Shown here: positions 1 to 64,000 of the stretch, one piece after another | Layout of the letters: each line of letters starts with the position of its first letter | Position numbering within the stretch: the first letter of the stretch is position 1 | DNA from: Nitrososphaeria archaeon | GTDB lineage: Archaea > Thermoproteota > Nitrososphaeria > Nitrososphaerales > JAAOZN01 | DNA length: 64,000 nt | Assembly: GCA_029775855.1 (NCBI GenBank) | Contig: JARVJZ010000001.1 | Location: forward strand, 224,001 to 288,000 | Direction of reading: 5' to 3' | Program-made: the position numbers and the translations under genes | Notes under the pieces: generated by a model | What the model was told of the DNA's origin: nothing | Database searches by the model: none | What the model saw: only the letters and a program-made list of their open reading frames with translations

Positions 1-106
1 GACCTTAAAAGAGAAGTATCTGAATAGGCTTACCCCAGAAGAGCAGCAGCTGCTTGAAGAGATTATTTTAGTTAGAAAGAAGGTGCTCTCAACCTACCCC
101 TATTGA
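1..106 (+). CDS. 3' end of an unidentified gene running in from the left edge
   Basis: Frame 2 is open from the edge (TLKEKYLNRLTPEEQQLLEEIILVRKKVLSTYPY) to TGA at 104-106. Confidence 0.5.
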   Translation, partial: TLKEKYLNRLTPEEQQLLEEIILVRKKVLSTYPY

Positions 107-162
107 GGAAACTAAACACTTTTTAAATAACTGCAAACCCTAACCTTACACGGATATGTAAA

Positions 163-468
163 TTGGTCAAGGTAACAGTAATAGCAATGGGTAGTGTAAG
201 AGAGGCATTAGGCGGCTGGGGCACAAGAACGGTAGAGGTGACTGGAAGCGTAAAAGACCTACTACTGACACTTAAGACTAAAGAAGGAAAGACCCTCTAT
301 GAACTTATGGTTGACCCAGACGGCACAAAAGATCGATACTTGATACGCTGGGTTAGAGGAGATCTAAGACCATCCAACCTAATCTACCAAAAAGACCTTG
401 AGATGCAACTAGAAGACGGAGACCGCATCTGGCTCCTGGATAACCCACCCGTTATAATAGGCGGCTAG
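163..468 (+). CDS. MoaD/ThiS/SAMP ubiquitin-like protein
   Basis: 101 aa, beta-grasp-like pattern (LEDGDRIWL), C-terminal IIGG; TTG start. Confidence 0.8.
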   Translation: MVKVTVIAMGSVREALGGWGTRTVEVTGSVKDLLLTLKTKEGKTLYELMVDPDGTKDRYLIRWVRGDLRPSNLIYQKDLEMQLEDGDRIWLLDNPPVIIGG

Positions 469-470
469 TC

Positions 471-556
471 TGTCAAAAAACGACAAATCAGATAGCGGTG
501 CTGCCATTTATAGACAAGTTTATAAACACCCTAAGATATACTCATTAAGACAAGTT
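471..556 (+). promoter_or_regulatory. Promoter and candidate operator of the V4R-KaiC-GH3 operon
   Basis: TATA-like GTTTATAAAC 518-527; AGACAAGTT at 512-520 and 548-556; TGTC-N7-GACA at 471-485. Confidence 0.45.
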
Positions 557-559
557 GGT

Positions 560-1237
560 TTGCTGAAAATGTTGAATAAATCGGGATTTGAAGTAGATGA
601 TATCGACTTAAAGATCATTCAAGTCTTAGTAAAAAATGCAAGGGCAGACTTCAAAGATATCGCAGAAATTGTTGGTGTTTCAGACCGAACTGTTGCAAGA
701 AGAATAGAGCGCTTGGAAAAGAATAAAGTAATCAGAGGGTATCACGTCGATTTAGATCAAGAAGCGTTAATGCAACAAGGCATTAACCTTCCAGAATGTG
801 ATGAATACGTGAAGTTGAGCCGCCTAGAGTGGGAGGAGCTCTGGAATGCGCTTGGAAAGATAATGGGAAGCGGGCTTGGCATCTTGCTTTTCCACGCGGG
901 GAAGGCTGTAGGCTCAGAAATAGGCTCAAAGCTGCTTAAACGATACATAGAGCCATCAACTGCGTTAAATATGCTGCCAACGATGCTCGTTGGACGAGGA
1001 TGTAAAGAATGTAGGCTAATCGACTTAAATCAAGATAAAGGTTTGGGCAAGCTTGAAGTAGTAAAGCAGGGTATAACCATCCAGAAAAACACTGGCATTT
1101 TCTTAGAGTGGCTAAGAGGTCTAATTTCAGGAGCCCTAGAGACAATATTAGGTAAGAAGATTGATGTTGTCGAAGATTCATCGGTAGCTGACCGCATAAC
1201 TTACAGATTCAGCCAAGGTGGTGATATAAAAACTTGA
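560..1237 (+). CDS. Lrp/AsnC-type HTH regulator fused to a V4R ligand-binding domain
   Basis: N-terminal DDIDLKIIQVL..NAR..IAE.VGVS..TV.RRI.RLE; C-terminal LFHAGKAVG...RG...RGLISGALE..LG V4R pattern. Confidence 0.8.
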   Translation: MLKMLNKSGFEVDDIDLKIIQVLVKNARADFKDIAEIVGVSDRTVARRIERLEKNKVIRGYHVDLDQEALMQQGINLPECDEYVKLSRLEWEELWNALGKIMGSGLGILLFHAGKAVGSEIGSKLLKRYIEPSTALNMLPTMLVGRGCKECRLIDLNQDKGLGKLEVVKQGITIQKNTGIFLEWLRGLISGALETILGKKIDVVEDSSVADRITYRFSQGGDIKT

Positions 1238-1926
1238 ACAGCCAGAGGGTAAAGACTGGTGTAGATAGACTCGACTACATACTTAAGGGCGGAATACCAA
1301 GAGGTTCAGTGGTGCTCTTAGCTGGCGGACCTGGCACAGGCAAGACCATATTATCTGCACGCTTCCTCTACAGCGGTATAGTTGATTATAATGAAGGCGG
1401 GATGTATGTGAGCTTCACAGAGACACGGGAAGCATTCAAAAACTATATGTTAAACTTTGGCTGGAACTTTGACGAGCTCGAGAAGAAAGGACTCTTCACT
1501 TTTCTAGACCTCTTCTCCACATCTGAAGAAGGCTTAGATCACGTCATCAAAACCATTTTAGAACCGATCTCTATACGGAAGATAAAACGGTTAGTGATCG
1601 ACTCTGTCACAGCACTCTCAATAAGCCTAGGTGAGAGATACAAGGTTAGGAACATTGTATATCTTCTGAAGCAGCTCCTCAAGCAGACTGACTGCACCTC
1701 AATATTCGTAGCCGAAGTGCCCTTCGGCTACCCTATGATGGGTGTAGGGATTGAAGAGTTCGTTGTTGATGGTGTCATAGTTTTAGAGCTGCAGCGTGAA
1801 GGCTATGAGTTTAGAAGGAGGATTGCCGTTCTTAAGATGCGTGGAACAGAGCACGACCTAAAATACTATAGATTCGACATCCAGCATACAATCGGACTCA
1901 AGATAATGCCTATACTCGCGGAGTAG
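1234..1926 (+). CDS. KaiC-like (RAD55/RecA superfamily) ATPase, single domain
   Basis: Walker A GGPGTGKT, Walker B LVIDS, DGVI and KMRG motifs; 4-nt overlap with the upstream gene. Confidence 0.92.
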   Translation: MNSQRVKTGVDRLDYILKGGIPRGSVVLLAGGPGTGKTILSARFLYSGIVDYNEGGMYVSFTETREAFKNYMLNFGWNFDELEKKGLFTFLDLFSTSEEGLDHVIKTILEPISIRKIKRLVIDSVTALSISLGERYKVRNIVYLLKQLLKQTDCTSIFVAEVPFGYPMMGVGIEEFVVDGVIVLELQREGYEFRRRIAVLKMRGTEHDLKYYRFDIQHTIGLKIMPILAE

Positions 1927-1935
1927 GATCTAAGT

Positions 1936-3543
1936 TTGGATGAAAAAACTTTATACGAACAAACCTGCAGCTTCTTTGAAAAAAGTTTCTCCCGTCAACT
2001 CGAATTCAACCAAACGCAGCTTCAAGAGCATCTTAAACGATGGCAGCAAACGATAACCTCAAAGCGGATAGCTGCAAGCACAGAGCGTAGAGAGCAGGTG
2101 CCTCTCACAGAATATTACGATTATCAAGAGATGATTGAATTCGGGAATGCTCTTCAAAAGCTTGTAGAACAAAACGTAAGGGGAAAAGATGAGCTACTAG
2201 CTGATTATTACTGCCGGTTAGCAGGAAAGATCAAATATATTGTAGAAGGCGCTCTCCCTTACGAGTTAGCATTTGTAGTGAAGACTACTGGTTCAACTGG
2301 TAATAGCAAATGGCTGGTGCACGGTGACCTCTTCTGGGAAAACTTTCGACTCGACTCGATAGCTACTGGCATCCTTGCTTGTAGCGAAACATGGGGCAAG
2401 ACGAAATATCAAATAGGTGATAAAGGTCTCAATGTAGTCGCTCCAGTACCTTACTTAAGTGGTTGGTCAATAAAGTCTGTCATACCCTACTTTCAACCAG
2501 TCCCACCATTAGAAGTTACAGACAATATCCCGGACACTAGAAGAAAGTTCTACCTTGCTCTCAAGGTGATGGAGAAGGGTGAAAAAATTGTTGTTGGCGG
2601 AGCAAACGCAGCAACCTTCTACATGCTTTTCAGATACTTCACAGACCAAACAGCCTTCTTCAAAGACCTTTACAAGTCTGTAAATGTTAGTCTAATAAAA
2701 TTCTACTTCTTATACAGAATGATTCAAAGCTTATTCAAATCAAGAAACATCGTACCCATCTTAGATGTCTTCCCTCTTAAAGGAGCCATGGTTGGAGGAG
2801 CCGACACAAAGGTCTACTGTGAATTCTTTAAGAACACCTTTGGCTTTGTTCCATTAAACATATATGGTTCTTCTGAAGCCGGTATAGCTTTCTTAGGTAC
2901 ACCTGATGATAGACTTAATCTTATTCCAAATCTCCGCTCGGGATATTATGAATTTGTTAATGATCTTGGAGAAATATTGGCGTTAAATGAGGTTAAGAAA
3001 GATGAGGTGTATGAATTGGTGGTGTCTCCTTTTGGCTCAGGTTTGGTTAGATACAGAAGTGGAGACCTCTTCAAAGTGGTAAAGATAAGAGATGACGGTT
3101 TACCAATCTTCTCCTGCGAGGGTAGGAAGATTAACGTCATCGACATATACGGCTACTTTAGGCTCACAGAAGGGCTTATTGCCGAAGCACTTGCTCAAGC
3201 CGGGTTAAAAAACTCCGACAAATGGGCTGTCATAAAACAATCTACACCAGAAGAACACATACACTTCCTAATGGAGAAGGAATGGGAGTATTCAGAAGAG
3301 GAAGCTGAAAAACAAATATTTCGCGCACTCATAAACGTCTCAGATGAATTTGCGCAATATATAAGGGTGTTTAGAATAAAGAAGCCTTCGCAGATAATCA
3401 AAGTTGAATATCTAAAACAAGGTGCATTCACTAGATACATAATTCGAGCAACTAAACTTGGATTACCTTTGGGCCAACTTAAAGTTCCAAAGATAATACC
3501 AATGGATAGAGCTGACATATTTGACCTTATAAAGAGTGTATAA
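1936..3543 (+). CDS. GH3-family acyl-acid amido synthetase (ANL adenylating superfamily)
   Basis: VPLTEYYDY, P-loop TTGSTGNSK, YGSSE, YELVVS, GLVRYRSGDL, GR, C-terminal GQLKVPKI are GH3 signature motifs. Confidence 0.85.
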   Translation: MDEKTLYEQTCSFFEKSFSRQLEFNQTQLQEHLKRWQQTITSKRIAASTERREQVPLTEYYDYQEMIEFGNALQKLVEQNVRGKDELLADYYCRLAGKIKYIVEGALPYELAFVVKTTGSTGNSKWLVHGDLFWENFRLDSIATGILACSETWGKTKYQIGDKGLNVVAPVPYLSGWSIKSVIPYFQPVPPLEVTDNIPDTRRKFYLALKVMEKGEKIVVGGANAATFYMLFRYFTDQTAFFKDLYKSVNVSLIKFYFLYRMIQSLFKSRNIVPILDVFPLKGAMVGGADTKVYCEFFKNTFGFVPLNIYGSSEAGIAFLGTPDDRLNLIPNLRSGYYEFVNDLGEILALNEVKKDEVYELVVSPFGSGLVRYRSGDLFKVVKIRDDGLPIFSCEGRKINVIDIYGYFRLTEGLIAEALAQAGLKNSDKWAVIKQSTPEEHIHFLMEKEWEYSEEEAEKQIFRALINVSDEFAQYIRVFRIKKPSQIIKVEYLKQGAFTRYIIRATKLGLPLGQLKVPKIIPMDRADIFDLIKSV

Positions 3544-5626
3544 GATGAGTACAGCACTGCTATGGTCAAGCCAGTATATTGCTGCCGTAATAATAGGGTT
3601 AGCGCTCGCTCTACGTATCTTACAAAAAGAACCTAGGGTGCTGGTGAACTATCTTTTGCTAATTTATTCGCTACTAGTGTCAATTTGGTCTTGCTCTGTC
3701 TTTATACATAGAACTACTCCATATCTTGATCTATCGATGCTTGCATTTAGAATAGGTGCGATCTCACTCTTCTTAGCTCAGGGAACATATTTATCTATGG
3801 CATTTTCCATCCGTTCACTTAAAAAACGATACTTGTTTATGATTTTACCGGCATTGGTAGTCTCAATAATCTATCTTGGCTTCGGCGACTTCACATTTAC
3901 CTACACAAGCTTTGGTTGGTCATATCGCTTGGCTGGTGATTTATTTTCACAGAGTATACGTGGGTTGACTAACGAAGCCTATAACTTTGCTATTCTCTTA
4001 ACACTTTACTCGTTATATAAAGGAGCAGCTAGTCCTGTGTTAAAACGTAAATTAAAGTTCCTATTACTTCCTTACTTGACCTTTCAGTTTATTGGCTTTT
4101 CGGCAACAAACCTTATATTAATAGTGAGTGAGGACGTGCCGCCCTTTGGAGGAATGCTGCATATAGGGACGTTTATAACTATGAGCTATGCGCTAACTCT
4201 CTCACCTAAACCTTTGATAGCCTACGCATCAGCTTCAGATACGTCTGGGAGATATACCCGCTTTCTAAACCAACTACTTGATAAGTTGCCCGGAGAAGCA
4301 TTAGGCCAAAAGTATGTCCTCTTTTCCCAGTTCCTAAAGCAAACTAACATAGATAAATGTGTATCATATATAGGTGACCGACCGTTTTTCAAGGCAAGAA
4401 TCCAATTAGACTTGGTATTAAGTATTGAGAAGACGCTCGACTATTTATGTGAAATCAAATCAATTTCCCTTTTGGATAGCTATCTACCTGTCATAAATGC
4501 TGCCTATACGAGTCTATCTGCTTCGGAAAGGCAGAAGTTAGATGAGGTGATCTTGAAGCATGCGAAGTTTCTGATGGAATGTGATGTATTTTATGGTGTA
4601 GATGGAGGAAGACTCCTGCAGAAGGTTGAGGTAGACAGTAGCTTAAATAGTATCCAAGATACAGAAGCCGCTTTAAGAATATACAAGAGGATACTGCTTG
4701 CAACCTTTACGGAGTTTAACAGCGTTTTAGGTAGCGAGTTCCTCAACCGCCTCCTTCTCTACGATGTTTTGAAGGATATAGAATTGGAGGCTGACGGTTA
4801 CATTTCGATAACAAACTGCTTAGAGAAGCATAAGAATGACCCGCCTGTAAAGATTATAACATTGTTCAACAGTTTCCTCTCTCAAGCTATATCTCAAGTC
4901 GAAGACACAGCGCCAAGGACCGCTAGCGTAATATTAGGCAAGATAAATAGAGTCCTGGAGTTAAACTGGCGCCGCGCGTCAAAATTAGGTATCGTATCCG
5001 CTCTGAGAATTGCCCTCGGTGATTTGGTTTCTGAGCCAATAACCATACCTTTGCTAAATGAACCTATAACCACAGACACCTTTAGAGCTTCGTCAATCAT
5101 ACTAGGCAAATCTATAGAAGAGGTTGCAGGGAAGGTTATCCTCTTAGAGTTCACAACACCAATACCTCTACAGCTCGCTGCAAGAAGGTTAGCAGTAGAA
5201 GCGCTGGCAAAAGGATATGATGTGGTAGTCTTCACTAGAAAGGGTAGTGTGGTCGAAGAATCCCTCACACCATTAGACGTGAAATATATTTACCTCACAC
5301 TAATACCTCACACAGAAAAGGAAGGAGGCAAATCCTATGTCCAGCTCAGAGATCCAACCGAAGTGTTAACCGCACTTAGCGAGCTAAGCCCATCTGAGGC
5401 ATCACTCATACTCTTTGACAACCTCACCGACCTAATCCTAACAACCGGCTTCGACAAAACATACACCCTTCTGCGACACGTGGTTGAACTAGCGGCGGAG
5501 ACGAAAGCGGTCATATTACTCGGACTCAACAAAGACGCACACGAAAAGCAGCAAGTAGCCGCCTTAGAAGCCCTAGTAAACCTAACTATAAACCTAGAAA
5601 AGGCAGCTAAACTGTTAGAGCGTTAA
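3536..5626 (+). CDS. Membrane sensor: N-terminal 7TM (HisKA_7TM-like) region, helical middle, C-terminal DUF835-like inactive KaiC-fold domain
   Basis: About 7 hydrophobic segments in aa 1-225; C-terminal ILFDNLTDLIL..GFDKTY..L...VILLGLNKDAH...LE pattern; no kinase motifs. Confidence 0.7.
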   Translation: MYKMSTALLWSSQYIAAVIIGLALALRILQKEPRVLVNYLLLIYSLLVSIWSCSVFIHRTTPYLDLSMLAFRIGAISLFLAQGTYLSMAFSIRSLKKRYLFMILPALVVSIIYLGFGDFTFTYTSFGWSYRLAGDLFSQSIRGLTNEAYNFAILLTLYSLYKGAASPVLKRKLKFLLLPYLTFQFIGFSATNLILIVSEDVPPFGGMLHIGTFITMSYALTLSPKPLIAYASASDTSGRYTRFLNQLLDKLPGEALGQKYVLFSQFLKQTNIDKCVSYIGDRPFFKARIQLDLVLSIEKTLDYLCEIKSISLLDSYLPVINAAYTSLSASERQKLDEVILKHAKFLMECDVFYGVDGGRLLQKVEVDSSLNSIQDTEAALRIYKRILLATFTEFNSVLGSEFLNRLLLYDVLKDIELEADGYISITNCLEKHKNDPPVKIITLFNSFLSQAISQVEDTAPRTASVILGKINRVLELNWRRASKLGIVSALRIALGDLVSEPITIPLLNEPITTDTFRASSIILGKSIEEVAGKVILLEFTTPIPLQLAARRLAVEALAKGYDVVVFTRKGSVVEESLTPLDVKYIYLTLIPHTEKEGGKSYVQLRDPTEVLTALSELSPSEASLILFDNLTDLILTTGFDKTYTLLRHVVELAAETKAVILLGLNKDAHEKQQVAALEALVNLTINLEKAAKLLER

Positions 5627-5632
5627 CCAAAA

Positions 5633-5731
5633 TGGTGGACCGGGGGGGATTCGAACCCCCGACCTCCCGCGTGCGAGGCGGGCGTCTGCACCAGCCACAG
5701 CAGACTGCTCATACCACTGAACTACCGGCCC
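5633..5731 (-). tRNA. tRNA-Ala(CGC), CCA encoded, 23-nt intron at 23/24 (5686-5708)
   Basis: GGGCCGG/CCGGTCC acceptor stem, T-arm GGGGG-TTCGAAT-CCCCC, anticodon arm CCCGC-CT-CGC-AC-GCGGG; intron flanked by a BHB (GTAT/GTGC helix, bulges GAG and AGA). Confidence 0.95.
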
Positions 5732-5747
5732 ACTTAAACAAGGCCTC

Positions 5748-5834
5748 GGGACTAGAGCGCAACCCAACATATATTCTTCATCCCAGAGGCGTGGTCAGAT
5801 CGCCCGTCGTAACGTTGGGCTGCGCATCTCCCCC
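5748..5834 (-). ncRNA. BHB-flanked box C/D guide RNA (single K-turn), predicted target 16S C1402; excised part 5752-5825
   Basis: GGG-GGAG-ATG-13-bp stem / stem-CTCT-AGT-CCC is a canonical BHB; inside are guide CGACGGGCG, box D CTGA, CCA/TGG stem and box C ATGAAGA. Confidence 0.75.
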
Positions 5835-5965
5835 TTTTACCCCATTACTATAATCAGTTCAAGCATATTACAGTTACCAAACCCATTCTTCCATCCACCA
5901 CACAAGCACTACTCTATTATAACCATCATAAAAGTTTAATATATTCGCTTAACATACCTACATAA

Positions 5966-6015
5966 GCTTACACCCAAATTTCACACTTGTGTAAAAAGGG
6001 TGTGAGCCTAGGTGA
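5966..6015 (+). promoter_or_regulatory. 5' leader hairpin plus SD of aIF-1A
   Basis: GCTTACACCC (5966-5975) pairs with GGGTGTGAGC (5998-6007); AGGTGA 6010-6015; TATA-like TTTAATA 5935-5941. Confidence 0.55.
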
Positions 6016-6021
6016 AATAAA

Positions 6022-6333
6022 ATGGGAAAGAGGAAGGTAATCAGCGAAGAAGAGTTAAAAGAAATGGTCTACCCAGGACCAGGAGAAGTACTGGGTAGAG
6101 TAGTTAAAAGACTTGGAAGCGACCTTATGGTAGTAAAATGCGCTGACGGTAAAACCAGAATTGGTAGAATAAGAGGGAAATTGAAGCGCAGAATCTGGGT
6201 AAGAGATAACGACGTAGTTCTCGTCGCACCATGGGACTTTAAAAGTGATGAAAGAGGAGATATAATCTGGCGCTACACCATAGCACAAATAGATATTCTA
6301 AAGTCACAAGGATACCTACCACTCGACCTCTGA
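6022..6333 (+). CDS. eif1a: Translation initiation factor aIF-1A
   Basis: CADGKTRIGRIRGKLKRRIWVRDNDVVLVAPWDF...GDIIWRY. Confidence 0.97.
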   Translation: MGKRKVISEEELKEMVYPGPGEVLGRVVKRLGSDLMVVKCADGKTRIGRIRGKLKRRIWVRDNDVVLVAPWDFKSDERGDIIWRYTIAQIDILKSQGYLPLDL

Positions 6334-6344
6334 GGCTGAACCCT

Positions 6345-7130
6345 ATGTGGAGCGGAGGCGACGACCTCCCAGAAGAGGTCAAAGAAAGTCTACTTGAGTA
6401 TGAAAAAAAGAGCAGATACCTAATAAAACGCTCAGAAGACCAGCAGGTAATCGAAGACGTCTTTGACAAAGCAACAAAGATGGCCTTATACAAACTCATA
6501 AACAAAGGTGCACTTCAAACACTCATCGGCGTAGTCAAAACAGGGAAAGAATCAAGGGTCTACTGGGGGAAAAAAGCAGACAACACAGACGTAGCAGTAA
6601 AGATTTACCTAACAGTAGCAGCTGACTTTAGAAGAAGACTACCATACATCCAAGGCGACCCAAGATTCACAAATGTCGGTAAAGGAATAAGAAACATAGT
6701 TGAAGTCTGGGCTAAAAAAGAATACCGCAACCTAAGCGAAGCCTACAAAGCGGGCGTCAAAGTGCCGCAACCATTCAACCTAAACAAAAACATACTCGTT
6801 ATGCAGTTCATAGGTGAAGAAGGCAAACCAGCACCCACCCTAAAAGAAGTAGATAAACTGACACAAAAAGACTACCGCAACGTAATAGAGCAGATAACCT
6901 TACTCTACCAGAAGGCTGAGCTCGTGCACGCAGACTTATCCGAATACAACATCTTTAAATGGAGAGATGAAGTAATCCTATTTGACTTCGGCTCAGCAGT
7001 ATCCAGAGAACATCCAAATGCAGACGATTTCCTACAAAGAGATATAGAAAACCTAAACCGCTTCTTCAGCAAAAAAGGAGTTAGAACGCAGCAAACACAA
7101 ACCTTACTCAAAAAAGTGAAAGGCGAATGA
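6345..7130 (+). CDS. rio1: RIO1 serine kinase/ATPase
   Basis: TGKESRVY, AVKIY, WAKKEYRNL, LVHADLSEYN, FDFG. Confidence 0.95.
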   Translation: MWSGGDDLPEEVKESLLEYEKKSRYLIKRSEDQQVIEDVFDKATKMALYKLINKGALQTLIGVVKTGKESRVYWGKKADNTDVAVKIYLTVAADFRRRLPYIQGDPRFTNVGKGIRNIVEVWAKKEYRNLSEAYKAGVKVPQPFNLNKNILVMQFIGEEGKPAPTLKEVDKLTQKDYRNVIEQITLLYQKAELVHADLSEYNIFKWRDEVILFDFGSAVSREHPNADDFLQRDIENLNRFFSKKGVRTQQTQTLLKKVKGE

Positions 7131-7687
7131 CCTTTGAACAAACACTCAAGATCCCCATAGATCGTATAGGCGCACTGCTAGGAAAGCAAGGCTCAACCAA
7201 AGCAGAAATAGAAAAGCTGTGCAACGTATCCATCAACGTAGACAGCAACACAGGTGAAGTAACTGTAAAGATCAAAGGAGCAGTTGAAGAAGCAGAACCA
7301 TTTAAAGCCCTAGCCATAATCAACGCAATAAGCAGAGGTTTCTCACCTCAAAGAGCATTCAAACTTACAAAAGACAACACAACACTAGAAACCATAGATC
7401 TAAGAGAATACGCAGGCAGATCTAAAGACGCATTAACTAGAATAAAGGGCAGAATAATCGGGCAAAACGGCAAAGCAAGGAGAGTGATAGAAGAACTCAC
7501 GAGAACAGAAGTATCAGTATATGGACACACAGTATCCATAATAGGTGAACCAGAAGGCGTTAAGCTTGCCGCGGAGGCTGTAAAGACACTCGCATCAGGA
7601 AGCCAACACAGCACAGTATATCGAATGCTTCAAAGAGCAAGGCAAAAAGCAAAACTTGAGCGCCTAAAACTATGGGAGGAAGAGTGA
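7127..7687 (+). CDS. KH-domain pre-rRNA processing protein (Dim2/Pno1)
   Basis: Two KH GxxG motifs (LLGKQG, IIGQNG), RGFSP; conserved position after rio1. Confidence 0.92.
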   Translation: MTFEQTLKIPIDRIGALLGKQGSTKAEIEKLCNVSINVDSNTGEVTVKIKGAVEEAEPFKALAIINAISRGFSPQRAFKLTKDNTTLETIDLREYAGRSKDALTRIKGRIIGQNGKARRVIEELTRTEVSVYGHTVSIIGEPEGVKLAAEAVKTLASGSQHSTVYRMLQRARQKAKLERLKLWEEE

Positions 7688-9310
7688 ATGTCAAAAAGGC
7701 AGACAATCTTCAAAGAAATCTCGCCAAGCGAATTCTTCTACCGAAACCGAGACCTAGCTGGATTCAGCAACCCAAGCAGAGCCCTCTACGCAGCTACCAG
7801 AGAATTGGTCGAAAACGCATTGGATGCTTGTGAAACAGCATGTATACTACCAGACATATTCGTAAGAATAACATCAGCAACCATAGATGGAACATTAGCT
7901 GACCCCAAACCGTATACGCTTAAAGTTCAAGACAACGGTCCTGGCGTAGAGCCAAAATATGTGCCAGACGCATTCGCCCGCATCTTCTACGGAAGCAAGT
8001 TCCAACTTAAGCAGTCAAGAGGCATGTTTGGCATGGGTGCAACGATGGCAATTCTCTATGGGCAAGTCACAACAAACAAACCCGTGTTAGTAACAACCTC
8101 AGTCGATGGTGAGAAAGCATATACATTTGAGATGATGGTCAATATACACGACAATACACCCCTTGTACTGAACAGAACGGTCAAACCAGCTAACGGTAAG
8201 ACAGGCCTATCTGTACAGCTAACATTAGAAGGCGACTACAGCAGATCAGGGTCAAAGATTCAAGAATACTTTAAGCAGACCGCCCTAGTAACACCATACG
8301 CCAACATACTATTCATAGATCCAAATGGCAGACTCTTCTTCTATAGCCGAGCCACCGATAAGATGCCAAAACCAGCAAAAGAGACACTGCCACATCCACT
8401 AGGCATAGACATAGAAGCGCTAAGAAGACTGCTTAAGGAATCTAAAGAGCCCACACTCAAAAAGTTTCTCTCAAAGAACTTCCACAGAGTTGGAGACAAC
8501 ATCGCAGAAGACTTCTTAAAGTTCGCAGGTTTAGACGCAGAAGCAGACCCAAAAAGGTTATCAAACGACGAGATAACCAGATTCGTAAGCGCATTACACT
8601 CATACAAAAACTTTCTACCCCCGGACGCAAGATGCCTATCACCTTTAGGTGAAGAACTCCTTGCAGCTGGCATAGAGAAGGAACTGCAGCCTGAGTTTTT
8701 AGCAGTTATACAAAGACCTCCTTCAGCCTACTCCGGCTTCCCCTTTATAGTTGAAGTTGGTTTAGCGTACGGTGGAAAGGGTGTTGAGCAAGGGTTAAAA
8801 CTGCTAAGGTTCGCAAACAGGATACCCCTTTTATACGACGAAGCGAACGACATATCTTGGAAGGTAGTTAACGAGGAGATAGATTGGAAGAGATATAACA
8901 TACCTCAAGATGCACCACTTACCATCATAACACACGTCTGCTCAACGAAGGTACCATACAAAACAGTAGGAAAAGAATACCTTGCAGACAGACCAGAACT
9001 CGAAAGGGAGCTTAAAAACGGAGTGAGAGAGGTTCTTCGAAGGCTCGGCACATACCTCTCACGCAAAAACACGCTTGCATTCGCTAAAAAGAAAATGAAT
9101 ATCTACGAAAAATACCTACCGCTTATAGCAAGATTCTCAGCCGACCTAATAGGTGCAACAAAGCTTCCAAACTATAAGAAACTACTTAAGAAAAGCGTAG
9201 AAGAAACCGCTGAAAATTTTGAAGAACCTATAGTAGAAGTGGAGAATAAGCCCATTGAAAATAAGGTGGTGAAACTTGAGCAGAGGAGACTCGAAGACTT
9301 TAGCCAGTAG
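7688..9310 (+). CDS. top6B: DNA topoisomerase VI subunit B
   Basis: GHKL motifs ELVENALDA, DNGPG, SRGMFGMG; RFANRIPLL, STKVPY. Confidence 0.97.
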   Translation: MSKRQTIFKEISPSEFFYRNRDLAGFSNPSRALYAATRELVENALDACETACILPDIFVRITSATIDGTLADPKPYTLKVQDNGPGVEPKYVPDAFARIFYGSKFQLKQSRGMFGMGATMAILYGQVTTNKPVLVTTSVDGEKAYTFEMMVNIHDNTPLVLNRTVKPANGKTGLSVQLTLEGDYSRSGSKIQEYFKQTALVTPYANILFIDPNGRLFFYSRATDKMPKPAKETLPHPLGIDIEALRRLLKESKEPTLKKFLSKNFHRVGDNIAEDFLKFAGLDAEADPKRLSNDEITRFVSALHSYKNFLPPDARCLSPLGEELLAAGIEKELQPEFLAVIQRPPSAYSGFPFIVEVGLAYGGKGVEQGLKLLRFANRIPLLYDEANDISWKVVNEEIDWKRYNIPQDAPLTIITHVCSTKVPYKTVGKEYLADRPELERELKNGVREVLRRLGTYLSRKNTLAFAKKKMNIYEKYLPLIARFSADLIGATKLPNYKKLLKKSVEETAENFEEPIVEVENKPIENKVVKLEQRRLEDFSQ

Positions 9311-10373
9311 AAGAAAAGCTGAGGTAAAGAAACTGCTACGCCAATTAGGGCAGAAAGTATACGAAGACTTAGAAAAAGAAACCTTTCCAGAAGTAACGTT
9401 AGCAAGCAGATCTGTAAGCAACATAGTGTATGATGAACGGCTTAAACAATATGTTCTCGGACCGAGTAAAACAAGAAGATCAGCCCATAATATCAAGCAC
9501 ATACGTTCATTTACTCAGCTGATCTGGCTTGCCTCATTTGTGAATAAGCTTGTTGAGACATCTAAGACCTCCACACTTAGAGACGTCTTCTATTCCTCTC
9601 AAGCGTATGGTGTAGACTTTAGCGATCAATCTGAATCTGATGAGATCATAACTGATCTAGAGGTTTTACTATCAAAGGCGCGTGAAGACTTCAACGTATA
9701 CCCAGAGGAGCGCTCCGCAATATTCGGGGACTTAACGATAGAATATACTGTGCCTGGATATGAGGGGCGGCGCCTAAATCTAGCATCTCACCCAGATGGA
9801 TACCTTATAGGACCTAGTCTGAGCACTGCAGAGTTTGTGGATACTTCAGCTGAAATGGTTATAGCGGTCGAGAAGGGTGGTCTGTTCACTAGGTTTGTTG
9901 AAGAGAATGTGCATAAGAGGTATAAGGCGTTAATTGTAGATACAGCAGGCCAACCTCCTAGGTCAACACGATACATGCTGAAGCGGTTGAATACAGAGCT
10001 AAAGCTTCCAGTCTACATTCTTGCTGATGGCGATGTTTATGGTGAACACATAGCTATGGTTATAGTTTCAGGCTCTGTGGGCGCTGCTCACCTCCACGAT
10101 CTAACCGTTCCGGACGCTAAGTGGATAGGTGTATGGGGAACCGATATAGTGAAATATCGTCTGCCAAGCGACCCTCTAAGCGAAATCGACATAAAGAGGA
10201 TATATGAATTAAAGAAGGATCCTAGGTATGCAAAAGGCATCTGGCAGCGTGAACTTGACATGTTTCTTAAGATAAAGAGGAAGAGTGAACTAGAGGCGTT
10301 TGCAAAATATGGCTTAACCACAATAGTAGATAAGTATCTCCCTGAGAAGCTGCAGGAGGCAAAGAGCCTTTAA
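9276..10373 (+). CDS. top6A: DNA topoisomerase VI subunit A
   Basis: TLRDVFY (catalytic Tyr), AVEK, TAGQP, DGDVYG TOPRIM motif, KSELEA. Confidence 0.97.
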   Translation: MSRGDSKTLASRRKAEVKKLLRQLGQKVYEDLEKETFPEVTLASRSVSNIVYDERLKQYVLGPSKTRRSAHNIKHIRSFTQLIWLASFVNKLVETSKTSTLRDVFYSSQAYGVDFSDQSESDEIITDLEVLLSKAREDFNVYPEERSAIFGDLTIEYTVPGYEGRRLNLASHPDGYLIGPSLSTAEFVDTSAEMVIAVEKGGLFTRFVEENVHKRYKALIVDTAGQPPRSTRYMLKRLNTELKLPVYILADGDVYGEHIAMVIVSGSVGAAHLHDLTVPDAKWIGVWGTDIVKYRLPSDPLSEIDIKRIYELKKDPRYAKGIWQRELDMFLKIKRKSELEAFAKYGLTTIVDKYLPEKLQEAKSL

Positions 10374-10966
10374 CCTCTACTTCTTGGCTTGACCACAATC
10401 TCTCTAACATAGAGCTCAAAGAAGTTATTTGAATGGGCTGGTTTAAGCACAACCGCTGTATCAGCGCCCCCACCACTACCAGCTACTGCAACACAATCTC
10501 TCTCCACAGAGATAAGACCAGCATCAGCAGCCATAACAGCTATCTCTATGCAAACCTTCAAACCATTACCCAGCAGCTTAAGCCCCTCCGCTAAGATCTC
10601 TACTGGTCCGTAGGTGTTCAACTTTCTTCTGATAGAGCGCTCTACTCCAGATAGAGCGTGTGTCGCTGTAAGCAGCTTTGCACCACTCCTCAGTATCTCA
10701 GACTCTAACTCAGGCCTCATCTGCTGAACATCAGGCTGCTCAAAGCCGGTATGATGCCTAACTATAATTAGATTGAAGCCTTTGAATATCTTGCAAGCCT
10801 TTACCCCCGTCGCTCCAGATGTGGAGGCGACGACTATATCTCTAATCTTTAAGGTTTCAGCACGCTCTTTAGCAGCGTGTAAGGTTAGTTCTGTATCTGC
10901 TTCTTCAGGTGAATCGAAGTAGATTATCTTTTCTACCCTCAATCTTAATTCACCGTGTCTATGCAT
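10370..10966 (-). CDS. Pyruvate-kinase alpha/beta-domain protein (MTH1675/COG1751-like)
   Basis: VVASTSGATG, HHTGF, HALSGVERS, GLKVCIEIAVMAADAG, GGGADTA. Confidence 0.85.
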   Translation of the reverse strand: MHRHGELRLRVEKIIYFDSPEEADTELTLHAAKERAETLKIRDIVVASTSGATGVKACKIFKGFNLIIVRHHTGFEQPDVQQMRPELESEILRSGAKLLTATHALSGVERSIRRKLNTYGPVEILAEGLKLLGNGLKVCIEIAVMAADAGLISVERDCVAVAGSGGGADTAVVLKPAHSNNFFELYVREIVVKPRSRG

Positions 10967-11118
10967 CTTAGATACACATATAGAAAGGTTGTGAATTATT
11001 TTAGCTTCTCTAACTACAGGTTGGCGATGAAGGTGGATTTTACTGTGAAGGGTTTAAAACAGCTCTGCTGCTAATAGGTAGACAAGCATATTTACGCAAG
11101 AAGCGTAGGAGGGTTACC

Positions 11119-11946
11119 TTGAGCTCTGCTAAAGAAACCCCAAACAAGCAGCAACTACCACCAAGTTTAGACTTGAAGAACTGGCTACCCTTTGTTAAGA
11201 AGTGGAGTATAATCACCGAAACCCTCTGGCTCATACCTAAGAGAGATAACAGTGGGTCGATGAAGGAGCTTCACCACGGTGAGTTCATCCCTCAGATACC
11301 TAGACAAGCCATACTAAGATTCACGAAACCCTATGAGTTGGTCATAGACCCCTTCGTCGGCTACGGCACTACACTCGTAGAATGCCAAAGGCTCGGTAGA
11401 AATGGTATAGGTGTTGAATTAGAGCGCCACATCGCAGAAGTCGCTAACCGAAGAATCAAAGAGGAACAAAACCCCTATAATGTAAAAGTTGAAGTCATAG
11501 AGGGAGACAGTAGTGACTTCGATTTTAATGAAATCCTTCACGAGAGAAACTTTGCTGAGGCATCGTTAATAATCGCACATCCCCCATATCACGATATTAT
11601 CAAATATGGTCAAGATCCTAGAAACCTTGCGAATGCCCGCACATTAGAAGATTTCCTTCAAGCATACGGCAAGGTTCTTGATAATGTGTTGAGAGTTTTA
11701 GCCAGAAGCGGATATTATGTGCTTGTTATTGGGGATAAGTATACGAAAGGGGAGTGGATTCCACTCGGATTTCATACGATGAACGAGACTCTCAAGCGAG
11801 GATTGAAGCTTAAAGCAATCTGCGTTAAAAACTTTGAAGAAACCATGGCTAAGCGTAGGCAGATTAACCTTTGGAAGTATAGAACATTAAAATTGGGGAC
11901 CTACTTCTTTAAGCATGAATATGTTATGTTCTTTCGAAAGGAGTAG
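11119..11946 (+). CDS. Orphan N4/N6 amino-DNA methyltransferase
   Basis: DPFVGYGTT SAM motif followed by HPPY, IGD and HEYVM. Confidence 0.8.
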   Translation: MSSAKETPNKQQLPPSLDLKNWLPFVKKWSIITETLWLIPKRDNSGSMKELHHGEFIPQIPRQAILRFTKPYELVIDPFVGYGTTLVECQRLGRNGIGVELERHIAEVANRRIKEEQNPYNVKVEVIEGDSSDFDFNEILHERNFAEASLIIAHPPYHDIIKYGQDPRNLANARTLEDFLQAYGKVLDNVLRVLARSGYYVLVIGDKYTKGEWIPLGFHTMNETLKRGLKLKAICVKNFEETMAKRRQINLWKYRTLKLGTYFFKHEYVMFFRKE

Positions 11947-12020
11947 AGAATATGCGACTCATAGCAGATGCTTTGATTAGTTTTTATAAGGTTGGTTTGC
12001 GTATATAATGGTGTTCGAAA

Positions 12021-12587
12021 TTGTATGCTTCGAAGCCTAAGTTTACCTTCATCTTTATTCTTTTTATACTAGCATTCTTCATTTACCAGAACATCTCAGA
12101 TGCTTGGATTAACTTAGCCTTCTTTCCAGCCTTTGCTTTTACAGAGCCTTGGACGTTTATAACATCCGTCTTTCTACACGCGGATTTTATACATCTATTC
12201 TTTAACATCTTCGCACTCTTCTTTTTCGGCATATATCTAGAGAGAATAATAGGTAACGGAGCCTTCGCAGCCCTCTTCTTCGTTTCAGGCGTAGTAGGGA
12301 ACTTGGGGTATTTGATTACCTCATCTAACCCTTACATACCAGCCATAGGGGCTTCAGGAGCAATATATGGTGTAATCGGCACGCTAGCTGTACTAGCTCC
12401 ATCACTTCTAGTCTATATCTACGGCTTTATACCTGTGCCTATGGCTTTAGCAGCAGTCATCTGGGCTCTAATAGATCTAGGCGGTCTATTTGTGCCCTCT
12501 GGAATTGCGCATGGCGCGCATCTAGGAGGTATGCTTGTAGGTCTACTTTACGGCGCGTATCTAAGAATTCGGGTTAGACGGGGTTAA
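12021..12587 (+). CDS. Rhomboid intramembrane serine protease
   Basis: PWTFITSVFLH, HLFFN, GASG, AHLGG. Confidence 0.95.
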   Translation: MYASKPKFTFIFILFILAFFIYQNISDAWINLAFFPAFAFTEPWTFITSVFLHADFIHLFFNIFALFFFGIYLERIIGNGAFAALFFVSGVVGNLGYLITSSNPYIPAIGASGAIYGVIGTLAVLAPSLLVYIYGFIPVPMALAAVIWALIDLGGLFVPSGIAHGAHLGGMLVGLLYGAYLRIRVRRG

Positions 12588-13581
12588 GTTCGAGTGAAAT
12601 TTGTGTAGTTTTAGCTGCTGGCAGATTCTTCCAATCACCTTTGATAGCCGGCTTTCCCCTTAACCTCTGTATGTAGTTATAAGCGGAGAGAGCTGCTATT
12701 GCACCTTGGGCTGCTGAGATCACAACCTGCTTATATGGAGAATCGGTCACATCACCAGCTGCAAATACCCCTGGATGTGAAGTTGAACCGTCTTTAGCGG
12801 TTACGATTTCGTTCTTAGCGTTAAGCTGCACTAAATGTTTAACCAAGTCTGTCTTTGCAACATAACCCATCTCTACAAACACACCTTGCACTGGTATATC
12901 CCTCATTACACTCCCTTTCTCTTTAATTGTGACCGACTCAACAGTGTTGTTGCCATTAATTCTTACAACCTCTGATTCCGGCATAAACAACACATTACTC
13001 TTGCCTCGCAGAGCCTCAACTAGCTCATCTGCTGCAAGGAGTTTAGCCAACTTATATATTAAATGCACTTTGGAAGCGATGTTACTTAGCAGCAAGGCTG
13101 CTTCTGCAGCTGGTTCGGAAGAGCCTACTACAGCAACATCTTTTCCTCTGAACAGTGGGCCGTCACAAATAGCGCAGTAAGAAACACCTTTAGACTTTAA
13201 CCGCTCTTCGCCTTCTACGCCCAAGTCTCTTGGCGTCTTTCCGAATGCTAGAATTAAGGCGCAAGCATCATACTCTCCACCTGTGGTTCTGACTGTGAAG
13301 CAGACTCCGTCTTTATCCTTGATCTCCTTGACCTCTTCGAACATTATCTTTACACCATAGAGCATCGCCTGCTCCTGAAACTTCTTCATCAACTCTAAGC
13401 CACTTATGTTTATGAAGCCTGGATAATTCTGTATGGAGTCTGTTAGAAGCGCTTGCCCACCTATATCTTTGGTTACGAGAAGAGTCTTCAAACCTTGTCT
13501 TCCTGCATAGAGCGCTGCTGTTAGACCCGCTGAAGCCCCCCCGATTATTATCAAGTCGTATAGACGATCGTTACTATTCAA
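12574..13581 (-). CDS. trxB: Thioredoxin reductase
   Basis: GGASAG FAD motif, GVSYCAICDG redox CxxC, FAAGD. Confidence 0.9.
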   Translation of the reverse strand: MNSNDRLYDLIIIGGASAGLTAALYAGRQGLKTLLVTKDIGGQALLTDSIQNYPGFINISGLELMKKFQEQAMLYGVKIMFEEVKEIKDKDGVCFTVRTTGGEYDACALILAFGKTPRDLGVEGEERLKSKGVSYCAICDGPLFRGKDVAVVGSSEPAAEAALLLSNIASKVHLIYKLAKLLAADELVEALRGKSNVLFMPESEVVRINGNNTVESVTIKEKGSVMRDIPVQGVFVEMGYVAKTDLVKHLVQLNAKNEIVTAKDGSTSHPGVFAAGDVTDSPYKQVVISAAQGAIAALSAYNYIQRLRGKPAIKGDWKNLPAAKTTQISLELNPV

Positions 13582-13630
13582 CTAAATTCACCCAATCTAA
13601 CATGTGTAAAAGGGTAATCCTTTAAAAGGG

Positions 13631-13918
13631 TTGAGCTATGAGCATCTATCGTTGAGCTACATAGACTTCGGTTTAGCATTAGCAGGCGCTTGGTTCGCTA
13701 CCTTGACTGGAGCAGTAGCGTTGATTATAGTGGTTATAGAGTTCTTCAAAAAGTTTGGTGTTAGAAGTGAGGAATCAACTCAGAGTGCTGAAACCAAGAT
13801 TCAAGCCTCAGAAGAAAAAATAGAGCAGCTTAGCGAAGAAGAAGCCACAACCGTAGTGGCCCTAGCAGCGATCCAAGCCTATCTCAGCGAAGAGCAAAAG
13901 GAGGCGACAGAATCTTGA
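13631..13918 (+). CDS. OadG/MmdD-like membrane anchor subunit of a Na+-translocating decarboxylase
   Basis: Single TM, acidic linker, VVALAAIQAYL; precedes the biotin carrier and beta subunit. Confidence 0.7.
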   Translation: MSYEHLSLSYIDFGLALAGAWFATLTGAVALIIVVIEFFKKFGVRSEESTQSAETKIQASEEKIEQLSEEEATTVVALAAIQAYLSEEQKEATES

Positions 13919-14394
13919 AGCGCCGATTCAAGATTACCGTAGGTGGAAAGACCTATGAAGTCGAAGTCGAAGAAACTACACCTGCTGAACCAGAACCAGC
14001 ACCTCCACCATACATAGGGCCACCTAGGATACTTACAGAGCCTCCGAAGCGCACACCTACACCGCGACCAGCTTTATCACCTCCTCCAAAGAAAATTGAG
14101 GCATCAAGAGCAGCGGTGGCACCAACCCCACAACTTCAGCAGATCCAGCCTTCTCCTCCGGAGACGGCTGCAGCTGTAACTGGTGAGACCATAAAAGCAC
14201 CCTTACCTGGCGTTGTTGTCTCGATTAAAGTAAAAGAAGGAGATCAGGTCAAGCAAGGTGATACGTTGCTCATTTTGGAGAGTATGAAGATGGAGAATTC
14301 TTTAGCCGCGCCTCGAAGTGGTGTTGTTAAGCGTATTTTAGTTCAGCATAGAGCTTCGGTTCAGCACGGTGACCCGCTTATTGTATTAGAATAG
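13915..14394 (+). CDS. Biotin carboxyl carrier subunit (MmdC-like)
   Basis: FKITVGGKTYEVEVE, Pro/Ala-rich linker, APLPG, ESMKM biotin site. Confidence 0.92.
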   Translation: MKRRFKITVGGKTYEVEVEETTPAEPEPAPPPYIGPPRILTEPPKRTPTPRPALSPPPKKIEASRAAVAPTPQLQQIQPSPPETAAAVTGETIKAPLPGVVVSIKVKEGDQVKQGDTLLILESMKMENSLAAPRSGVVKRILVQHRASVQHGDPLIVLE

Positions 14395-14404
14395 GCTGAG
14401 CTGC

Positions 14405-15517
14405 TTGTCTGCTCTTCTACCCTTTCCTTTCAGTAATATTGTTATGATAGGTGTGGGTGTGCTTCTTGTGTACGTTGCTGTGTGGAAGCGGTATGAGCCT
14501 TTACTTCTTGTTCCTATAGGCTTCGGAGCGATTTTAGTCAACCTACCTTTCAGTGGACTTAACGAGCCGGGGGGGTTTCTGAGGATACTTTATGACGTCG
14601 GTATTGCTACTGAGCTCTTCCCGATTTTGATATTTATCGGCTTAGGTGCTATGATAGACTTTAGCGCTCTTTTCGAGAGACCTTGGGTTATGGTCTTCTC
14701 TATCCCCGCGCAGCTCGGGATACTAGCAGCTTTACTCTTATCTTTGGCTCTTGGCTTTAATCCGGCAGAAGCTATAAGTATTGGGATAATTGGTGCGATG
14801 GATGGGCCTACAGCCATCTACGTGACATCTACTTACGCACCTAGTCTCCTACCAGCGGTGACGGTCTGCGCTTATTCGTATATGTCACTCATACCACTCT
14901 TACAGATCCCCCTTTCTAAGCTTATTGTTTCAAAGAGGGAGAGAGCCATAAGGATGGATTATAAACCAAGCAGATATCCTAAAGTAATGAAGATCGTCTT
15001 TCCAATCCTTGTGACTGTGATTGTAGGAAGCTTAGCGCCAAAAGGCATACCCCTTATAGGCTCACTTATGTTCGGAAACTTTCTAAGAGAGAGCGGTGTA
15101 GTAGATAGACTTGCTAAGTCTGCTCAAAATGAATTAGCAAACATAACTACCATACTACTTGGCATCGCGATAGGCGGTACAATGGTTGCAGACCAATTCC
15201 TACGCCTGCAAACCATTTTAATCTTTGCACTCGGATTAGTGGCCTTCATAGTAGGCTTAAGCTGCGGGTTACTCTCAGCAAAACTACTTAACATAATAAC
15301 AAAAGGCAAGGTGAATCCACTTTTAGGAGCAACTGGGGTATCAGCCTTCCCTATGGCTGGAAGGACAGCTCACTTAATCGCCAGAGAAGAGGATCAAGGT
15401 AATTGGCTTCTAATGCACGCTATGGCTGCTAATGTAGGTGGGCAGATAGCATCGGTAATAGCTGGTGCAGCCCTCTTAACTTACGGAGAGATGCTCGGTG
15501 CGCTCCCGGCCGTCTGA
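14405..15517 (+). CDS. oadB: Na+-translocating decarboxylase beta subunit (OadB/MmdB)
   Basis: YEPLLLVPIGFG, IGIIGAMDGPTAI, AYSYMSL, GVSAFPMAGR, ANVGGQIAS. Confidence 0.93.
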   Translation: MSALLPFPFSNIVMIGVGVLLVYVAVWKRYEPLLLVPIGFGAILVNLPFSGLNEPGGFLRILYDVGIATELFPILIFIGLGAMIDFSALFERPWVMVFSIPAQLGILAALLLSLALGFNPAEAISIGIIGAMDGPTAIYVTSTYAPSLLPAVTVCAYSYMSLIPLLQIPLSKLIVSKRERAIRMDYKPSRYPKVMKIVFPILVTVIVGSLAPKGIPLIGSLMFGNFLRESGVVDRLAKSAQNELANITTILLGIAIGGTMVADQFLRLQTILIFALGLVAFIVGLSCGLLSAKLLNIITKGKVNPLLGATGVSAFPMAGRTAHLIAREEDQGNWLLMHAMAANVGGQIASVIAGAALLTYGEMLGALPAV

Positions 15518-15518
15518 T

Positions 15519-17279
15519 CTACTTTACTGTAACTGACTTGGCTAAGTTTCTAGGGTAGTCTGGGTTCTGGCCGCGCTCTAATGCTGAGTAGTATGCGAAC
15601 ATCTGAAGTGGTATGACCTCCACTATCGGATAAAAGATGCTTTCGACTGAAGGAATCTCCACATAATAGTCGTAAAGAGGGTTTGCAACGTCTGATACAC
15701 CTATCACCTTAGCCCCCCTCGCCTTAAGCTCAGCAACATTACTTAACGTATCGTGGTAAGTCTTATCATTGGGGTTAAGCGCCACAACAGGCACACCTTC
15801 GGATATGAGCGCCAGCGTGCCGTGTTTAAGTTCACCTGCTGCAAACCCTTCAGCGTGGATGTAAGATAACTCTTTAAGTTTCAAAGCGCCTTCGAGCGCT
15901 ATAGGGTAATTTAGACCTCTGCCTATGAAGTAGCAGTCTTTAGCTGTTAAAAACACTTGAGCAAGATATGCGAGCTGGCGTTCAACATCAAACACTCTGT
16001 TAACAGCTTTACTGAGACGCTGTAGGTCAGCGGCTGTGTTAGAAAGTCTAAAAGCGATGCTGTAGATGACCGCTAATTGGGCTGTAAAAGACTTTGTAGC
16101 AGCAACACCAACTTCAGGGCCGCATTTTAAGTAGAGTGTATAGTCACTCTCTCTTGCTAATGATGAAGTCGGTGTATTTACTATCGAAAGTACAGAGGCG
16201 CCCTTCCTCTTACCGACGTTAATCGCTGATAACACATCGGCAGTTTCTCCGCTCTGGGAGATGGCAAGCAGAAGCGTATCTTCATCCACAAGTGGTATAT
16301 AATCTTCAAACTCGCTCGCTAAGATCACTTCCGCGGGAAGCTTAGCCATCTTAATGAATAGATGCTTAGCTATTAGCGCCGCATGGTAGCTCGTTCCAGC
16401 TCCTATGATATATACCCTGTTTACTCCTTGTAGTGATAGGCAGAAGCGGTCAACCTCGTTTATATCTTGGTTAAAGGCTTTGAATATGGATTCACGCTGC
16501 TCATGAATCTCTTTTAACGTATAGTGCGTGAACTCCTTCTTTTGAAAGCTTGTAGCTTCCCACGCTAAGGTTGATATTGTATGCAGAACTTCTTCGCCGT
16601 TAAAGTTCCATATTGTATAGCTATTTCTTCTAACCTCAGCTACCTCAAAGTTATCCAAGAATATAGCTTCTTTTGTATGCTTAAGGAATGAGAGTACATC
16701 ACTCGCTACAAAATTTTTATTTCCACCTAGACCTATTATAAGTGGTGCATCCTTCCTCACACCGTACAACCTATCGTTTAGATCTCTAAATAGGACAAGG
16801 AAGGCATATGAACCCTTTAACTTGTTTACCGCAGCCAACAAAGCGTCCCTTTGATTTCTACCGGTCTTCAGCTCTTCTTCTATTAAATGCGGAATTATCT
16901 CTGTGTCTGTTGTGCTTCTGAAGATATGCCCTTTTAATTCTAATTCGTTTTTAAGTAGCTGATAGTTTTCGATGATGCCGTTATGAACAACTGCGATGCT
17001 TCTATCGCACGATAGGTGAGGATGGGCGTTCTCTGGTGTGACCCCTCCGTGTGTTGCCCAACGAGTATGCGCCAAACCTATCTTTCCACATGTACTCTTT
17101 AGGTCTGGGTTTTTGGCTAATTCGGCTACTCGACCTACAACTTTAATAACTTTGATGGTTTTCCCGTCGTGCACACCTACACCAACAGAATCATATCCCC
17201 TATACTCCATATTTGTTAAACCGTCAAGCAGTATCTCTAACACATCAGAATCGCTAACACAACCTATGATGCCACACAT
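15519..17279 (-). CDS. glmS: Glutamine-fructose-6-phosphate aminotransferase
   Basis: MCGIIG, YRGYDS, HTRWATHG, SQSGET, KHG, PRNLAKSVTV. Confidence 0.98.
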   Translation of the reverse strand: MCGIIGCVSDSDVLEILLDGLTNMEYRGYDSVGVGVHDGKTIKVIKVVGRVAELAKNPDLKSTCGKIGLAHTRWATHGGVTPENAHPHLSCDRSIAVVHNGIIENYQLLKNELELKGHIFRSTTDTEIIPHLIEEELKTGRNQRDALLAAVNKLKGSYAFLVLFRDLNDRLYGVRKDAPLIIGLGGNKNFVASDVLSFLKHTKEAIFLDNFEVAEVRRNSYTIWNFNGEEVLHTISTLAWEATSFQKKEFTHYTLKEIHEQRESIFKAFNQDINEVDRFCLSLQGVNRVYIIGAGTSYHAALIAKHLFIKMAKLPAEVILASEFEDYIPLVDEDTLLLAISQSGETADVLSAINVGKRKGASVLSIVNTPTSSLARESDYTLYLKCGPEVGVAATKSFTAQLAVIYSIAFRLSNTAADLQRLSKAVNRVFDVERQLAYLAQVFLTAKDCYFIGRGLNYPIALEGALKLKELSYIHAEGFAAGELKHGTLALISEGVPVVALNPNDKTYHDTLSNVAELKARGAKVIGVSDVANPLYDYYVEIPSVESIFYPIVEVIPLQMFAYYSALERGQNPDYPRNLAKSVTVK

Positions 17280-17332
17280 TAAACAATCTAAGCAAGTTAT
17301 TTAGATAAATATCTTACGAAAACGTATTCTGT

Positions 17333-17734
17333 CTAAGCCCTCCTCCCTCTTCTACCGCCTTTCTTCCTTGTTGTATCGTGTGGAATGGGGGTGACATCTT
17401 CTATTCTGCCTATTTTGAAGCCAGCTCTAGCTAGAGCTCTTATGGCTGCTTGCGCACCTGGTCCTGGTGTTCTAGGTCCTGTTCCTCCTACAGCTCTAAC
17501 TTTGATGTGTATGTTGGTTATGCCCTTTGCTTTGGCGGTTTCGGCTGCTGCGGTTGCTGACTTCATGGCTGCATATGGTGATGATTCGAATCTGTCTGCT
17601 TTGACGTGTCTTCCTCCTGAGCTGAATGCTATGGTTTCTGCGCCGCTTAGGTCTGTTATGTGAACTATTGTGTTGTTGTAGCTGCTGTAGATGTGTGCAA
17701 CGCCCCATTTAGTTGGTTCTTCTTTTTGCGCCAA
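17333..17734 (-). CDS. rps11: 30S ribosomal protein S11
   Basis: [34 protein letters not shown]. Confidence 0.98.
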
Positions 17735-17737
17735 TCT

Positions 17738-18271
17738 TTATGCCTCCTCAGTGGTTGGTGTTGTTAGGGTTGCTGGGGCTATTCTACCTTTATAAACGCT
17801 ATCTGCTCTAAAGCCTACTTTGGGCTCTTCTTCTGCGGATACAATGTAGCTTGGTTTTGTAATGACTCTATCTCCTATTGCGATGTGTCTATGTGTTATG
17901 AGTTGACGGGCTTGGTAGGGTGTTTGAGCTAAACCTTTTCTCCACACTATGGTTTGAAGTCTTCTCGCCAAAATGTTTTCTACCGTAAGGCTTAGTATGT
18001 CATCTAGAGTAGCGTCTTTTGATACTATGCCTCTCTTTGCTAGTGAGTTTAAGAGAGTAGCTTCTCTTTTCGCTCTGATCTCTGGTGGTGCGGCTAGAAG
18101 TGTCCTTGCCTGTTTGCGTATATTAGAGAGAATTGTCTGCGCCTTCCACAGTTCCCTTTTATTTCTTAACCCATAGGTGCCAAGCAGATATAGTTCTTGA
18201 GAAAGCAGGTCTGCTCTCCAAGGTGTCCTAGGTCTGCTGAATGTTTTTCTAGGTTTTTTAGGGTCTCCCAT
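17738..18271 (-). CDS. rps4: 30S ribosomal protein S4
   Basis: MGDPKK, YGLRNKRELW, RRLQTIV, ARQLITHRHI. Confidence 0.98.
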   Translation of the reverse strand: MGDPKKPRKTFSRPRTPWRADLLSQELYLLGTYGLRNKRELWKAQTILSNIRKQARTLLAAPPEIRAKREATLLNSLAKRGIVSKDATLDDILSLTVENILARRLQTIVWRKGLAQTPYQARQLITHRHIAIGDRVITKPSYIVSAEEEPKVGFRADSVYKGRIAPATLTTPTTEEA

Positions 18272-18278
18272 ATGCTGA

Positions 18279-18725
18279 TCACGACGCCGACTTTCTTACA
18301 CCTACGGTTCTACCTTTTCTACCTGTTGTGCGTGTTCTTTGTCCTCTGACCTTTAATCCTAGTGAGTGGCGTATTCCTCTCCAGCTACCGACCATCTTCT
18401 CACGCTCTATATCATTCTTTACTGCTAGCTCAAGATCTGCGCCTATAAGATGGTAGTTTAACCCTGTGTCAAGGCTCTTTCTTCGGTTAAGCTTCCAGCT
18501 CGGTATTCCTATTCTGCTTGGATCGCTCAAGCCTTTCTCTATCTCATTTATTTCGATATCTGAAAGAGCGCCCAGTCTCATTTTTGGGTCAAGCCTTAAA
18601 GCGTTAACTATGGCGTAAGCTAGGTTTAAGCCTACGCCTTTGAGGTCGGCTAGCGCTGCTATCAACTTTTTTGACCCGTCGAGGTCTTTACCTTTTATTC
18701 TCACGATATGCTTGAATTCACTCAA
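18279..18725 (-). CDS. rps13: 30S ribosomal protein S13
   Basis: SWRGIRHSLGLKVRGQRTRTTGR. Confidence 0.98.
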   Translation of the reverse strand: MSEFKHIVRIKGKDLDGSKKLIAALADLKGVGLNLAYAIVNALRLDPKMRLGALSDIEINEIEKGLSDPSRIGIPSWKLNRRKSLDTGLNYHLIGADLELAVKNDIEREKMVGSWRGIRHSLGLKVRGQRTRTTGRKGRTVGVRKSAS

Positions 18726-18828
18726 TCTTCAGACTCACTTTGACTCCTTTAGTAAGATGGCTCAACCTAACCCTTTAAAGACTTTTCGCGTATCAACTTA
18801 AAAACATCTATGTCTATCTCTTTCTGAT

Positions 18829-19794
18829 ATGGGTAGTTGGAGAAGCGTCTACGGAGATGTGTTAGAGAATCTTCTTGATGAGCATAAAGAGTCAGCCGTT
18901 GGTGTTGTTGGCTGCTGGGCTAAAGATATTAGCCACCCCGTCTGTGAACTCGACTTACTTGTTGTCTCGTCTCGTCAACCATTCTTTGAAAGGAGGGTAG
19001 AGAATCAACTTATTATAGATATCATATTTGTGGATGAACAGCAGTTATCTAGGCAGAGTGAGGGGCTTCTTGCTTCAACTTTAAGTGAATGCTTAATCTT
19101 GCAAGATCCAAAGCTGCTTTTAGCCTCAATAATATCTTCAGCAAAAACTCGTGCTTTAAATGAATGTAGGCCTCTCGCCGCTTCGGCTCTTACAAACACT
19201 GTAGGCTACCTTGGCTTGGCTAAGCGTGCACTTAAAGATGGTTGTAGTATGAGTGGAGGCTTTTGGCTTCTTTCAGCTGGCTATAGTCTACTTGAAGTTT
19301 TACTTTGGGCTGCTGGTGATAAACCTCGTCCTTCACACTTGCTTAGTCAGTTTAGGTCGTATAGCGGTTCTCACTCAGATGTTCTTGGCGCCGCGTTAGG
19401 TCTTGTAGACGCTACATCAACGAGTGTTAAAAGGCGGCTTAATTTTCTATCTATGGTTTATGATGCAGAGGCTTTAGGGCTTTTAGATGGTTGTAAGTTA
19501 GAGGTACTCCTCCCTACTCTCGCTTCGAAGAAGGCTCTGTATCTGCTGGAGTCTAATAGAGTGGTTGATGCCTACATCTACCTAGGGTATCTTATCGTAG
19601 AAGTGCTTAGGCGTATCTACCGAAGTTGTGTGGAACTACTACCAAAAGCTAGACTCCACAGATTTATTGAAGACTTAGATAGCAAAGGTACTCTTGGTAA
19701 GGGCGCTGTAAGAGCGGCTTCTTTCCCACCTATTGACACAACGCTAATACAAGGATTAGAACAGACAACTTTTAAGCTTGCTCAAAAGATATAG
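18829..19794 (+). CDS. Hypothetical protein, nucleotidyltransferase-like N-terminal fold plus helical domain
   Basis: VGVVGCW...CELDLLVV...IDI resembles a degenerate GS..DxD..D motif. Confidence 0.5.
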   Translation: MGSWRSVYGDVLENLLDEHKESAVGVVGCWAKDISHPVCELDLLVVSSRQPFFERRVENQLIIDIIFVDEQQLSRQSEGLLASTLSECLILQDPKLLLASIISSAKTRALNECRPLAASALTNTVGYLGLAKRALKDGCSMSGGFWLLSAGYSLLEVLLWAAGDKPRPSHLLSQFRSYSGSHSDVLGAALGLVDATSTSVKRRLNFLSMVYDAEALGLLDGCKLEVLLPTLASKKALYLLESNRVVDAYIYLGYLIVEVLRRIYRSCVELLPKARLHRFIEDLDSKGTLGKGAVRAASFPPIDTTLIQGLEQTTFKLAQKI

Positions 19795-19835
19795 ATGTTA
19801 AGCTTAAATGACACATCGTAGCATATTACTTTAGA

Positions 19836-20900
19836 ATGTCATCCCCAAAGACTACATTCAAGGATTTCTACCACATAGTTGTTGACAGCGGTCAATGCTG
19901 CGGCTGCGGTTCCTGTGTTGCTGTATGCCCCCTCTCGGCTTTAAGCTATCTTTACGATGAGACACTACCTGTGCTGGTTGGTAAATGCACAGACTGTGGT
20001 GTCTGCTTCAAAGCTTGCCCACGCTACAACTTTAATGTGGAGGAGGTGGAGAAGATGCTCTTTAATCGAACAAGAAGCGAAAGCGAAGTCTTCGGCGTGC
20101 ATCACAATATACTTGCAGCCAGGAGTCGCATCCCTGATGTGCTTAAGGTGTGTCAAGATGGGGGGTTAGTGTCCTCTCTACTCATATGGGCTCTTGAAAA
20201 TAAGGTTGTTGACGCAGCTGTTGTTGCAAGCTTTAACCCAGAAACTTGGGACGCTAAGCCAAGATTTGTTAGAACAAGAGAAGAGGTTCTCTCATCAGCC
20301 GGTACACGCTACACCTATAGCCCTAATAATCTGTTGCTGCGTGAAGCTGGGGCTAACAATATTAAAGTAGCCTTCGTTGGAACGGGGTGTGAAGTTGAAG
20401 CGGTTAGAAAGATGCAGTATCATAAGCTGAGGAAGAGTGTGGGCACAGTTGTCTTCACAATAGGTTTGATGTGCCACGAAAGCTACACGATGAATGGGCT
20501 AATAGACAAGAAGATACGCGGAGAACTGGGAATAGAGCCTAATCAAATAGCTAAAATGAACATCAAGGGTAAGATAATAATTGAGACAAAAGATGGTAAA
20601 GTTGCAGAAATAGGGCTAAAGGACGCTAGACAATATGTAAGGAAAGGATGCTTCTACTGCGGAGACTTCTCAGCGGAGCTAGCAGATATATCGGCTGGAG
20701 GCGCTGGTGCACAAGGCTGGACGATATGTGTAGTAAGGACAGATCAAGGTAAAAACATTCTTGAGTCTGCTGAGAAAGCTGGCTACTTGGAAATAGAGCC
20801 GATAGAGAAGCATAAATCATCATATGATACCGTAGTCAAGCTATCCAACATCCAGAGAAACAGAAGGGCAAAGGCTCTAAGCGGCGCCTTAAACATCTAA
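19836..20900 (+). CDS. FrhB/FdhB-family F420-binding oxidoreductase with N-terminal 2x[4Fe-4S] (FqoF/FpoF-like)
   Basis: Two CxxCxxCxxxCP motifs, QDGGLVS, GTRY, FVGTGC, IGLMC, GCFYCGDF..ADISAG. Confidence 0.9.
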   Translation: MSSPKTTFKDFYHIVVDSGQCCGCGSCVAVCPLSALSYLYDETLPVLVGKCTDCGVCFKACPRYNFNVEEVEKMLFNRTRSESEVFGVHHNILAARSRIPDVLKVCQDGGLVSSLLIWALENKVVDAAVVASFNPETWDAKPRFVRTREEVLSSAGTRYTYSPNNLLLREAGANNIKVAFVGTGCEVEAVRKMQYHKLRKSVGTVVFTIGLMCHESYTMNGLIDKKIRGELGIEPNQIAKMNIKGKIIIETKDGKVAEIGLKDARQYVRKGCFYCGDFSAELADISAGGAGAQGWTICVVRTDQGKNILESAEKAGYLEIEPIEKHKSSYDTVVKLSNIQRNRRAKALSGALNI

Positions 20901-21902
20901 ACCTATTTTGAGCCTCCGCTCAGCGATCTCTGTGCTATGTTCATATGAAGGCGCACTAGGCTCTATAAACTTCTTAGCAGAGTTAACCGCAATAGCAACA
21001 TCGGCAAACCCTACCACAAGCAGATTAAGCTTTACAGATTCAGGTTTATAGGCTACATCCCCAGCTGCATAAACACCTGGCAGAGATGTCTCCATTCTGC
21101 TGTTAACTTTTATTTGCCTACCGTGTATTTCCATCCCCCAGTTCTTTATCGGTCCGAGGTCTGCTTTAAAGCCTATGAACACAAGTATGGCGTCAACGGG
21201 TATTGTGTCTTCTTCCCCCGTTTTATTGTTGTAGATTGTTGCTTGCTCAATATGGCTTTCTCCTTGTGCCTCTTTGATTTCATGTGAGAGGCGTATATCT
21301 ATACCTAGCTCTTTAACCTTCTTAACCGTATATTCATGTGCTCTAAACACATCCCTCCTATTAATTAATGTGATGTGCTTAGCATAAGTTGCCAGCTCAT
21401 AAGCCCAATCAAGCGCTGAGTCTCCTCCACCTATTATTAGAAGCCGCTTACCTCTGAACTCCTCTTTACTCTTAACAGAATAATATACTCCTCTACCCTC
21501 AAATCTATCGATAGCTTGATTACCAAGCTTATTAGGTTGAATAGCCCCAACACCAGCAGTTATCAAAACAGTCTTGGTGAAATGCTCACCTCTATCAGTC
21601 CTAAGAATGTAAACCCCATCTTTACGCTCTAAATCTATAGCAGTCTCATTAAATCGGAAGACCGCACCCATCGAAAGCGCTTGCTCATAAAGGTTCTTAG
21701 CAAGAGCTTTTGCCTGAATCTTCAAGAAGCCAGGCACATCTATTATATACTTCTCAGGGTAAAGTGTGATGAGCTGCCCACCAGCCTGAGGCAGAGTTTC
21801 TAAAACTTTGCAAGTCATCTCTCTTAATCCAGCGTAGAAGGCGCCGAATAGTCCAGAAGGGCCTGACCCTATTACTGTTATGTCGAAGATATCCATTAAC
21901 AT
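20889..21902 (-). CDS. TrxB-like ferredoxin-NADP+ reductase (YumC type)
   Basis: GSGPSG, GGQLITLYPEKYI, GGGDSALDW, no CxxC. Confidence 0.9.
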   Translation of the reverse strand: MLMDIFDITVIGSGPSGLFGAFYAGLREMTCKVLETLPQAGGQLITLYPEKYIIDVPGFLKIQAKALAKNLYEQALSMGAVFRFNETAIDLERKDGVYILRTDRGEHFTKTVLITAGVGAIQPNKLGNQAIDRFEGRGVYYSVKSKEEFRGKRLLIIGGGDSALDWAYELATYAKHITLINRRDVFRAHEYTVKKVKELGIDIRLSHEIKEAQGESHIEQATIYNNKTGEEDTIPVDAILVFIGFKADLGPIKNWGMEIHGRQIKVNSRMETSLPGVYAAGDVAYKPESVKLNLLVVGFADVAIAVNSAKKFIEPSAPSYEHSTEIAERRLKIGLDV

Positions 21903-21957
21903 ACCTATCAGATTTTGCTACATATATTGTTTATATTCATCTTCGCCTTACCATTAA

Positions 21958-22989
21958 TTGTTGAAGATAGGTAGGCGGAAGCTAATCACTTTATCCGCTT
22001 TAGGGGTTGTTGGAGCTTTGGCTACAGCATACTTTACTGTAATGTCAATTAGGAAGATGAAAGTTAATACTGAAGTTGTGAAGCCCGCTGAAGTATATTT
22101 GGTTAAGACTAATGATAGAGTTAACGGTGTGAAAAGACTCTTAGCTAAATCTGATTTAGCAGAGTATAAGGGTAAACGGGTCTTCTTGAAAGCTAACTTT
22201 AACAGTTCTGACCCCTACCCCGCTTCAACCCACCCAGACACACTCAGAACGATAGTTAATAGCCTAAGAAGCGTAGAAGTAAAAGAAGTGGTTCTAGGAG
22301 AGCGCAGTGGAATGGGTAACACAAGAGATGTCCTCAATAAAGTAGGCGTATTCAATATATCCGCTGAATCTGGATTAAAGATAGAAGTGCTTAACGAGAA
22401 CCCCCTCGATAAATGGGTTAAGATTGAACCAAACGGCACACATTGGTTAAACGGCTTCTATTTACCTAAAACCCTACTAGAATCAGATAAAGTTATCCAA
22501 ACATGCTGCTTAAAGACACATAGATTTGGTGGGCACTTTACCATGTCTTTAAAGAACTCGGTTGGTCTCGTCGCAAAAAGTGTGCCAGGAGAACTTTACG
22601 ATTATATGGTTGAATTGCATACTTCTCCTTATCAGCGGCTTATGATAGCTGAAATCAACGCATTTTATAATACAGATTTTATAATCTTGGATGCGTTATC
22701 TGGTTTCGCTACAGGCGGCCCAGAGAGCGGTAAACTCATTAACCCTAACTTGATTATCGCTGGTAAAGATAGAGTTGCGGTAGATGCGGTTGGTGTGGCT
22801 GTGCTGAGAAGATTCGGCTCCACATCTGAAGTTATGAGAGGTAGAATATTTGAGCTTGAGCAGATCAAGAGAGCTGCTGAAATAGGCGTTGGTGTTAACG
22901 CGGCTAAAGATATAAAACTTAGACCTTTAGATGAAGAAAGCAGAGAGGATGCTGAGCAGATAGAGGAAATACTACAACAACAGGGATAA
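21958..22989 (+). CDS. DUF362 protein with twin-arginine signal
   Basis: GRRKLI plus hydrophobic stretch; LKANF, STHP, LKTH, TMSLKN, D.VAVD. Confidence 0.8.
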   Translation: MLKIGRRKLITLSALGVVGALATAYFTVMSIRKMKVNTEVVKPAEVYLVKTNDRVNGVKRLLAKSDLAEYKGKRVFLKANFNSSDPYPASTHPDTLRTIVNSLRSVEVKEVVLGERSGMGNTRDVLNKVGVFNISAESGLKIEVLNENPLDKWVKIEPNGTHWLNGFYLPKTLLESDKVIQTCCLKTHRFGGHFTMSLKNSVGLVAKSVPGELYDYMVELHTSPYQRLMIAEINAFYNTDFIILDALSGFATGGPESGKLINPNLIIAGKDRVAVDAVGVAVLRRFGSTSEVMRGRIFELEQIKRAAEIGVGVNAAKDIKLRPLDEESREDAEQIEEILQQQG

Positions 22990-22994
22990 CAAAC

Positions 22995-23414
22995 CTATTC
23001 TTCTCTAACAACCTTACTGCTCGAAATTATGTGCCTAACCTCCACAGATAATTCACTTAGATATTTCGATATATACCTTCTATGACAACCAGTTGGGCTA
23101 ACTTCTAAACACATGATGCATACCGTATTTTCTGCAATCTCTTTAAGAAGAAGTTCAACTCCTCTTTGGAACTCGGCACTTTCCATGTATTTGTCGAAGC
23201 CACCTTTACGGTAGCCGCCTAACTCATCACCAAGCCAGAGATATTTGATAGCAGCCTCTCCAAGCCACTTCTCCATTATAACCTTTTTGAAATCTTCGAA
23301 CTTTGAGTTAGGATACCTTCTAACATCCACAAGAACCTTTACCTTATGTTTTCTTAGAAGCTCAAGAAAAGATGACCTACTTCTCCCGCCGTAGCCTATA
23401 GTGTAGACGATCAT
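22995..23414 (-). CDS. DUF488 family protein
   Basis: YTIGY, LVDVRRYP, ELGG, MCLE...CHR. Confidence 0.88.
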   Translation of the reverse strand: MIVYTIGYGGRSRSSFLELLRKHKVKVLVDVRRYPNSKFEDFKKVIMEKWLGEAAIKYLWLGDELGGYRKGGFDKYMESAEFQRGVELLLKEIAENTVCIMCLEVSPTGCHRRYISKYLSELSVEVRHIISSSKVVREE

Positions 23415-24439
23415 CTAAGTTTCTTCGCCGCAAGCCTAGCTATCTCATCAGCCATTTCAGACGATTTAGCGTCGCCGCCTAGATCATATGTGACCACTCT
23501 CTTTTCAGATATGACTTCTTCTGTCGCTTCGAATATAGCGCGGCTTCGCTTTACATCGCCAAGATACTCAAGCATCCACGCGCCTGAGAGGATAGTGGCT
23601 GTTGGGTTAACTTTGTCTAAGCCCTTATACTTTGGTGAACTACCGTGGGCTGGCTCAAACATGGCGTAATTGTCTCCGAAGTTGCCTGAGTAGACCATAC
23701 CTATGCTACCGACTAGGGCTGAAGCCTCCTCTGAAATTATGTCCATAAAGAGGTTGGTGCTCAATATCACATGCCGATTGAAGCGTTGCGGATTCTTAAT
23801 GAGCTGCTGAGTAAAGTTATCTATATAATATTCCTCAACAGTAACATTTGGATATTCTCTACCAACCTCTTGAACAGAGTTAAAGAAGAGACTGTCCGTC
23901 TCTTTCAAAATATTTCTCTTAGTCACAACTATAAGGTTGCTCCACCCCCTTTTCAAAGCCTCCTCAAAAGCTCGTTTAGCAACCCTCACAGAAGCACCTC
24001 TTGTAATCTTTCTAATAGCAAAGGCAGCATCATCGCTGATTCGAAACTCTAAGCCGCTATACAAACCTTCAGTAGCTTCTCTAACGCAGACAAACTCAAC
24101 CGGACCTAACGGCCCCTCCGCACTCTTGAATGTCTTGATCGGTCTTATGTTTGCGTAGAGTTTGAACCTCTGCCTTATGCTTACAGCTACGCTTCTAGGC
24201 GTATTTGGGTCTGGAGGTGTTGTAGTAGGGCCTTTAAAGCAAGCATCTGAGCTTTCAAGTATAGCCCAAGTTTCTTTAGGTATGAATGAGTCTCCGCCGT
24301 GCTTCTGCCACCACTCAAGCCCAGCATCACAAACATTCATCTCAACTTTAGCCTCGACAGCTTTAAGCACCTTTATCATGCAGTCTACTAACTCTGGTCC
24401 AATTCCGTCTCCTCTGATTAAAGCGACCTTCTTAACCAT
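23411..24439 (-). CDS. Isocitrate/isopropylmalate dehydrogenase family enzyme
   Basis: GDGIGPE, LYANIRP, REATEGLY, FEPAHGS, NPTA, TYDLGG. Confidence 0.93.
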   Translation of the reverse strand: MVKKVALIRGDGIGPELVDCMIKVLKAVEAKVEMNVCDAGLEWWQKHGGDSFIPKETWAILESSDACFKGPTTTPPDPNTPRSVAVSIRQRFKLYANIRPIKTFKSAEGPLGPVEFVCVREATEGLYSGLEFRISDDAAFAIRKITRGASVRVAKRAFEEALKRGWSNLIVVTKRNILKETDSLFFNSVQEVGREYPNVTVEEYYIDNFTQQLIKNPQRFNRHVILSTNLFMDIISEEASALVGSIGMVYSGNFGDNYAMFEPAHGSSPKYKGLDKVNPTATILSGAWMLEYLGDVKRSRAIFEATEEVISEKRVVTYDLGGDAKSSEMADEIARLAAKKLR

Positions 24440-24457
24440 CGACTCTCTTCTACCTTG

Positions 24458-24736
24458 CTAATATCTTATCGCAAACTCTTTAAACTCACCTTTATATTCT
24501 TCTCTATTGACTTCTACCGACTCTACTTCAGCCCCTATTGGTCCACGCTTACACCACTCTACAAATTTACTGAGATTCTCCTCTTCCCCCTCAACCACAG
24601 CCTCAACACGCCCATCGCTAAGATTTCTTACCCACCCCGTTAAGGAAAGAGACTCAGCGATTCTTTTCGCTGTAGACCTGTAGAAGACGCCTTGAACATA
24701 ACCCGAGATGTATATGTGAAGCCTACTTTTTGCCAA
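24458..24736 (-). CDS. acyP: Acylphosphatase
   Basis: GYVQGVFYR, GWVRNLSDGRVE. Confidence 0.95.
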   Translation of the reverse strand: MAKSRLHIYISGYVQGVFYRSTAKRIAESLSLTGWVRNLSDGRVEAVVEGEEENLSKFVEWCKRGPIGAEVESVEVNREEYKGEFKEFAIRY

Positions 24737-24814
24737 ACTACTAGCCCTAAAACTGAGGGCAAATTTAAGCAGAGCTGCTTAATCTATAAATAATTTGAAT
24801 GTGTCTAAAATAAT

Positions 24815-25120
24815 ATGGCTTACAATATGGGTGAACAAGTAAGCGTGGAAGATGTAGAAGACGCGCTGGCTACCATTGTTGACCCAGAGATTGGACTTCC
24901 TATCCTAGAGTTGAAGATGGTGGATAAAATATTGATAGAAGGGGGCGACGTTTCAATAGACTTTCATCTAACAGCACCCCTCTGCCCACCGTTCTTCGCC
25001 CTTAAGATAGCTACAGACATAAAAGAAGCTGTATCAAAGATAAAAGGTGTAAAATCGGTCAAGGTTAACCTCAAACAACACTACTTAGCTGACATGATAA
25101 ACAAAGAAGTCAACAAATAA
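24815..25120 (+). CDS. DUF59/MIP18 Fe-S cluster assembly protein
   Basis: DPEIG..I.EL, LTAPLCP. Confidence 0.88.
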   Translation: MAYNMGEQVSVEDVEDALATIVDPEIGLPILELKMVDKILIEGGDVSIDFHLTAPLCPPFFALKIATDIKEAVSKIKGVKSVKVNLKQHYLADMINKEVNK

Positions 25121-25132
25121 CAATAGGAAAAA

Positions 25133-25885
25133 TTGAAATACGGTAATATTATGTCTAGCACTGTGATTAAAGATATAAAGATAGCTGTAATCGGCGGCGC
25201 TGGGTTAGAAGGTAGAGCAATAGCATCAGAACTTGCAGCATCAGGATATGAAGTCTATATAGGCTCCAGAAACCTCTTTAGAGCACAAGAAGCAGCCCAA
25301 AAGATCGCAAAGACACGAGGTCTAAATGAGGAAAGAGTTATAGGAGCAACAAATGTAGAAGCCGCTAAAGCAGCCGATCTCGTGTTTCTAACAATACCAT
25401 ATGAAGCACTTAAAGACACGCTAGACCAACTTGCACAACATCTTATCGATAAACACATCGTCGATGTTATAGTTCCTTATAAACTCCGCTCACCCATGCT
25501 TCTTAATACAAGGCAGCTCGATAGGTATAGAAGCCACTTTGGCCCAGGGAAGAGCCCCTCAGTCACAGAAGAGATCTATCTATATCTACAAGAGGCTACT
25601 CAGCGTAGACCACACATTACAGCAGCACTTAAGACGCTCTCCTATAAGACGCTTGCTCTAAGCAAGAACATGAAGGAACCTATCCTAACTTGGGGTTACA
25701 ATTCAGAAGACATGCAGATTCTACTAAGCATCTTAAGGCAAGTCTTCCCAAACGCTGAATTAGTTGAAGTGCCTCAGATGTATTGGAGATCAGTAGAAGG
25801 GGTCTGTGAACTCATAAGATTCTTGACGCTGCAAGGCGTGAAGATAGAAGCATTAAACTTCTCGTATAGCCAAAGTAAGCAGTAA
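25133..25885 (+). CDS. Divergent F420H2:NADP+ oxidoreductase (Fno/NpdG-like)
   Basis: IAVIGGAGLEG, GSR, N.EAAK.ADLVFLTIPY; diverged C-terminal half. Confidence 0.6.
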   Translation: MKYGNIMSSTVIKDIKIAVIGGAGLEGRAIASELAASGYEVYIGSRNLFRAQEAAQKIAKTRGLNEERVIGATNVEAAKAADLVFLTIPYEALKDTLDQLAQHLIDKHIVDVIVPYKLRSPMLLNTRQLDRYRSHFGPGKSPSVTEEIYLYLQEATQRRPHITAALKTLSYKTLALSKNMKEPILTWGYNSEDMQILLSILRQVFPNAELVEVPQMYWRSVEGVCELIRFLTLQGVKIEALNFSYSQSKQ

Positions 25886-25910
25886 AATACTTTATAACCC
25901 ACGCTTTAAG

Positions 25911-26225
25911 TTGTATCTGGGGATGCATACAACTAAGAGCACACCATTCACTGGGCTGGTATTAATCATCCTTTCAATAATAACGTTAAAGCTGGATGCA
26001 CCCTTATTTGCAGCGACTTCATTTCTTATGGTTATATTAGGGCTCATCCTTATACTTCTACCAGATCTAAAAGGGGTAAAGATGAAGCCTCGACAATACT
26101 CACTTAGAGAACCTTCAACCTCCACAACTTCAGCAAATGAATGGACAGACAAATGTGTAATCTGCGGTAAGCCTGTGCCGCCTGATGTAGCGTACTGCGA
26201 TGAATGCTCTAAGAAAAGAGGTTAA
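25911..26225 (+). CDS. Small membrane protein with C-terminal Zn finger
   Basis: Two TM segments, then CVICG..VPP....CDEC. Confidence 0.6.
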   Translation: MYLGMHTTKSTPFTGLVLIILSIITLKLDAPLFAATSFLMVILGLILILLPDLKGVKMKPRQYSLREPSTSTTSANEWTDKCVICGKPVPPDVAYCDECSKKRG

Positions 26226-26234
26226 AGCGCTCTG

Positions 26235-26360
26235 CTACCACTTTCTTCTATCGCCTTCAAGTAGACCCTTACCAATATGAACTTGGTCAATATGCTTTGA
26301 GAGGGCAGCCTTATCTGGGAAGACAGAGTCACAATATGGACATCTTACACCTTCAACCAT
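26235..26360 (-). CDS. Small C2H2 zinc-finger protein (41 aa)
   Basis: MVEGVRCPYCDSVF...ALSKHIDQVH; ATG at 26360 is preferred over the ORF-track start inside endA. Confidence 0.75.
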   Translation of the reverse strand: MVEGVRCPYCDSVFPDKAALSKHIDQVHIGKGLLEGDRRKW

Positions 26361-26410
26361 ATGCTCTACACCAACACAAGTAGTAAATATATAGTTAGAT
26401 AGATAAACAT

Positions 26411-26968
26411 TTAAGCCCTCCACCAATCAAAAGTGATAAACTCAACACGCTTTTGAACCACATCCGCAACAGCCAAGATGAACTGCTTCCTCACAGTAGT
26501 AGCTAACCTACCTGATAGAATAATTCTGGTAGCAGTGAGATCTTGGGAAGGTTTGACGACTTCAACAAGATAAGGTGCGTGGTCTATTCCGGGACCATGC
26601 TCATAGACTGCAAAATCACAACCAAACTTGATTCCAGGGCTTACAACTAACCCCGCATCTCTAAGATTTCTATACACCAGATACTTCTCTGGGAATTCAA
26701 TGTACTCAGACTCACAGATCTTCTTTAACATCTTTATACCAACCTTACTATGTAAAGGAGATCGCCTTATTGTAATCCTACCGCGCTCCAAAAGATAGTA
26801 TCCCTCTATTAAATCGAGAACCAAAGGTGCGTTGAATTCAGCGTTTTTAGGCTTAGGTATACCTAACGGCTTACCGTAGAAGCCTTCTTTAAAAAGGGAC
26901 CTTGCATCCTCAATGCTCCAGATGATTATTCTGTTTCCGACAAGCTCTGCGGGTATAGCAGCGCTCAA
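26411..26968 (-). CDS. endA: tRNA splicing endonuclease, catalytic subunit
   Basis: GIKFGCDFAVYEHGPGIDHAPY and TVRK (Tyr/His/Lys triad); GFYGKPLGIPKPK crenarchaeal-specific-type loop. Confidence 0.95.
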   Translation of the reverse strand: MSAAIPAELVGNRIIIWSIEDARSLFKEGFYGKPLGIPKPKNAEFNAPLVLDLIEGYYLLERGRITIRRSPLHSKVGIKMLKKICESEYIEFPEKYLVYRNLRDAGLVVSPGIKFGCDFAVYEHGPGIDHAPYLVEVVKPSQDLTATRIILSGRLATTVRKQFILAVADVVQKRVEFITFDWWRA

Positions 26969-26979
26969 TCTAAATTACC

Positions 26980-27633
26980 TTATAGGCTGAGGGCTATTAC
27001 TGTTACTGAATCAGCAGCTTTGAGGCATTGATCTGCCATGCTCTCGACTCTTTCAATTATGTCCTTCAAGACAAGCACCTCTTTTAACGAGTCTAACTCG
27101 TTCAGCAACCTTAAGGTAAGCGCCCTATATTGGTCATCAACTTGCCTCTCGATCTTCTGAATGCTGTTAGTGAGCTCTAACACCATACTTGGGTTTATAG
27201 TCAATGCTCTCACAACCTCGTTGAGCCGGTGTATCATCTCAACCGCCAAGTCAATCACCGAACCGAGATCCTTCAACATAGTAGTCTTCTTAAAGTCCTT
27301 AAGCTTGAAGCCAGCCAACCTAAAGGCAGCGCTAGATATGTAGCTAGAAATTTCCTCAATATCATAAGCCGCGCGTAAAACATCCTCCCGATTTATTACC
27401 ATAGGTCCGAGTTCCGCAAGCTCCCTAGTCAGCATCCGTCTTAGATTCTCTACATCATCCTCCGCCTTCATAATCTTCTCAACAGATGCGTTAAGCGTTT
27501 GCTGGTCGTTAGAGACAACCGCCGGAAAGGTTTCAGAAAGTTCTCTAGCAGCGTCAAGCACACGCCTAGTCTCATCTTGGAGAATAGAGAGCGTCTTTCT
27601 CCTTGCTTGAAGTTCTGTACCACCGCTGAACAT
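26980..27633 (-). CDS. DUF47/PhoU-like phosphate transport regulator
   Basis: Two helical repeats E..V...R and ERQVD, REDV, E.MAD. Confidence 0.8.
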   Translation of the reverse strand: MFSGGTELQARRKTLSILQDETRRVLDAARELSETFPAVVSNDQQTLNASVEKIMKAEDDVENLRRMLTRELAELGPMVINREDVLRAAYDIEEISSYISSAAFRLAGFKLKDFKKTTMLKDLGSVIDLAVEMIHRLNEVVRALTINPSMVLELTNSIQKIERQVDDQYRALTLRLLNELDSLKEVLVLKDIIERVESMADQCLKAADSVTVIALSL

Positions 27634-27700
27634 AGATTTCCAATAAATGTCGGGACAGTTTATTAATAATTTTTACTATCGCCTTATCTAACCGGCTTCC

Positions 27701-28753
27701 TTAACCTGATGCAAATAAGTGCTCTCTACGCTTTAGCCACTCCATCTGCTCTGGTGTAAGCTTATCTTCTACAACAGGGTTCCTCAAGATGCCTATATTC
27801 TCGATCTCTGCTTCAACAACGTCGCCTGGCTTAAGCCAGTAGGGCGTGGGGTCGGGTGTTCTGAACGCAGCAACACCAGACACGGTTCCTGTGGTGATTA
27901 TGTCGCCAGGCTCAAGGGTCATCACAGACCAGTGTGAAACTATCTCATTTATCTTGACAGATAGGTGGTTGGTGTTTGAAACTTGCCTCGGATCGCCGTT
28001 TACTCTAAGCTCTATTTTGAGGTTGTGCACATCTCCAATAGCCTCTTTAAGTGTTATACACGGCCCCAAGGGTGCAAATGTGTCTAGGTTCTTACCTAGG
28101 TTCAATAGACCGTTCTTCATCTCGTTGCGCTGGATATCTCTTGCAGTAATATCGTTAAAGACGGTGAAGCCTGCTATGTGATCCCAAGCCTTATTCTCAG
28201 TGATATATCTACCGCCCTTTCCTATAACTATAGCCATCTCTATTTCGTGATCAAGCTTCTTTGTCAACTTAGGGTAGATAATAGGCTCATCTGGACCTAT
28301 TATGGCTGAAGGAGCCTTAAGAAAGGATATCCAAGGCGGTATAGGAAACTCCCAGCCAGCCTGACCTCCCTCCTTGGCATGCTCCCTAAAATTGCCAGCT
28401 GTGTGGATAATTTTCCCAGGTCTTATAGGTGCTTTAATCTTAACAGTAGATAAATCAAAGACCATTGGCTCGTCGCAAGGTCCGCATACCTGCTGACCTT
28501 TATTCAGCTTTTCAGCAACATAGCTCCCCGCTTCCTTCACAGCGTTCAGAGAGCGTTCTCCGCCACGTAGCATACTCAGCATACATGGCGGTACAATTGT
28601 CGAAGCTAACAGATATGGTTGTGTTTCACCACGATCTCTTAAAAGCTTTGCATAAGCTAGTGTAAGGTCAACAACTTTATTATCATACAGAAAGCCTATT
28701 CGCTCTTGCTTATAGTATGGTTCTACAAAGGTAACAAGCTTCATACTCCACAC
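27701..28753 (-). CDS. Fumarylacetoacetate hydrolase family protein
   Basis: FLKAP, DHEIEMA, NDITARD, GKNLDTFAPLGP, PGDIITTGT; likely start ATG 28744. Confidence 0.92.
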   Translation of the reverse strand: MWSMKLVTFVEPYYKQERIGFLYDNKVVDLTLAYAKLLRDRGETQPYLLASTIVPPCMLSMLRGGERSLNAVKEAGSYVAEKLNKGQQVCGPCDEPMVFDLSTVKIKAPIRPGKIIHTAGNFREHAKEGGQAGWEFPIPPWISFLKAPSAIIGPDEPIIYPKLTKKLDHEIEMAIVIGKGGRYITENKAWDHIAGFTVFNDITARDIQRNEMKNGLLNLGKNLDTFAPLGPCITLKEAIGDVHNLKIELRVNGDPRQVSNTNHLSVKINEIVSHWSVMTLEPGDIITTGTVSGVAAFRTPDPTPYWLKPGDVVEAEIENIGILRNPVVEDKLTPEQMEWLKRREHLFASG

Positions 28754-28824
28754 ACCTTATACCTTCAACAACTATTATTTAATAATCTTTATGTAAAAAG
28801 ATTGTGGATGAGCCTTTGATAGGC

Positions 28825-30138
28825 TCATCTGAATAGGTCTGGTCTCACCTCTTCCCTAGTCTTGCTGCACACATCTAGCGCAACTAGTGTGTAGACTTTT
28901 GTGCAGTCATAGAGGTCTTGTACGCTGATATATTCTCTATCTCGATCTGAGAGTGTAAGCCCCTTGATCTTTCTGCCGCCTGAAGGGCCGTAGTTGACCG
29001 CTCTAGCACCTACTGAGTTCAGTGGTGGGGCGTTGGAGTACCAAAGCTCGTATATTATTTCTGGCTCAGAGCCTAGGACCTTTTTGTGATTCTCTTTTAT
29101 TGACTTCACGATATATTCGTCTTCACTTATCTCTGTGGGTGGATTAGAGCAGAAGGGTGTTAACTCAAGCTTAAGGGTTGGATCCTCTGTGTTCAATTCG
29201 TGTATAACCTTCTCGAGCTGAGCCTTTACGTGGAGAGGGGTCATTCCAGGAGGATACCTAATGTCAAGGTAAATGCTTACTGAGTCGGGTGTCCTAGAGC
29301 TCTTCCAAGGTCTACCACCTTGTATCGAGGCTATGTTGACGATTCCACGATACCCCTTGTAGACGGTCTTCGCTTCAAACTCCTTCTTCCACTGGCTTAG
29401 CCTCTGGATCACTTTGGGTATCTGCTCGATCTTATTAGGCACATCTCTAGACCAAGCGGTGTGCACAACAGTGCCTCCTGTTGCTGTGATCTTAGCCCAA
29501 AATGAGCCGAAGTGTCCAATCATAAGCTTAAGACCTGTAGGTTCACCTAATATGGCGAAGTCTGGTACTATACCGTGTGTGGCTGCGTACGCTGCGCCAT
29601 AGCCGTAGCCTCGGTAGAACTTTCCTGTGTATTCGTCCACCTGTGAAGCCTCTATTTCGCCGACTGTTGCTGTAAGCATGATGTCGCCTTTTAGCTTCAC
29701 TCCAGATTCAACTATGGCTTTCACCGCGCCTAAGTAGGCTGCGTGTGCACCCTTCATGTTAAAGCTTCCTGCTCCAAAGATCCATTCTTCACCTTGGACT
29801 GTTGCTACTCTCCCTATGTCTGCGGTTGTTGCGCCTCTCATCCAAGGCTCTTTGCCTGTGAAGGAGACATCCAAGTGCCCATCAAACTGTAAAGTAGGTC
29901 CTCCGCCGGTACCTCTAAGTATGCCTATAACGTTGGTTCTACCTTCTTCAACTTCCTGCTTGATTACTTGAAGCCCGAGGTCAAGGTATCTGTTTTCCAT
30001 GTAGGCAGCCATCTCAGCTTCTGAGCCTGTTGGGCTCATGATACGCACCATCTCAACGACCCACTTCTTGAGTTCCTCGCGGTCGATCTTACTTAACACC
30101 GCGTTCACATCTATAGTACTCGACAACCTCTTCACCAA
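28825..30138 (-). CDS. M20/ArgE-family amidohydrolase with atypical metal site
   Basis: SPTGSE, DGHLD, NMKG, GEIE, GEPT, DIR, YGP. Confidence 0.85.
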   Translation of the reverse strand: MVKRLSSTIDVNAVLSKIDREELKKWVVEMVRIMSPTGSEAEMAAYMENRYLDLGLQVIKQEVEEGRTNVIGILRGTGGGPTLQFDGHLDVSFTGKEPWMRGATTADIGRVATVQGEEWIFGAGSFNMKGAHAAYLGAVKAIVESGVKLKGDIMLTATVGEIEASQVDEYTGKFYRGYGYGAAYAATHGIVPDFAILGEPTGLKLMIGHFGSFWAKITATGGTVVHTAWSRDVPNKIEQIPKVIQRLSQWKKEFEAKTVYKGYRGIVNIASIQGGRPWKSSRTPDSVSIYLDIRYPPGMTPLHVKAQLEKVIHELNTEDPTLKLELTPFCSNPPTEISEDEYIVKSIKENHKKVLGSEPEIIYELWYSNAPPLNSVGARAVNYGPSGGRKIKGLTLSDRDREYISVQDLYDCTKVYTLVALDVCSKTREEVRPDLFR

Positions 30139-30196
30139 TTGGTTAGCATCACAACTAATATTTAAGACTGTCCGATTTGTGAAAAGCCGTCAAGTG

Positions 30197-30235
30197 AAAA
30201 ATAAGTGGGAAGGCGTGAATACTTTATCCACGCCT
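30197..30235 (-). terminator. Hairpin plus T-tract after the SDR gene
   Basis: Minus strand AGGCGTGGATA-AAG-TATTCACGCCT (30235-30211), followed by TTATTTTT. Confidence 0.55.
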
Positions 30236-30240
30236 ATCGT

Positions 30241-31086
30241 TTATGCACCTGGCATGCTGAAGCCGCCGTCACATATTACAAGGTTTCCAGTCATGTGGAA
30301 TGAGTCTTGTGAGGCAAGGAACATAACGATGTGAACTATGTTTTCTGGTTTGCCTATGCTTCTAAGCGGCGTGTGGTCTATTATCCACTTTTTACGTTGT
30401 GGTGTCCAATCCTTTCTAGCTCTAAGTGATTCGGTATCCATATATCCAGGGCCGATTGCGTTTACTCTAACGAAGGGTGCAAGTGCTAGAGCATAGGATT
30501 TTGTGATTCCTAATACACCGTATTTTGCTGCAGCGTATTCGGGAGCTCTTGGACTTCCTGTTACGATTACGTTGGAGCAGACGTTGACTATTGTGCCGCT
30601 TTTTTGTAGATCAAGCATTCGGCTTCCGAATTCGTGTGTGCAGAGTAGTGTTCCTTTGACGTCTAGTCTAAGTGTCTCATCTATAATCTCTTCATTTAGG
30701 TCTCGCCAAGACATCTTAGTAGCCGCTGTTTCTCCAGCGTTGTTTATCAGTACATCGCACCTACCAAATTCCTGCCAAACTTTGTCAGCCATAGCTTTGA
30801 CTTGGTCGTATTTTGACACGTCTGCTTGAACCGCGATTGCTTTTCTGCCTTTCGCCTGAATCTCCTTCACAACGTTATTTGCAGCTTCTGCTGATTTAAC
30901 ATAGTTTACGACAACGTGTGCGCCTTCGTCTGCTGCTGTTAAGGCTATTAATCTGCCGAATCCTCTTGACGCACCTGTGACAACTACTATCTGGTCGTAT
31001 AGTCTCTTTCCGGGTGGTGTTGGTCTTCTTACCCAGTCGATTTCTCCTTCTACTTTAACGCTTCCTGGTGCTGTACCCCAGCTCAT
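30241..31086 (-). CDS. Short-chain dehydrogenase/reductase
   Basis: TGASRGFG, NNAG, YAAAK, VNAIGPG, DGG. Confidence 0.93.
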   Translation of the reverse strand: MSWGTAPGSVKVEGEIDWVRRPTPPGKRLYDQIVVVTGASRGFGRLIALTAADEGAHVVVNYVKSAEAANNVVKEIQAKGRKAIAVQADVSKYDQVKAMADKVWQEFGRCDVLINNAGETAATKMSWRDLNEEIIDETLRLDVKGTLLCTHEFGSRMLDLQKSGTIVNVCSNVIVTGSPRAPEYAAAKYGVLGITKSYALALAPFVRVNAIGPGYMDTESLRARKDWTPQRKKWIIDHTPLRSIGKPENIVHIVMFLASQDSFHMTGNLVICDGGFSMPGA

Positions 31087-31181
31087 TTTAGATCGGTAGT
31101 TGATAGGCTTATATGTTATTTAAGTTAATCTACATGTTTGAAAAAGGATTAACTTGGAAAAAATAGAGAAGGGGGTCTTTG

Positions 31182-31991
31182 TTAAGCTAGGGCTATAGGT
31201 CTGATTAGAGAGGCTTCTCCGCCTTTGATCTTTAGGGGTAGTACTATTACTGTTGAGACGTATTGCTTGTCTTTCGCGAGCGCCTCTAGGTTAAGGCTCT
31301 TCATTACATATATGCCGTTGTCTGAGAGGAAGATGTTGTGGCATTCGAAGGGCTTGGGGACACCTATAGCAAGGTTGTCTATGCCGAAGAGCCTAATCTT
31401 CTTGGCTGCCAGCCACCTCGCCCCGTCAGCACCCAAACCAGCGAATTTATGTAGATAGGCGTCAGCATCGGTCTGGAAGTATCTTGAATAGCCTGTTCTA
31501 ACTAGAACGCAGTCGCCTTCTTTGATCTCTACGCCTTCTTTCTTCGCAGCGCCATCCAAGTCCTCGGGTCTTATTTCATACCTCTCGGGCAATATGTCAA
31601 GACCTTTGTATGCTGGTATGTCAAGGAGTACGCCTCTTAAGACGAGTGGTGGAACCTTCTCCATGCTGTGTAATGGCTCAGGCAGATTAACGTAGCCTTT
31701 ATCTTGCTGATAAGGTGTTATGTCGTGCCCCAGAACCTTTAGATTTCTTGACATGTGTATTGGCACATCGAAGTGTGTGCCTGCGTGCATAGATGTGACG
31801 ATGAGGCTTATGGAGTCAGCGAATCCTGGTGCGATCTCTTTGAATAGTTCTTTTGTGTGCTCGTGGTAGCGGTAGAGGAAGAAGAGGAAGGGTGGGTCAG
31901 CTGGGTGAACTGGCATACCCCACCAATATGGCTGACCTAGATCATACACCTTGGCTTTGCTAATCACATCCCATAACGCTTGACCAGACAA
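31182..31991 (-). CDS. Cyclase family metallohydrolase (kynurenine formamidase/isatin hydrolase-like)
   Basis: HAGTHFDVP, GVLLD, VRTG, GID, PLKIKGGEAS; TTG 31991 is preferred over the ORF-track start 32018. Confidence 0.88.
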   Translation of the reverse strand: MSGQALWDVISKAKVYDLGQPYWWGMPVHPADPPFLFFLYRYHEHTKELFKEIAPGFADSISLIVTSMHAGTHFDVPIHMSRNLKVLGHDITPYQQDKGYVNLPEPLHSMEKVPPLVLRGVLLDIPAYKGLDILPERYEIRPEDLDGAAKKEGVEIKEGDCVLVRTGYSRYFQTDADAYLHKFAGLGADGARWLAAKKIRLFGIDNLAIGVPKPFECHNIFLSDNGIYVMKSLNLEALAKDKQYVSTVIVLPLKIKGGEASLIRPIALA

Positions 31992-32252
31992 TTCAAGCAC
32001 CGTATAGTGAAAGTTCAAAATAATATTAAACTCTTCCGCTTTATCGAATATGGTTCTGGTGTGTCTAGGGACTCTAGGAACATCTAATGGTGCAACTTGC
32101 AGTAATTAGTATAGTAATAAGCAGTATCTCTGTAATAACTATGGTAAATGGAGTGATATAAACCACCCTAAAAGTAGGCAAGTTTGACTTACAAATATAA
32201 GAGATAAGGTGATGCCACTAATTAAAGTCTGGAAAAACACGGGTGAACGGAA

Positions 32253-32642
32253 CTAGGCGTATGCGTCCTTGATGATTTCGCCATATTCTCTATTCTTCAA
32301 TCTGAGAATACGTTCTCCTCGTTTCGGCTTCTTCAATAATATAACATGTTTTGGATACACTCTTACTGCTCCTGTGACTGTATGATAAGCTAAAGTCTCA
32401 CCTTTTTTCCTATATCTAGATACAACTATTGCATCACCTACAGCCAACCACGGGACTTCTTCGGCCCACGCAAAGATAAACACGTCTCCCTCTTGCCCTG
32501 GACTTTGGTCATATCGGAAGTTGTCACCGTAGTTTCGCACCCATTCCTTGAAATCCTCAACATTTTTCACTGAGAACTGCATATACTCTCCTTCTTCTTG
32601 TAGATGCTTCGAGTTGAATGGAAATGCACGAATACGAACCAT
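32253..32642 (-). CDS. Hypothetical protein, possibly PUA/EVE-like
   Basis: 129-aa ORF with ATG and upstream TATA; GDVFIFAW...AVGDAIV pattern. Confidence 0.55.
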   Translation of the reverse strand: MVRIRAFPFNSKHLQEEGEYMQFSVKNVEDFKEWVRNYGDNFRYDQSPGQEGDVFIFAWAEEVPWLAVGDAIVVSRYRKKGETLAYHTVTGAVRVYPKHVILLKKPKRGERILRLKNREYGEIIKDAYA

Positions 32643-32790
32643 GGCTAACCTGAGTTCTCATAAGCTTTATGAAGTTTATAAATACATCGCTGACTTCAGC
32701 GTTAGATGATCCTAAAACCATTTTTAAGCACTCCAGTTTTATTAATACATAGAAAAGTTATTTTAGATGCTCTACAACCTACGATGTCTG

Positions 32791-32926
32791 GGGACCGTAG
32801 CTCAGCTTGGTTAGCAGGCTTGGGCCAAGGAGCGTTCGAGAGCGAAAATGCTCGGCGACGCTGATAACCGAATTGGCGTGCAACATGCCACGGCAGAGGT
32901 CCGCGGTTCAAATCCGCGCGGTCCCA
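32791..32926 (+). tRNA. tRNA-Ile(GAU) with three introns (32814-32829, 32839-32859, 32873-32896); CCA not encoded
   Basis: Removing the three inserts gives GGGACCG-TA-GCTC-AGCTTGGTTA-GAGC-G-TTCGG-CTGATAA-CCGAA-AGGTC-CGCGG-TTCAAAT-CCGCG-CGGTCCC-A; each junction forms a BHB-type motif. Confidence 0.93.
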
Positions 32927-32929
32927 CAT

Positions 32930-34054
32930 TCATATATAGGGCATTTTAGCTAGGGTTTCTGCGCTTATGTGAATTGATTCGTCAAGTCTTAAACCTTCTT
33001 CTATCAACTCTAACACGAGTGCCTTTTCCTCTGGAAACTTGTAGCCTTCATAGTCTTGCTTAAATAGGAAGCTGCCGTCTGCTCGACGCCAAGAGTTCAT
33101 AAAGTGGTCGAAGCACACTCTACTAGTTACGTTAAGTTCGCTTATCATCAATTTAAGCTCCTGTAGCCTCTCGTGCGGAGTTGTCAGCTCAAACTCTCCT
33201 CTCAGATATGCTTCATAGAGCGGTGTTCCTCTGCGTGGTGTAAAAGGTCTTGACCTTATGTAGTCTGGGTTTATCTCGTTTAGGACTCTAGCTGTGTTCT
33301 TAGCATGCTGCAACCAAAATCTTCTACCACCAACGCCAGGCATCCAATATTCTGATAACTCAAAGCCAGCCTTCTTTGAGCGATACCCTGCTTCGATCTG
33401 CTCTTCACTTGTTACACCTTTTTTTATGTATGCTAAAACCTCATCGTCTCCGCTCTCTAAGCCAACATGCAGCCTTGTCAATCCAGCTTGCCTTATCTTG
33501 ATTAAGTCGTCCAGAGGCTTGTGGGCCAATGTTTTAGCCCTTGCATATGATGTAATTCTCACAACTGTAGGGAAGCATCTTTTTATGTGCTGTAATATTT
33601 CGACGAGCTCGTTTGTGCGCATTATCGGGGTGTTTGCATCTTGTAAGAAGACGGTGCGGGCTCCAGCTTCTAGCCAGCGGTAAACCAAAGCGATGTTTTC
33701 ATAGTTTCTCATCTCGTCTGCACTTAGCTCCTCAAAACTCTTCCCATAGAGGAATAGTGGGTCAATTATTCTAGCCACCCAATCCATCCCACCTAGTTTG
33801 TTCGAGAGAGTTGTAAGTAGATCGGCTATAGCCTTCGCTGAATCTATATCTCTCTTCACTTCATCGACACTTCTATACACAAACCTTTTTCCCTTATATG
33901 ATGCACAGAATGTGCAAAAGTTCCAGGGGCAATTTACCGTTGCCCTTATTAAGAGTGAGGCGCTTCCGCCTTCAGAAGGAGGCCTAATGGGGCCTAGATC
34001 AAAGGTGTATTTTTTGAGCTCCTCAACCTCTGGTAAGACCATTCTTGCTATCAA
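32930..34054 (-). CDS. Radical SAM protein
   Basis: IRPPSE, CPWNFCTFC, FLQDAN, GLESG. Confidence 0.9.
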   Translation of the reverse strand: MIARMVLPEVEELKKYTFDLGPIRPPSEGGSASLLIRATVNCPWNFCTFCASYKGKRFVYRSVDEVKRDIDSAKAIADLLTTLSNKLGGMDWVARIIDPLFLYGKSFEELSADEMRNYENIALVYRWLEAGARTVFLQDANTPIMRTNELVEILQHIKRCFPTVVRITSYARAKTLAHKPLDDLIKIRQAGLTRLHVGLESGDDEVLAYIKKGVTSEEQIEAGYRSKKAGFELSEYWMPGVGGRRFWLQHAKNTARVLNEINPDYIRSRPFTPRRGTPLYEAYLRGEFELTTPHERLQELKLMISELNVTSRVCFDHFMNSWRRADGSFLFKQDYEGYKFPEEKALVLELIEEGLRLDESIHISAETLAKMPYI

Positions 34055-34095
34055 AGTTAAGGGTGGTTAAGGCGGCATAAAAAGGTTAGAGTGCT

Positions 34096-34833
34096 TCACG
34101 CTATATAAATCACTTTCCTATACACTTTTTTAAAACCCAATTTTGTGTAGAATCGTATTAGATTCTCGCTTAATAGGGTTTGAAGACATAAATTTCGGTC
34201 TCCCTCCTTATATGCTTCATTAATTAAATGTTTGATTAGCGTGCTTCCTATACCCCTCCCTCTTAGATCAGGTATGGTGCCTAGACAGTAGATCCCGCTT
34301 AGCTTCTCGCTACTAAACCTAGCAGCAACCCCGACAGCCTTGCTCTTATACCGCGCAATATAAAGTGTGCATCCCGGATGCTTTAGCAAGTTAGGTGTTA
34401 TCTCCTTAAGACCATCAACCCACGAGTAAGCTGCAAATGCATCAACAAACACTTTAACCCAGTCTTCTAGGTCATCTTTGCTACAAATTGAAATCTTTAT
34501 GCTAGGATTTGAAGGTGCACAGCTGCGGGTTCCTGTGCTCATAGTGAGCAGCTTATCTAACACTTCAAAATCTGATTCTAAGAGCAGTTCTTGATACTTC
34601 TTTTCAAGTAAGAATAGAGCTGGTCTTACCTTAAGCCGTTCATAAAAGCTTTTTACATATCTAAGATCATCTTGAGTCAAAACCACTTCCATATCTTTTA
34701 AAAGAGCGTGGTTGAATAGTGGATCGTCTGAGAAGATAGGGTTATAAAGTAGGATAAGATTCTCCGTGGTCCACTGCTTCGACCAAAGAGAAAAGAACTG
34801 CAGCTCGTTGCACTCCAGATCTATAATCTCCAA
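34096..34833 (-). CDS. GNAT acetyltransferase
   Basis: GIYCLGT.P.LRGRGIG, FYTKLGF. Confidence 0.85.
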   Translation of the reverse strand: MEIIDLECNELQFFSLWSKQWTTENLILLYNPIFSDDPLFNHALLKDMEVVLTQDDLRYVKSFYERLKVRPALFLLEKKYQELLLESDFEVLDKLLTMSTGTRSCAPSNPSIKISICSKDDLEDWVKVFVDAFAAYSWVDGLKEITPNLLKHPGCTLYIARYKSKAVGVAARFSSEKLSGIYCLGTIPDLRGRGIGSTLIKHLINEAYKEGDRNLCLQTLLSENLIRFYTKLGFKKVYRKVIYIA

Positions 34834-36050
34834 CTGTTATCCACAACCAGCCCTATTGTGGAGAGTATGCTCGCTACAGTCTTGTAGGAGTTCTTCAGTA
34901 AGTTTTCGACCTCTGCCACTGTTGCTGTGTTAATGTAGTCTGCTGTGTCAAGGATTGCTTTGATGGCTGCTGGTGTGTTAAAATCTTGGTTCATGTGGCT
35001 TGCAAATCTTCGTGCTAAAATTTTGATCTTTGAATTCACCTCTCCATCTTCATATTTTGATGCGAATTTGCAGCATCTACCCCAAAACTTTTCTATAGAT
35101 TTAACTCTGCTTCTTAACTTAAGCAGCTCATCTTGATTGAAGACCATGCTTCTTCTATATTTTGTTGATAGGAAGTAGATTCTTAGCAGATTCGAGCTAT
35201 ACTTCTCTAAGGCATCTCTTATAGTTATGTAGTTACCAGTTGACTTAGCCATCTTCTCTCCACCTACTTTAAGGAGACCCGTATGTATCCAATATTTCAC
35301 AAAAGGTGTATGGCCGGTATATGCCTCAGCTTGAGCTATTTCAGCCTCATGATGGGGGTAAATGAGCTCAACCGCACCACCGTGCACATCATATGAGTAG
35401 CCAAAATGTGTGATGGATATGGCTGTGTCCTCTATGTGCCAACCCGGTCTACCCCGCCCAAACGGACTATCATACCCTTCCTCTGACTCTGCCACATTAC
35501 GCCAAAGTAGAAAGTCAGCGGGGTTCTTCTTCTCTGGGTCTAGATCTATCTTTCTCAAAGCTAGCTCTGCTCTACTTTGATGTGACAGCGCACCGAAAGC
35601 TGAAAACTTCGATGTATCAAAGAAGATTCCTTTACTTGTTTTATATGCATAATCTTTCTCTAAAAGTGCTTGGATCTGTTGAATCATTTGGGGTAAGTAG
35701 GCTGAAGCTTTTGCGAAGAGCGTTACGGTGTCGACGCCTAAGCGCTTTAAATCCTCTATGCAAGCCTCAGTATATTTAGCAGCGACTTCTTTCCAGCTCT
35801 TCCCCTCCTTTTTAGACTTCTCAAAGATCTTATCATCTATATCTGTAATATTTATGATAAACAAGACCTTATATCCTAATTGTTTTAAGTATCTAGCGAC
35901 CACATCATAAAAGATGTATGTTCTAGCGTGCCCTAGATGCAAGTAGTCATAGACAGTTGGACCGCATACAAACATCTTAACCATACCTTCGGTTATAGGT
36001 GTGAAGACCTCTAATCTGCGGCTGTAGGTGTTGTAAACTTCAAGTGGCAA
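34821..36050 (-). CDS. cysS: Cysteine-tRNA ligase
   Basis: CGPTVYD..HLGHAR, GRPGWHIE, HGG, PHHEAE, KMAKS. Confidence 0.96.
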   Translation of the reverse strand: MPLEVYNTYSRRLEVFTPITEGMVKMFVCGPTVYDYLHLGHARTYIFYDVVARYLKQLGYKVLFIINITDIDDKIFEKSKKEGKSWKEVAAKYTEACIEDLKRLGVDTVTLFAKASAYLPQMIQQIQALLEKDYAYKTSKGIFFDTSKFSAFGALSHQSRAELALRKIDLDPEKKNPADFLLWRNVAESEEGYDSPFGRGRPGWHIEDTAISITHFGYSYDVHGGAVELIYPHHEAEIAQAEAYTGHTPFVKYWIHTGLLKVGGEKMAKSTGNYITIRDALEKYSSNLLRIYFLSTKYRRSMVFNQDELLKLRSRVKSIEKFWGRCCKFASKYEDGEVNSKIKILARRFASHMNQDFNTPAAIKAILDTADYINTATVAEVENLLKNSYKTVASILSTIGLVVDNSWRL

Positions 36051-36116
36051 CTATCTAAATATGGTAGGTGCAGAAGTATAGTAAATACTTTAAGACACAA
36101 GGAGCATTAGATTAAA

Positions 36117-36425
36117 GTGATGGAAGGGTATAGAGAGAAGGTGTTAAGGACATTCAAGGAGCTTAGAGCTGCGCTTGAACAGCTCGATTCTGATGCCGGC
36201 ATTAGGGTTAAGGGTTCTTTAGCGGAATTTGATGATGGCGGCTTTATTTTCATAAGCAAAGCAGAGGAGGGGTTTATAATCAATATATGTGATAGCACAA
36301 AGGATGATAACGGTGTTCTTATCCCGAGCAGAAAGGAGAAGTGGTTAAACCTTAAAAGCGTAGCAGAGGTTATGGATTTCATCTTGAAGTCTGCCAAACG
36401 CCCTCTTAAAGCATACCTCTATTAA
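36117..36425 (+). CDS. Hypothetical protein
   Basis: 102-aa ORF filling the gap, with TATA upstream and plausible composition. Confidence 0.6.
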   Translation: MMEGYREKVLRTFKELRAALEQLDSDAGIRVKGSLAEFDDGGFIFISKAEEGFIINICDSTKDDNGVLIPSRKEKWLNLKSVAEVMDFILKSAKRPLKAYLY

Positions 36426-37366
36426 CCGCTAAACTTTGATATGACGCCTTCATATAATAAGTCTAAGGTTCCTTCATCATAGAAGTCTGGAAGGAAGAAT
36501 ATGAAGCGTTCAAACCCTAGCTCAGCATAAGTGTTTATAGCGGCAACCCAATCTTCGCTGCTCCCACATATATGAGGCTCGACTCCGATGTTAAGCGACT
36601 TAGCCTTAGCAAAAGCTTTCTCTCTTGACTTGTCAAGCACACCTACCCAGTGTAAAGATCTTCTTATGCTCTTAGCATCCCTACCTATGCTTCTACAGTG
36701 CTCATCAAGTATACTATTGAGCTGCTTAACCCTCTCTACGCTACCATTATAATTGCTCCAATCAGCGTATTGAGCCACAACTTTAAGCGTCAGCCTACCA
36801 CTTCCACCAACAGTTATCGGAGGATGAGGATGCTGTATGGGTTTAGGGTAGCAGTAAGCATCCTTTATCGAATAGTATCTTCCTTTAAAGCTAGGTTTTT
36901 CTTCGCACCACATCTTAGTTATTACCTCAAGACTTTCTTTCAGCATCAATATCCGAGTTGAAGCCTTAGGGTAGTCATAGCCGTAGCTTCTATATTCTGC
37001 CTCATACCAGCCGGCACCTATACCAAACTCCAGCCGCCCTTGTGAGATATTATCTAGGGTCGCGGCCATCTTAGCTACCAACGCGGGATTACGGTAAGAG
37101 TTACAAAGCACAAGCATACCAAGCCTAACTTTACGCGTTATAGGTGCAAGGTAGCTTAGCAGCATCCACCCCTCAAAGCACGGTCCGATACTCTCTGCCT
37201 TATATTGAATGAAGTGATCATAGAGCCAGATCGACTCAACCTTAGAGTTCTCACACCACCTCACAAAGTCAAATATCGTTTCTAAATACTTCTCCTTTGG
37301 AAGAGTATTAAGCTCACCATGCCAGCCTTGAGGCACCATCAACCCAAAAAGAACCAACTCTACCAT
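36422..37366 (-). CDS. LLM-class F420-dependent oxidoreductase
   Basis: WLYDHF, YRNPALVAKMAATLD.IS.GR..FGIGAGW, PKP.Q.PHPPI.VGG. Confidence 0.92.
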   Translation of the reverse strand: MVELVLFGLMVPQGWHGELNTLPKEKYLETIFDFVRWCENSKVESIWLYDHFIQYKAESIGPCFEGWMLLSYLAPITRKVRLGMLVLCNSYRNPALVAKMAATLDNISQGRLEFGIGAGWYEAEYRSYGYDYPKASTRILMLKESLEVITKMWCEEKPSFKGRYYSIKDAYCYPKPIQHPHPPITVGGSGRLTLKVVAQYADWSNYNGSVERVKQLNSILDEHCRSIGRDAKSIRRSLHWVGVLDKSREKAFAKAKSLNIGVEPHICGSSEDWVAAINTYAELGFERFIFFLPDFYDEGTLDLLYEGVISKFSG

Positions 37367-37385
37367 CCATCAACAAACCAGAGAT

Positions 37386-38231
37386 TTAAGAGTTAAGCTG
37401 TTTAGCAGCCTTCACGAGGTTACTTAACAGCATTGTAATCAACATAGGCCCCAAACCACCTGGGACTGGCGTTATGGCTGAAGCTCTCTTCAACATATCG
37501 TCAAAGTCTACGTCGCCTACAACTTTGCCCTCAAGGTAGTTGTTTCCAGCGTCTATTATGACCGCTCCAGGTTTTATATGCACGCTTTTAATCAGCTTTG
37601 GCTTCGCTACATCCACTAAAAGCAGATCTGCTTCAGAGACGCAGCTTGGGACTGATGCTAGATCTTTAGGGTGAAGCCTAACTTTGGCGCCTAGATTCAG
37701 TGAAAGGGCTGCAAACGGTCTGCCTAAGATCACGCTGTCTCCCAAGATGTGTATGGTGTTTCCGTCGAAGTTGAATGATGACTGCTTGGCTAAATCTAGC
37801 GCCGCTAATGCGCCTGCTGAGACAAAACATTCTCTGCCAGCAAGTAGTAGACCGAGGCTTGATGAAGTGATGCCATCTACATCCTTCTCCACTGCGATTT
37901 GATCTATAGCTTTCTGTTCGTTGATATTCTTTGGTAGGGGTAGTTGGATGAGTATGCCGTGCACCTTCGGATCTTCATTTAGAGAGCGTATCATCTCATG
38001 TAATGCGCTCTGCTCTGTCTGCTCTGAAAGTGTAATTACTTTAGCTTCTGCGCCTATCCCTAGGCATGCTTCTGCCTTCCGCTTCACATAGTTTGCTGCG
38101 CCCCCGAGGTCTCCAACATGGATTAAAGCTATGGTGGGCACGATTCCCTTTTCTCTGAGTTTAGCGACTTGTTTAGAAAGCTCGCTTCGAATCTCTTTCG
38201 AACGCTCTCTTCCATCAAGTATCTTAACCAA
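37386..38231 (-). CDS. folD: FolD-family methylene-THF dehydrogenase/cyclohydrolase, divergent
   Basis: YVKRK, GILIQLPLP, KDVDG, GDVDF, TPVPGGLGP; the usual PCT and GRS motifs are replaced. Confidence 0.88.
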   Translation of the reverse strand: MVKILDGRERSKEIRSELSKQVAKLREKGIVPTIALIHVGDLGGAANYVKRKAEACLGIGAEAKVITLSEQTEQSALHEMIRSLNEDPKVHGILIQLPLPKNINEQKAIDQIAVEKDVDGITSSSLGLLLAGRECFVSAGALAALDLAKQSSFNFDGNTIHILGDSVILGRPFAALSLNLGAKVRLHPKDLASVPSCVSEADLLLVDVAKPKLIKSVHIKPGAVIIDAGNNYLEGKVVGDVDFDDMLKRASAITPVPGGLGPMLITMLLSNLVKAAKQLNS

Positions 38232-38313
38232 AACCCGCTCTCCACTTAGCGGAAGGAAGCTCTATTTTAGCTTTGAAAAACTCTAATAGTGATATGTTGT
38301 AAAGGTAGTTGGT

Positions 38314-39138
38314 TTGCTTAAAGTTGTATTCGCCAAAATAGGCATGATAGGCATAACCCCGATGATCGAAGGCTTGTTCGATGAAAGAGCTGTGCGCACA
38401 GATATTGTTGTTAGGTCGGTCTACTCAGGTTGTAAAATGGAGCCTTTTGACGCTAAAGAAGTGGTTGAAGCGGCTTTAGCTTTTAAACCTAACCTTATAA
38501 TCTTCGTATCCCCTTACTTACAAGGTGAAGGACCTTTAGAAGCGGTTGACCTCCTTTCTAAATGTGGTGTGCCTACTTGTGTTATAACCAATACTGCTTC
38601 AAAGGCAGTCTTAGATAAGTTAGAGATGAACAGTATCGGCTACATAGTTGTAGATGCAGATCCCATGATAGGTGCTAAAAAAGAGTTTCTTGACCCAGTT
38701 GAGATGTGCCTATTCAACAGTGACATAATAAGGGTTCTAGCGCTAACAGGGGTCTACAGAGCCATACAAGTTGAAGTGGATAAGATTATCAACTCCATCA
38801 AAAAAGGTGTTAAACCATATCTTCCTACGCTTATCTTAGATAAAGAGAAAGCTCTCAATTACGCTAACTACCAGAACCCATATGCTGCCGCTAAAGCGAT
38901 GGCTGCTTTCGAAGCCGCTAGGCTCGTCGCTGAACTTTCTACGCGAGGCTGCTACGCTGTCAAAGATGCGGTGAAGGCGCTTTACTATGTCTCAGCTTCA
39001 CACGAAGTTATGCGTTTAGCTTCGCTGCTAGCCGATGAAGCTAGAGAGATAGAAAAGGGCAAAGATAGGGTTGAGAGGCTGATACACTTAGCTGACGGAA
39101 CAGTAATCAGAAGGCTCAAGCTCTTAGATGGGTTATAA
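38314..39138 (+). CDS. mtd: F420-dependent methylene-H4MPT dehydrogenase homolog
   Basis: DERA.R, SG.KM, ADPMIGAKKEFLDPVEM..FN.D, NPYA.AKAMAA, ASHE, AREIEK. Confidence 0.92.
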   Translation: MLKVVFAKIGMIGITPMIEGLFDERAVRTDIVVRSVYSGCKMEPFDAKEVVEAALAFKPNLIIFVSPYLQGEGPLEAVDLLSKCGVPTCVITNTASKAVLDKLEMNSIGYIVVDADPMIGAKKEFLDPVEMCLFNSDIIRVLALTGVYRAIQVEVDKIINSIKKGVKPYLPTLILDKEKALNYANYQNPYAAAKAMAAFEAARLVAELSTRGCYAVKDAVKALYYVSASHEVMRLASLLADEAREIEKGKDRVERLIHLADGTVIRRLKLLDGL

Positions 39139-39357
39139 TATGCAAGGCTCTCATTAGAGGCGCTGCGGAAAAGCAAGTTGTTAGCCTTATAGATAAAGAT
39201 GTATATAGATGTAATTCTCTCGCACGAAGCCAGATGAGGTTATAGAGCGCACACAAATTTTTACCCAACCCGATTGCGTAGGTAGAATTATATGGCACAG
39301 CGTTAGATAAGTTGGAGTATGTGCTACCGGTTAAAAGGGGCGCGTGGCGCTAGTCAG

Positions 39358-40254
39358 CTACCACCATTTACAGCTATGTTTTGGAGTTTTCTCATTCTTA
39401 GCTGGCTTTCTGAATACAAATATGTGTTCGTGCATGATCTTATAGAAGTCGTAGTATCTGCCTCGCCATCTCCCTCGATCTGACATGACATTATGCTGTA
39501 ATTTTATTATATCCTCTTTCAAAACAAACCCAGCGTCTAAAAATTGCTGCATTACTCTGAAGGCTATAGGGATGAAGTGTCTTTGCTTCCGTGTATCACC
39601 TATAAGGATGCCGCAATATTTATTCTCCTTTAGCACTCTGTAGGATTCATCAGCTATCTTTCTCATAGCGCGCAAATACTCTATAAGATTAAGATTAGAG
39701 ATGTCTCCTTCTATTCGTTTCTTGCTGTAAGGTATGATATAAGCGTATGGTGGATGAGTGACTATAAGGTCAATACTTTCATCCTTAATCTCACTAAGTT
39801 TTCTTGCGTCACCCACATAGGTTCGTAGGATCGGTTCTTTGTAGTCTGAATTAAGGGGATTATAAGTGAAGTTTAACCTATCAAGTGTAACCATTATTGC
39901 ATCGGGATTTATATCAACACCTATGCCATTTCTTTGTAATAATTTGCATTCGACTAAAGTGGTGCCGCTGCCAACCATCTGGTCTAAGACCCAGTCACCT
40001 TTGTTTGAATACTTCAGAATCAGGTTACGGGGAATAAATGGTGAGAAGTTCCCCCGGTAGTCACCTATGTGAGTAGCCCAATCACCTCTATCTGGGAAAC
40101 TCCACACGGTCGTGCCTTCTAGCATGTAATCTTGCTTCGGTGCATATCGCCCAATCTTCCAAGAACCGTGAAGCTTGACTCTATGCCCCTCTATCAAGAC
40201 TTCTTTGTTATTCTTTAGGAATGTGATGTAATCTTCGTGTGTTATTTCTTTCAT
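39358..40254 (-). CDS. Orphan N4/N6 amino-DNA methyltransferase
   Basis: TTVWSFPDRGDWATH, DQMVGSGTT, THPPY, IGD, HEHIF; ATG 40254 preferred. Confidence 0.85.
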   Translation of the reverse strand: MKEITHEDYITFLKNNKEVLIEGHRVKLHGSWKIGRYAPKQDYMLEGTTVWSFPDRGDWATHIGDYRGNFSPFIPRNLILKYSNKGDWVLDQMVGSGTTLVECKLLQRNGIGVDINPDAIMVTLDRLNFTYNPLNSDYKEPILRTYVGDARKLSEIKDESIDLIVTHPPYAYIIPYSKKRIEGDISNLNLIEYLRAMRKIADESYRVLKENKYCGILIGDTRKQRHFIPIAFRVMQQFLDAGFVLKEDIIKLQHNVMSDRGRWRGRYYDFYKIMHEHIFVFRKPAKNEKTPKHSCKWW

Positions 40255-40422
40255 ATCTGCTACCCTTCTACACCCATCTTCTTTACTAATCACCTTTTTC
40301 TTCTACATATATCTCTCTTTAAGATAGGCAATTAATGTTGCTCTTTGGCTGCTTTAGCAAAATTGTGATAATAATTAGTATATGAATGTTTATTTCATAC
40401 ACATATAATCAATATAATGCAG

Positions 40423-41472
40423 TTAGGCGATCTTAACACCCTTGACTATGACCCCTCTGCCTCTAACAACTTTACCTATAGGTTTTGCGTCAAAACCGTG
40501 TCTTTTAAAGATCTTCCCAACCTCGTCTACACAATCACCTCTGGTTACTACACAGAAGCCTACCCCCATGTTGAATGTGCGATACATTTCTTCATTACTT
40601 AACTCACCTTCTTTTTGAATCAGCTTAAAGATAGGCTGAGGCTCAGGCGGATCGTCGAGATTAAACCCTAGATTTGAGCCTTTGGTTAAACGAGTAAGTT
40701 TAGAGAAAGCACCTCCAGTGATATGCGCTAACCCTGAGACGTAGATCTTCTTTCTTAGGATTTCGAGCACGGGTTTAACATAGATTAATGTAGGCTCGAG
40801 TAGTTCATCCCCTAGACTACGGTTTAACGGTGGAACTGTCTCATCTAAACTGTATTTGTTTAAGAGAAGCTTCCTAGCAAGGGTTAGACCGTTTGAATGT
40901 ATGCCTGAGCTGTTTACACCAACGACCACTTCACCAACATCTATCTTCTCCCCAGTCACCAAATTATCCTTCTCAACCAAGCCTACTACCGCGCCGGCTA
41001 GATCGAAGGTTCTCTCATCTTCAGCCAAAAGGTCTGGTAGAACAGCGGTTTCACCTCCTACAACCGCTACATCAGCCATAGATGCGCCTTTAGCAACGCC
41101 TTCAGCCACCTCTTTAATCAGATGCTCATCAGGCTTCTTTAAGGCGAGGTAGTCTAGCAATGCTAGCGGCTCAGCACCCACACAGATGATGTCGTTGACG
41201 TTCATAGCTACGCAGTCTATGCCTACGGTGTTGTATCTGTTTAGCTTCTGCGCTATAATTACCTTTGTGCCAACCCCGTCTATGTGCAAGGCAAGGAGCC
41301 TACCATCATTCAAATCTATTAGCCCAGCGTAGTGCCCTATGCCATAATAGACTGAGCCGACTTTCCCTCTTCTGAATTTGAAGGTTGATGAGAATATCTT
41401 CGCAAGCTCGTTTTGTCTACGCTTTATCTCATTTACATCCACTCCAGCCTCGGCGTAGGATTTGGGCTTCAT
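40423..41472 (-). CDS. purM: AIR synthase
   Basis: YAEAGVD, DGVGTK, GGETA, SSGIHSNG, HITGG, TFNMG. Confidence 0.97.
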   Translation of the reverse strand: MKPKSYAEAGVDVNEIKRRQNELAKIFSSTFKFRRGKVGSVYYGIGHYAGLIDLNDGRLLALHIDGVGTKVIIAQKLNRYNTVGIDCVAMNVNDIICVGAEPLALLDYLALKKPDEHLIKEVAEGVAKGASMADVAVVGGETAVLPDLLAEDERTFDLAGAVVGLVEKDNLVTGEKIDVGEVVVGVNSSGIHSNGLTLARKLLLNKYSLDETVPPLNRSLGDELLEPTLIYVKPVLEILRKKIYVSGLAHITGGAFSKLTRLTKGSNLGFNLDDPPEPQPIFKLIQKEGELSNEEMYRTFNMGVGFCVVTRGDCVDEVGKIFKRHGFDAKPIGKVVRGRGVIVKGVKIA

Positions 41473-41511
41473 CCCTCTGTTGGTATGCTGCCCTCTTATT
41501 TTACTACTCCG

Positions 41512-42360
41512 CTAAAGGCGTCTTCCAGATATGAGTTCGTAGGCTGTTATGTATCTTCTTAAGGTTTCTTCTACAAGGTCTGGAGGCAGATTTGGTGGTG
41601 TAGGTGGCTGCAGACCAGCCTTCCTAGCCTCCTCTAACTTATCTCTAAATGAAACCTTAATCAGCCAGTCTCTAACGATCTGTTTATCGTAGCTCTTCTG
41701 CTCCTCTCCAACTTTATACTCTGACTTTAGCCAAAGTCTAAATTCGTCTGGACCGAGTGAGTCTGCGAGTATGATCTTGCCTTCTTTATCTCTTCCGAAC
41801 TCAAACTTTACATCAGCGATTATAAAGCCAGCTCTTTCGGCTTGCTTCTTCATCTCAGTGTAGAGTTTGATTGAGTTTTCTTCGAGTTGGTTGTATTCCT
41901 CTGCTGTTAGAAGGCCTTGTGCAACCGCATCTACTTTAGTTATGGGTAGGTCTTTGGTTTCAGACTTTGTCGTTGGGTCGAAGACTGGTTCGGGTAGTTC
42001 TTCTGCAAGCTTCAGATCTTTATCTACCCTAATCAGACCCTTTTTTATTCGCTCGTAGTAGCTTCCGTAATTGTATCCTCTAACCACACACTCTAAAGGT
42101 ATCATATCTAGCTTCTTAGTAATCATTTTGTTTGGATGGATTATTTCGAGCATGTGGTTAGGGTAAGGTAGCACTCTGAACCAAAATTCGCTGAATCTGC
42201 ATAGCACCTCACCCTTTCTGGGTATGGGTGTGGGAAGCACCACATCAAACGCTGAAACTCTATCTGAGAAGACGAACATCAACCTATCTTCGCCATATTG
42301 GTAGACATCCTTAACTTTACCACTTTTTATGAACCTTAAGTTTGATGATGGTGCAGCCAT
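41512..42360 (-). CDS. purC: SAICAR synthase
   Basis: GKVKDVY, SDRVSAFD, ECVVRGY, DVKFEFG, SYDKQ. Confidence 0.96.
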   Translation of the reverse strand: MAAPSSNLRFIKSGKVKDVYQYGEDRLMFVFSDRVSAFDVVLPTPIPRKGEVLCRFSEFWFRVLPYPNHMLEIIHPNKMITKKLDMIPLECVVRGYNYGSYYERIKKGLIRVDKDLKLAEELPEPVFDPTTKSETKDLPITKVDAVAQGLLTAEEYNQLEENSIKLYTEMKKQAERAGFIIADVKFEFGRDKEGKIILADSLGPDEFRLWLKSEYKVGEEQKSYDKQIVRDWLIKVSFRDKLEEARKAGLQPPTPPNLPPDLVEETLRRYITAYELISGRRL

Positions 42361-42800
42361 TAAAGCTTCCCTCTTCTGTAAAGCATAACCTTCTCCTGTA
42401 TGCTTGGATCCTTTAACCCTAAGATCTCAGCTGCAAGCAGAGCCCCATTCTCTGGGTTATCAACCCCTACACATGCTACTGGCACTCCTCTGGGCATCTG
42501 AACGATGGAGAGCAGTGAATCAAGACCAGCAAGTGCTTTATTAATTGGGACACCTATTACAGGCTTAACGGTTCTTGATGCTATGTAGCCTGGCAAGTGA
42601 GCTGATAATCCAGCGATGGCTACGAACACCTCAGCCTTAGAGTTTGAGATGTATATGTCTAAATCCTCGGGGTTTCTGTGCGCTGATAAATAGGCTACAT
42701 CATACTTTAGGTTTAGCTTACTTAGAACATCCTCTGCTCTCTTGACATATTCAGCATCACTTTTAGAGCCTGCGATGATGCAGATGGGTGCTTCACCCAT
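42360..42800 (-). CDS. purE: N5-CAIR mutase
   Basis: GSKSD, SAHRNP, AGLSAHLPG, VQMPRGVPV. Confidence 0.96.
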   Translation of the reverse strand: MGEAPICIIAGSKSDAEYVKRAEDVLSKLNLKYDVAYLSAHRNPEDLDIYISNSKAEVFVAIAGLSAHLPGYIASRTVKPVIGVPINKALAGLDSLLSIVQMPRGVPVACVGVDNPENGALLAAEILGLKDPSIQEKVMLYRRGKL

Positions 42801-42873
42801 ACAAGGAATGTCTTAGACTCTGTTTAAAAAATGTTTGCAATCCTTAAATTGCACTTTCTAACCTAAATTCAGT

Positions 42874-43338
42874 ATGCAATCTATAGGTCCTGAGGTTTAC
42901 AGATGTGAAGCATCTATAAGCTGGGACGGAAAGACTGGGGGTTCTGTTAAGAGTAGGAGGTTTGAGTTGCTCTTTGATATGCCTGAGGAGTTTGGGGGCT
43001 TGGGCAGAAGTTTCTGCCCAGATGAGCTCTTTTTATCTGCTGTTGGCTGCTGCTTGATAACCACCTTCCTAAGTTTTAAGAGACGATTTAACCTTACTAT
43101 AAATAGGTTGAACGCGAAGGTAGAAGGCGAAATTAAGCTCTTGGGCAGCGAAGGCTACCGTATAAAATCCATAAAAGTCAAGTTGGAAGCATCGGCATCT
43201 GAAGATGAGGTTAATAGGGTTAGAAGATACCTTGAGCTCGCAAAAGAATACTGCCACATCACACGCTCAATAGAAGGATGCATACCGATAGATGTCCAGA
43301 TAGAAGTCTCAAGCGAACAGACGCCTAAGAAAGATTAA
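42874..43338 (+). CDS. OsmC/Ohr family protein
   Basis: FGG....PDELFLSAVGCC, C-terminal YCHI. Confidence 0.88.
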   Translation: MQSIGPEVYRCEASISWDGKTGGSVKSRRFELLFDMPEEFGGLGRSFCPDELFLSAVGCCLITTFLSFKRRFNLTINRLNAKVEGEIKLLGSEGYRIKSIKVKLEASASEDEVNRVRRYLELAKEYCHITRSIEGCIPIDVQIEVSSEQTPKKD

Positions 43339-44163
43339 TCCAGCCTCAGCCAACCGATCTTGTGAATCAGACTTAGGAGACCAAATACGCATAGCAGCTG
43401 CGAAAGCCTGATCCTTTGGAGTAAACGATTCTATCACACACATCCCATTGTAGCCTATGCCCTTTACAGCATCAGCAACCTCCCTCCAGTTTACTGTACC
43501 TGTGCCCGGTGCACCTCGATTTGACTCTGAGGTGTGTAAGTGGTATAATTTTTTACCAGCAGATCTTATGGCTTCGCCTAGACTTCTCTCCTCTATATTC
43601 ATGTGGAACGTGTCAAGTAGTAGCCCCACGTTTTCTTCTCCTATCTTATTCACAAGGTTTAGCCCGTCTGATGCTGTGTTAATCAGAGTTATATCGTATC
43701 TGTTGAGGGGTTCAAGTGCCACTTTCACTCCTAAATCTTTAGCCTTCTTCACAACCGGCTTTAACGCTTCAGTGGCAGATGCGATAAGCTCAATCTTCTC
43801 TTCATTGGTTAAGAATCTTAGATCGCCTACAGCTGCATAAATAGGGCCTGCGACCACCTCAGCTCCAAGTTTTGAAGCGGCTTCAACAACATACTCAAGA
43901 TACCTTAAAGCGTTGACCTTTACACTTTGATCTACACTCAGAGGGTTTGTATGTGGGAAGCAACCTGCTGTTACAGCAACACTTAGATTGGTTGTAGTTA
44001 GGTGTTGCTTAACACATTCGATTGGGAAGTTGGTGTCTAAGATTGGTAGTTCAACAGCATCGAAACCCATCTTGCTTATCTTCTCTATTAGGCTTGCATT
44101 CTCTACAGATACTGCTGGTTCCCATATCCAGAAGTGTGCGCCTATCCTCATATCCAAAAGCAT
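43309..44163 (-). CDS. Sugar 3-epimerase/isomerase (D-tagatose/psicose epimerase-like TIM barrel)
   Basis: GFDAVE, EPLNRY, DTFHMNIEE, H..ESNRG.PGTG, ESF. Confidence 0.88.
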   Translation of the reverse strand: MLLDMRIGAHFWIWEPAVSVENASLIEKISKMGFDAVELPILDTNFPIECVKQHLTTTNLSVAVTAGCFPHTNPLSVDQSVKVNALRYLEYVVEAASKLGAEVVAGPIYAAVGDLRFLTNEEKIELIASATEALKPVVKKAKDLGVKVALEPLNRYDITLINTASDGLNLVNKIGEENVGLLLDTFHMNIEERSLGEAIRSAGKKLYHLHTSESNRGAPGTGTVNWREVADAVKGIGYNGMCVIESFTPKDQAFAAAMRIWSPKSDSQDRLAEAGLIFLRRLFA

Positions 44164-44285
44164 TTACCATATGTTCTAAATAAGCATTTTATAACTTACT
44201 AAACATATATATCGTAAGATTTATATCTGAAATCTGCCTACTTATACCCAAGCTTCCAGTATAAATATTATATTATGAAGGTGGG

Positions 44286-45782
44286 TTGGGTTTGAATGGC
44301 GTCGAGTACATAAATAGAGCTTTAAACCTTTCATCACTTGGAATATATATTCACGCAATCACGATAGCTATAGTGTTAGGCTTCTCCTTAGCACTACTCA
44401 TATTAGAGTTAATAGGTATAAGGCGAAAAGACGCCCTTCTCTTAAAAGCCGCTAAAACAATATCCTTGGTTATTCTCATCGTCTTCGTCTACGGAGCAGC
44501 CACTGGCACACTTGTCGAATTTGGGCTACTACAAGTTTGGAGTGGTGTGCTTTTGGTGGCTGGGAGCTTTGCCTTCATACCCTTCTACCTCGAGCTCATA
44601 GCATTCGTTTTAGAGGCTGCTACACTTATAGCCCTCTACTACACCTGGGGTAAGTTTCGCAACCCTTGGTCCCATTGGATGTTAACACTCACATACACCT
44701 TCGCAGCCTTCCTCTCAGGAGCTCTTATAACATCTGTTAACTCTTGGATGCAAGCACCTTGGGGTGTTGGAGATGTTGTTAAAATGATCTATCCTTGGGC
44801 ACCTACTTATGGTCCTCTGGTTGTTAATGTCGATTTCCTCATAAGTTTGAAGGATGCTTTAGTTTCAGCAAGTGGTAGTGTAGGCGGAGGAGTTGCGTTG
44901 GTAAATCCAGAGATTCTAAGCACATTATCCGCTAAATTCGGTGAGCTACTTAACGACCCTTGGATAGCTTTGAAGAGCCCCTACTCTAATCAAAGCATAC
45001 TTCACCAGCTTTTAGCATCATCTTCAGTAGGCGTATTCTGGGCTGCTTCAGGCTTCGCTCTTCTAATACTTAGAAAAAAGGGAGAGAGCGAATACTACTT
45101 CAAGGCTGTAAAGACGCTTGCTGCCATAGGTGCGGTTCTGGTCTTGGCTCAAGGAGCAACAGCCCATTGGATGGGTGCCGTTGTGTATGAATATCAACCA
45201 ACAAAATTTGCTTTAATAGCTGGCTTAGATGTCTCAAAACCAGATCCAATAGTTGGGCTTACAATGTTTGGTGACCCAAATTACATCTTTGACGGCTTTG
45301 ATAAATTAGTTGAAGCGGCTAAGAATCATCCTAACCCTAATCTTATTATAGGCGGTGTTTCTGCTGCTGAAATCGCAGTAGCTGATACTGTTGCAGCATC
45401 TAAAAACATGAATCTTGTTTACCCGATGTATACGACTAAGGTTGCTGTAGCTGGTTTAAGCCTACTTATTTCCCTTGCAATCCTTTCAATCTTCGTCTTC
45501 AGGAGATTCTGGGAGGGGAGAAGAAGTCTTCTAGTTTATCTGGCTTTGACTATGGGGTTGTTCACGCCGCTTATGTCTGGTTTAGGTTGGGCTGTAAGAG
45601 AGATCGGGAGAAAGCCTTGGACAGTATATGGACTCGTCTATCCTCATGAGATCATTACACCACTAGGAGGCTCAACATGGGTTGCTACCGTTGTCATAGG
45701 AGGCTTAGTTGTTGGCTTCATATTGATGTGCTTAACGATCTACCTAGCCTTAACTAGGAGGTTAAAGATAGGAGGTAAATAA
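44286..45782 (+). CDS. cydA: Cytochrome bd oxidase subunit I
   Basis: IH, GAATG, NSWMQAP, YQPTK, GWAVREIGRKPW. Confidence 0.92.
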   Translation: MGLNGVEYINRALNLSSLGIYIHAITIAIVLGFSLALLILELIGIRRKDALLLKAAKTISLVILIVFVYGAATGTLVEFGLLQVWSGVLLVAGSFAFIPFYLELIAFVLEAATLIALYYTWGKFRNPWSHWMLTLTYTFAAFLSGALITSVNSWMQAPWGVGDVVKMIYPWAPTYGPLVVNVDFLISLKDALVSASGSVGGGVALVNPEILSTLSAKFGELLNDPWIALKSPYSNQSILHQLLASSSVGVFWAASGFALLILRKKGESEYYFKAVKTLAAIGAVLVLAQGATAHWMGAVVYEYQPTKFALIAGLDVSKPDPIVGLTMFGDPNYIFDGFDKLVEAAKNHPNPNLIIGGVSAAEIAVADTVAASKNMNLVYPMYTTKVAVAGLSLLISLAILSIFVFRRFWEGRRSLLVYLALTMGLFTPLMSGLGWAVREIGRKPWTVYGLVYPHEIITPLGGSTWVATVVIGGLVVGFILMCLTIYLALTRRLKIGGK

Positions 45783-45783
45783 G

Positions 45784-46893
45784 ATGGACCCGCTACCCGC
45801 GCTACTGGTTTTAGCTTTCGTGTTGTTGGTGCACCTAACATTTGTAAACATAAACATAGGCTTAGGCTTCCTTAGCGTTGCAGCAAGATGGAGATCTAAA
45901 AGCGACCCAAAGGCTGAAGAATTATCAAAGCACTCGGTTAAATTTGTCGCAGCGAACGAAGTGGTCTCAGGAGTCTACGGCACACTCATCACTGTAATCC
46001 TATTCGGATTCTGGACAGGTTTTGTCAACGTTGTGGTGCAGGTACTCTTCTTCGCTTTACTTATCAGCGTGATAGCTATAATCATTAGGTTGACATCCAT
46101 CGCGGCATACTGGTATACTTGGGGCAGAATCGGGGTTAATGCACACCTTATTATAGGCTTGATCATGGCTATTTCTGGTCTCTTCATACCAGCAGGCTTC
46201 AGATACATCTTCGCATTCATGAATAACCCTGCTGGACTTATGCGTATATCTCCTTTGGAGGGGGATGTGGCTGCTGCTCTCTCTAACCCCCTTTATCCGC
46301 CACTGCTACTACATACTTGGGTCGGCGCTCTGTCAATAGGCTTCTTAGCTGCTGCCACTGGATTCGCTTGGGCTTCTAAGCGCAGCGAGTATCTCAGAGG
46401 CTGGGCTGCTAAAACAGCTCTAGTCGGGGCGCTTCTAATAATTCCACAGGGAATTGTGGGCTTCTGGTATTGGTCAAGCCTCAGCAGCCACTCACCAATC
46501 TTGTTCAACGCGCTCAACATTGGGTTGATAAGCGGAGTTTCTGCGCAGACGAATGTCTCACACTCTTTTCTCGCGATGGTTTTGATCGGCCTTTACTTAC
46601 TAACAGCTGGTCTCATCTACTATGCTGAGCCAAGTAGGATACGGTTAGCCTACACACTAGCACCTTTATCCATACTATCACTATACTTCGGTGAAATAAC
46701 TCAAAACTGGGGTAGGATGCCCTATCTCATATTGCAAGGAGACACAGGTTTAGATGTGAATCTTTTCGTGAATAAGTTGGTGTATATAGATGCAGCGACT
46801 ATAATGATAGCCATAGCACCTATTGCTGTGATAACTATAGGGTTTGTTGCTCTCCTCTACCACTACCTAGTTAAAGGCTTCATGGAGAGTTAA
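45784..46893 (+). CDS. CydA' second subunit of a CydAA'-type bd oxidase
   Basis: CydA-like (VHL, SGVYG, FMNNPAG, NPLYPPLLLHT, GR.PY) rather than CydB-like. Confidence 0.8.
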   Translation: MDPLPALLVLAFVLLVHLTFVNINIGLGFLSVAARWRSKSDPKAEELSKHSVKFVAANEVVSGVYGTLITVILFGFWTGFVNVVVQVLFFALLISVIAIIIRLTSIAAYWYTWGRIGVNAHLIIGLIMAISGLFIPAGFRYIFAFMNNPAGLMRISPLEGDVAAALSNPLYPPLLLHTWVGALSIGFLAAATGFAWASKRSEYLRGWAAKTALVGALLIIPQGIVGFWYWSSLSSHSPILFNALNIGLISGVSAQTNVSHSFLAMVLIGLYLLTAGLIYYAEPSRIRLAYTLAPLSILSLYFGEITQNWGRMPYLILQGDTGLDVNLFVNKLVYIDAATIMIAIAPIAVITIGFVALLYHYLVKGFMES

Positions 46894-46896
46894 AGT

Positions 46897-47658
46897 GTGT
46901 ATTTAGCTGAGAGTCTGCTACTAGGTTTCATCCAAGGCTTAACCGAGTGGCTACCTATATCGAGCTCAGGACACTTAGCAGTTGTGGAGACCATATTTGG
47001 TGTTGAGGAGCCGCTGCTCTTTAATGTTGCTTTACACACAGCTACATTGATAGTTCTAATTGTATACTTTAGAAGAGATCTTGTTCAGTTGGCTTTAGCC
47101 GCTATTTCACTCGATTTTAGTTCAAAGCAGGGGAAGCTCATACCGAGTCTAGTAGCAGGAACTATACCAACAGCTATAGTAGGTCTGATACTCTATGAGC
47201 ACTACACCACACTATTTAACTTTGAACTTTTAGGGTTTAGCTTCTCTGCATCTGGGATGCTCGTTTTAGCCTCAAAAATTAGAGAAGGATACAATCCTGT
47301 ATCAACTAAAACAGCTTTGTTGATAGGTTTAGCTCAAGCGTTATCAATAGCCCCTGGGTTTTCAAGAAGTGGGTTAACGATAAGTATAGCGCTCTTGGCT
47401 GGTGTTGAGCGTGATGAAGCCTTTAGGTTCTCTTTTCTACTATCTATACCGGCTGTGCTAGGCGCATTAACAATCACTTTAATGAAGAGCGCATTTGACT
47501 CAACTATTCTCCCCCATATTTTATTAGGCGTGGTTTCTGCTGCATTAGTTGGGTATCTATCGCTTGCCACGCTACGAAAGCTGCTGATGAGAGGCTTCTT
47601 TCACTGGCTAGGAATATACACTATAGCCCTAGGGTTGACATTACTTTTCGTCTTCTAG
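46897..47658 (+). CDS. uppP: Undecaprenyl/polyprenyl-diphosphate phosphatase (BacA)
   Basis: QGLTEWLPISSSGH, PGFSRSG, FSFLLSIP. Confidence 0.95.
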   Translation: MYLAESLLLGFIQGLTEWLPISSSGHLAVVETIFGVEEPLLFNVALHTATLIVLIVYFRRDLVQLALAAISLDFSSKQGKLIPSLVAGTIPTAIVGLILYEHYTTLFNFELLGFSFSASGMLVLASKIREGYNPVSTKTALLIGLAQALSIAPGFSRSGLTISIALLAGVERDEAFRFSFLLSIPAVLGALTITLMKSAFDSTILPHILLGVVSAALVGYLSLATLRKLLMRGFFHWLGIYTIALGLTLLFVF

Positions 47659-47970
47659 TTGAACAAAGATTATACCTTCTTCAACTTTAACCGGATACCT
47701 CTTTAAACCTCGTGTATCTGAGTCAACAGGCTTCGCTAACACGCTACCATCTTCGATGTTGAATTCTGCGTAATGGAAGCCGCAGCGTAAGACCTTACCT
47801 GAAAGAGAGCCGAATCTAAGAGGGTAGCCCATATGAGGGCAGCTGGCTTCAAGAGCGTAAAGCTGGTCTTGAGTGTTAATTAAGAGAATCTTGTCCCTCT
47901 CTACCTGAAACTCCTTTATTGAATTAGGTTGAATATCTTTAAACTCAGCGACCTTACACCAACGGCACAT
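47641..47970 (-). CDS. Rieske [2Fe-2S] ferredoxin
   Basis: CPH...CGFH. Confidence 0.92.
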   Translation of the reverse strand: MCRWCKVAEFKDIQPNSIKEFQVERDKILLINTQDQLYALEASCPHMGYPLRFGSLSGKVLRCGFHYAEFNIEDGSVLAKPVDSDTRGLKRYPVKVEEGIIFVQLEDEK

Positions 47971-48002
47971 ACCAAAAAATAGAGAGGAGGGTTTAAAAAG
48001 AT

Positions 48003-48587
48003 CTACTCAATATGCCTGAATCTCTGTGTATATGGGCCTTCTCCAGGCTTTCTTCTTCTGAAGTGGCCTGATGGGCGCCCCTCTAGTATCTCTTGGAACC
48101 AAGCTTCGTGCTCGACTTCCTCGTGTAGTATTGCTAGTGATATGTCATAGGTTCGGTGATCCTTACCGTATGTCATGTTGCATATTTCAGTGTAAACTCT
48201 TACTGCGCATCTTTCTGCTTCAAGTAGAACTTTAAGTATCTCGGTTAGGTCTGAGGGGTCGCTGGGTAGGTAGGCTGCTGCGCACGCTGCATCGTCGTGC
48301 AGTTCCTTTAGATCTCGGTAGAGTTCTCCGCCTAGCTCATATATTCTGGGCACTAATGTCTCAAAGTGTAATCGATCTTCTAACCTAGCATCTTCAACTA
48401 TCTCTTTTATTCCCTCGCCTTCTAAACCTGAGCAGTGCATCCTCAATATTGTGTAATAGTAGTAGGTTGTAAACTCAGCTGCAGCAGCCCTCTTTAACTT
48501 CGTTATAAGAAGGTTTACATCTACACCAGCCTTCTCCACCATCTCTCTACCGACATTATTAGTAGTCTGAAATTTAGATATCTTCAT
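48003..48587 (-). CDS. DPS-like (DPSL) ferritin-family protein
   Basis: [21 protein letters not shown]...ERCA thioferritin Cys pair, EVEHE. Confidence 0.93.
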
Positions 48588-48643
48588 TTAATTAAATATT
48601 CGATTAAGCTCCTTATATGTCTTTTCGAATTACAAACACGTTA

Positions 48644-49300
48644 TTATGGTTGCTCTATGCTTGCTGACCAAATTTTACTAAACTCTTCTTCATAGAGTGA
48701 AGCCAACTTAGGGTCTCGGAGCACAATAAGGTTCTCACGATTGCTCTCCTCAGCAGCTCTAGACCAGTTGTAGCTTCCAGTAACCAAAACTAACCTATCA
48801 ATTATAGCAACTTTGTTATGCATTAGAGATGAGCGGGCATCCACTCTAACCTCTACACCAGCATCCTTCAACTTAACATATTCACTACCAGAAACATCTA
48901 CCTGCTGGTCGTCAAACACAACCTTCACATCCACACCCCTCTGCTTAGCCGTTATTAACGCAGCCGAGATAGCATCGCTTGTGAAGCTGTAAATCAAGAC
49001 GTGTATACTCTCATTCGCTCTATCTATCCAGGAAATCAGCAAAGAGGCGGCGCCACCTTTAGGTGAGAACCTTACATCCCAAGGTATGGTTGCGTTTACT
49101 GTGGATATTGTGGTTAAGGTTTCTGTTTTGGTTATAGTTGAAGTTATGGTTTCAGCTTTGGTTACTACTAAGGTGACTGGTTGGGTCAAGGTTATAGTAG
49201 AGGTTAAATCACTTACACTCCACACACAACCCACTACCACACCCCCAAGAAAAGCAACAAACAGCACTGAAGCCAGCTTAACCCTCAGCGGAATAGTCAT
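48644..49300 (-). CDS. Membrane-anchored PLD-family (Nuc-like) nuclease
   Basis: Signal/TM segment, Thr-rich linker, FSP, single HNK..IID..GSYN..E; ATG 49300 preferred. Confidence 0.85.
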   Translation of the reverse strand: MTIPLRVKLASVLFVAFLGGVVVGCVWSVSDLTSTITLTQPVTLVVTKAETITSTITKTETLTTISTVNATIPWDVRFSPKGGAASLLISWIDRANESIHVLIYSFTSDAISAALITAKQRGVDVKVVFDDQQVDVSGSEYVKLKDAGVEVRVDARSSLMHNKVAIIDRLVLVTGSYNWSRAAEESNRENLIVLRDPKLASLYEEEFSKIWSASIEQP

Positions 49301-49382
49301 ATAAAACAAGAAAAGCCCTTTTTGAGATTTAAGCTTATCCTGGGAGTGCACCGCTATACAGCAAAGCAAGCTTTAAACCACT

Positions 49383-50456
49383 GTGGGTGAGAGTGGTTTA
49401 TGCTTGGACCTCGAAGAGCGCATCAGCTTGGTGTTAAAAGAGCCGACACAAGAAGTGGTGACCAAAGGTGAACTAAAGCAGCTGCTTCAAACAGTTGAGC
49501 ACCCTAAGCATTACATAGGGCTTGAAATATCGGGTCCACTACACATAGGCAGCCTTGTGGTTGTAGGATATAAGATTAGAGACTTCTTGAAAGCGGGAAT
49601 AAGATGCCTCGTCTTCTTAGCGGATTGGCACAGCTACCTTAACAACAAGTTTAATGGAGACTGGAGTAAAATACGCGCAGCATCCAAATACTACGATGAG
49701 GCATTCAAGTTCTTCTGCCCAGGTGTTAACACGCTACTAGGCTCTGACCTCTACAAGAATACACCAGACTACTGGGAGAATTATGTTCGTTTCAGCAAGC
49801 AGATAACCTTAGCAAGAAATATAAGGTGTCTAACCATCATGGGTAGGAGCAAGAAAGAGAAACTTGACTTCGGGCAGTACCTATACCCACCTATGCAGGC
49901 TGTAGACATTAAAGCAATGGATCTAGATATTGTGCACGCGGGGATGGATCAACGTAAAGTTCACATGCTTGTAAGAGAAGTCTTCCCTAAACTAGGTTGG
50001 AAGAAGCCTGTGGCTGTGCACCACACAATATTATCCAGCTTATCTGGTCCTGAGATGAAGATGAGTAAGTCTAAGCCTTGGACAGCAATATTCATCCACG
50101 ATAATGAAGATGAAATTAAGGAGAAGTTGATGAAGGCTTGGTGTCCGCCTAAAGTTGCTACACAGAACCCAGTGCTCGACATAGTTAGATACATAATATT
50201 CCACGAAGCCGATACCTTTGAGATAGATAGGCCTGCTAAATATGGTGGAAGGATAACCTTCAGCAGCTACAGCGAATTAGAGGAAGCCTATGTTAAAGGT
50301 GAGGTGCATCCAGCAGATCTAAAATTAGCGGTGGCAGAGGCGTTGAACAAAGTAATCGAGCCCATAAGAAGACACTTTGAAGATAAACAAGAACTGCTTG
50401 AAGTGTTTAAAGAGGAAAAGATAGATGATTCCAATAAACAGACCTATACTCGATAA
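49383..50456 (+). CDS. tyrS: Tyrosine-tRNA ligase
   Basis: YIG.E.SG.LHIG, YPPMQAVD, GMDQRK, KMSKS, HPADLK. Confidence 0.96.
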   Translation: MGESGLCLDLEERISLVLKEPTQEVVTKGELKQLLQTVEHPKHYIGLEISGPLHIGSLVVVGYKIRDFLKAGIRCLVFLADWHSYLNNKFNGDWSKIRAASKYYDEAFKFFCPGVNTLLGSDLYKNTPDYWENYVRFSKQITLARNIRCLTIMGRSKKEKLDFGQYLYPPMQAVDIKAMDLDIVHAGMDQRKVHMLVREVFPKLGWKKPVAVHHTILSSLSGPEMKMSKSKPWTAIFIHDNEDEIKEKLMKAWCPPKVATQNPVLDIVRYIIFHEADTFEIDRPAKYGGRITFSSYSELEEAYVKGEVHPADLKLAVAEALNKVIEPIRRHFEDKQELLEVFKEEKIDDSNKQTYTR

Positions 50457-51519
50457 AAAAGAAGAGGAAGCGGTCCTAAATACTCTAAGAAGCGGCGAAC
50501 TAACAAACCCAACATACCAAGGAGGGAAGAATGTAGCGTTTGCTGAAAGAGCCCTAGCTGAGTATCTTGGCGTCAAGCACGTCGTCCTTGTGAACTCAGG
50601 GACTGCGGCGCTACAAGCCGCGCTTTTAGCGCTTGATATAGGCGAAGGGGATGAGGTGCTCTTACCCTCGTTTACCTTTGTAGCTACTGCAAACGCCGTT
50701 CTTTCGGTAAACGCTAAACCTATATTTGTTGACATTCGGTTAGATGACTACTGTATAGATCCAGAGGATTTAGAGCGTAAGATTACCAAAAGATGTAAGG
50801 CTGTTATACCTGTCCACCTTTACGGCTACCCTGCAAACATGCAAAGGATCTTGGAGGTGGCGAGTAAGCACAACCTTTTCATAATAGAGGACGCTGCTCA
50901 GTCTCTTGGCGCGACCTACAGATCTAAACAGACTGGTTCATTTGGAGATTTGGGGTGCTTTAGCTTCTACCCCTCTAAGGTTATAACGTGCGGTGAAGGG
51001 GGCGCAGTAGCAACAAACAGTGATGAGTTGGCTAATAGACTTAGAATGCTTAGAAACCACGGTTTTGATGCAGGAGGATTGGTTAAGAGGATGGGGTTAA
51101 ATCTGAGGCTAAATGAGGTTTCAGCAGCAATCTTGTCTTCACAGCTTAAAAAACTCAACTACTTCCTTGAACAGAGAAGGAAGAATGCTGAAGAGCTGAG
51201 CAGAATGCTTGATGGCTGTGGAGCTGTATTGCCTTCAGAGCTTGAGGGAAGAAGGTCTAACTGGTATCTTTACACGATAAGAGTTATGAGTAGAGATAAA
51301 GTGTTAGAGCGTCTACATAAATCTGAGGTTGGCGCAGCAATATACTATAAGACACCTATACACCTATACCCCCACTATCATAGTCTATTAGGTGATGTAA
51401 AGCTACCAAACACAGAGCAAGCAGCCGCTGAAGTGCTCTCTCTACCCGTACACCCAGCGCTCACAAAAGCTGAGTTGAGGCATATCGCAGCAGCTGTGAA
51501 GTCAGCCCTTTCCAAGTAA
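50425..51519 (+). CDS. DegT/DnrJ/EryC1/StrS aminotransferase
   Basis: NSGTAAL, TFVAT, EDAAQ, SFYPSK..GEGG. Confidence 0.94.
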   Translation: MIPINRPILDKKEEEAVLNTLRSGELTNPTYQGGKNVAFAERALAEYLGVKHVVLVNSGTAALQAALLALDIGEGDEVLLPSFTFVATANAVLSVNAKPIFVDIRLDDYCIDPEDLERKITKRCKAVIPVHLYGYPANMQRILEVASKHNLFIIEDAAQSLGATYRSKQTGSFGDLGCFSFYPSKVITCGEGGAVATNSDELANRLRMLRNHGFDAGGLVKRMGLNLRLNEVSAAILSSQLKKLNYFLEQRRKNAEELSRMLDGCGAVLPSELEGRRSNWYLYTIRVMSRDKVLERLHKSEVGAAIYYKTPIHLYPHYHSLLGDVKLPNTEQAAAEVLSLPVHPALTKAELRHIAAAVKSALSK

Positions 51520-52197
51520 GTCCTTTAGAAGCCTAAGGTAGTTTAAGATCTCCTTCTGTCCAAGCTTACTCTCACCTCTTAGCCTACGCCTAAAGATCAT
51601 AGGCACCTCTTTGACAACAGTTAACTTTGCTTTCGCTAAGATCGAGAGGAGGATCTTATATCCCATATTAGAATCCAGATGCAATCCTTCAAGAACACTT
51701 CGCTTCAAAGCAAAGTATCCAGACATAGGATCCTTAACAACTCTTGACCTGGGGATTAGAAGATGCGCTAAAATTGTAGCACACCTTGAGATAAAATATC
51801 TGAAGATGGACCATCCAACAACTCCTCCGCCACGCACATACCTACTCGCTACTACAAGGTCAGCACCAGAGTCAAGAAGGTTAACCATAGACGGAAGGAG
51901 ATTGGGTGGATGTTGAAGGTCTGCATCCATAACCGCCACATAAGGTGCTGAAGCCTTCTGAAGCCCGTCTAAGACTGCTGAGGCAAGCCCTAACTTTTTG
52001 GGTCTGTGAACGACTTTAATCAAGGGATCTGTTGATGCTAATCTCTCTGCAAGTTCACCTGTGCCGTCTGGGCTGTTATCATCCACAACTACACATTCAA
52101 CCTCTATGGGTAGTTGTCTGATTTGCTTAATTATCACGGGTAGGTTGGCACGCTCGTTATATGTTGGTAGTATCACAGAGATCCTTGCCTTAACCAA
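51502..52197 (-). CDS. Polyprenol-phosphate mannosyltransferase (GT2, Dpm1-like)
   Basis: PTYNE, DDNSPDGT, MDADLQH, DPMSGY, GESK. Confidence 0.93.
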   Translation of the reverse strand: MVKARISVILPTYNERANLPVIIKQIRQLPIEVECVVVDDNSPDGTGELAERLASTDPLIKVVHRPKKLGLASAVLDGLQKASAPYVAVMDADLQHPPNLLPSMVNLLDSGADLVVASRYVRGGGVVGWSIFRYFISRCATILAHLLIPRSRVVKDPMSGYFALKRSVLEGLHLDSNMGYKILLSILAKAKLTVVKEVPMIFRRRLRGESKLGQKEILNYLRLLKDLLGKG

Positions 52198-52287
52198 GAT
52201 GATGATAAGAGAAGCAAAGCGGCATATAAGGATTCAACCGTTTAGAGCAAAACATTCATATATTGTTAATCTAACCGACTATAATCT

Positions 52288-52458
52288 ATGGGGCAGAGTG
52301 AAACTAAATTCGGCGGAGTCGTATATGAATGTGTCCGATGTGGAACCAAGGTGACTGCAGAAGAGCTAGCTACGCTACCCGAAATTAAATGCATATGTGG
52401 CTATAGGGTGCTTAGAAAGGCTAGACCACCTGTCGTTAAGCAGCTTAAAGCGCTTTAG
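52288..52458 (+). CDS. rpoP: RNA polymerase subunit P (Rpo12); below the ORF-track cutoff
   Basis: MGQSETKFGGVVYECVRCG...IKCICGYRVLRKARPPVVKQLKAL*. Confidence 0.92.
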   Translation: MGQSETKFGGVVYECVRCGTKVTAEELATLPEIKCICGYRVLRKARPPVVKQLKAL

Positions 52459-52550
52459 TTTCTTCCGTTTCAACATTTGACGAATAAATACCTAAACACT
52501 TGCCATTAAACAATAGTTTAATACCCTTTAAGGGCTGGGTCAACTTCGGA

Positions 52551-53588
52551 TTGAAGACACCAAAGAATGCTGCAATAGCCGGATATGGGGTTTACATACC
52601 ACGATATAGGCTTCCAAGTGTAGAGGTTGCTAGAATTTGGAGAGGCGGAGAAGAAGCACCTTTAATAAAGAAGGCGGTAGCCTCATTAGATGAAGACATA
52701 ACGACGATGGCTGTAGAAGCTGCCAGAAGAGCGATAAAGATGGCAGAGACCAAAGAGCTAGGGGCAATCTTTGTAGGCACAGAAACTAAACCCTATGCAG
52801 TCAAACCAACAAGCACCATAGTAGCCCAAGCACTAAATCAGCATAAGGTTCTCGCCTCAGACCTTGAATTCGCCTGCAAGGCTGGTACAGAAGCCCTCCA
52901 GCTTATCTTAGCGCTTATAGGCTCTGGGATGATAGAGAGCGGGCTTGCTATAGGTGTTGACACCGCCCAAGGCAGACCCGGCGACGACTTGGAGTTCACA
53001 GCAGCGAGCGCTGCAGCCGCGTACATCCTATCTAAGAGGGATGTTGGTTCAATAGCGGTTGTAGAAGGAGCCTCATCATATGTTTCTGATACCACAGACT
53101 TCTGGAGGCGGGCTGGGCAGCAGTATCCGAGGCACCTTTCGAGGTTCACTGGTGAGCCTGCATATTTCTACCATATTCAGCACGCTGTAAAGAACTTGTT
53201 TGATGAGTTCGGCTATAAGCCCTCTGACTTTAAGTACGCTGTGTTTCATCAACCTAACCCGAGGTTTCCAGTTGAGGTGGCTTTGAGGCTTGGATTTAAC
53301 TTAGAGCAGATCAAGCCTAGTCTACTTAATCCATATATTGGTAATCCCTACGCTGCTAACTCGCTCCTTGGGCTAGCGGTGGTCTTGGATGAAGCTTCGC
53401 CGAACGATTTGATCTTGGTCTGCTCTTTTGGCTCAGGTGCTGGAAGCGATGCGTTGAGCATCAGAGTTTTAGATGGTGTTGAAGAGAAGCGTAGGAAAGC
53501 GCAGAATAAGGTTAGGGATATGATTGAGGCTTCGGTTGAAATAGACTACGCCACATACGCTAAGCTGAGGGGGAAGATCGTAGCGTAA
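52551..53588 (+). CDS. Hydroxymethylglutaryl-CoA synthase
   Basis: DED, YAVKP, EFACKAG, DFWRR, FHQPN, GSGAGSD; TTG 52551 preferred. Confidence 0.95.
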   Translation: MKTPKNAAIAGYGVYIPRYRLPSVEVARIWRGGEEAPLIKKAVASLDEDITTMAVEAARRAIKMAETKELGAIFVGTETKPYAVKPTSTIVAQALNQHKVLASDLEFACKAGTEALQLILALIGSGMIESGLAIGVDTAQGRPGDDLEFTAASAAAAYILSKRDVGSIAVVEGASSYVSDTTDFWRRAGQQYPRHLSRFTGEPAYFYHIQHAVKNLFDEFGYKPSDFKYAVFHQPNPRFPVEVALRLGFNLEQIKPSLLNPYIGNPYAANSLLGLAVVLDEASPNDLILVCSFGSGAGSDALSIRVLDGVEEKRRKAQNKVRDMIEASVEIDYATYAKLRGKIVA

Positions 53589-53611
53589 AGATAAGTGAGT
53601 TGAAGGCGTAA

Positions 53612-54763
53612 ATGGCTAAGGTTATAGTTGCTTCAGTAGGATACACAAGAGTAGGTGACCACTGGGATAAATCAATCTTAGACCTAGCTGTTGAAGCGTC
53701 GAAAAAGGCGCTTAAACCATACCCTAACATAAGACCAGAGGTAATAATAGTAGGAAACATGTTTTCAAGCCAATCCTCAAGACAAGAGCACTTAGGAGCA
53801 CTGTTAGCTAGCGCATTAAACCTAACAAGGACACCAGCTTTCAAAGTCGAAGCGGCATGCGCTTCAGGCGGCGTAGCATTCAACATAGCCTACAACAAAA
53901 TACGCTCAGGCGAAGTCTCATCAGCCTTAGTCGTTGGTGTTGAAAAGATGCGCGACCTAGACACACCAGAGGCATCCTTAGCGCTCAGCATGGCTGAATC
54001 AGCAGAATATACTCAATTTATTGGTGCATCATTTCTATCGTTAAATGCTATGTTAGCCAGACTCTACAGTGAAACATATAATGTGTCAAGAGACGAATTA
54101 TCAGCCTTCCCAGTCATAGCGCACAGCAATGCTGCTACAGCTGAGCACGCACAGTTCAGAAAGGCGATAAGTGTAGAAGATGTTTCTAGGTCACCTCTTG
54201 TTTCAGACCCTCTTAGACTATTAGATTGCGCTCCAGTTGGCGATGGAGCTGCGGCTGTGCTTCTAGCCTCTGATGCTTTTGACGAAGATGATGGGGCGAG
54301 AGTTGATGTGCTCTCTTCTAAGATCTCTACAAACATCTTCAGCGTCTATGAAAGGGACGATATGCTCAAGTTCGATGCAACAAGAGATGCTGCAAGTAAA
54401 GCGTTTTCTGAAGCTGGTATAAGTGTAGAGGATGTGGATGTGCTTGAAGTACACGATGCATTTTCAGTTACAGCAGCTTTGAGCGTTGAGGCTATGGGTT
54501 TCTCTAGAGAAGGCGAGGGTGCTAAAGATGCTGCAAAAGGGATCTATGCTTTAAGAGGAAGATACCCCGCTCTAACCTTCGGCGGGCTTAAGGGAAGAGG
54601 ACATCCTGTTGGTGCAACTGGAATCTACCAGATCATTGAGCTGTGGCTTCAGCTAAAAGGAAGGGGTAATGCAAACCAAGTAAAAGGGTGCAGAATAGGT
54701 GTAGCGCAAAACATAGGTGGAGTAGATACAACAAGCGTTGTAAGCGTTTTGGCGAGGCGATGA
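53612..54763 (+). CDS. Acetoacetyl-CoA thiolase (archaeal type)
   Basis: EAACASG, GVEKM, EVHDAF, GHPVGATG, NIGG. Confidence 0.94.
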   Translation: MAKVIVASVGYTRVGDHWDKSILDLAVEASKKALKPYPNIRPEVIIVGNMFSSQSSRQEHLGALLASALNLTRTPAFKVEAACASGGVAFNIAYNKIRSGEVSSALVVGVEKMRDLDTPEASLALSMAESAEYTQFIGASFLSLNAMLARLYSETYNVSRDELSAFPVIAHSNAATAEHAQFRKAISVEDVSRSPLVSDPLRLLDCAPVGDGAAAVLLASDAFDEDDGARVDVLSSKISTNIFSVYERDDMLKFDATRDAASKAFSEAGISVEDVDVLEVHDAFSVTAALSVEAMGFSREGEGAKDAAKGIYALRGRYPALTFGGLKGRGHPVGATGIYQIIELWLQLKGRGNANQVKGCRIGVAQNIGGVDTTSVVSVLARR

Positions 54764-54766
54764 TAA

Positions 54767-55156
54767 TTGGCTATATCTTACTGGCGGCGGCGTGACAGAT
54801 ACTATAGGCTTTTAGGCAATAAATGCACCAGATGCAACGCAGAATATTACCCACCAGTCTACATATGTAGGAGATGCGGCTCTGAATCTCTTATAGATGC
54901 GGAAATGCCGGGCACAGGTAAAATATTAACCTACACTATTCTGCGTGAAGTCATGTCTGGCTTTGAAGGACAACAGCCTATAATAATAGGCATAGTTCAG
55001 TTAGATAACGGAGTGAAGGTCTTAGGGCAGATAGTCGACACACCAATCGATGCCCTCAAAATAGGGTGCAAGGTAAGAACGGTCTTCCGTAAAATAAGAG
55101 AGGAAAGCAGCGCCGGACAGATCTATTACGGATACAAATTTACAGTCCTCTGCTGA
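54767..55156 (+). CDS. DUF35 Zn-ribbon/OB-fold scaffold of the thiolase-HMGCS complex
   Basis: C..C...YPP...C..C, G.I.YGYKF; follows HMGCS and thiolase. Confidence 0.93.
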   Translation: MAISYWRRRDRYYRLLGNKCTRCNAEYYPPVYICRRCGSESLIDAEMPGTGKILTYTILREVMSGFEGQQPIIIGIVQLDNGVKVLGQIVDTPIDALKIGCKVRTVFRKIREESSAGQIYYGYKFTVLC

Positions 55157-55233
55157 AAAACGACATTAAACCATATGACATCAGAACTGTACTTTCAGTT
55201 GAACAAACTAATCTAAAAATATATTGCATACCC

Positions 55234-55314
55234 TTAGAAATGCCAGAAGTGCTGGGGGAGAAAAATAGAAGAACCGGGTCCTCCTTCTCTCCCAGCACAT
55301 TATTCTACTTCTAA
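55234..55314 (-). ncRNA. Structured element with a BHB-like motif downstream of the TRAM gene
   Basis: TTAGAAGT/ATTTCTAA, AGAA/TTCT, bulges TAAT and GGC, inner stem GTGCTGGG/CCCAGCAC. Confidence 0.45.
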
Positions 55315-55391
55315 ATCATAATAAATAGGGGTAGGCTTGGCTTAACCAAGCCCTATCAAAAGAAGAGATGTGATGATTTGGGGCGTCTTAC

Positions 55392-55658
55392 TTATTCATT
55401 ACCCTTTTCAGACACGCCTTCAACTATCTGAGCCTTCGCGAATCTGTTCGCTACCTCAATAACCTTTATCCGCACCTTTTGACCAGTTTTAGTCCCTGGT
55501 ACGAATATTATGAAGCCTTCGATCTTTGCTATGCCGTCGCCGCGTCTGCTTATGTCTGATATGTTCACATCGTATTCTTCTCCTACAGTGACAGGCTTAG
55601 GGCCTGCTGGTGTTCGGCTGCCGTAGCTTCTGTAGCCGTGTCCTTTTTTATAGCTCGT
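55392..55658 (-). CDS. Single-TRAM-domain RNA-binding protein with apparent ACG start; absent from the ORF track
   Basis: PKPVTVGEEYDVNI...RRGDGIAKIEGFIIFVPG...GQKVRIKV..V.NRFA; in-frame TGA 14 codons upstream with no ATG/GTG/TTG in between; AGGAGG 10 nt before ACG. Confidence 0.9.
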   Translation of the reverse strand, partial: TSYKKGHGYRSYGSRTPAGPKPVTVGEEYDVNISDISRRGDGIAKIEGFIIFVPGTKTGQKVRIKVIEVANRFAKAQIVEGVSEKGNE

Positions 55659-55792
55659 ATCCTTTTTCCCTCCTAGCGTTGCTAAACGCTGCTCTCCTCA
55701 CAGATGCCCACTATTTAACAGTATGGGTTACTTGCTAACATTTATTTGAATGGTAGACAAAATTATATAGGTTTGATTAGGAGTGTTAGGTA

Positions 55793-56167
55793 ATGAATCT
55801 ATGCGAGGAAATATTAAATCTGGATAGAGGAATAAGGTTCGTAGCAATTTTAAGTAAGGCTGGCAAGGTTCTCGACTCAAAAGTTAGGTCCGATGTAAAG
55901 GGGCAGGAGCTTATGCCTCTAAATGTCCTCGAGGCTGTTGGTGCAACGATGTCGCGAACAGTTTGGAGTGTAGCTAAATCTTTCAGCAAATACTTCGGAG
56001 AGAATCTTCGAGTAGTGTTTCACCACGAGAAGCTAGACTTTGTTGTAATGGAGATCAAAGGAAACATAATTGCTTTCACCACAGACAAGGATGTTGCCAC
56101 AGATAGCATAGCTAGGAGAATTAGAGAACTCTACAAGAAGAATTCAGAATTACTGCAGAAGGGCTAA
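55793..56167 (+). CDS. Roadblock/profilin-like small protein
   Basis: ILNLDRGIRFVAIL...GKV...R pattern typical of Nitrososphaerota roadblock-like proteins. Confidence 0.6.
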   Translation: MNLCEEILNLDRGIRFVAILSKAGKVLDSKVRSDVKGQELMPLNVLEAVGATMSRTVWSVAKSFSKYFGENLRVVFHHEKLDFVVMEIKGNIIAFTTDKDVATDSIARRIRELYKKNSELLQKG

Positions 56168-56743
56168 CTCTAAACCACTAATCCCTTCGAAGAGCAAGAT
56201 CAAGCCTCCAAAGACATACGCTGCTACAGTTAACCGCCTCACCATATGTAGGGGGAGATGTTCAATGATCTTCTTACCGATGGTAATCGTCAAACCTACT
56301 ATGAGCATGAGGGCTAAAAGAACTCCAACTATCACAGATAAACCGTCGCCGAACCTTGCTGAAAGTAGAGCTGTTGTTAGCTGGGTCTTATCGCCAAGCT
56401 CAAGCAGCATTATTGTGAGCATAGATGTTAGAACTGGAGTAAAAATGCCTCTCTCCTTAACATTGACCTTGGCTTCAGCTTTTTGTGACGCAATAACGAA
56501 CGCTAACACAAAAAAGATAGCGGAAGATATGAACCTTAAAATCCTACGATCTAAAATATAGTAGAGTACTTCCCCTAGATACGCTGAAAAACCGTCTACG
56601 ACTAGGAAGCCTAAAAAGCATCCAGCGAGCACCATTATGGGTTGCTTAAAGTGTGCCACTAAAGCTAGTGAGGCAAATTGGGTCTTATCGCCTAGTTCTG
56701 AGATGGCTGTAAGTGCCAGAGCTAGGATGAAAGCTTCATGCAA
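56150..56743 (-). CDS. TMEM165/GDT1 (UPF0016) Mn2+/Ca2+ transporter
   Basis: Two ELGDKTQ motifs. Confidence 0.94.
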   Translation of the reverse strand: MHEAFILALALTAISELGDKTQFASLALVAHFKQPIMVLAGCFLGFLVVDGFSAYLGEVLYYILDRRILRFISSAIFFVLAFVIASQKAEAKVNVKERGIFTPVLTSMLTIMLLELGDKTQLTTALLSARFGDGLSVIVGVLLALMLIVGLTITIGKKIIEHLPLHMVRRLTVAAYVFGGLILLFEGISGLELALLQ

Positions 56744-56855
56744 CAGAGTCAGCTCTATTGGTTAAAATATTAATATTTTTTGTTCTAAACATCTTCTTTG
56801 CTTACAGTTAGGTTTAATTAAGGGTTAGAAGATTAGTGATGAGGGTAGATGGTGT

Positions 56856-57086
56856 ATGCCGAGGGCGTTTGTCCTCATAAATGCCAACTTGGGTAGTGAA
56901 TCTAATCTAGTTAGTAAGTTGAAGAAGATGCCTAATGTTAAGCAAGCCTACTTTGTGTACGGAGTGTATGATGTTATCGCTGAAGTTGAAGCAGATACTA
57001 TGGAGCAGCTAAAGGAATGCATCGCAGGAAACATACGTGGTCTAGATGAAGTCAGATCTACTTTGACGATGGTCGTCATAGAATAA
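56856..57086 (+). CDS. Stand-alone Lrp/AsnC ligand-binding domain
   Basis: AFVLIN, VYGVYDVIAEVEA, IR.L..VRSTLT. Confidence 0.9.
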   Translation: MPRAFVLINANLGSESNLVSKLKKMPNVKQAYFVYGVYDVIAEVEADTMEQLKECIAGNIRGLDEVRSTLTMVVIE

Positions 57087-57216
57087 TCTCAGATAAACAA
57101 TGCTTTTTTAACTGATTAATCTGTAAGGGTTTCTAAATATTATTTTAACTAAACTATTTATCAATATTTAGAGTATTGTCAATCAACATAAATAGAATAG
57201 TCGAATAAAAGTTTGT

Positions 57217-57849
57217 ATGCGGCGTAGAGACCTTCTTAAACTAACCTTTACAGCCGCTCCCATATTACTTCTACCAGCATCATCTGCACTACCCCAGCGG
57301 AAACGCTACGCTATGTTGATTGACGTCGAAAGATGCTATGGTTGTATGGCTTGTGTTGCTGCATGCGCAGCTGAGAATAATGTGCCTATTGGCGTCTTTA
57401 GAACTTGGGTTGAAAGGTACGTTAGAAAGGATGGAAATGTAGTATTTGTACCTAAGCAGTGTAATCACTGCGAGAATCCTCCTTGTGTTAAACCTTGTCC
57501 TACTGGCGCCACTTTCAAGAGGGAAGACGGTCTTGTGCTCATTAACGACGAAATATGTATAGGTTGTGGAGCCTGCATCCAAGCTTGCCCTTATGGTGCC
57601 AGATTCCCGAACCCTGTAAAGGGTGTTGCTGATAAATGCACTTTTTGCGAACATAGGTTGGCAAACGGGTTGTTACCAGCTTGCGTAGAAGCTTGCCCAA
57701 CGACCGCCAGAATCTTTGGAGACCTTAATGACTCAGAAAGTGAGATAAGTAAGATAGTTGAGTCATCTAATGTGCAAGTTTTGAAGGTATGGGCTCACAC
57801 TGAGCCTAAGATCTACTACAAGAGTCTACCTACGGAGGCTGATCTCTGA
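57217..57849 (+). CDS. TtrB-like 4x[4Fe-4S] subunit with Tat signal
   Basis: MRRRDLLK; CYGCMAC, CNHCENPPC, CIGCGAC..ACPY, KCTFC..PAC. Confidence 0.92.
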   Translation: MRRRDLLKLTFTAAPILLLPASSALPQRKRYAMLIDVERCYGCMACVAACAAENNVPIGVFRTWVERYVRKDGNVVFVPKQCNHCENPPCVKPCPTGATFKREDGLVLINDEICIGCGACIQACPYGARFPNPVKGVADKCTFCEHRLANGLLPACVEACPTTARIFGDLNDSESEISKIVESSNVQVLKVWAHTEPKIYYKSLPTEADL

Positions 57850-58964
57850 TGAGCCTGAGTGCACCTCTATTTCCCAACGAGCTCGCTGAACCTATCCTTT
57901 GGCACCCAGTCATTTTTGCATATGCCCTCGTCATCTCCGGTGCTGATCTAATCATACTAGCTTCGCTGGCATACATCTCAAGAAGGATGATGAAGGCGAT
58001 ACCTTTACTCCTTGTGCTCGGAGTCTCATTCTTTTCAGCGGCGCTGTTAGGTCCTCTTGCAGACCTGCGACAACCTTCACGTGCCTCGCTAATATACTCG
58101 TTAGCGCACCTATTCCCAACAGCGACAAATCCTGGATTCTCATTTATAGCATTGTACGCCAACCTTTGGCTGCTACTGTTAATCCTAAGTATAGCCTTTC
58201 TGCTCATTTACCAGTCGTATCCCATGCACCTCAAGTCGTTGGAGGGTGGTAGGTTGAAAAGCCTCTACAAGGTGTTTTCTCTCGGTGTTAGTGATGGGGA
58301 GAGATACAGGAGGCTCGCTTCCCTCATCACTGTAATCGCTATCTTAACGATCATACCAGCTGTGCTGTGGGGAGTTTATCCATCTGTGTTACTGGTCTTT
58401 CAGACTTGGATCTTCCTTTGGCGAAGCTGGGTTATTTTACCAGTGATCTTCTTTGCCGACACCTTCGTTGCATCTACAGCTGCAGCTCTTCTAGTCTACT
58501 TCATCATCAAGTTGGGTAAGCTGGATCAAGAGGTGGTAAGCCCTCTACTTAAGATACACTCTGCTGGCTGCGTTTCGGTCACAGGGCTGTTAGGTGTGCA
58601 GCTTCTGCTCTGGAACCAGTGGTTTGAAGAATCAGCATTATACCCAGCATTCAATGTCGTTGTACCTATAATCTACTTTGTTATAGCGACTCTACTACTC
58701 TCATTCCTTTTGGCTTTAGCTTCATTGAAAGTTCCTAGGTTAAGTATAATAGTTTCAATAGTTGCTCTGGTAGGCGTCGTAATGAATAAGTGGAACACGT
58801 TAGTGAATGGTCAGCTCATTTCAAGAACAGGCATGGGTTTGTTTGATCTACATCTGCCAACAGACTGGCTTCTGACAACAATTTCACCTATAGCTGCGGC
58901 TATATTGATCTTCGTTATTCTCTCATCACTCTTCCCATTGGAGGTGAAAGAAGTTGGTAAGTAG
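57849..58964 (+). CDS. NrfD/TtrC-like membrane anchor
   Basis: Multiple TMs, ADLRQP.R, C-terminal GQ. Confidence 0.88.
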   Translation: MSLSAPLFPNELAEPILWHPVIFAYALVISGADLIILASLAYISRRMMKAIPLLLVLGVSFFSAALLGPLADLRQPSRASLIYSLAHLFPTATNPGFSFIALYANLWLLLLILSIAFLLIYQSYPMHLKSLEGGRLKSLYKVFSLGVSDGERYRRLASLITVIAILTIIPAVLWGVYPSVLLVFQTWIFLWRSWVILPVIFFADTFVASTAAALLVYFIIKLGKLDQEVVSPLLKIHSAGCVSVTGLLGVQLLLWNQWFEESALYPAFNVVVPIIYFVIATLLLSFLLALASLKVPRLSIIVSIVALVGVVMNKWNTLVNGQLISRTGMGLFDLHLPTDWLLTTISPIAAAILIFVILSSLFPLEVKEVGK

Positions 58965-61900
58965 AAGAGGGTTCGTTAAAGGTATTATTGGCTTAGCCGC
59001 TGCAGGCACATTCGCGGCTGGCTACGCTCGAATAGTGGAGGAGATGGTAAAACCCACATACACACCCATACAGCCAGACCCAACTATCGGTGATAAGGTG
59101 AAATACGTTTACAGCTCTTGCCTCGGATGCAATGTGAGGTGTGGCATAAGAGCGAAGGTTGTTGAGCGAGAGGGTGTTAGTGTTGTTGAGCGAATAGAGG
59201 GGAACCCCTATCACCCATATAATAGGCTTGTAAACCCGTCTTCACAGTACACCAGATTTGACCCACTACCATACAGCACACCCGCTGTTAAGAGCTTAAA
59301 ATACGCTGGCACACTATGCGCAAGGGGGCAAGACGGCATACACTACCTTTATGACCCTTATCGTATTAAATCGCCTTTAAAGAGGGCTGGAGCAAGAGGA
59401 AGTGGTAAGTGGAAAAAGATAAGCTGGAGCCAACTTATCAAGGAGGTAGTTGGAGGCGGTGTAGTGGAGGAGACGGGTGAGAGAATACCAGGCCTAAAAG
59501 AGATCTTTGTATACGGCATACTTAGAGACGCTGGCATACAAGATCCTAACAAGATATTAAGCGAAATTAAAAAGGACATAGACTCAATAGTTCAGAACGC
59601 ACCAAAGCTTACAGCAGACGAGTTAAAAGACGAAATACAAAAGTTCAAAGACAAGTGGTCAAAGCAGCTGAGCGAAAATAGTGTAAAACTAGAGCAGATA
59701 CTCATCAACCCAGACATGCCAGATTTGGGATTTAAATCAAACCAACTAGTTTTCGTCAGAGGTAGGGGGCAAGCCCACGCGGACGACTTCTATCAACGCT
59801 GGACCTACGCCTTTGGAAGTGTAAACTGGCTTAGGCACACTTCAGCCTGCCAACTAGGCTTCTACTGCGGAAACAGAATATGGGCTGGCACAACAGACCT
59901 GAGCCCAGATGTCAGAGGAGCTAAGGTCTTGATTATGGCTGGAGCTCAAATAGGTAGACTACACCCTGGCGCTACTGGCCAAGGTTTGATTATTGAGCGT
60001 GCAGCAAAAGGCGAGTTGAAGGTCTTCTATGTTAATCCAGTGTCGCCACGTGGGGATTGTGGCGGCAATTTCGAGTGGGTGCCTATAAAGCCGGGTAGTG
60101 ATGCAGCCTTAGCCTTGGCTATAGTGAGGTGGATCTTTGATAATAAGAGGTTCAATAAAGCCTTTCTTGAATCTCCAAACGAGGAGGCTGCAAAATCTAA
60201 AGGTGAGGTAGTATATACTAATGCTACTTGGCTTGTGGTAACAGAGCCTAACCATGCTAAAGAAGGTGTATTCCTTAGGGCAAGCGACTTGGGCATAGGT
60301 GATAGCAGTAAGTACGTTGTATATGCTGATGGTTTTAAGGCGCATACAGATGTGAAGGCAGCTGAGATACTCTATAAGGGTAGAGTAAAGCTCGCCTCAG
60401 GCGAAGAGGTTGAAGTTAAGACAGCCCTTCAGATACTCAACGATGAAGCTGCAAGCAGGAGCCTGGATGAATGGAGCGCAATATGTGGCGTGCCTGTTCA
60501 AACCATCATACGTATGGCAGAGGCTTTCACAAGTGTAGGTAGAGCAGCCTCAACATACATACACCGAGGCATAGCGATGCACCCTCAAGCAGAATATAGT
60601 GTGTGGGCATATAGAGCGCTAGATCTGCTTATCGGAAACTACTTCGCTAAAGGAGGTGTCATGGGAAGAGCGTCAACAACCAACTTCAACGGATACCTTT
60701 ACAACGTCGGCACGTCTAGCTTCGGTGAGCCTGTTAGATTTGGCCCATATATAGATCGCCACGGCGTGGTTTATGAAAGTACGTTAGAGTATTGGTTAAA
60801 GAGCAAGTCTGGTTTATCACCATATCCAGCTAAAAGGCCCTGGTATCCTCTTACCCCAGAAGAGAGCTATACCGAGTTGTTTGCAGGAATCAGCGAGGAA
60901 TATCCATACCCTATACGAGCACTATTCCTCTACTATGCGAACCCAGTTATATCAGCCAACTATGGGTTAAAGTTCATCGAAGTTCTTAAGGATACACAGA
61001 AGCTGCCCCTCTTTGTTGCTATAACTACATCCATAAATGAGACATACTTGTACGCTGACTACATTGTGCCAGACACAACCTATCTTGAGACTGGAACATT
61101 AGGCTGCCAATACCTTTACGCATCTAGCGGTGGGGTATCTTTAGCTGAGAGCTGGAGGACAATGGTCATACCACCTCTAACCGATGAAATTGGCAGAGAC
61201 CCTGCTGGCAGAGTCAGATACGCTTCAATGTGGGAGTTTCTAATCGACATAGCCAAGGCTTTAGGTATGCCTGGGTTTGGTGAAAACGGGATTAAAGGCG
61301 CTACCGGAGGTAAATACGAAGGGAAGAGCTTTCCGCTAAACAGCCTCTGGGACTACATTATGCGTGTGTACGCTAATGGAGCTATGGATGCGGTGCGCAG
61401 AAAGATCGTGCCTAGCGAAGTGCCTAAGGAAGATGTAGAGTTTGTAGAAAGTAATTATCCCATAGCGGAATATAGAGACATAATACCAGACGAGTGGCCT
61501 TATGTAGCCTATGTCCTAGCAAGAGGAGGAGTATTCACAAGCTACAAAGACTCTTACGATGAAAAAGGCTTCGTAAAACGAACCCCCCCTCGAACTTTAT
61601 TAGAATTCTGGGATGAAAGGCTTGCACAAACAAGAAACAGCATCACAGGTAAACGCTTCTACGGTGGGCCAAAATACTTCGAACCCTCAACCTACGCACC
61701 TATAGCTGAAGAGGCTGGTGAGAGATGGCAGCCAGGCACTCCGCTGAGGAGGATATGGAGTGAAGCAGAGTATCCGATGCTTATAGTGCCTAATGGTAGC
61801 CCACTCTTCACTAAGCATCGCAGCCAATTCTACTATTGGCTTAAGCAGATCATGCCCAGAAACTTCGCTGTTATACATCCAGACGACGCATCAAAGATAA

Positions 61901-62388
61901 ATGTAGCCACTGGAGACATCATTAAGATAGAGACGCCAAATGGCTCTCTTGAAACACCAGTGTTGGTGGAGCCTACAGTAGCTAGAGGTGTTATAGCTAT
62001 TCCAGTGGGAATGGGCAGGTGGGTTGAAAATGTTGTAAGCAAGCCTAAGTACTTCCAAAGTTCAAATCTGCAGAAGCACATTGATGAGTTGCCTAATACT
62101 GTGGTGATACCGGAGGAAGCTGTGAATCCTGTTAAGAAGCTGCCTAAGGTTGTTAAGAAGCTACTCTTTACAAAGTCGCAAGCATCTTATTATGATAATG
62201 GGCTTTCATACGATGAGTGGAGGTTTAATGGTATCACACCAACACCAATCTCTTCAAACGATCCTTCACTAGGTGGTTGGCCTCTGCTGTCTTGGCTAGG
62301 TGCTTCACAAGTCTACTTCTATACTCCAGCTAGAATATCTAAGACTGGTAGATCTGAGAAGATCTGGTTTACAGAAGCAGTTTGGTAG
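58954..62388 (+). CDS. Mo/W-bisPGD catalytic subunit, TtrA/archaeal arsenate reductase clade
   Basis: SRRGFVK Tat signal, CLGCNVRC...CARG, GNPYHP, PLKRAG.RG.GKW, HTSAC, ADYIVPDTTYLE. Confidence 0.9.
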   Translation: MVSRRGFVKGIIGLAAAGTFAAGYARIVEEMVKPTYTPIQPDPTIGDKVKYVYSSCLGCNVRCGIRAKVVEREGVSVVERIEGNPYHPYNRLVNPSSQYTRFDPLPYSTPAVKSLKYAGTLCARGQDGIHYLYDPYRIKSPLKRAGARGSGKWKKISWSQLIKEVVGGGVVEETGERIPGLKEIFVYGILRDAGIQDPNKILSEIKKDIDSIVQNAPKLTADELKDEIQKFKDKWSKQLSENSVKLEQILINPDMPDLGFKSNQLVFVRGRGQAHADDFYQRWTYAFGSVNWLRHTSACQLGFYCGNRIWAGTTDLSPDVRGAKVLIMAGAQIGRLHPGATGQGLIIERAAKGELKVFYVNPVSPRGDCGGNFEWVPIKPGSDAALALAIVRWIFDNKRFNKAFLESPNEEAAKSKGEVVYTNATWLVVTEPNHAKEGVFLRASDLGIGDSSKYVVYADGFKAHTDVKAAEILYKGRVKLASGEEVEVKTALQILNDEAASRSLDEWSAICGVPVQTIIRMAEAFTSVGRAASTYIHRGIAMHPQAEYSVWAYRALDLLIGNYFAKGGVMGRASTTNFNGYLYNVGTSSFGEPVRFGPYIDRHGVVYESTLEYWLKSKSGLSPYPAKRPWYPLTPEESYTELFAGISEEYPYPIRALFLYYANPVISANYGLKFIEVLKDTQKLPLFVAITTSINETYLYADYIVPDTTYLETGTLGCQYLYASSGGVSLAESWRTMVIPPLTDEIGRDPAGRVRYASMWEFLIDIAKALGMPGFGENGIKGATGGKYEGKSFPLNSLWDYIMRVYANGAMDAVRRKIVPSEVPKEDVEFVESNYPIAEYRDIIPDEWPYVAYVLARGGVFTSYKDSYDEKGFVKRTPPRTLLEFWDERLAQTRNSITGKRFYGGPKYFEPSTYAPIAEEAGERWQPGTPLRRIWSEAEYPMLIVPNGSPLFTKHRSQFYYWLKQIMPRNFAVIHPDDASKINVATGDIIKIETPNGSLETPVLVEPTVARGVIAIPVGMGRWVENVVSKPKYFQSSNLQKHIDELPNTVVIPEEAVNPVKKLPKVVKKLLFTKSQASYYDNGLSYDEWRFNGITPTPISSNDPSLGGWPLLSWLGASQVYFYTPARISKTGRSEKIWFTEAVW

Positions 62389-62391
62389 GAG

Positions 62392-62931
62392 ATGCTGAGA
62401 GAGGCTGCGGTTGGTAGGTTCAAGTTTTATTCAGCTCTTTCATATGTGCTTTGGGCCAAGGAGAATGGTCAGAGTGAGAGCTTAATAGATGTTGAGAGAG
62501 ACCTAGCCGCAGTTGAGATAACTTCCCAAAGTATAAAGGAGTTCCTAGTCAAGGATAGAAAGATACCTCTGGTTAGAGAATGCGTTAGCCGCTTTCCTGA
62601 AGACTATGCTAAGATGCTCACCAACTTCTATTCAGAGAACGGTTTTGAAGCGTCAACAATACAACCCGACCATCCCGCTGCGATGTTAGCCTTCACCGCC
62701 AGCCTAATATTTAAGGAGGTTGAGGACTCAAAAAATGTTGTGAAGTATTGGCGGGTTGAGCATAGGTTCATAAAGACATATTTGATGGAGGCGCTTCTCT
62801 GCTTGAGAAGTCGGATACCCTCTACTTTCACACAAGCTATAGTGGAGGCTGTTAGTATAGATCTCTCTCTCCTTTACGAGGCTTTGAAGAATGTTTCAAG
62901 CGATTCCGATGATGCCTCTATGGTACATTAA
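62392..62931 (+). CDS. TorD/DmsD-like molybdoenzyme chaperone
   Basis: FY...GF....PDH...L.F; last gene of the operon. Confidence 0.75.
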   Translation: MLREAAVGRFKFYSALSYVLWAKENGQSESLIDVERDLAAVEITSQSIKEFLVKDRKIPLVRECVSRFPEDYAKMLTNFYSENGFEASTIQPDHPAAMLAFTASLIFKEVEDSKNVVKYWRVEHRFIKTYLMEALLCLRSRIPSTFTQAIVEAVSIDLSLLYEALKNVSSDSDDASMVH

Positions 62932-63088
62932 GCCAATTCTGTCCCGGCTGCCTCTTTAGCATATATCTCTTGATGTATGTCCTTCTATTTCGATACTTTG
63001 GTATAGGTGATGTTCTCGGCCTGGCTTCTAGCTTGGGTGTCTGAGACCTAACCTTCCCAGCTTTTGTGAGAGAGCCGTGTGTTGGCAT
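62918..63088 (-). CDS. rps30e: 30S ribosomal protein S30e; below the ORF-track cutoff
   Basis: MPTHGSLTKAGKVRSQTPKLE...RNRRTYIKR. Confidence 0.96.
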   Translation of the reverse strand: MPTHGSLTKAGKVRSQTPKLEARPRTSPIPKYRNRRTYIKRYMLKRQPGQNWLNVP

Positions 63089-63136
63089 ACTACATCCGGG
63101 GTTAAGCTACTCTTTGGTTCATTAAATACCTTGCGG

Positions 63137-63958
63137 TTAAACTATCTTCTTTAAAAGACCAGAGGGTGCTCTTTTAAATCTACCTAACTCCTCTTTAACT
63201 TCCTTCAACATAGTGGTATCGAACACAGGGCCGTCTCTGCATACAAGGTATCTACCTATCACACAGGAGCCACAGAGGTTTATGCCGCACTTTATATAAC
63301 GCTCCAGACTCGCTTGGATAGGTATATTGTATGCTGATGCTATGTCGTAGACCTTCTTTATCATCAACTCAGGTCCGCACGTGTAGATTTGGTCAAATCG
63401 GCGTTCTTTTAATAGATGATTTAGAAGGTCTGTTGCTACACCTTTGAAACCTAAGGTTCCGTCTTCAGTCGCATAAACCACTTTAACACCAACTTTCTTT
63501 AAATTTTTAGCTCTTGTGAGTAGGGGTATTGAATCTGATGAATCCCCGGCTAGGAGAAGCGTAACATCTCTACCGCTTAAAGCGCTTTTTTCTGCCAAGG
63601 GTATTAGAGGGGCTATCCCGGTTCCTCCGCCTACAAGTAAGTTTGTGTTTCCTTGAATGGTGAAGCCTCTGCCGTAAGGGCCTCTAATCCATATCTTTTC
63701 ACCAGCTTTCATGCTGCATAGCTTTTTGGTGCCTCTTCCTACTGCTCTGACAGTTACTGCTGCGTAGCGTCGGCTGATTTCTGATAGGCTCATTGGGCAT
63801 TCGTTTTCAGATGGGACCCAGAGCATTATGAACTGTCCAGGCTCGGCTCTTGAGCATGCTTTGTCTCTGAACCTTAGGGTGTATGTTATCTTCGAGTCTT
63901 TTTGCTTCGATACTATCTCTACTGCTCTTAGAATGTCAAGGTTTATGCGCGAGTCCAA
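63137..63958 (-). CDS. pyrK: Dihydroorotate dehydrogenase electron transfer subunit
   Basis: PGQF.MLW, RGPYG, GGGTGIAP, CGPE, CG...CGSC...C.DGPVF. Confidence 0.93.
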   Translation of the reverse strand: MDSRINLDILRAVEIVSKQKDSKITYTLRFRDKACSRAEPGQFIMLWVPSENECPMSLSEISRRYAAVTVRAVGRGTKKLCSMKAGEKIWIRGPYGRGFTIQGNTNLLVGGGTGIAPLIPLAEKSALSGRDVTLLLAGDSSDSIPLLTRAKNLKKVGVKVVYATEDGTLGFKGVATDLLNHLLKERRFDQIYTCGPELMIKKVYDIASAYNIPIQASLERYIKCGINLCGSCVIGRYLVCRDGPVFDTTMLKEVKEELGRFKRAPSGLLKKIV

Positions 63959-64000
63959 CTATTTCACCCACACTCTTATATCCTCTTGCCTTAAGGTAAG
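63936..64000 (-). CDS. pyrD: 3' end of dihydroorotate dehydrogenase (partial)
   Basis: YLKARGYKSVGEIVGLAHKP* matches the family-1B PyrD C-terminus; overlaps the pyrK start. Confidence 0.75.
   Translation of the reverse strand, partial: YLKARGYKSVGEIVGLAHKP

Follow-up and report, generated by a model that had tools for sequence, protein, structure and literature searches.

The minus strand of the 64,000-nt stretch of Nitrososphaeria DNA analysed here (the window) carries an element of the helix-bulge-helix-bulge-helix (hBHBh') type, in which two 3-nt bulges on opposite strands are separated by a 4-bp helix and flanked by helices of at least two Watson-Crick pairs (Table 1). Inside the inner helix the order of segments is UACGACGGGCGAU, CUGA, CCA-CGCCUC-UGG, G-AUGAAGA and AUAU. 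These features, namely the bulged helices, the guide, the boxes and the mini-hairpin, had all been listed in an earlier sequence-only reading of the window, and each was recovered at its expected position. The same reading had placed a tRNA-Ala gene 16 nt downstream of the element, which agrees with a tRNA start at 5731, and had correctly named the divergent genes as those of aIF-1A, RIO1 and a Dim2/Pno1-like KH protein. Between its D arm and anticodon stem, the tRNA contains a non-canonical intron of 25 nt; its CGC anticodon was read by eye from the loop CUCGCAC together with the G3:U70 pair, ARAGORN mistyping this tRNA. The element itself is not a tRNA intron, which would lie within the mature tRNA body, as it ends 16 nt upstream of tRNA position 1.

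Table 1. Features of the element and its surroundings (window coordinates; sequences are given as read on the minus strand).
Feature	Position	Strand	Basis or remark
hBHBh' element, complete	5748..5834	minus	read from sequence
Outer helix GGG/CCC	5834-5832/5750-5748	minus	sequence
Central 4-bp helix GGAG/CUCU	5831-5828/5757-5754	minus	sequence
3-nt bulges AUG and AGU	5827-5825 and 5753-5751	minus	sequence
Excised RNA, 74 nt, seen as circle (5752 joined to 5825)	5752..5825	minus	RNA contig
Closing (inner) stem, 5' strand CGCAGCCCAACGU	5812..5824	minus	pairs with 5770-5758, 13 bp
Guide strand UACGACGGGCGAU	5799..5811	minus	directly before CUGA
Guide core CGACGGGCG	5809-5801	minus	complementary to 16S C1400-G1408
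Box D' CUGA, non-bulged kink-turn strand	5795..5798	minus	sequence
Mini-hairpin CCA-CGCCUC-UGG, canonical (C) stem of kink-turn	5783..5794	minus	sequence and conservation
Box C' AUGAAGA (RUGAUGA, fifth position free), bulged kink-turn strand	5775..5781	minus	
3' loop strand AUAU	5774-5771	minus	sequence
Closing stem, 3' strand AUGUUGGGUUGCG	5770-5758	minus	pairs with 5824-5812
tRNA-Ala(CGC), G3:U70	5633..5731	minus	Rfam tRNA, 52.8 bits; starts 16 nt downstream of element
TATA/BRE-like element GGTAACTGTAATATG	5864..5878	minus	about 33 nt upstream of BHB

The CUGA and AUGAAGA boxes flank the CCA/UGG stem in the manner of a box C/D kink-turn and are kept throughout the family described below. Judged by the kink-turn consensus, GAU would form the 3-nt bulge, followed by two sheared G-A pairs and then by A-U and G-C pairs. 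No second GA/GA motif lies beside the closing stem, either in the window element or in 33 aligned members, and of the two box pairs of an archaeal C/D sRNA only one is present, the D guide and the terminal C and D boxes being absent. Folding of the 106-nt region yields -44.2 kcal/mol (z = -3.33), a stability reached by none of 200 shuffles. Rfam 15 gave no match to the element at gathering scores, nor at E values up to 10 over positions 5600-5900. Bulge-helix-bulge (BHB) geometry by itself is common, with 960 loose motifs in the genome, of which only four loci have an inner helix of 13 bp. A scan of the same genome for other one-kink-turn hairpins with a long stem found none.

Evidence that the element is excised and closed into a circle came from RNA run X7, a public metatranscriptome, whose contigs over 5560-5960 contain a single joint, reported as 'from 5825 to 5752, goes back 74'. 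The joint is carried by one contig at a depth of 4.6, with 49 letters on its shorter side and no positional ambiguity ('both' = 0). This contig (record 17) is 104 nt long, has 0 mismatches and runs from 5806 to 5752 and then from 5825 to 5777; its first and last 30 letters are identical, and 104 equals 74 + 30. The assembly graph of the run presumably used k=31, and the contig is interpreted as the printout of a closed 74-nt cycle in that graph. The junction that had been predicted, GCTCTAG followed by GCGCAGCC, was thus found in RNA as part of an exact 74-nt circle: the cuts fall after the second bulge nucleotide on both strands and the excised piece is ligated, as seen at contig level in one run. 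In DNA run X2, the control for the joint and one of six such runs that contain the locus, 5560-5911 is a single linear piece and the depth of the joint is 0. The circle accordingly has the scope of one contig of low depth from one run of one study, and contigs give neither strand, ends nor abundance. X7 contains half of the locus's sampled words; it has no cover at 5826-5960, and its record 13 ends at 5752, neither of which is interpretable alone. Two further RNA runs, X21 and X22, were set aside, because they match just the tRNA's 3' half at 90-95% identity and so derive from other organisms.

The single 16S rRNA gene of the organism reads ACACACCGCCCGUCGCUUCACC and carries CGCCCGUCG, the segment that the sequence-only reading had expected there. 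This segment is the exact complement of guide positions 3-11 upstream of CUGA (9 bp, no mismatch), and the 9-mer CGCCCGTCG occurs in the 1.5-Mb genome only in the 16S gene and, antisense, in the element. Counting upstream from CUGA, the fifth nucleotide is G5803; opposite it lies the third base of the 9-mer, position 1373 of the organism's own 16S rRNA. We take this base to be E. coli C1402, with CGCCCGU taken as C1400-U1406 (the 1392-1406 universal primer site), so that the box D+5 rule lands on the nucleotide originally proposed. The element therefore has the guide of an archaeal C/D sRNA, a 9-nt match 5' of the box with the target opposite position 5. The guide duplex is just 9 bp long, and 8 bp in 12 of 113 sequences defined by a search pattern. 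The neighbouring tRNA-Ala was rejected as a target, as it offers at most six contiguous pairs, read by eye, with its anticodon-stem strand.

Table 2 of PMC11542601 lists ribose methylation of the C1402 nucleotide in E. coli, yeast, human, three plants, an alga and Pyrococcus abyssi, and equates E. coli C1402 with yeast C1639 and human C1703. The chemistry of C1402 in E. coli is treated in PMC11551388. Archaeal sRNA predictions for helix 44 are sparse in PMC4644070, where position 1408 is predicted in two species.

Homologs of the element are widespread. BLASTN against 40 relatives returned the element at full length from the genus's three other genomes and from a 626-nt contig of G024, and the guide and box core from several other families as well. 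Another genome of G024's genus, G008, has a different, non-BHB copy, and the 626-nt contig may be mis-binned. A covariance model built from five sequences gave, for the order, one match per genome in 113/151, and a second model (R2), built from 33 hits, matched 118/151 genomes of the class Nitrososphaeria; the class tallies for this family, and for fibrillarin below, take in one unpublished genome (G254) on which nothing rests. With other orders included, matches to the second model numbered 6/9 in family f21, 8/10 in f24, 17/17 in f26 and 2/2 in f27, and 0/14 in f22. Some of the misses of the covariance models are false negatives, since G011 (f9) has the core with a closing stem that is not clear. 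A phylum-wide sample of 150 other genomes yielded 25 matches, 19 in the same order, five true outliers and one chance match, the last in ORF-like sequence of G346. The only further families with true members in that sample were f43 (4/4, with box CAGA) and f49 (1/2), both of which keep C1402 at +5, and some 30 other families had no member. An exact scan for the core in the genomes of 185,579 species found at least 119 stretches. Among the 80 matches listed, 68 are titled Nitrososphaeria or Thaumarchaeota and include Nitrosopumilaceae, Nitrososphaeraceae, Nitrosocosmicus, Nitrosotalea, Nitrosotenuis, Nitrosopelagicus, Cenarchaeum and others; the other 12 of these 80 are bacterial and were discarded as chance matches that have no real closing stem.

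Conservation within this family reaches from sequence to structure. In a 33-sequence alignment, 97.5% of cells are paired, vs. 21-44% in slid-partner controls, and all 12 modelled pairs of the closing stem show changes on both sides, with a covariation score reached by none of 500 shuffles. Hardly any variation is seen in the guide, CUGA, the CC/GG pairs or GAUGANGA, and the third mini-hairpin pair covaries in a relative of the same genus (CCU/AGG in L005). Box D' is CTGA in 105 of the 113 pattern-defined sequences, with the variants CAGA, CCGA and CTGG, and box C' varies as GAUGA(A/C/G/U)GA. The spacing between guide and box contains no indel in 31 of the 33 aligned sequences, the other two having one extra base at the box (CTGG-A). 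All 113 pattern-defined sequences share the register, a count with some circularity in it, as the search pattern itself prescribes the spacing and five of the 113 are bacterial chance matches. The closing stem is 7-18 bp long in 104 of the 108 non-bacterial sequences, and the 3' loop strand measures 4-7 nt across the family. In no member is the stem's 5' strand followed by a box C or its 3' strand preceded by a box D. BLASTN, both covariance models and the alignment thus bear out the expectation that the guide and boxes would be kept in relatives. The picture of a local, free-standing element held in part: the BHB form is present here, but the RNA family is class-wide and most of its members have neither a BHB nor an adjacent tRNA.

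The association with tRNA-Ala and with a BHB follows particular lineages. A tRNA-Ala(CGC) gene lies directly downstream on the same strand in the thermophile-lineage families f1, f12, f16 and f24, and probably f19. In all five BHB- and tRNA-linked sequences compared, a motif GGTAAC(T/C)GTAATAT occurs at equal distance, and GGTAACTGTAATATG is likely the promoter of a joint transcript of the sRNA and tRNA-Ala; the 16-nt spacer leaves no room for a tRNA promoter of its own. The element is probably co-transcribed with the tRNA. A BHB surrounds the closing stem in 12 of 113 distinct sequences, vs. 29 of 2247 trials with a shuffled 5' flank. These 12 comprise four from the genus (the G024 contig counted), five from f12, one from f24 and two that are weak and probably due to chance. 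The central helix differs on both strands among the three lineages (GGAG/CUCU, GAAG/CUUC and UCUU/AAGA), and the circles predicted for BHB members measure 70-76 nt. The genes of ammonia oxidisers have no BHB and no tRNA, and a TATA box lies some 27 nt ahead of the stem's first base. Because most members, including all ammonia oxidisers seen, have no BHB, circularity is not a property of the family. Because BHB geometry alone is common and BHBs also arise in shuffled flanks, the decisive evidence is conservation together with the RNA joint. Synteny with the aIF-1A, RIO1 and Dim2 genes is seen at 2 of 72 loci, both of the genus, and carries no functional weight.

Bona fide C/D sRNAs with the same guide were found in f22, a sister family that lacks the hairpin. 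The bare guide followed by CUGA was sought in five genomes negative for the hairpin, and 5 of the 14 f22 genomes proved to carry the same guide, in the same +5 register, within canonical two-kink-turn C/D sRNAs; the remaining f22 genomes are incomplete or unmatched. The guide, CGAUGGGCAGA-CUGA, serves as the D guide in G177 and G168, where the sRNA has the order stem, GAUGAUGA, 12 nt, UCGA, loop, GAUGAGA, guide, CUGA, stem. As the D' guide it occurs in G152, G156 and G159, in the order stem, GAUGAGU, guide, CUGA, GUCC, AUGAUGA, 12 nt, CCGA, stem. Taking box C, box D and the D guide away from the D'-guide form leaves an order colinear with the hairpin, which can alternatively be read as a circular permutation of the D-guide form. 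That these sRNAs share the guide and its register before CUGA is what argues most strongly for the hairpin being a C/D guide to the same nucleotide.

Elsewhere in the organism's own genome, strict scans for canonical C/D sRNAs gave 0 matches and relaxed scans gave three weak ones and one real one; crude scans pointed to a further two C/D-like sRNAs in intergenic positions, C4:172402 and C3:133263, each of them with two kink-turns. A wider scan for a hairpin plus kink-turn with an rRNA match returned 19 candidates, vs. 3 in the control. Nearly all of these lie inside long open frames and were rejected as RNAs; one at C3:193223 shows third-position substitutions and loss of the box in relatives and is therefore coding.

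Genes for several of the proteins that such an RNA would require are present. The fibrillarin and Nop5 genes are adjacent and lie 1.3-2.8 kb past the end of the window. Both enzymes of the maturation route originally suggested are encoded: the splicing endonuclease EndA (tRNA_int_endo) as two paralogues with open frames of 187 and 198 aa, one of them in the window at about 26462-26695, and RtcB with a score of 592 bits. The two paralogues are consistent with an (alpha-beta)2 enzyme, the putative subunit type here and one of broad specificity. RsmI (TIGR00096) and RsmH (PF01795) had no match in the organism's genome, which is 98% complete, and hence a bacterial-type, protein-only route to (m4)Cm1402 is not evident. 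Co-occurrence with fibrillarin was dropped as a line of support, as 150 of 151 genomes of the class have fibrillarin whether or not the RNA is found.

These findings point to the element as, probably, a C'/D'-only C/D-type guide for 2'-O-methylation of C1402, matured in this organism by the tRNA splicing machinery. We infer that the RNA binds L7Ae, Nop5 and fibrillarin and directs methylation of C1402. Canonical archaeal C/D RNPs contain two kink-turns bridged by a Nop5 dimer, and the reading is weakened because every member examined has no second kink-turn, the defining feature of those particles. With only one kink-turn, a Nop5-bridged RNP of the canonical kind may not form, and the RNA could instead be a non-catalytic chaperone or antisense RNA that binds L7Ae, pairs with nascent 16S rRNA at 1400-1408 and prevents the decoding centre and the upper end of helix 44 from closing, or orders their folding, with no methyl transfer. 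The target, a late-folding and functionally central segment, would suit that role. We nevertheless consider it improbable: the fixed distance from the complementarity to CUGA in the model alignment is expected of the +5 rule and not of simple antisense pairing, the canonical two-kink-turn sRNAs of f22 use the same guide and register, and the nucleotide at +5 is ribose-methylated in other domains. An H/ACA-like pseudouridylation guide, whose hairpin contains an internal loop and has a kink-turn at its apex, would share the overall shape (lower stem, internal loop, kink-turn, apical loop; for H/ACA-like motifs see PMC4652768). It is barely conceivable, given that no conserved ACA follows the stem, only two pairs stand between the loop and the sheared G-A pairs where archaeal H/ACA sRNAs have an upper stem of about 5-6 bp, the 3' loop strand of 4-7 nt is not complementary to 16S rRNA, the 16S sequence ACACACCGCCCGUCG offers no uridine where a bipartite pocket would put one, and the boxes are CUGA and RUGANGA.

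Two other explanations concern the circle and its setting. The joint could come from DNA of a co-occurring strain in which 74 bp are tandemly duplicated, or else from an artefact of assembly, carried into the RNA library, since a single contig of one run shows it, at depth 4.6, DNA can be present in RNA libraries and contigs are strandless. This is very unlikely, as the joint falls exactly at both predicted BHB cleavage sites with no ambiguity, the contig has the 74+30 length of a closed cycle with 0 mismatches, X7 does not cover 5826-5960, as DNA carry-over would, and DNA run X2 is linear over 5560-5911 with the joint absent. It is extremely unlikely that pre-tRNA-Ala carries the element as a processing signal or leader 'intron' with no function in trans, the circle then being a by-product, even though the element lies 16 nt upstream of an intron-containing tRNA-Ala and in several families tRNA-Ala(CGC) directly follows it. 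More than 100 genomes keep the hairpin, guide and boxes, most of them with no adjacent tRNA or BHB and with their own TATA box about 27 nt upstream, and it is the guide and kink-turn that are conserved, not the processing sites.

A mechanism for the methylation guide can be proposed on this basis. CUGA and AUGAAGA would form the single kink-turn capped by the mini-hairpin, and the 12-13 nt before CUGA would pair with 16S rRNA at 1400-1408, so that under the box D+5 rule C1402 would face the active site of a fibrillarin held by Nop5 and L7Ae. The terminal box C/D kink-turn, like the second guide, would be replaced by a long Watson-Crick stem. Within this genus, the RNA would be transcribed in the 5' leader of pre-tRNA-Ala(CGC), cut out by tRNA splicing endonuclease at the BHB, then ligated into the 74-nt circle, presumably by RtcB. 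In its most general form, which we put forward tentatively and at slightly less than even odds, the proposal is that a natural half-mer C/D RNP serves as the dedicated Cm1402 guide across Nitrososphaeria, all ammonia-oxidising archaea included, having arisen from a canonical two-box sRNA such as that of one sister family and having been domesticated in thermophilic lineages as a spliceable insert in the pre-tRNA-Ala leader. If this is true, the tRNA splicing machinery doubles as a pathway for the biogenesis and circularisation of a guide for ribosome modification, and fibrillarin-Nop5 can work in vivo on RNAs with a single kink-turn, perhaps with two RNAs per Nop5 dimer.

The consequences would extend to archaeal RNA biology in general. 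The globally abundant Nitrososphaeria would gain a concrete guide RNA, and its predicted target, at a universally conserved nucleotide, is the sole ribose methylation of the decoding centre that is common to all domains. The RNA would challenge the rule that archaeal C/D RNPs need two kink-turns and would offer a natural minimal substrate for studies of structure and mechanism. A guide RNA cut from a tRNA leader would also define a new class of splicing-endonuclease substrate and link tRNA maturation to ribosome modification. Searches of the snoscan type, which depend on terminal C and D boxes, cannot see the family, and Rfam 15 does not contain it; in most genomes of the class, one gene would be annotated by a covariance model such as R2. 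A search of full-text literature (few subscription journals, no supplements) found neither this RNA nor C/D guides of Thaumarchaeota described, and three 17-mers of the core, searched as text, gave no match.

Set against known systems, the element is a known kind of RNA, probably a C/D guide, and what is new is its architecture and biogenesis. It shares with canonical archaeal C/D sRNAs, those of f22 among them, CUGA and RUGAUGA-like boxes, a kink-turn and a guide 5' of CUGA, and with the f22 sRNAs also the +5 register at C1402 and paired 5' and 3' ends. It differs in having one box pair and one guide instead of two each, a Watson-Crick stem of 9-16 bp in place of the terminal kink-turn, and a 3' strand of 4-7 nt. 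The eukaryotic guides for the equivalent of C1402, which we take to be snR70 and U43 (SNORD43), have a terminal box C/D motif and are linear, unlike the element, and the likeness noted is in the target site. RNA-guided ribose methylation of the same rRNA nucleotide is described for Pyrococcus abyssi Cm1369 and for the guided yeast and human sites (PMC11542601).

Release at a BHB also has precedents. Euryarchaeota have a C/D box guide inside the intron of pre-tRNA-Trp which, like the element, is released by the splicing endonuclease at a BHB and is circular. The same is described for the guide in the tRNA-Met intron of Nanoarchaeum equitans (PMC3491384). In contrast to these tRNA-intron guides, the element has its BHB in a 5' leader, targets 16S rRNA instead of the host tRNA and has one kink-turn. 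The dicistronic tRNA-sRNA transcripts of N. equitans and its permuted, circular sRNA24 resemble it in co-transcription with a tRNA, which is probable for the element, in the order of box D before box C and in circularity; there, however, RNase Z frees an sRNA located downstream of the tRNA, no BHB takes part, and sRNA24 keeps both box pairs (PMC3491384). BHBs outside tRNA and rRNA that are cut by EndA and give circles are described for the permuted SRP RNA of Thermoproteus (PMC4731332, PMC7994747) and for the 5' UTR of Haloferax HVO_1309 (PMC7714728). Unlike the element, neither the SRP RNA, which needs circularisation to function, nor the HVO_1309 mRNA leader is a guide RNA. The termini of C/D sRNAs are described as usually devoid of canonical BHBs (PMC7994747), and other EndA substrates and circular C/D RNAs are covered in PMC7714728 and PMC3326292. 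The closest architectural counterparts are the synthetic half-mer box C/D RNAs made for crystals, which combine one kink-turn and one guide with L7Ae, Nop5 and fibrillarin (PMC3608112). Those half-mers are laboratory constructs, whereas the element would be a natural, conserved half-mer.

Locus L244 of the guide RNA family (G011:C1:83250-83263 region, family f9) retains the guide, the CUGA box, a CCC/GGG mini-hairpin and GAUGAAGA; it lacks a clear closing stem and was therefore missed by the covariance models. In four loci of family f43, which lies outside the class Nitrososphaeria (L219-L222), box D' reads CAGA and the 3' strand of the loop is much longer, at about 14 nt, and C1402 still stands opposite the +5 nucleotide. 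In four loci of family f19 (L054-L056 and L047), the sequences on either side of the hairpin form an outer helix of 7 bp and an internal loop that is asymmetric and contains a 3-bp helix. These flanks do not form a canonical bulge-helix-bulge (BHB) motif and may represent a splicing motif of relaxed form. About 60 nt downstream of the hairpin in these loci lies a tRNA that contains an intron.

Very unlike versions of the RNA were also observed in two genomes of one genus, at L003 (G024:C96, a contig of 626 nt) and L011 (G008). The former is a BHB- and tRNA-linked copy, and since its contig is 89% identical to the window, it is probably a mis-binned piece of an organism related to the window's genus.

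Within the window, the tRNA gene downstream of the guide RNA carries its insert at a non-canonical intron position, and the ARAGORN call for this gene, which gives a tRNA of unknown type and an anticodon of 4 bases, is wrong. A contig from an RNA library (record 13 of the metatranscriptome run X7) spans window positions 5560-5752, including the intron-containing tRNA, the spacer and >70 nt past the tRNA 3' end, and ends precisely on the circle's last base, 5752. This contig could represent a precursor, or it could be the 3' end of the convergent plus-strand mRNA; it could also reflect coverage noise. The gene row beginning with aIF-1A is divergent from the sRNA-tRNA unit, and this neighbourhood is common to the genus only.

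Genes noted in and outside the window
Feature	Location	Strand	Remark
tRNA-Ala(CGC)	window 5633-5731	-	25-nt insert between D arm and anticodon stem
aIF-1A, RIO1 kinase, Dim2/Pno1-like double-KH protein, topoisomerase VI subunit B	window 6022-9310	+	consecutive genes
Nop5 and fibrillarin	G000:C1:289352-290759		adjoining; 1.3-2.8 kb past the window's end
tRNA splicing endonuclease paralogue 1 of two	window about 26462-26695 (G000:C1:250462-250695)	-	inside the window
tRNA splicing endonuclease paralogue 2 of two	C1:5132-5386

The Nop5/fibrillarin pair and the guide RNA reside on one contig, about 60 kb apart. Crude scans of the source genome (G000) found only two other intergenic C/D-like sRNAs, each with two kink-turns: one at C4:172402 (-), with 8-nt matches to 16S and 23S, and one at C3:133263 (+), which matches 10 nt of 23S close to the peptidyl transferase region. 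This organism seems to have a very small set of guide RNAs. The presence of two short splicing endonuclease paralogues suggests a heterotetrameric enzyme.

Follow-up and report, generated by a model that had tools for sequence, protein, structure and literature searches.

The window, meaning the whole 64-kb stretch of DNA that was analysed, contains the following features around its folD and mtd genes:

36422..37366, minus strand: LLM oxidoreductase gene (PF00296, TIGR03560)
37386..38231, minus strand: gene for a FolD-like protein (AG-type folD), ORF of 281 aa
38232..38313: divergent folD/mtd intergenic region of 82 bp
38314..39138, plus strand: mtd (type II), ORF of 274 aa
40423..42800, minus strand: purM, purC and purE (Pfam AIRS/AIRS_C, SAICAR_synt and AIRC)

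The ORF coordinates agree with the layout given in the first-pass annotation, which had folD and mtd divergent across 82 bp and an F420-type LLM gene 19 bp downstream of the folD stop. Since the LLM gene lies on the same strand as folD and the gap is only 19 bp, the two are probably co-transcribed. The intergenic region has two A/T-rich stretches, TATTTTA (38264-38270) and TCTAATAG (38284-38291), which could be candidate archaeal TATA boxes for folD or mtd. The genes purM, purC and purE are convergent with mtd in a conserved neighbourhood, purM and purC also following directly after mtd in the relative L035; we do not claim them as members of an LLM-folD-mtd module. No ftr, fwd, mch, mer or Fhs gene was found among the 62 ORFs of the window scanned, and no fhs was found beside the folD-mtd pair in the window clade.

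The FolD-like protein has the domains and fold of FolD over its full length. PF00763 matches residues 5-119 (117.8 bits) and PF02882 matches residues 124-278 (138.6 bits). Its AF2 model (pLDDT 95.5) shares the two-domain fold of the bifunctional enzymes 3l07, 1a4i and 4b4u (TM 0.93-0.96, with 0.96 to 3l07), with a full-length match at E 2.5e-57. Unlike these enzymes, it falls below the NCBIfam FolD cut-offs, with a best score of 242.3 bits against 423; 30 such models were matched, and the cut-offs of the best 25 of the 30, which were compared, are all above its scores. The motifs YVKRK, IQLPLP, KDVDG and PVPGG are retained, while VSAGA replaces the canonical (P/S)CTP and GDS the canonical GRS, in agreement with the earlier motif readings (cyclohydrolase and folate motifs kept, PCTP changed to SAGA and GRS to GDS).

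The changes are concentrated at the NADP site. The residues given for human FolD in passages of PMC3368264 (13 at the NADP site and 7 substrate/catalytic) were mapped by hand from the alignment. All seven substrate/catalytic residues of this list (Y52, K56, Q100, L101, D125, G273 and G276 in human numbering) are kept, as Y48, K52, Q96, L97, D119, G258 and G261. Eight NADP-site positions are near-invariant (each conserved to 97% or more in a set of 71 canonical FolD sequences), and six of them are replaced, only S166 and G229 being kept. The triad that contacts the 2'-phosphate, R173/H196/S197 in human numbering, is lost completely. In the same numbering the changes are T148G, R173D, H196P, S197K, A215D, C236A and I238N, the residues of the window protein being G140, D165, P188, K189, D207, A228 and N230. 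Only 3 of the 13 NADP-site residues are identical to the human ones (S166, I168 and G229), and the NADP-binding pattern is lacking. Canonical FolDs have T148 (71/71), R173 (70/71), H196 (71/71), S197 (69/71) and A215 (70/71), whereas the AG-type signature, common to 56 relatives, consists of G148 (54/56), D215 (55/56), N238 (56/56) and L279 (56/56). The AG-type proteins keep the glycine-rich G-x-S-x-x-x-G-x-P loop, with G164, G170 and P172 invariant and S166 nearly invariant, and 49 of the 56 have gained an acidic residue (Asp/Glu) at the canonical K/R198 position. The kept loop and the acidic residue fit NAD(H) binding as well as cofactor loss. Judging from these residue patterns, the NADP pocket of the FolD-like protein is remodelled and its folate and cyclohydrolase residues are intact.

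A decaying FolD or pseudogene was ruled out: the ORF is intact, the window-clade FolDs form 28 clusters with 74-100% identity, the predicted fold is of high confidence and the replaced residues are fixed. The motif changes of the window protein occur throughout the 29 window-clade rows (one identical to the window's own), the sole exception being GGS in place of GDS in P0002. The word "degenerate", used for this folD in the first-pass annotation, was therefore wrong.

The window Mtd belongs to the Mtd family by domain, equivalog and fold. It matches PF01993 over residues 3-272 (311.8 bits), passes the NCBIfam equivalog NF002162 narrowly (308.7 bits against a cut-off of 297) and resembles the Mtd of Methanopyrus kandleri (1qv9) in sequence (E 9.7e-59) and in its modelled structure (TM 0.83). 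Unlike the latter, it falls in a distinct clade and is altered at near-invariant residues. Four motif changes had been pointed out earlier (GNIG to GMIG, DERADR to DERAVR, SPN to SPY and RTPH to RLIH), and all are real departures when set against 121 canonical Mtds: position 11 is M (canonical N in 71, C in 39, A in 9), position 27 is V (D in 74, E in 46), position 68 is Y (N in 112) and position 257 is I (P in 120). In this reference the near-invariant residues include G5, D/E27, N68, R78, D93, P95, Y222 and P257, in place of which the window Mtd has V5, V27, Y68, V78, N93, A95, A222 and I257, and so lacks the canonical pattern. All type II Mtds are altered at the near-invariant canonical positions G5, N/C11, D/E27, A40 and P257; N68Y, R78V, D93N, P95A and Y222A are found in the window clade only. 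All 10 window-clade Mtds carry the four motif changes. In the alignment of 46 Mtd sequences, 59 columns do not vary at all. Type II Mtds of Bathyarchaeia pass the equivalog cut-off easily (382.6 bits). Between the window Mtd and that of L035, dN/dS is 0.07 over 164 codons. The window Mtd is of type II, a diverged paralogue of the F420-dependent methylenetetrahydromethanopterin dehydrogenase. Both folD and mtd are members of conserved and distinct subfamilies, and neither is in decay.

The LLM protein matches PF00296 (155.6 bits) and passes TIGR03560 (238.7 bits against 231.4), and is assigned by these profiles to the F420-dependent luciferase-like oxidoreductases of the TIGR03560/Rv1855c family. 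It sits in a tight clade of its own, made up of 9 clusters with 73-99% identity. Its closest solved structure is 3rao (78.5 bits). Membership of the Mer family was ruled out, as the Mer models score 70.4 against 348.7 (TIGR03555) and 70.8 against 276 (NF002619), and the Mer structure 8qpl (65.8 bits) ranks no higher than third to fifth among the solved structures matched. The first-pass annotation had placed the protein in the Mer superfamily as a possible reductase; the conserved linkage described below supports a role in the module, and the scores do not support Mer identity.

Both trees separate these proteins from their canonical relatives. In the Mtd tree of 95 rows, a side clade of 21 is set apart from 74 canonical sequences with an SH-aLRT of 99, and consists of 7 fhs-linked, 10 window-clade and 4 other sequences. 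The FolD tree divides in the same way, its canonical sequences being set apart with a support of 99. Gene context was fetched for 80 Mtd loci, including 7 Bathyarchaeia loci from the type II clade. In all seven, fhs lies divergently beside mtd; six also have folD, and the FolD is AG-type in each of the six. The contig of the seventh locus stops short of folD. The linked Fhs passes its NCBIfam equivalog (795.7 bits against 652). None of the seven fetched type II loci has ftr, fwd or mch neighbours, whereas 37 of the other 73 loci do, and none of the 73 has fhs or folD. Across the 80 loci, both kinds of neighbour are found together in none and neither kind in 36.

The linkage of mtd, folD and the LLM gene was also checked within the window clade, and the pairing is not unique to this genome: at least 20 further contigs carry the trio, these being paired by matching size. 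Between the clusters P0003 (FolD) and P0139 (Mtd), 11 contigs match in size, down to about 3.1 kb, and 20 of the 30 LLM cluster members listed sit on contigs size-matched to those of FolD or Mtd orthologues; this evidence consists of size-matched contigs and two consecutive accession numbers rather than DNA, the DNA relative compared among the matches listed being one partial sequence, L035. The AG-type FolDs P0030-33, P0045 and P0053 have no Mtd partner among the matches listed, which is uninformative. In a search of 1.84 billion representatives, no Mtd-FolD fusion was found among the best 150 of 185 profile matches (alignment A3), the longest of which has 370 aa. Prediction of a FolD-Mtd complex with alignments A2 and A3 returned "no answer" (score 0.00) and is silent either way.

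The adjacency might be no more than inherited gene order, with the sequence changes due to lineage drift and no functional link between the genes. With 74-85% identity the window clade is narrow, and relatedness alone could explain its synteny; purM and purC are conserved neighbours as well. Against this, folD and mtd remain neighbours in clades that share no more than about 41-50% protein identity, the replaced residues are fixed and fall in one binding pocket, and dN/dS is low; we consider a lack of functional link very improbable. Because the changes are fixed in the clade, the pairing occurs on many contigs and dN/dS is 0.07, the FolD/Mtd pairing and the changes exceed chance.

Two known systems resemble parts of this arrangement. 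In the H4MPT pathway, mtd-mer pairs likewise place a gene for an F420-dependent enzyme of the LLM fold beside that for the methylene/methenyl dehydrogenase, and in loci L016 and L021 a true mer (444 and 418 bits against 348.7) comes directly after canonical mtd. Here, in contrast, the LLM protein is of the TIGR03560 family and its gene is co-oriented with folD, not mtd. The neighbours of type II mtd are fhs and folD in place of ftr, fwd, mch or mer. The second system is that of Methylobacterium extorquens, where the dehydrogenase MtdA is NADP-dependent and comes from a different protein family, and the cyclohydrolase Fch is unrelated to FolD. At the present locus the dehydrogenase would instead use F420, and the cyclohydrolase would be a FolD without an NADP pocket. 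The likeness lies in the division of labour, as in the Methylobacterium folate module, according to passages of PMC539335, dehydrogenase and cyclohydrolase are separate proteins encoded together in one operon, and MtdA handles C1 units bound to either of two carriers (H4F and H4MPT).

Taking together the conserved gene order, the residues replaced and kept, and the separation in the trees, we infer that the LLM protein, the AG-type FolD and the type II Mtd form a conserved C1 module with one pterin carrier in common, tetrahydrofolate being the likeliest, a reading to which we give a probability of about one half. Its substrate, cofactor use and direction may be as follows. With its canonical NADP(H) pocket rebuilt, FolD would serve mainly or only as a methenyl/10-formyl cyclohydrolase, and type II Mtd would catalyse the neighbouring methenyl/methylene redox reaction, using coenzyme F420 and not NADP. 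In the sister Bathyarchaeia clade, the pair together with formate-tetrahydrofolate ligase would lead from formate through 10-formyl and methenyl to methylene, with F420H2 as reductant. In the lineage of the window, the LLM protein, probably co-transcribed with FolD, may further reduce the methylene carrier; it could equally supply F420H2.

Several results count for the single-carrier module: the selective remodelling of the NADP site with the folate residues kept, the position of type II mtd beside fhs-folD and not ftr/fwd/mch, the matching splits of the Mtd and FolD trees and the linkage within the window clade. The published reconstructions of related Thaumarchaeota cited below count for it too, and the Methylobacterium folate module is a precedent. 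Counting against it are the equivalog passes of both the window and the Bathyarchaeia Mtd, the description of every characterised Mtd as an H4MPT enzyme in passages of PMC8498797 and PMC8518648, and the absence of fhs beside the window-clade pair and of Fhs among the 62 window ORFs. The potentials bear on direction: with F420H2 at about -350 mV and methenyl-H4F at about -300 mV, reduction of methenyl-H4F would be more favourable than with NADPH, a point for the module; for oxidation, NADP is the better acceptor of the two, which counts against it. The first-pass annotation had proposed that Mtd is an F420-dependent methylene-H4F dehydrogenase and FolD only a cyclohydrolase. This has gained comparative support from the remodelling of the NADP site, the fhs-folD context and the orphan mtd of related Thaumarchaeota; it is still unproven, as NAD(H) binding is possible and the carrier may be an archaeal pterin. 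In titles, abstracts and passages covered by a literature search, neither an F420-dependent methylene-tetrahydrofolate dehydrogenase nor an fhs-folD-mtd cluster is described.

The possibility of NAD(H) binding leads to a reading with two co-regulated pools, which we regard as rather unlikely. AG-type FolD would remain bifunctional, having exchanged NADP for NAD(H), and type II Mtd would stay an H4MPT or H4MPT-like enzyme, the adjacency serving joint regulation of C1 pools or C1 transfer via formate or formaldehyde. The loss of the 2'-phosphate triad, the Asp/Glu at the K/R198 position in most AG-type proteins and the kept pyrophosphate loop are consistent with this, as are the Mtd equivalog scores. 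Furthermore, according to section 9 of PMC10321748, the Bathyarchaeia orders with a folate branch have a complete H4MPT Wood-Ljungdahl pathway as well, so that type II Mtd could be a second H4MPT isoenzyme. Two pools leave unexplained the nicotinamide-side changes T148G, A215D, I238N and T279L (each in 54-56 of 56) and the ftr/fwd/mch neighbours at 0/7 type II against 37/73 other loci. They also leave unexplained the presence of mtd without the rest of the H4MPT pathway: in the part of bioRxiv 10.1101/2019.12.22.886556 that treats two pSL12-like marine Thaumarchaeota MAGs, related to the lineage of the window and compared here by description, not tied to sequences of our trees, both have mtd, an incomplete H4MPT pathway and a complete THF pathway, mtd being the only H4MPT gene reported.

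A single carrier other than folate is also conceivable, with Fhs, AG-type FolD, type II Mtd and perhaps the LLM protein acting on a methanopterin-like archaeal pterin. The folate-type enzymes would have adapted to it, as has been proposed for MetF in place of Mer in some archaea. FolD and Mtd are altered jointly, as a pair, the family membership of Mtd by score is intact, and modified methanopterins are known from many non-methanogenic archaea. However, the seven folate-contact and catalytic residues of FolD are unaltered and the linked Fhs has the score of a normal formate-tetrahydrofolate ligase. Fhs and FolD go through N10-formyl, which is folate and not H4MPT chemistry and is unfavourable on H4MPT. 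Published reconstructions of related lineages, in passages of bioRxiv 10.1101/2019.12.22.886556 and PMC10640624, contain a folate pathway, the latter attributing the gain of FolD and Fhs to the ancestor of mesophilic Thaumarchaeota. Such a carrier seems to us quite improbable. The main text of PMC10640624 does not contain the word "methanopterin".

Returning to the tetrahydrofolate module, a bolder version, to which we attach only a small probability, would have a complete F420-driven folate C1 branch in Bathyarchaeia and non-ammonia-oxidising Nitrososphaeria. It would comprise Fhs for the activation of formate, a purely cyclohydrolytic, NADP-free FolD, the first F420-dependent methylene-tetrahydrofolate dehydrogenase (type II Mtd) and, as F420H2-dependent methylene-tetrahydrofolate reductase, the LLM protein, a functional analogue of Mer on folate. 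If such a branch exists, formate assimilation by reductive glycine or methyl-branch routes would run on F420H2, not NAD(P)H.

The folate route (NAD(P)-linked, bacterial-type) and the methanopterin route (F420-linked, archaeal-type) are treated as separate toolkits, and genome surveys count Mtd as evidence for H4MPT and FolD as a complete dehydrogenase/cyclohydrolase. The trio of LLM, FolD and Mtd suggests a hybrid one-carbon pathway, and the module is directly testable with three small soluble proteins. If the proposed module is real, both survey readings would mislead for a considerable number of archaea from sediments and soils, the "orphan mtd" would no longer be a puzzle, and pathway reconstructions for Bathyarchaeia and deep-branching Thaumarchaeota would need revision where they concern formate assimilation, the reductive glycine pathway or Wood-Ljungdahl variants. 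It would also extend F420 enzymes to a new class of substrate and provide a natural case of a bifunctional enzyme ceding one activity to an unrelated partner.

Three ORFs, coding for an LLM protein, a FolD-like protein and Mtd, lie side by side in the window, and their coordinates confirm the layout described in the first-pass annotation, with an 82-bp divergent gap and the LLM gene 19 bp off folD:
36422..37366, minus strand: called ORF of the LLM protein (NCBIfam TIGR03560)
37386..38231, minus strand: FolD-like ORF, 19 bp upstream of the LLM gene; FolD family by Pfam/NCBIfam
38314..39138, plus strand: mtd ORF, divergent from folD over 82 bp; family by Pfam/NCBIfam

The archaeal character of the window is seen in genes for topoisomerase VI, tRNA-intron endonuclease and RIO kinase, and in a thiolase gene with an adjoining OB-fold protein gene. 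Its G+C content is about 43-44%. One source assigns to a Nitrososphaerales archaeon MAG an identical FolD-like protein, and LLM and Mtd proteins that are 99% identical to those of the window.

The FolD-like protein matched 30 FolD models of NCBIfam and was below the cut-off in all 25 displayed (best 242.3 bits vs 423). Its close relatives form 28 clusters with 74-100% identity, and the next ones drop to 50%. The AF2 model has a pLDDT of 95.5 and superposes onto solved FolDs with TM scores of 0.93-0.96. The 13 NADP-site and 7 substrate/catalytic residues defined for human FolD (available text of PMC3368264) were transferred to the window protein by hand via pairwise alignment, and were compared in a set of 127 made up of the window protein, the best 120 matches and six FolDs from the mtd loci described below. 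No group has lost any of the seven substrate/catalytic residues, which in the window protein are Y48, K52, Q96, L97, D119, G258 and G261. Canonical FolDs (n=71, these being the nearest matches and not a random FolD sample) have T148 (71/71), R173 (70/71), H196 (71/71), S197 (69/71), A215 (70/71) and T279 (71/71), while variant FolDs (n=56) have G148 (54/56), D215 (55/56), N238 (56/56) and L279 (56/56). The 2'-phosphate triad is absent from the 56 variants, the window protein having D165, P188 and K189 at the triad positions, and K/R198 is replaced by Asp or Glu in 49 of them. We named this form AG-type, for the Ala-Gly that replaces Cys-Thr of the CTP motif. The dinucleotide pocket has been rebuilt and then held constant rather than decaying, since the replacements are fixed and the pyrophosphate loop G-x-S-x-x-x-G-x-P is retained. 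The number of close clusters, the confident model and the fixed residues thus indicate a conserved variant, and not the degenerate folD proposed earlier. In a quick tree search, a branch with support 99 separated the canonical FolDs from the other sequences. Two FolD relatives from outside the window, P0032 and P0033, read PAA where canonical FolD has CTP and are placed in the tree between the AG-type sequences and the canonical ones; they may represent an intermediate form.

The window Mtd narrowly passes the NCBIfam equivalog cut-off (308.7 bits vs 297). The four motif changes ascribed to it in the first-pass annotation are all genuine departures when set against 121 canonical sequences. Three of them (11, N/C to M/Y/F; 27, D/E to V/S; 257, P to I/V), as well as changes at two further positions (5, G to V/T; 40, A to C), are common to the window clade and a second clade. 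N68Y, R78V, D93N, P95A and Y222A are found only in the window clade, at positions conserved in both other groups. In a tree of 95 rows, 21 rows, here called type II, were parted from 74 canonical Mtds with an SH-aLRT of 99; the search was a quick one, and some long branches were flagged in other parts of the tree. Type II comprises 10 rows of the window clade, seven Bathyarchaeia loci and the representatives P0149, P0151, P0150 and P0157. Between the window and its relative L035, the dN/dS of mtd is 0.07 over 164 codons, with dS near saturation. No Mtd-FolD fusion was found among the best 150 of 185 Mtd-profile matches, which has no bearing on the existence of a module. One Mtd representative from outside the window (P0414, 370 aa) extends past the Mtd domain by about 96 residues.

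Neighbors of mtd were surveyed in at least 80 loci from a scan of genome contigs, in which the window's own clade is scarcely represented. Among the 80 loci listed, fhs divergently adjoins mtd in seven (L002, L003, L004, L005, L009, L028 and L066), and folD directly follows fhs in six of these, the L028 contig ending before that point. The methanopterin genes ftr, fwdBAC and/or mch adjoin mtd in 37 loci; 36 have neither kind of neighbor and none has both. The fhs-linked loci are exactly the seven type II loci of the Mtd tree (Fisher test, 7/0 vs 0/72, 3e-10); they form one clade, therefore few independent events stand behind this value. The linked Fhs is above its equivalog cut-off (795.7 vs 652), and the linked FolD, like that of the window, is below its cut-offs (281 vs 423). 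All six linked FolDs are AG-type and fall within one AG clade of 21 in the FolD tree. Because the FolDs linked in Bathyarchaeia are AG-type too, the folD-mtd neighborhood persists across lineages that share only about 41-50% protein identity. This persistence between distant lineages, and the concentration of substitutions in one pocket, make inherited gene order without joint function highly improbable. An NAD(H)-type bifunctional FolD, with Mtd still acting on H4MPT, would suit the acidic residue 198 and the conserved glycine loop. However, the nicotinamide side also carries fixed changes and type II Mtd occurs exclusively in fhs/folD company among the loci listed, which makes this explanation unlikely.

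Within the window clade, linkage was judged by matching contig sizes, not by reading the sequence of those contigs. FolD cluster P0003 and Mtd cluster P0139, with 15 members listed each, have 11 contig sizes in common, some of only 3.1-4.7 kb, and 20 of the 30 LLM cluster members listed are on contigs that match FolD or Mtd contigs in size. One FolD and one LLM protein have consecutive accession numbers. In L035, whose DNA was read, mtd is followed by purM and purC, the same pair as in the window. The linkage of mtd, folD and the LLM gene recurs, and together the three appear to form a stable unit in this clade. In the window, mtd and purM are separated by a DNA methyltransferase ORF (39358-40293, minus strand; 101 bits to PF01555). 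It looks like an insertion, because purM directly follows mtd in L035 (1-2468). A second N6_N4_Mtase ORF is present at 11119-11946.

The LLM protein passes TIGR03560 (238.7 bits vs 231.4). Its membership of the Mer family was rejected (Mer model, 70.4 bits vs 348.7). Its conserved operon position suggests that it belongs to the folD-mtd module. True mer genes directly follow canonical mtd in L016 (11139-12143) and L021 (11108-12115), with 443.8 and 417.9 bits vs 348.7; both are canonical H4MPT contexts, one from a 'Nitrososphaeria archaeon' MAG. By analogy, the LLM protein could be a methylene-carrier reductase; a role as an F420-reducing dehydrogenase that provides reductant is just as possible. 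F420 metabolism is prominent in the window, as two further F420-related genes are present:
19836-20900, plus strand: FrhB/FpoF-like protein (239.3 bits vs cut-off 269) that has two 4Fe-4S motifs
25133-25885, plus strand: weak NADPH-dependent F420 reductase (Fno)-like protein (82.7 bits vs 149.8)

Other features were observed in the window:
5633-5731, minus strand: 99-nt tRNA (Rfam 52.8 bits; odd four-base anticodon 'ggct' in ARAGORN), probably an intron-bearing archaeal tRNA
44286-46893, plus strand: two adjoining ORFs, each with a match to cytochrome bd subunit I (193.5 bits for one, 73.7 for the other), making a pair of CydA and a CydA-like protein, not CydA and CydB
57217-62388, plus strand: large molybdopterin oxidoreductase cluster with a 4Fe-4S subunit (225.6 bits with the TtrB model, 191.4 with that of DsrO), a 371-aa ORF and a catalytic subunit of 1144 aa (485 bits with the TtrA model, cut-off 1750), putatively tetrathionate/thiosulfate-reductase-like though below all cut-offs

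FolD and Fhs both operate via N10-formyl. Our preferred reading, with a probability of about one half, is that FolD would act as cyclohydrolase and type II Mtd would carry out the F420 redox step on one carrier. FolD would have given up NADP-linked hydride transfer, Mtd would perform the adjacent redox step with F420 on the carrier of FolD, and Fhs, where present, would allow the entry of formate. The carrier would most likely be tetrahydrofolate, because Fhs and the folate site of FolD look ordinary and both enzymes work via N10-formyl; that every enzyme acts on an archaeal methanopterin-like carrier is quite unlikely. The earlier proposal of an Mtd that is an F420-dependent methylene-H4F dehydrogenase, beside a FolD acting solely as cyclohydrolase, is partly supported by the replaced NADP site, the kept folate residues and the fhs/folD company, and the enzyme roles are what we infer from these.

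In the consulted parts of two F420 reviews (PMC8498797, PMC8518648), Mtd is described only as an H4MPT enzyme. A full-text literature search turned up no account of either an F420-dependent methylene-tetrahydrofolate dehydrogenase or an fhs-folD-mtd gene cluster. Two pSL12-like marine Thaumarchaeota MAGs are described, in the accessible portion of the source, as having an incomplete H4MPT route, mtd in both and a complete THF pathway (bioRxiv 10.1101/2019.12.22.886556); these MAGs were not matched to particular sequences in our trees. A marine mesopelagic label is attached to one member of the FolD cluster that lies closest to the window clade. PMC10640624, as available to us, places the acquisition of FolD and Fhs in the ancestor of mesophilic Thaumarchaeota; its main text mentions neither methanopterin nor mtd. 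Two Bathyarchaeia orders combine a folate methyl branch, the reductive glycine pathway and a complete H4MPT pathway (PMC10321748, in part), and this coexistence fits a second, specialised Mtd paralogue but also an ordinary isoenzyme. The separate dehydrogenase MtdA (H4F and H4MPT) and cyclohydrolase Fch, encoded in one operon of Methylobacterium (PMC539335, in part), are a precedent for splitting both activities between two co-encoded proteins.

The pairing of AG-type FolD with type II Mtd is apparently undescribed so far. The window holds one member of this conserved pairing of a FolD that has a remodelled NADP pocket with a divergent Mtd paralogue, a variant of known enzymes. F420H2 has more driving force than NADPH in the reductive direction.
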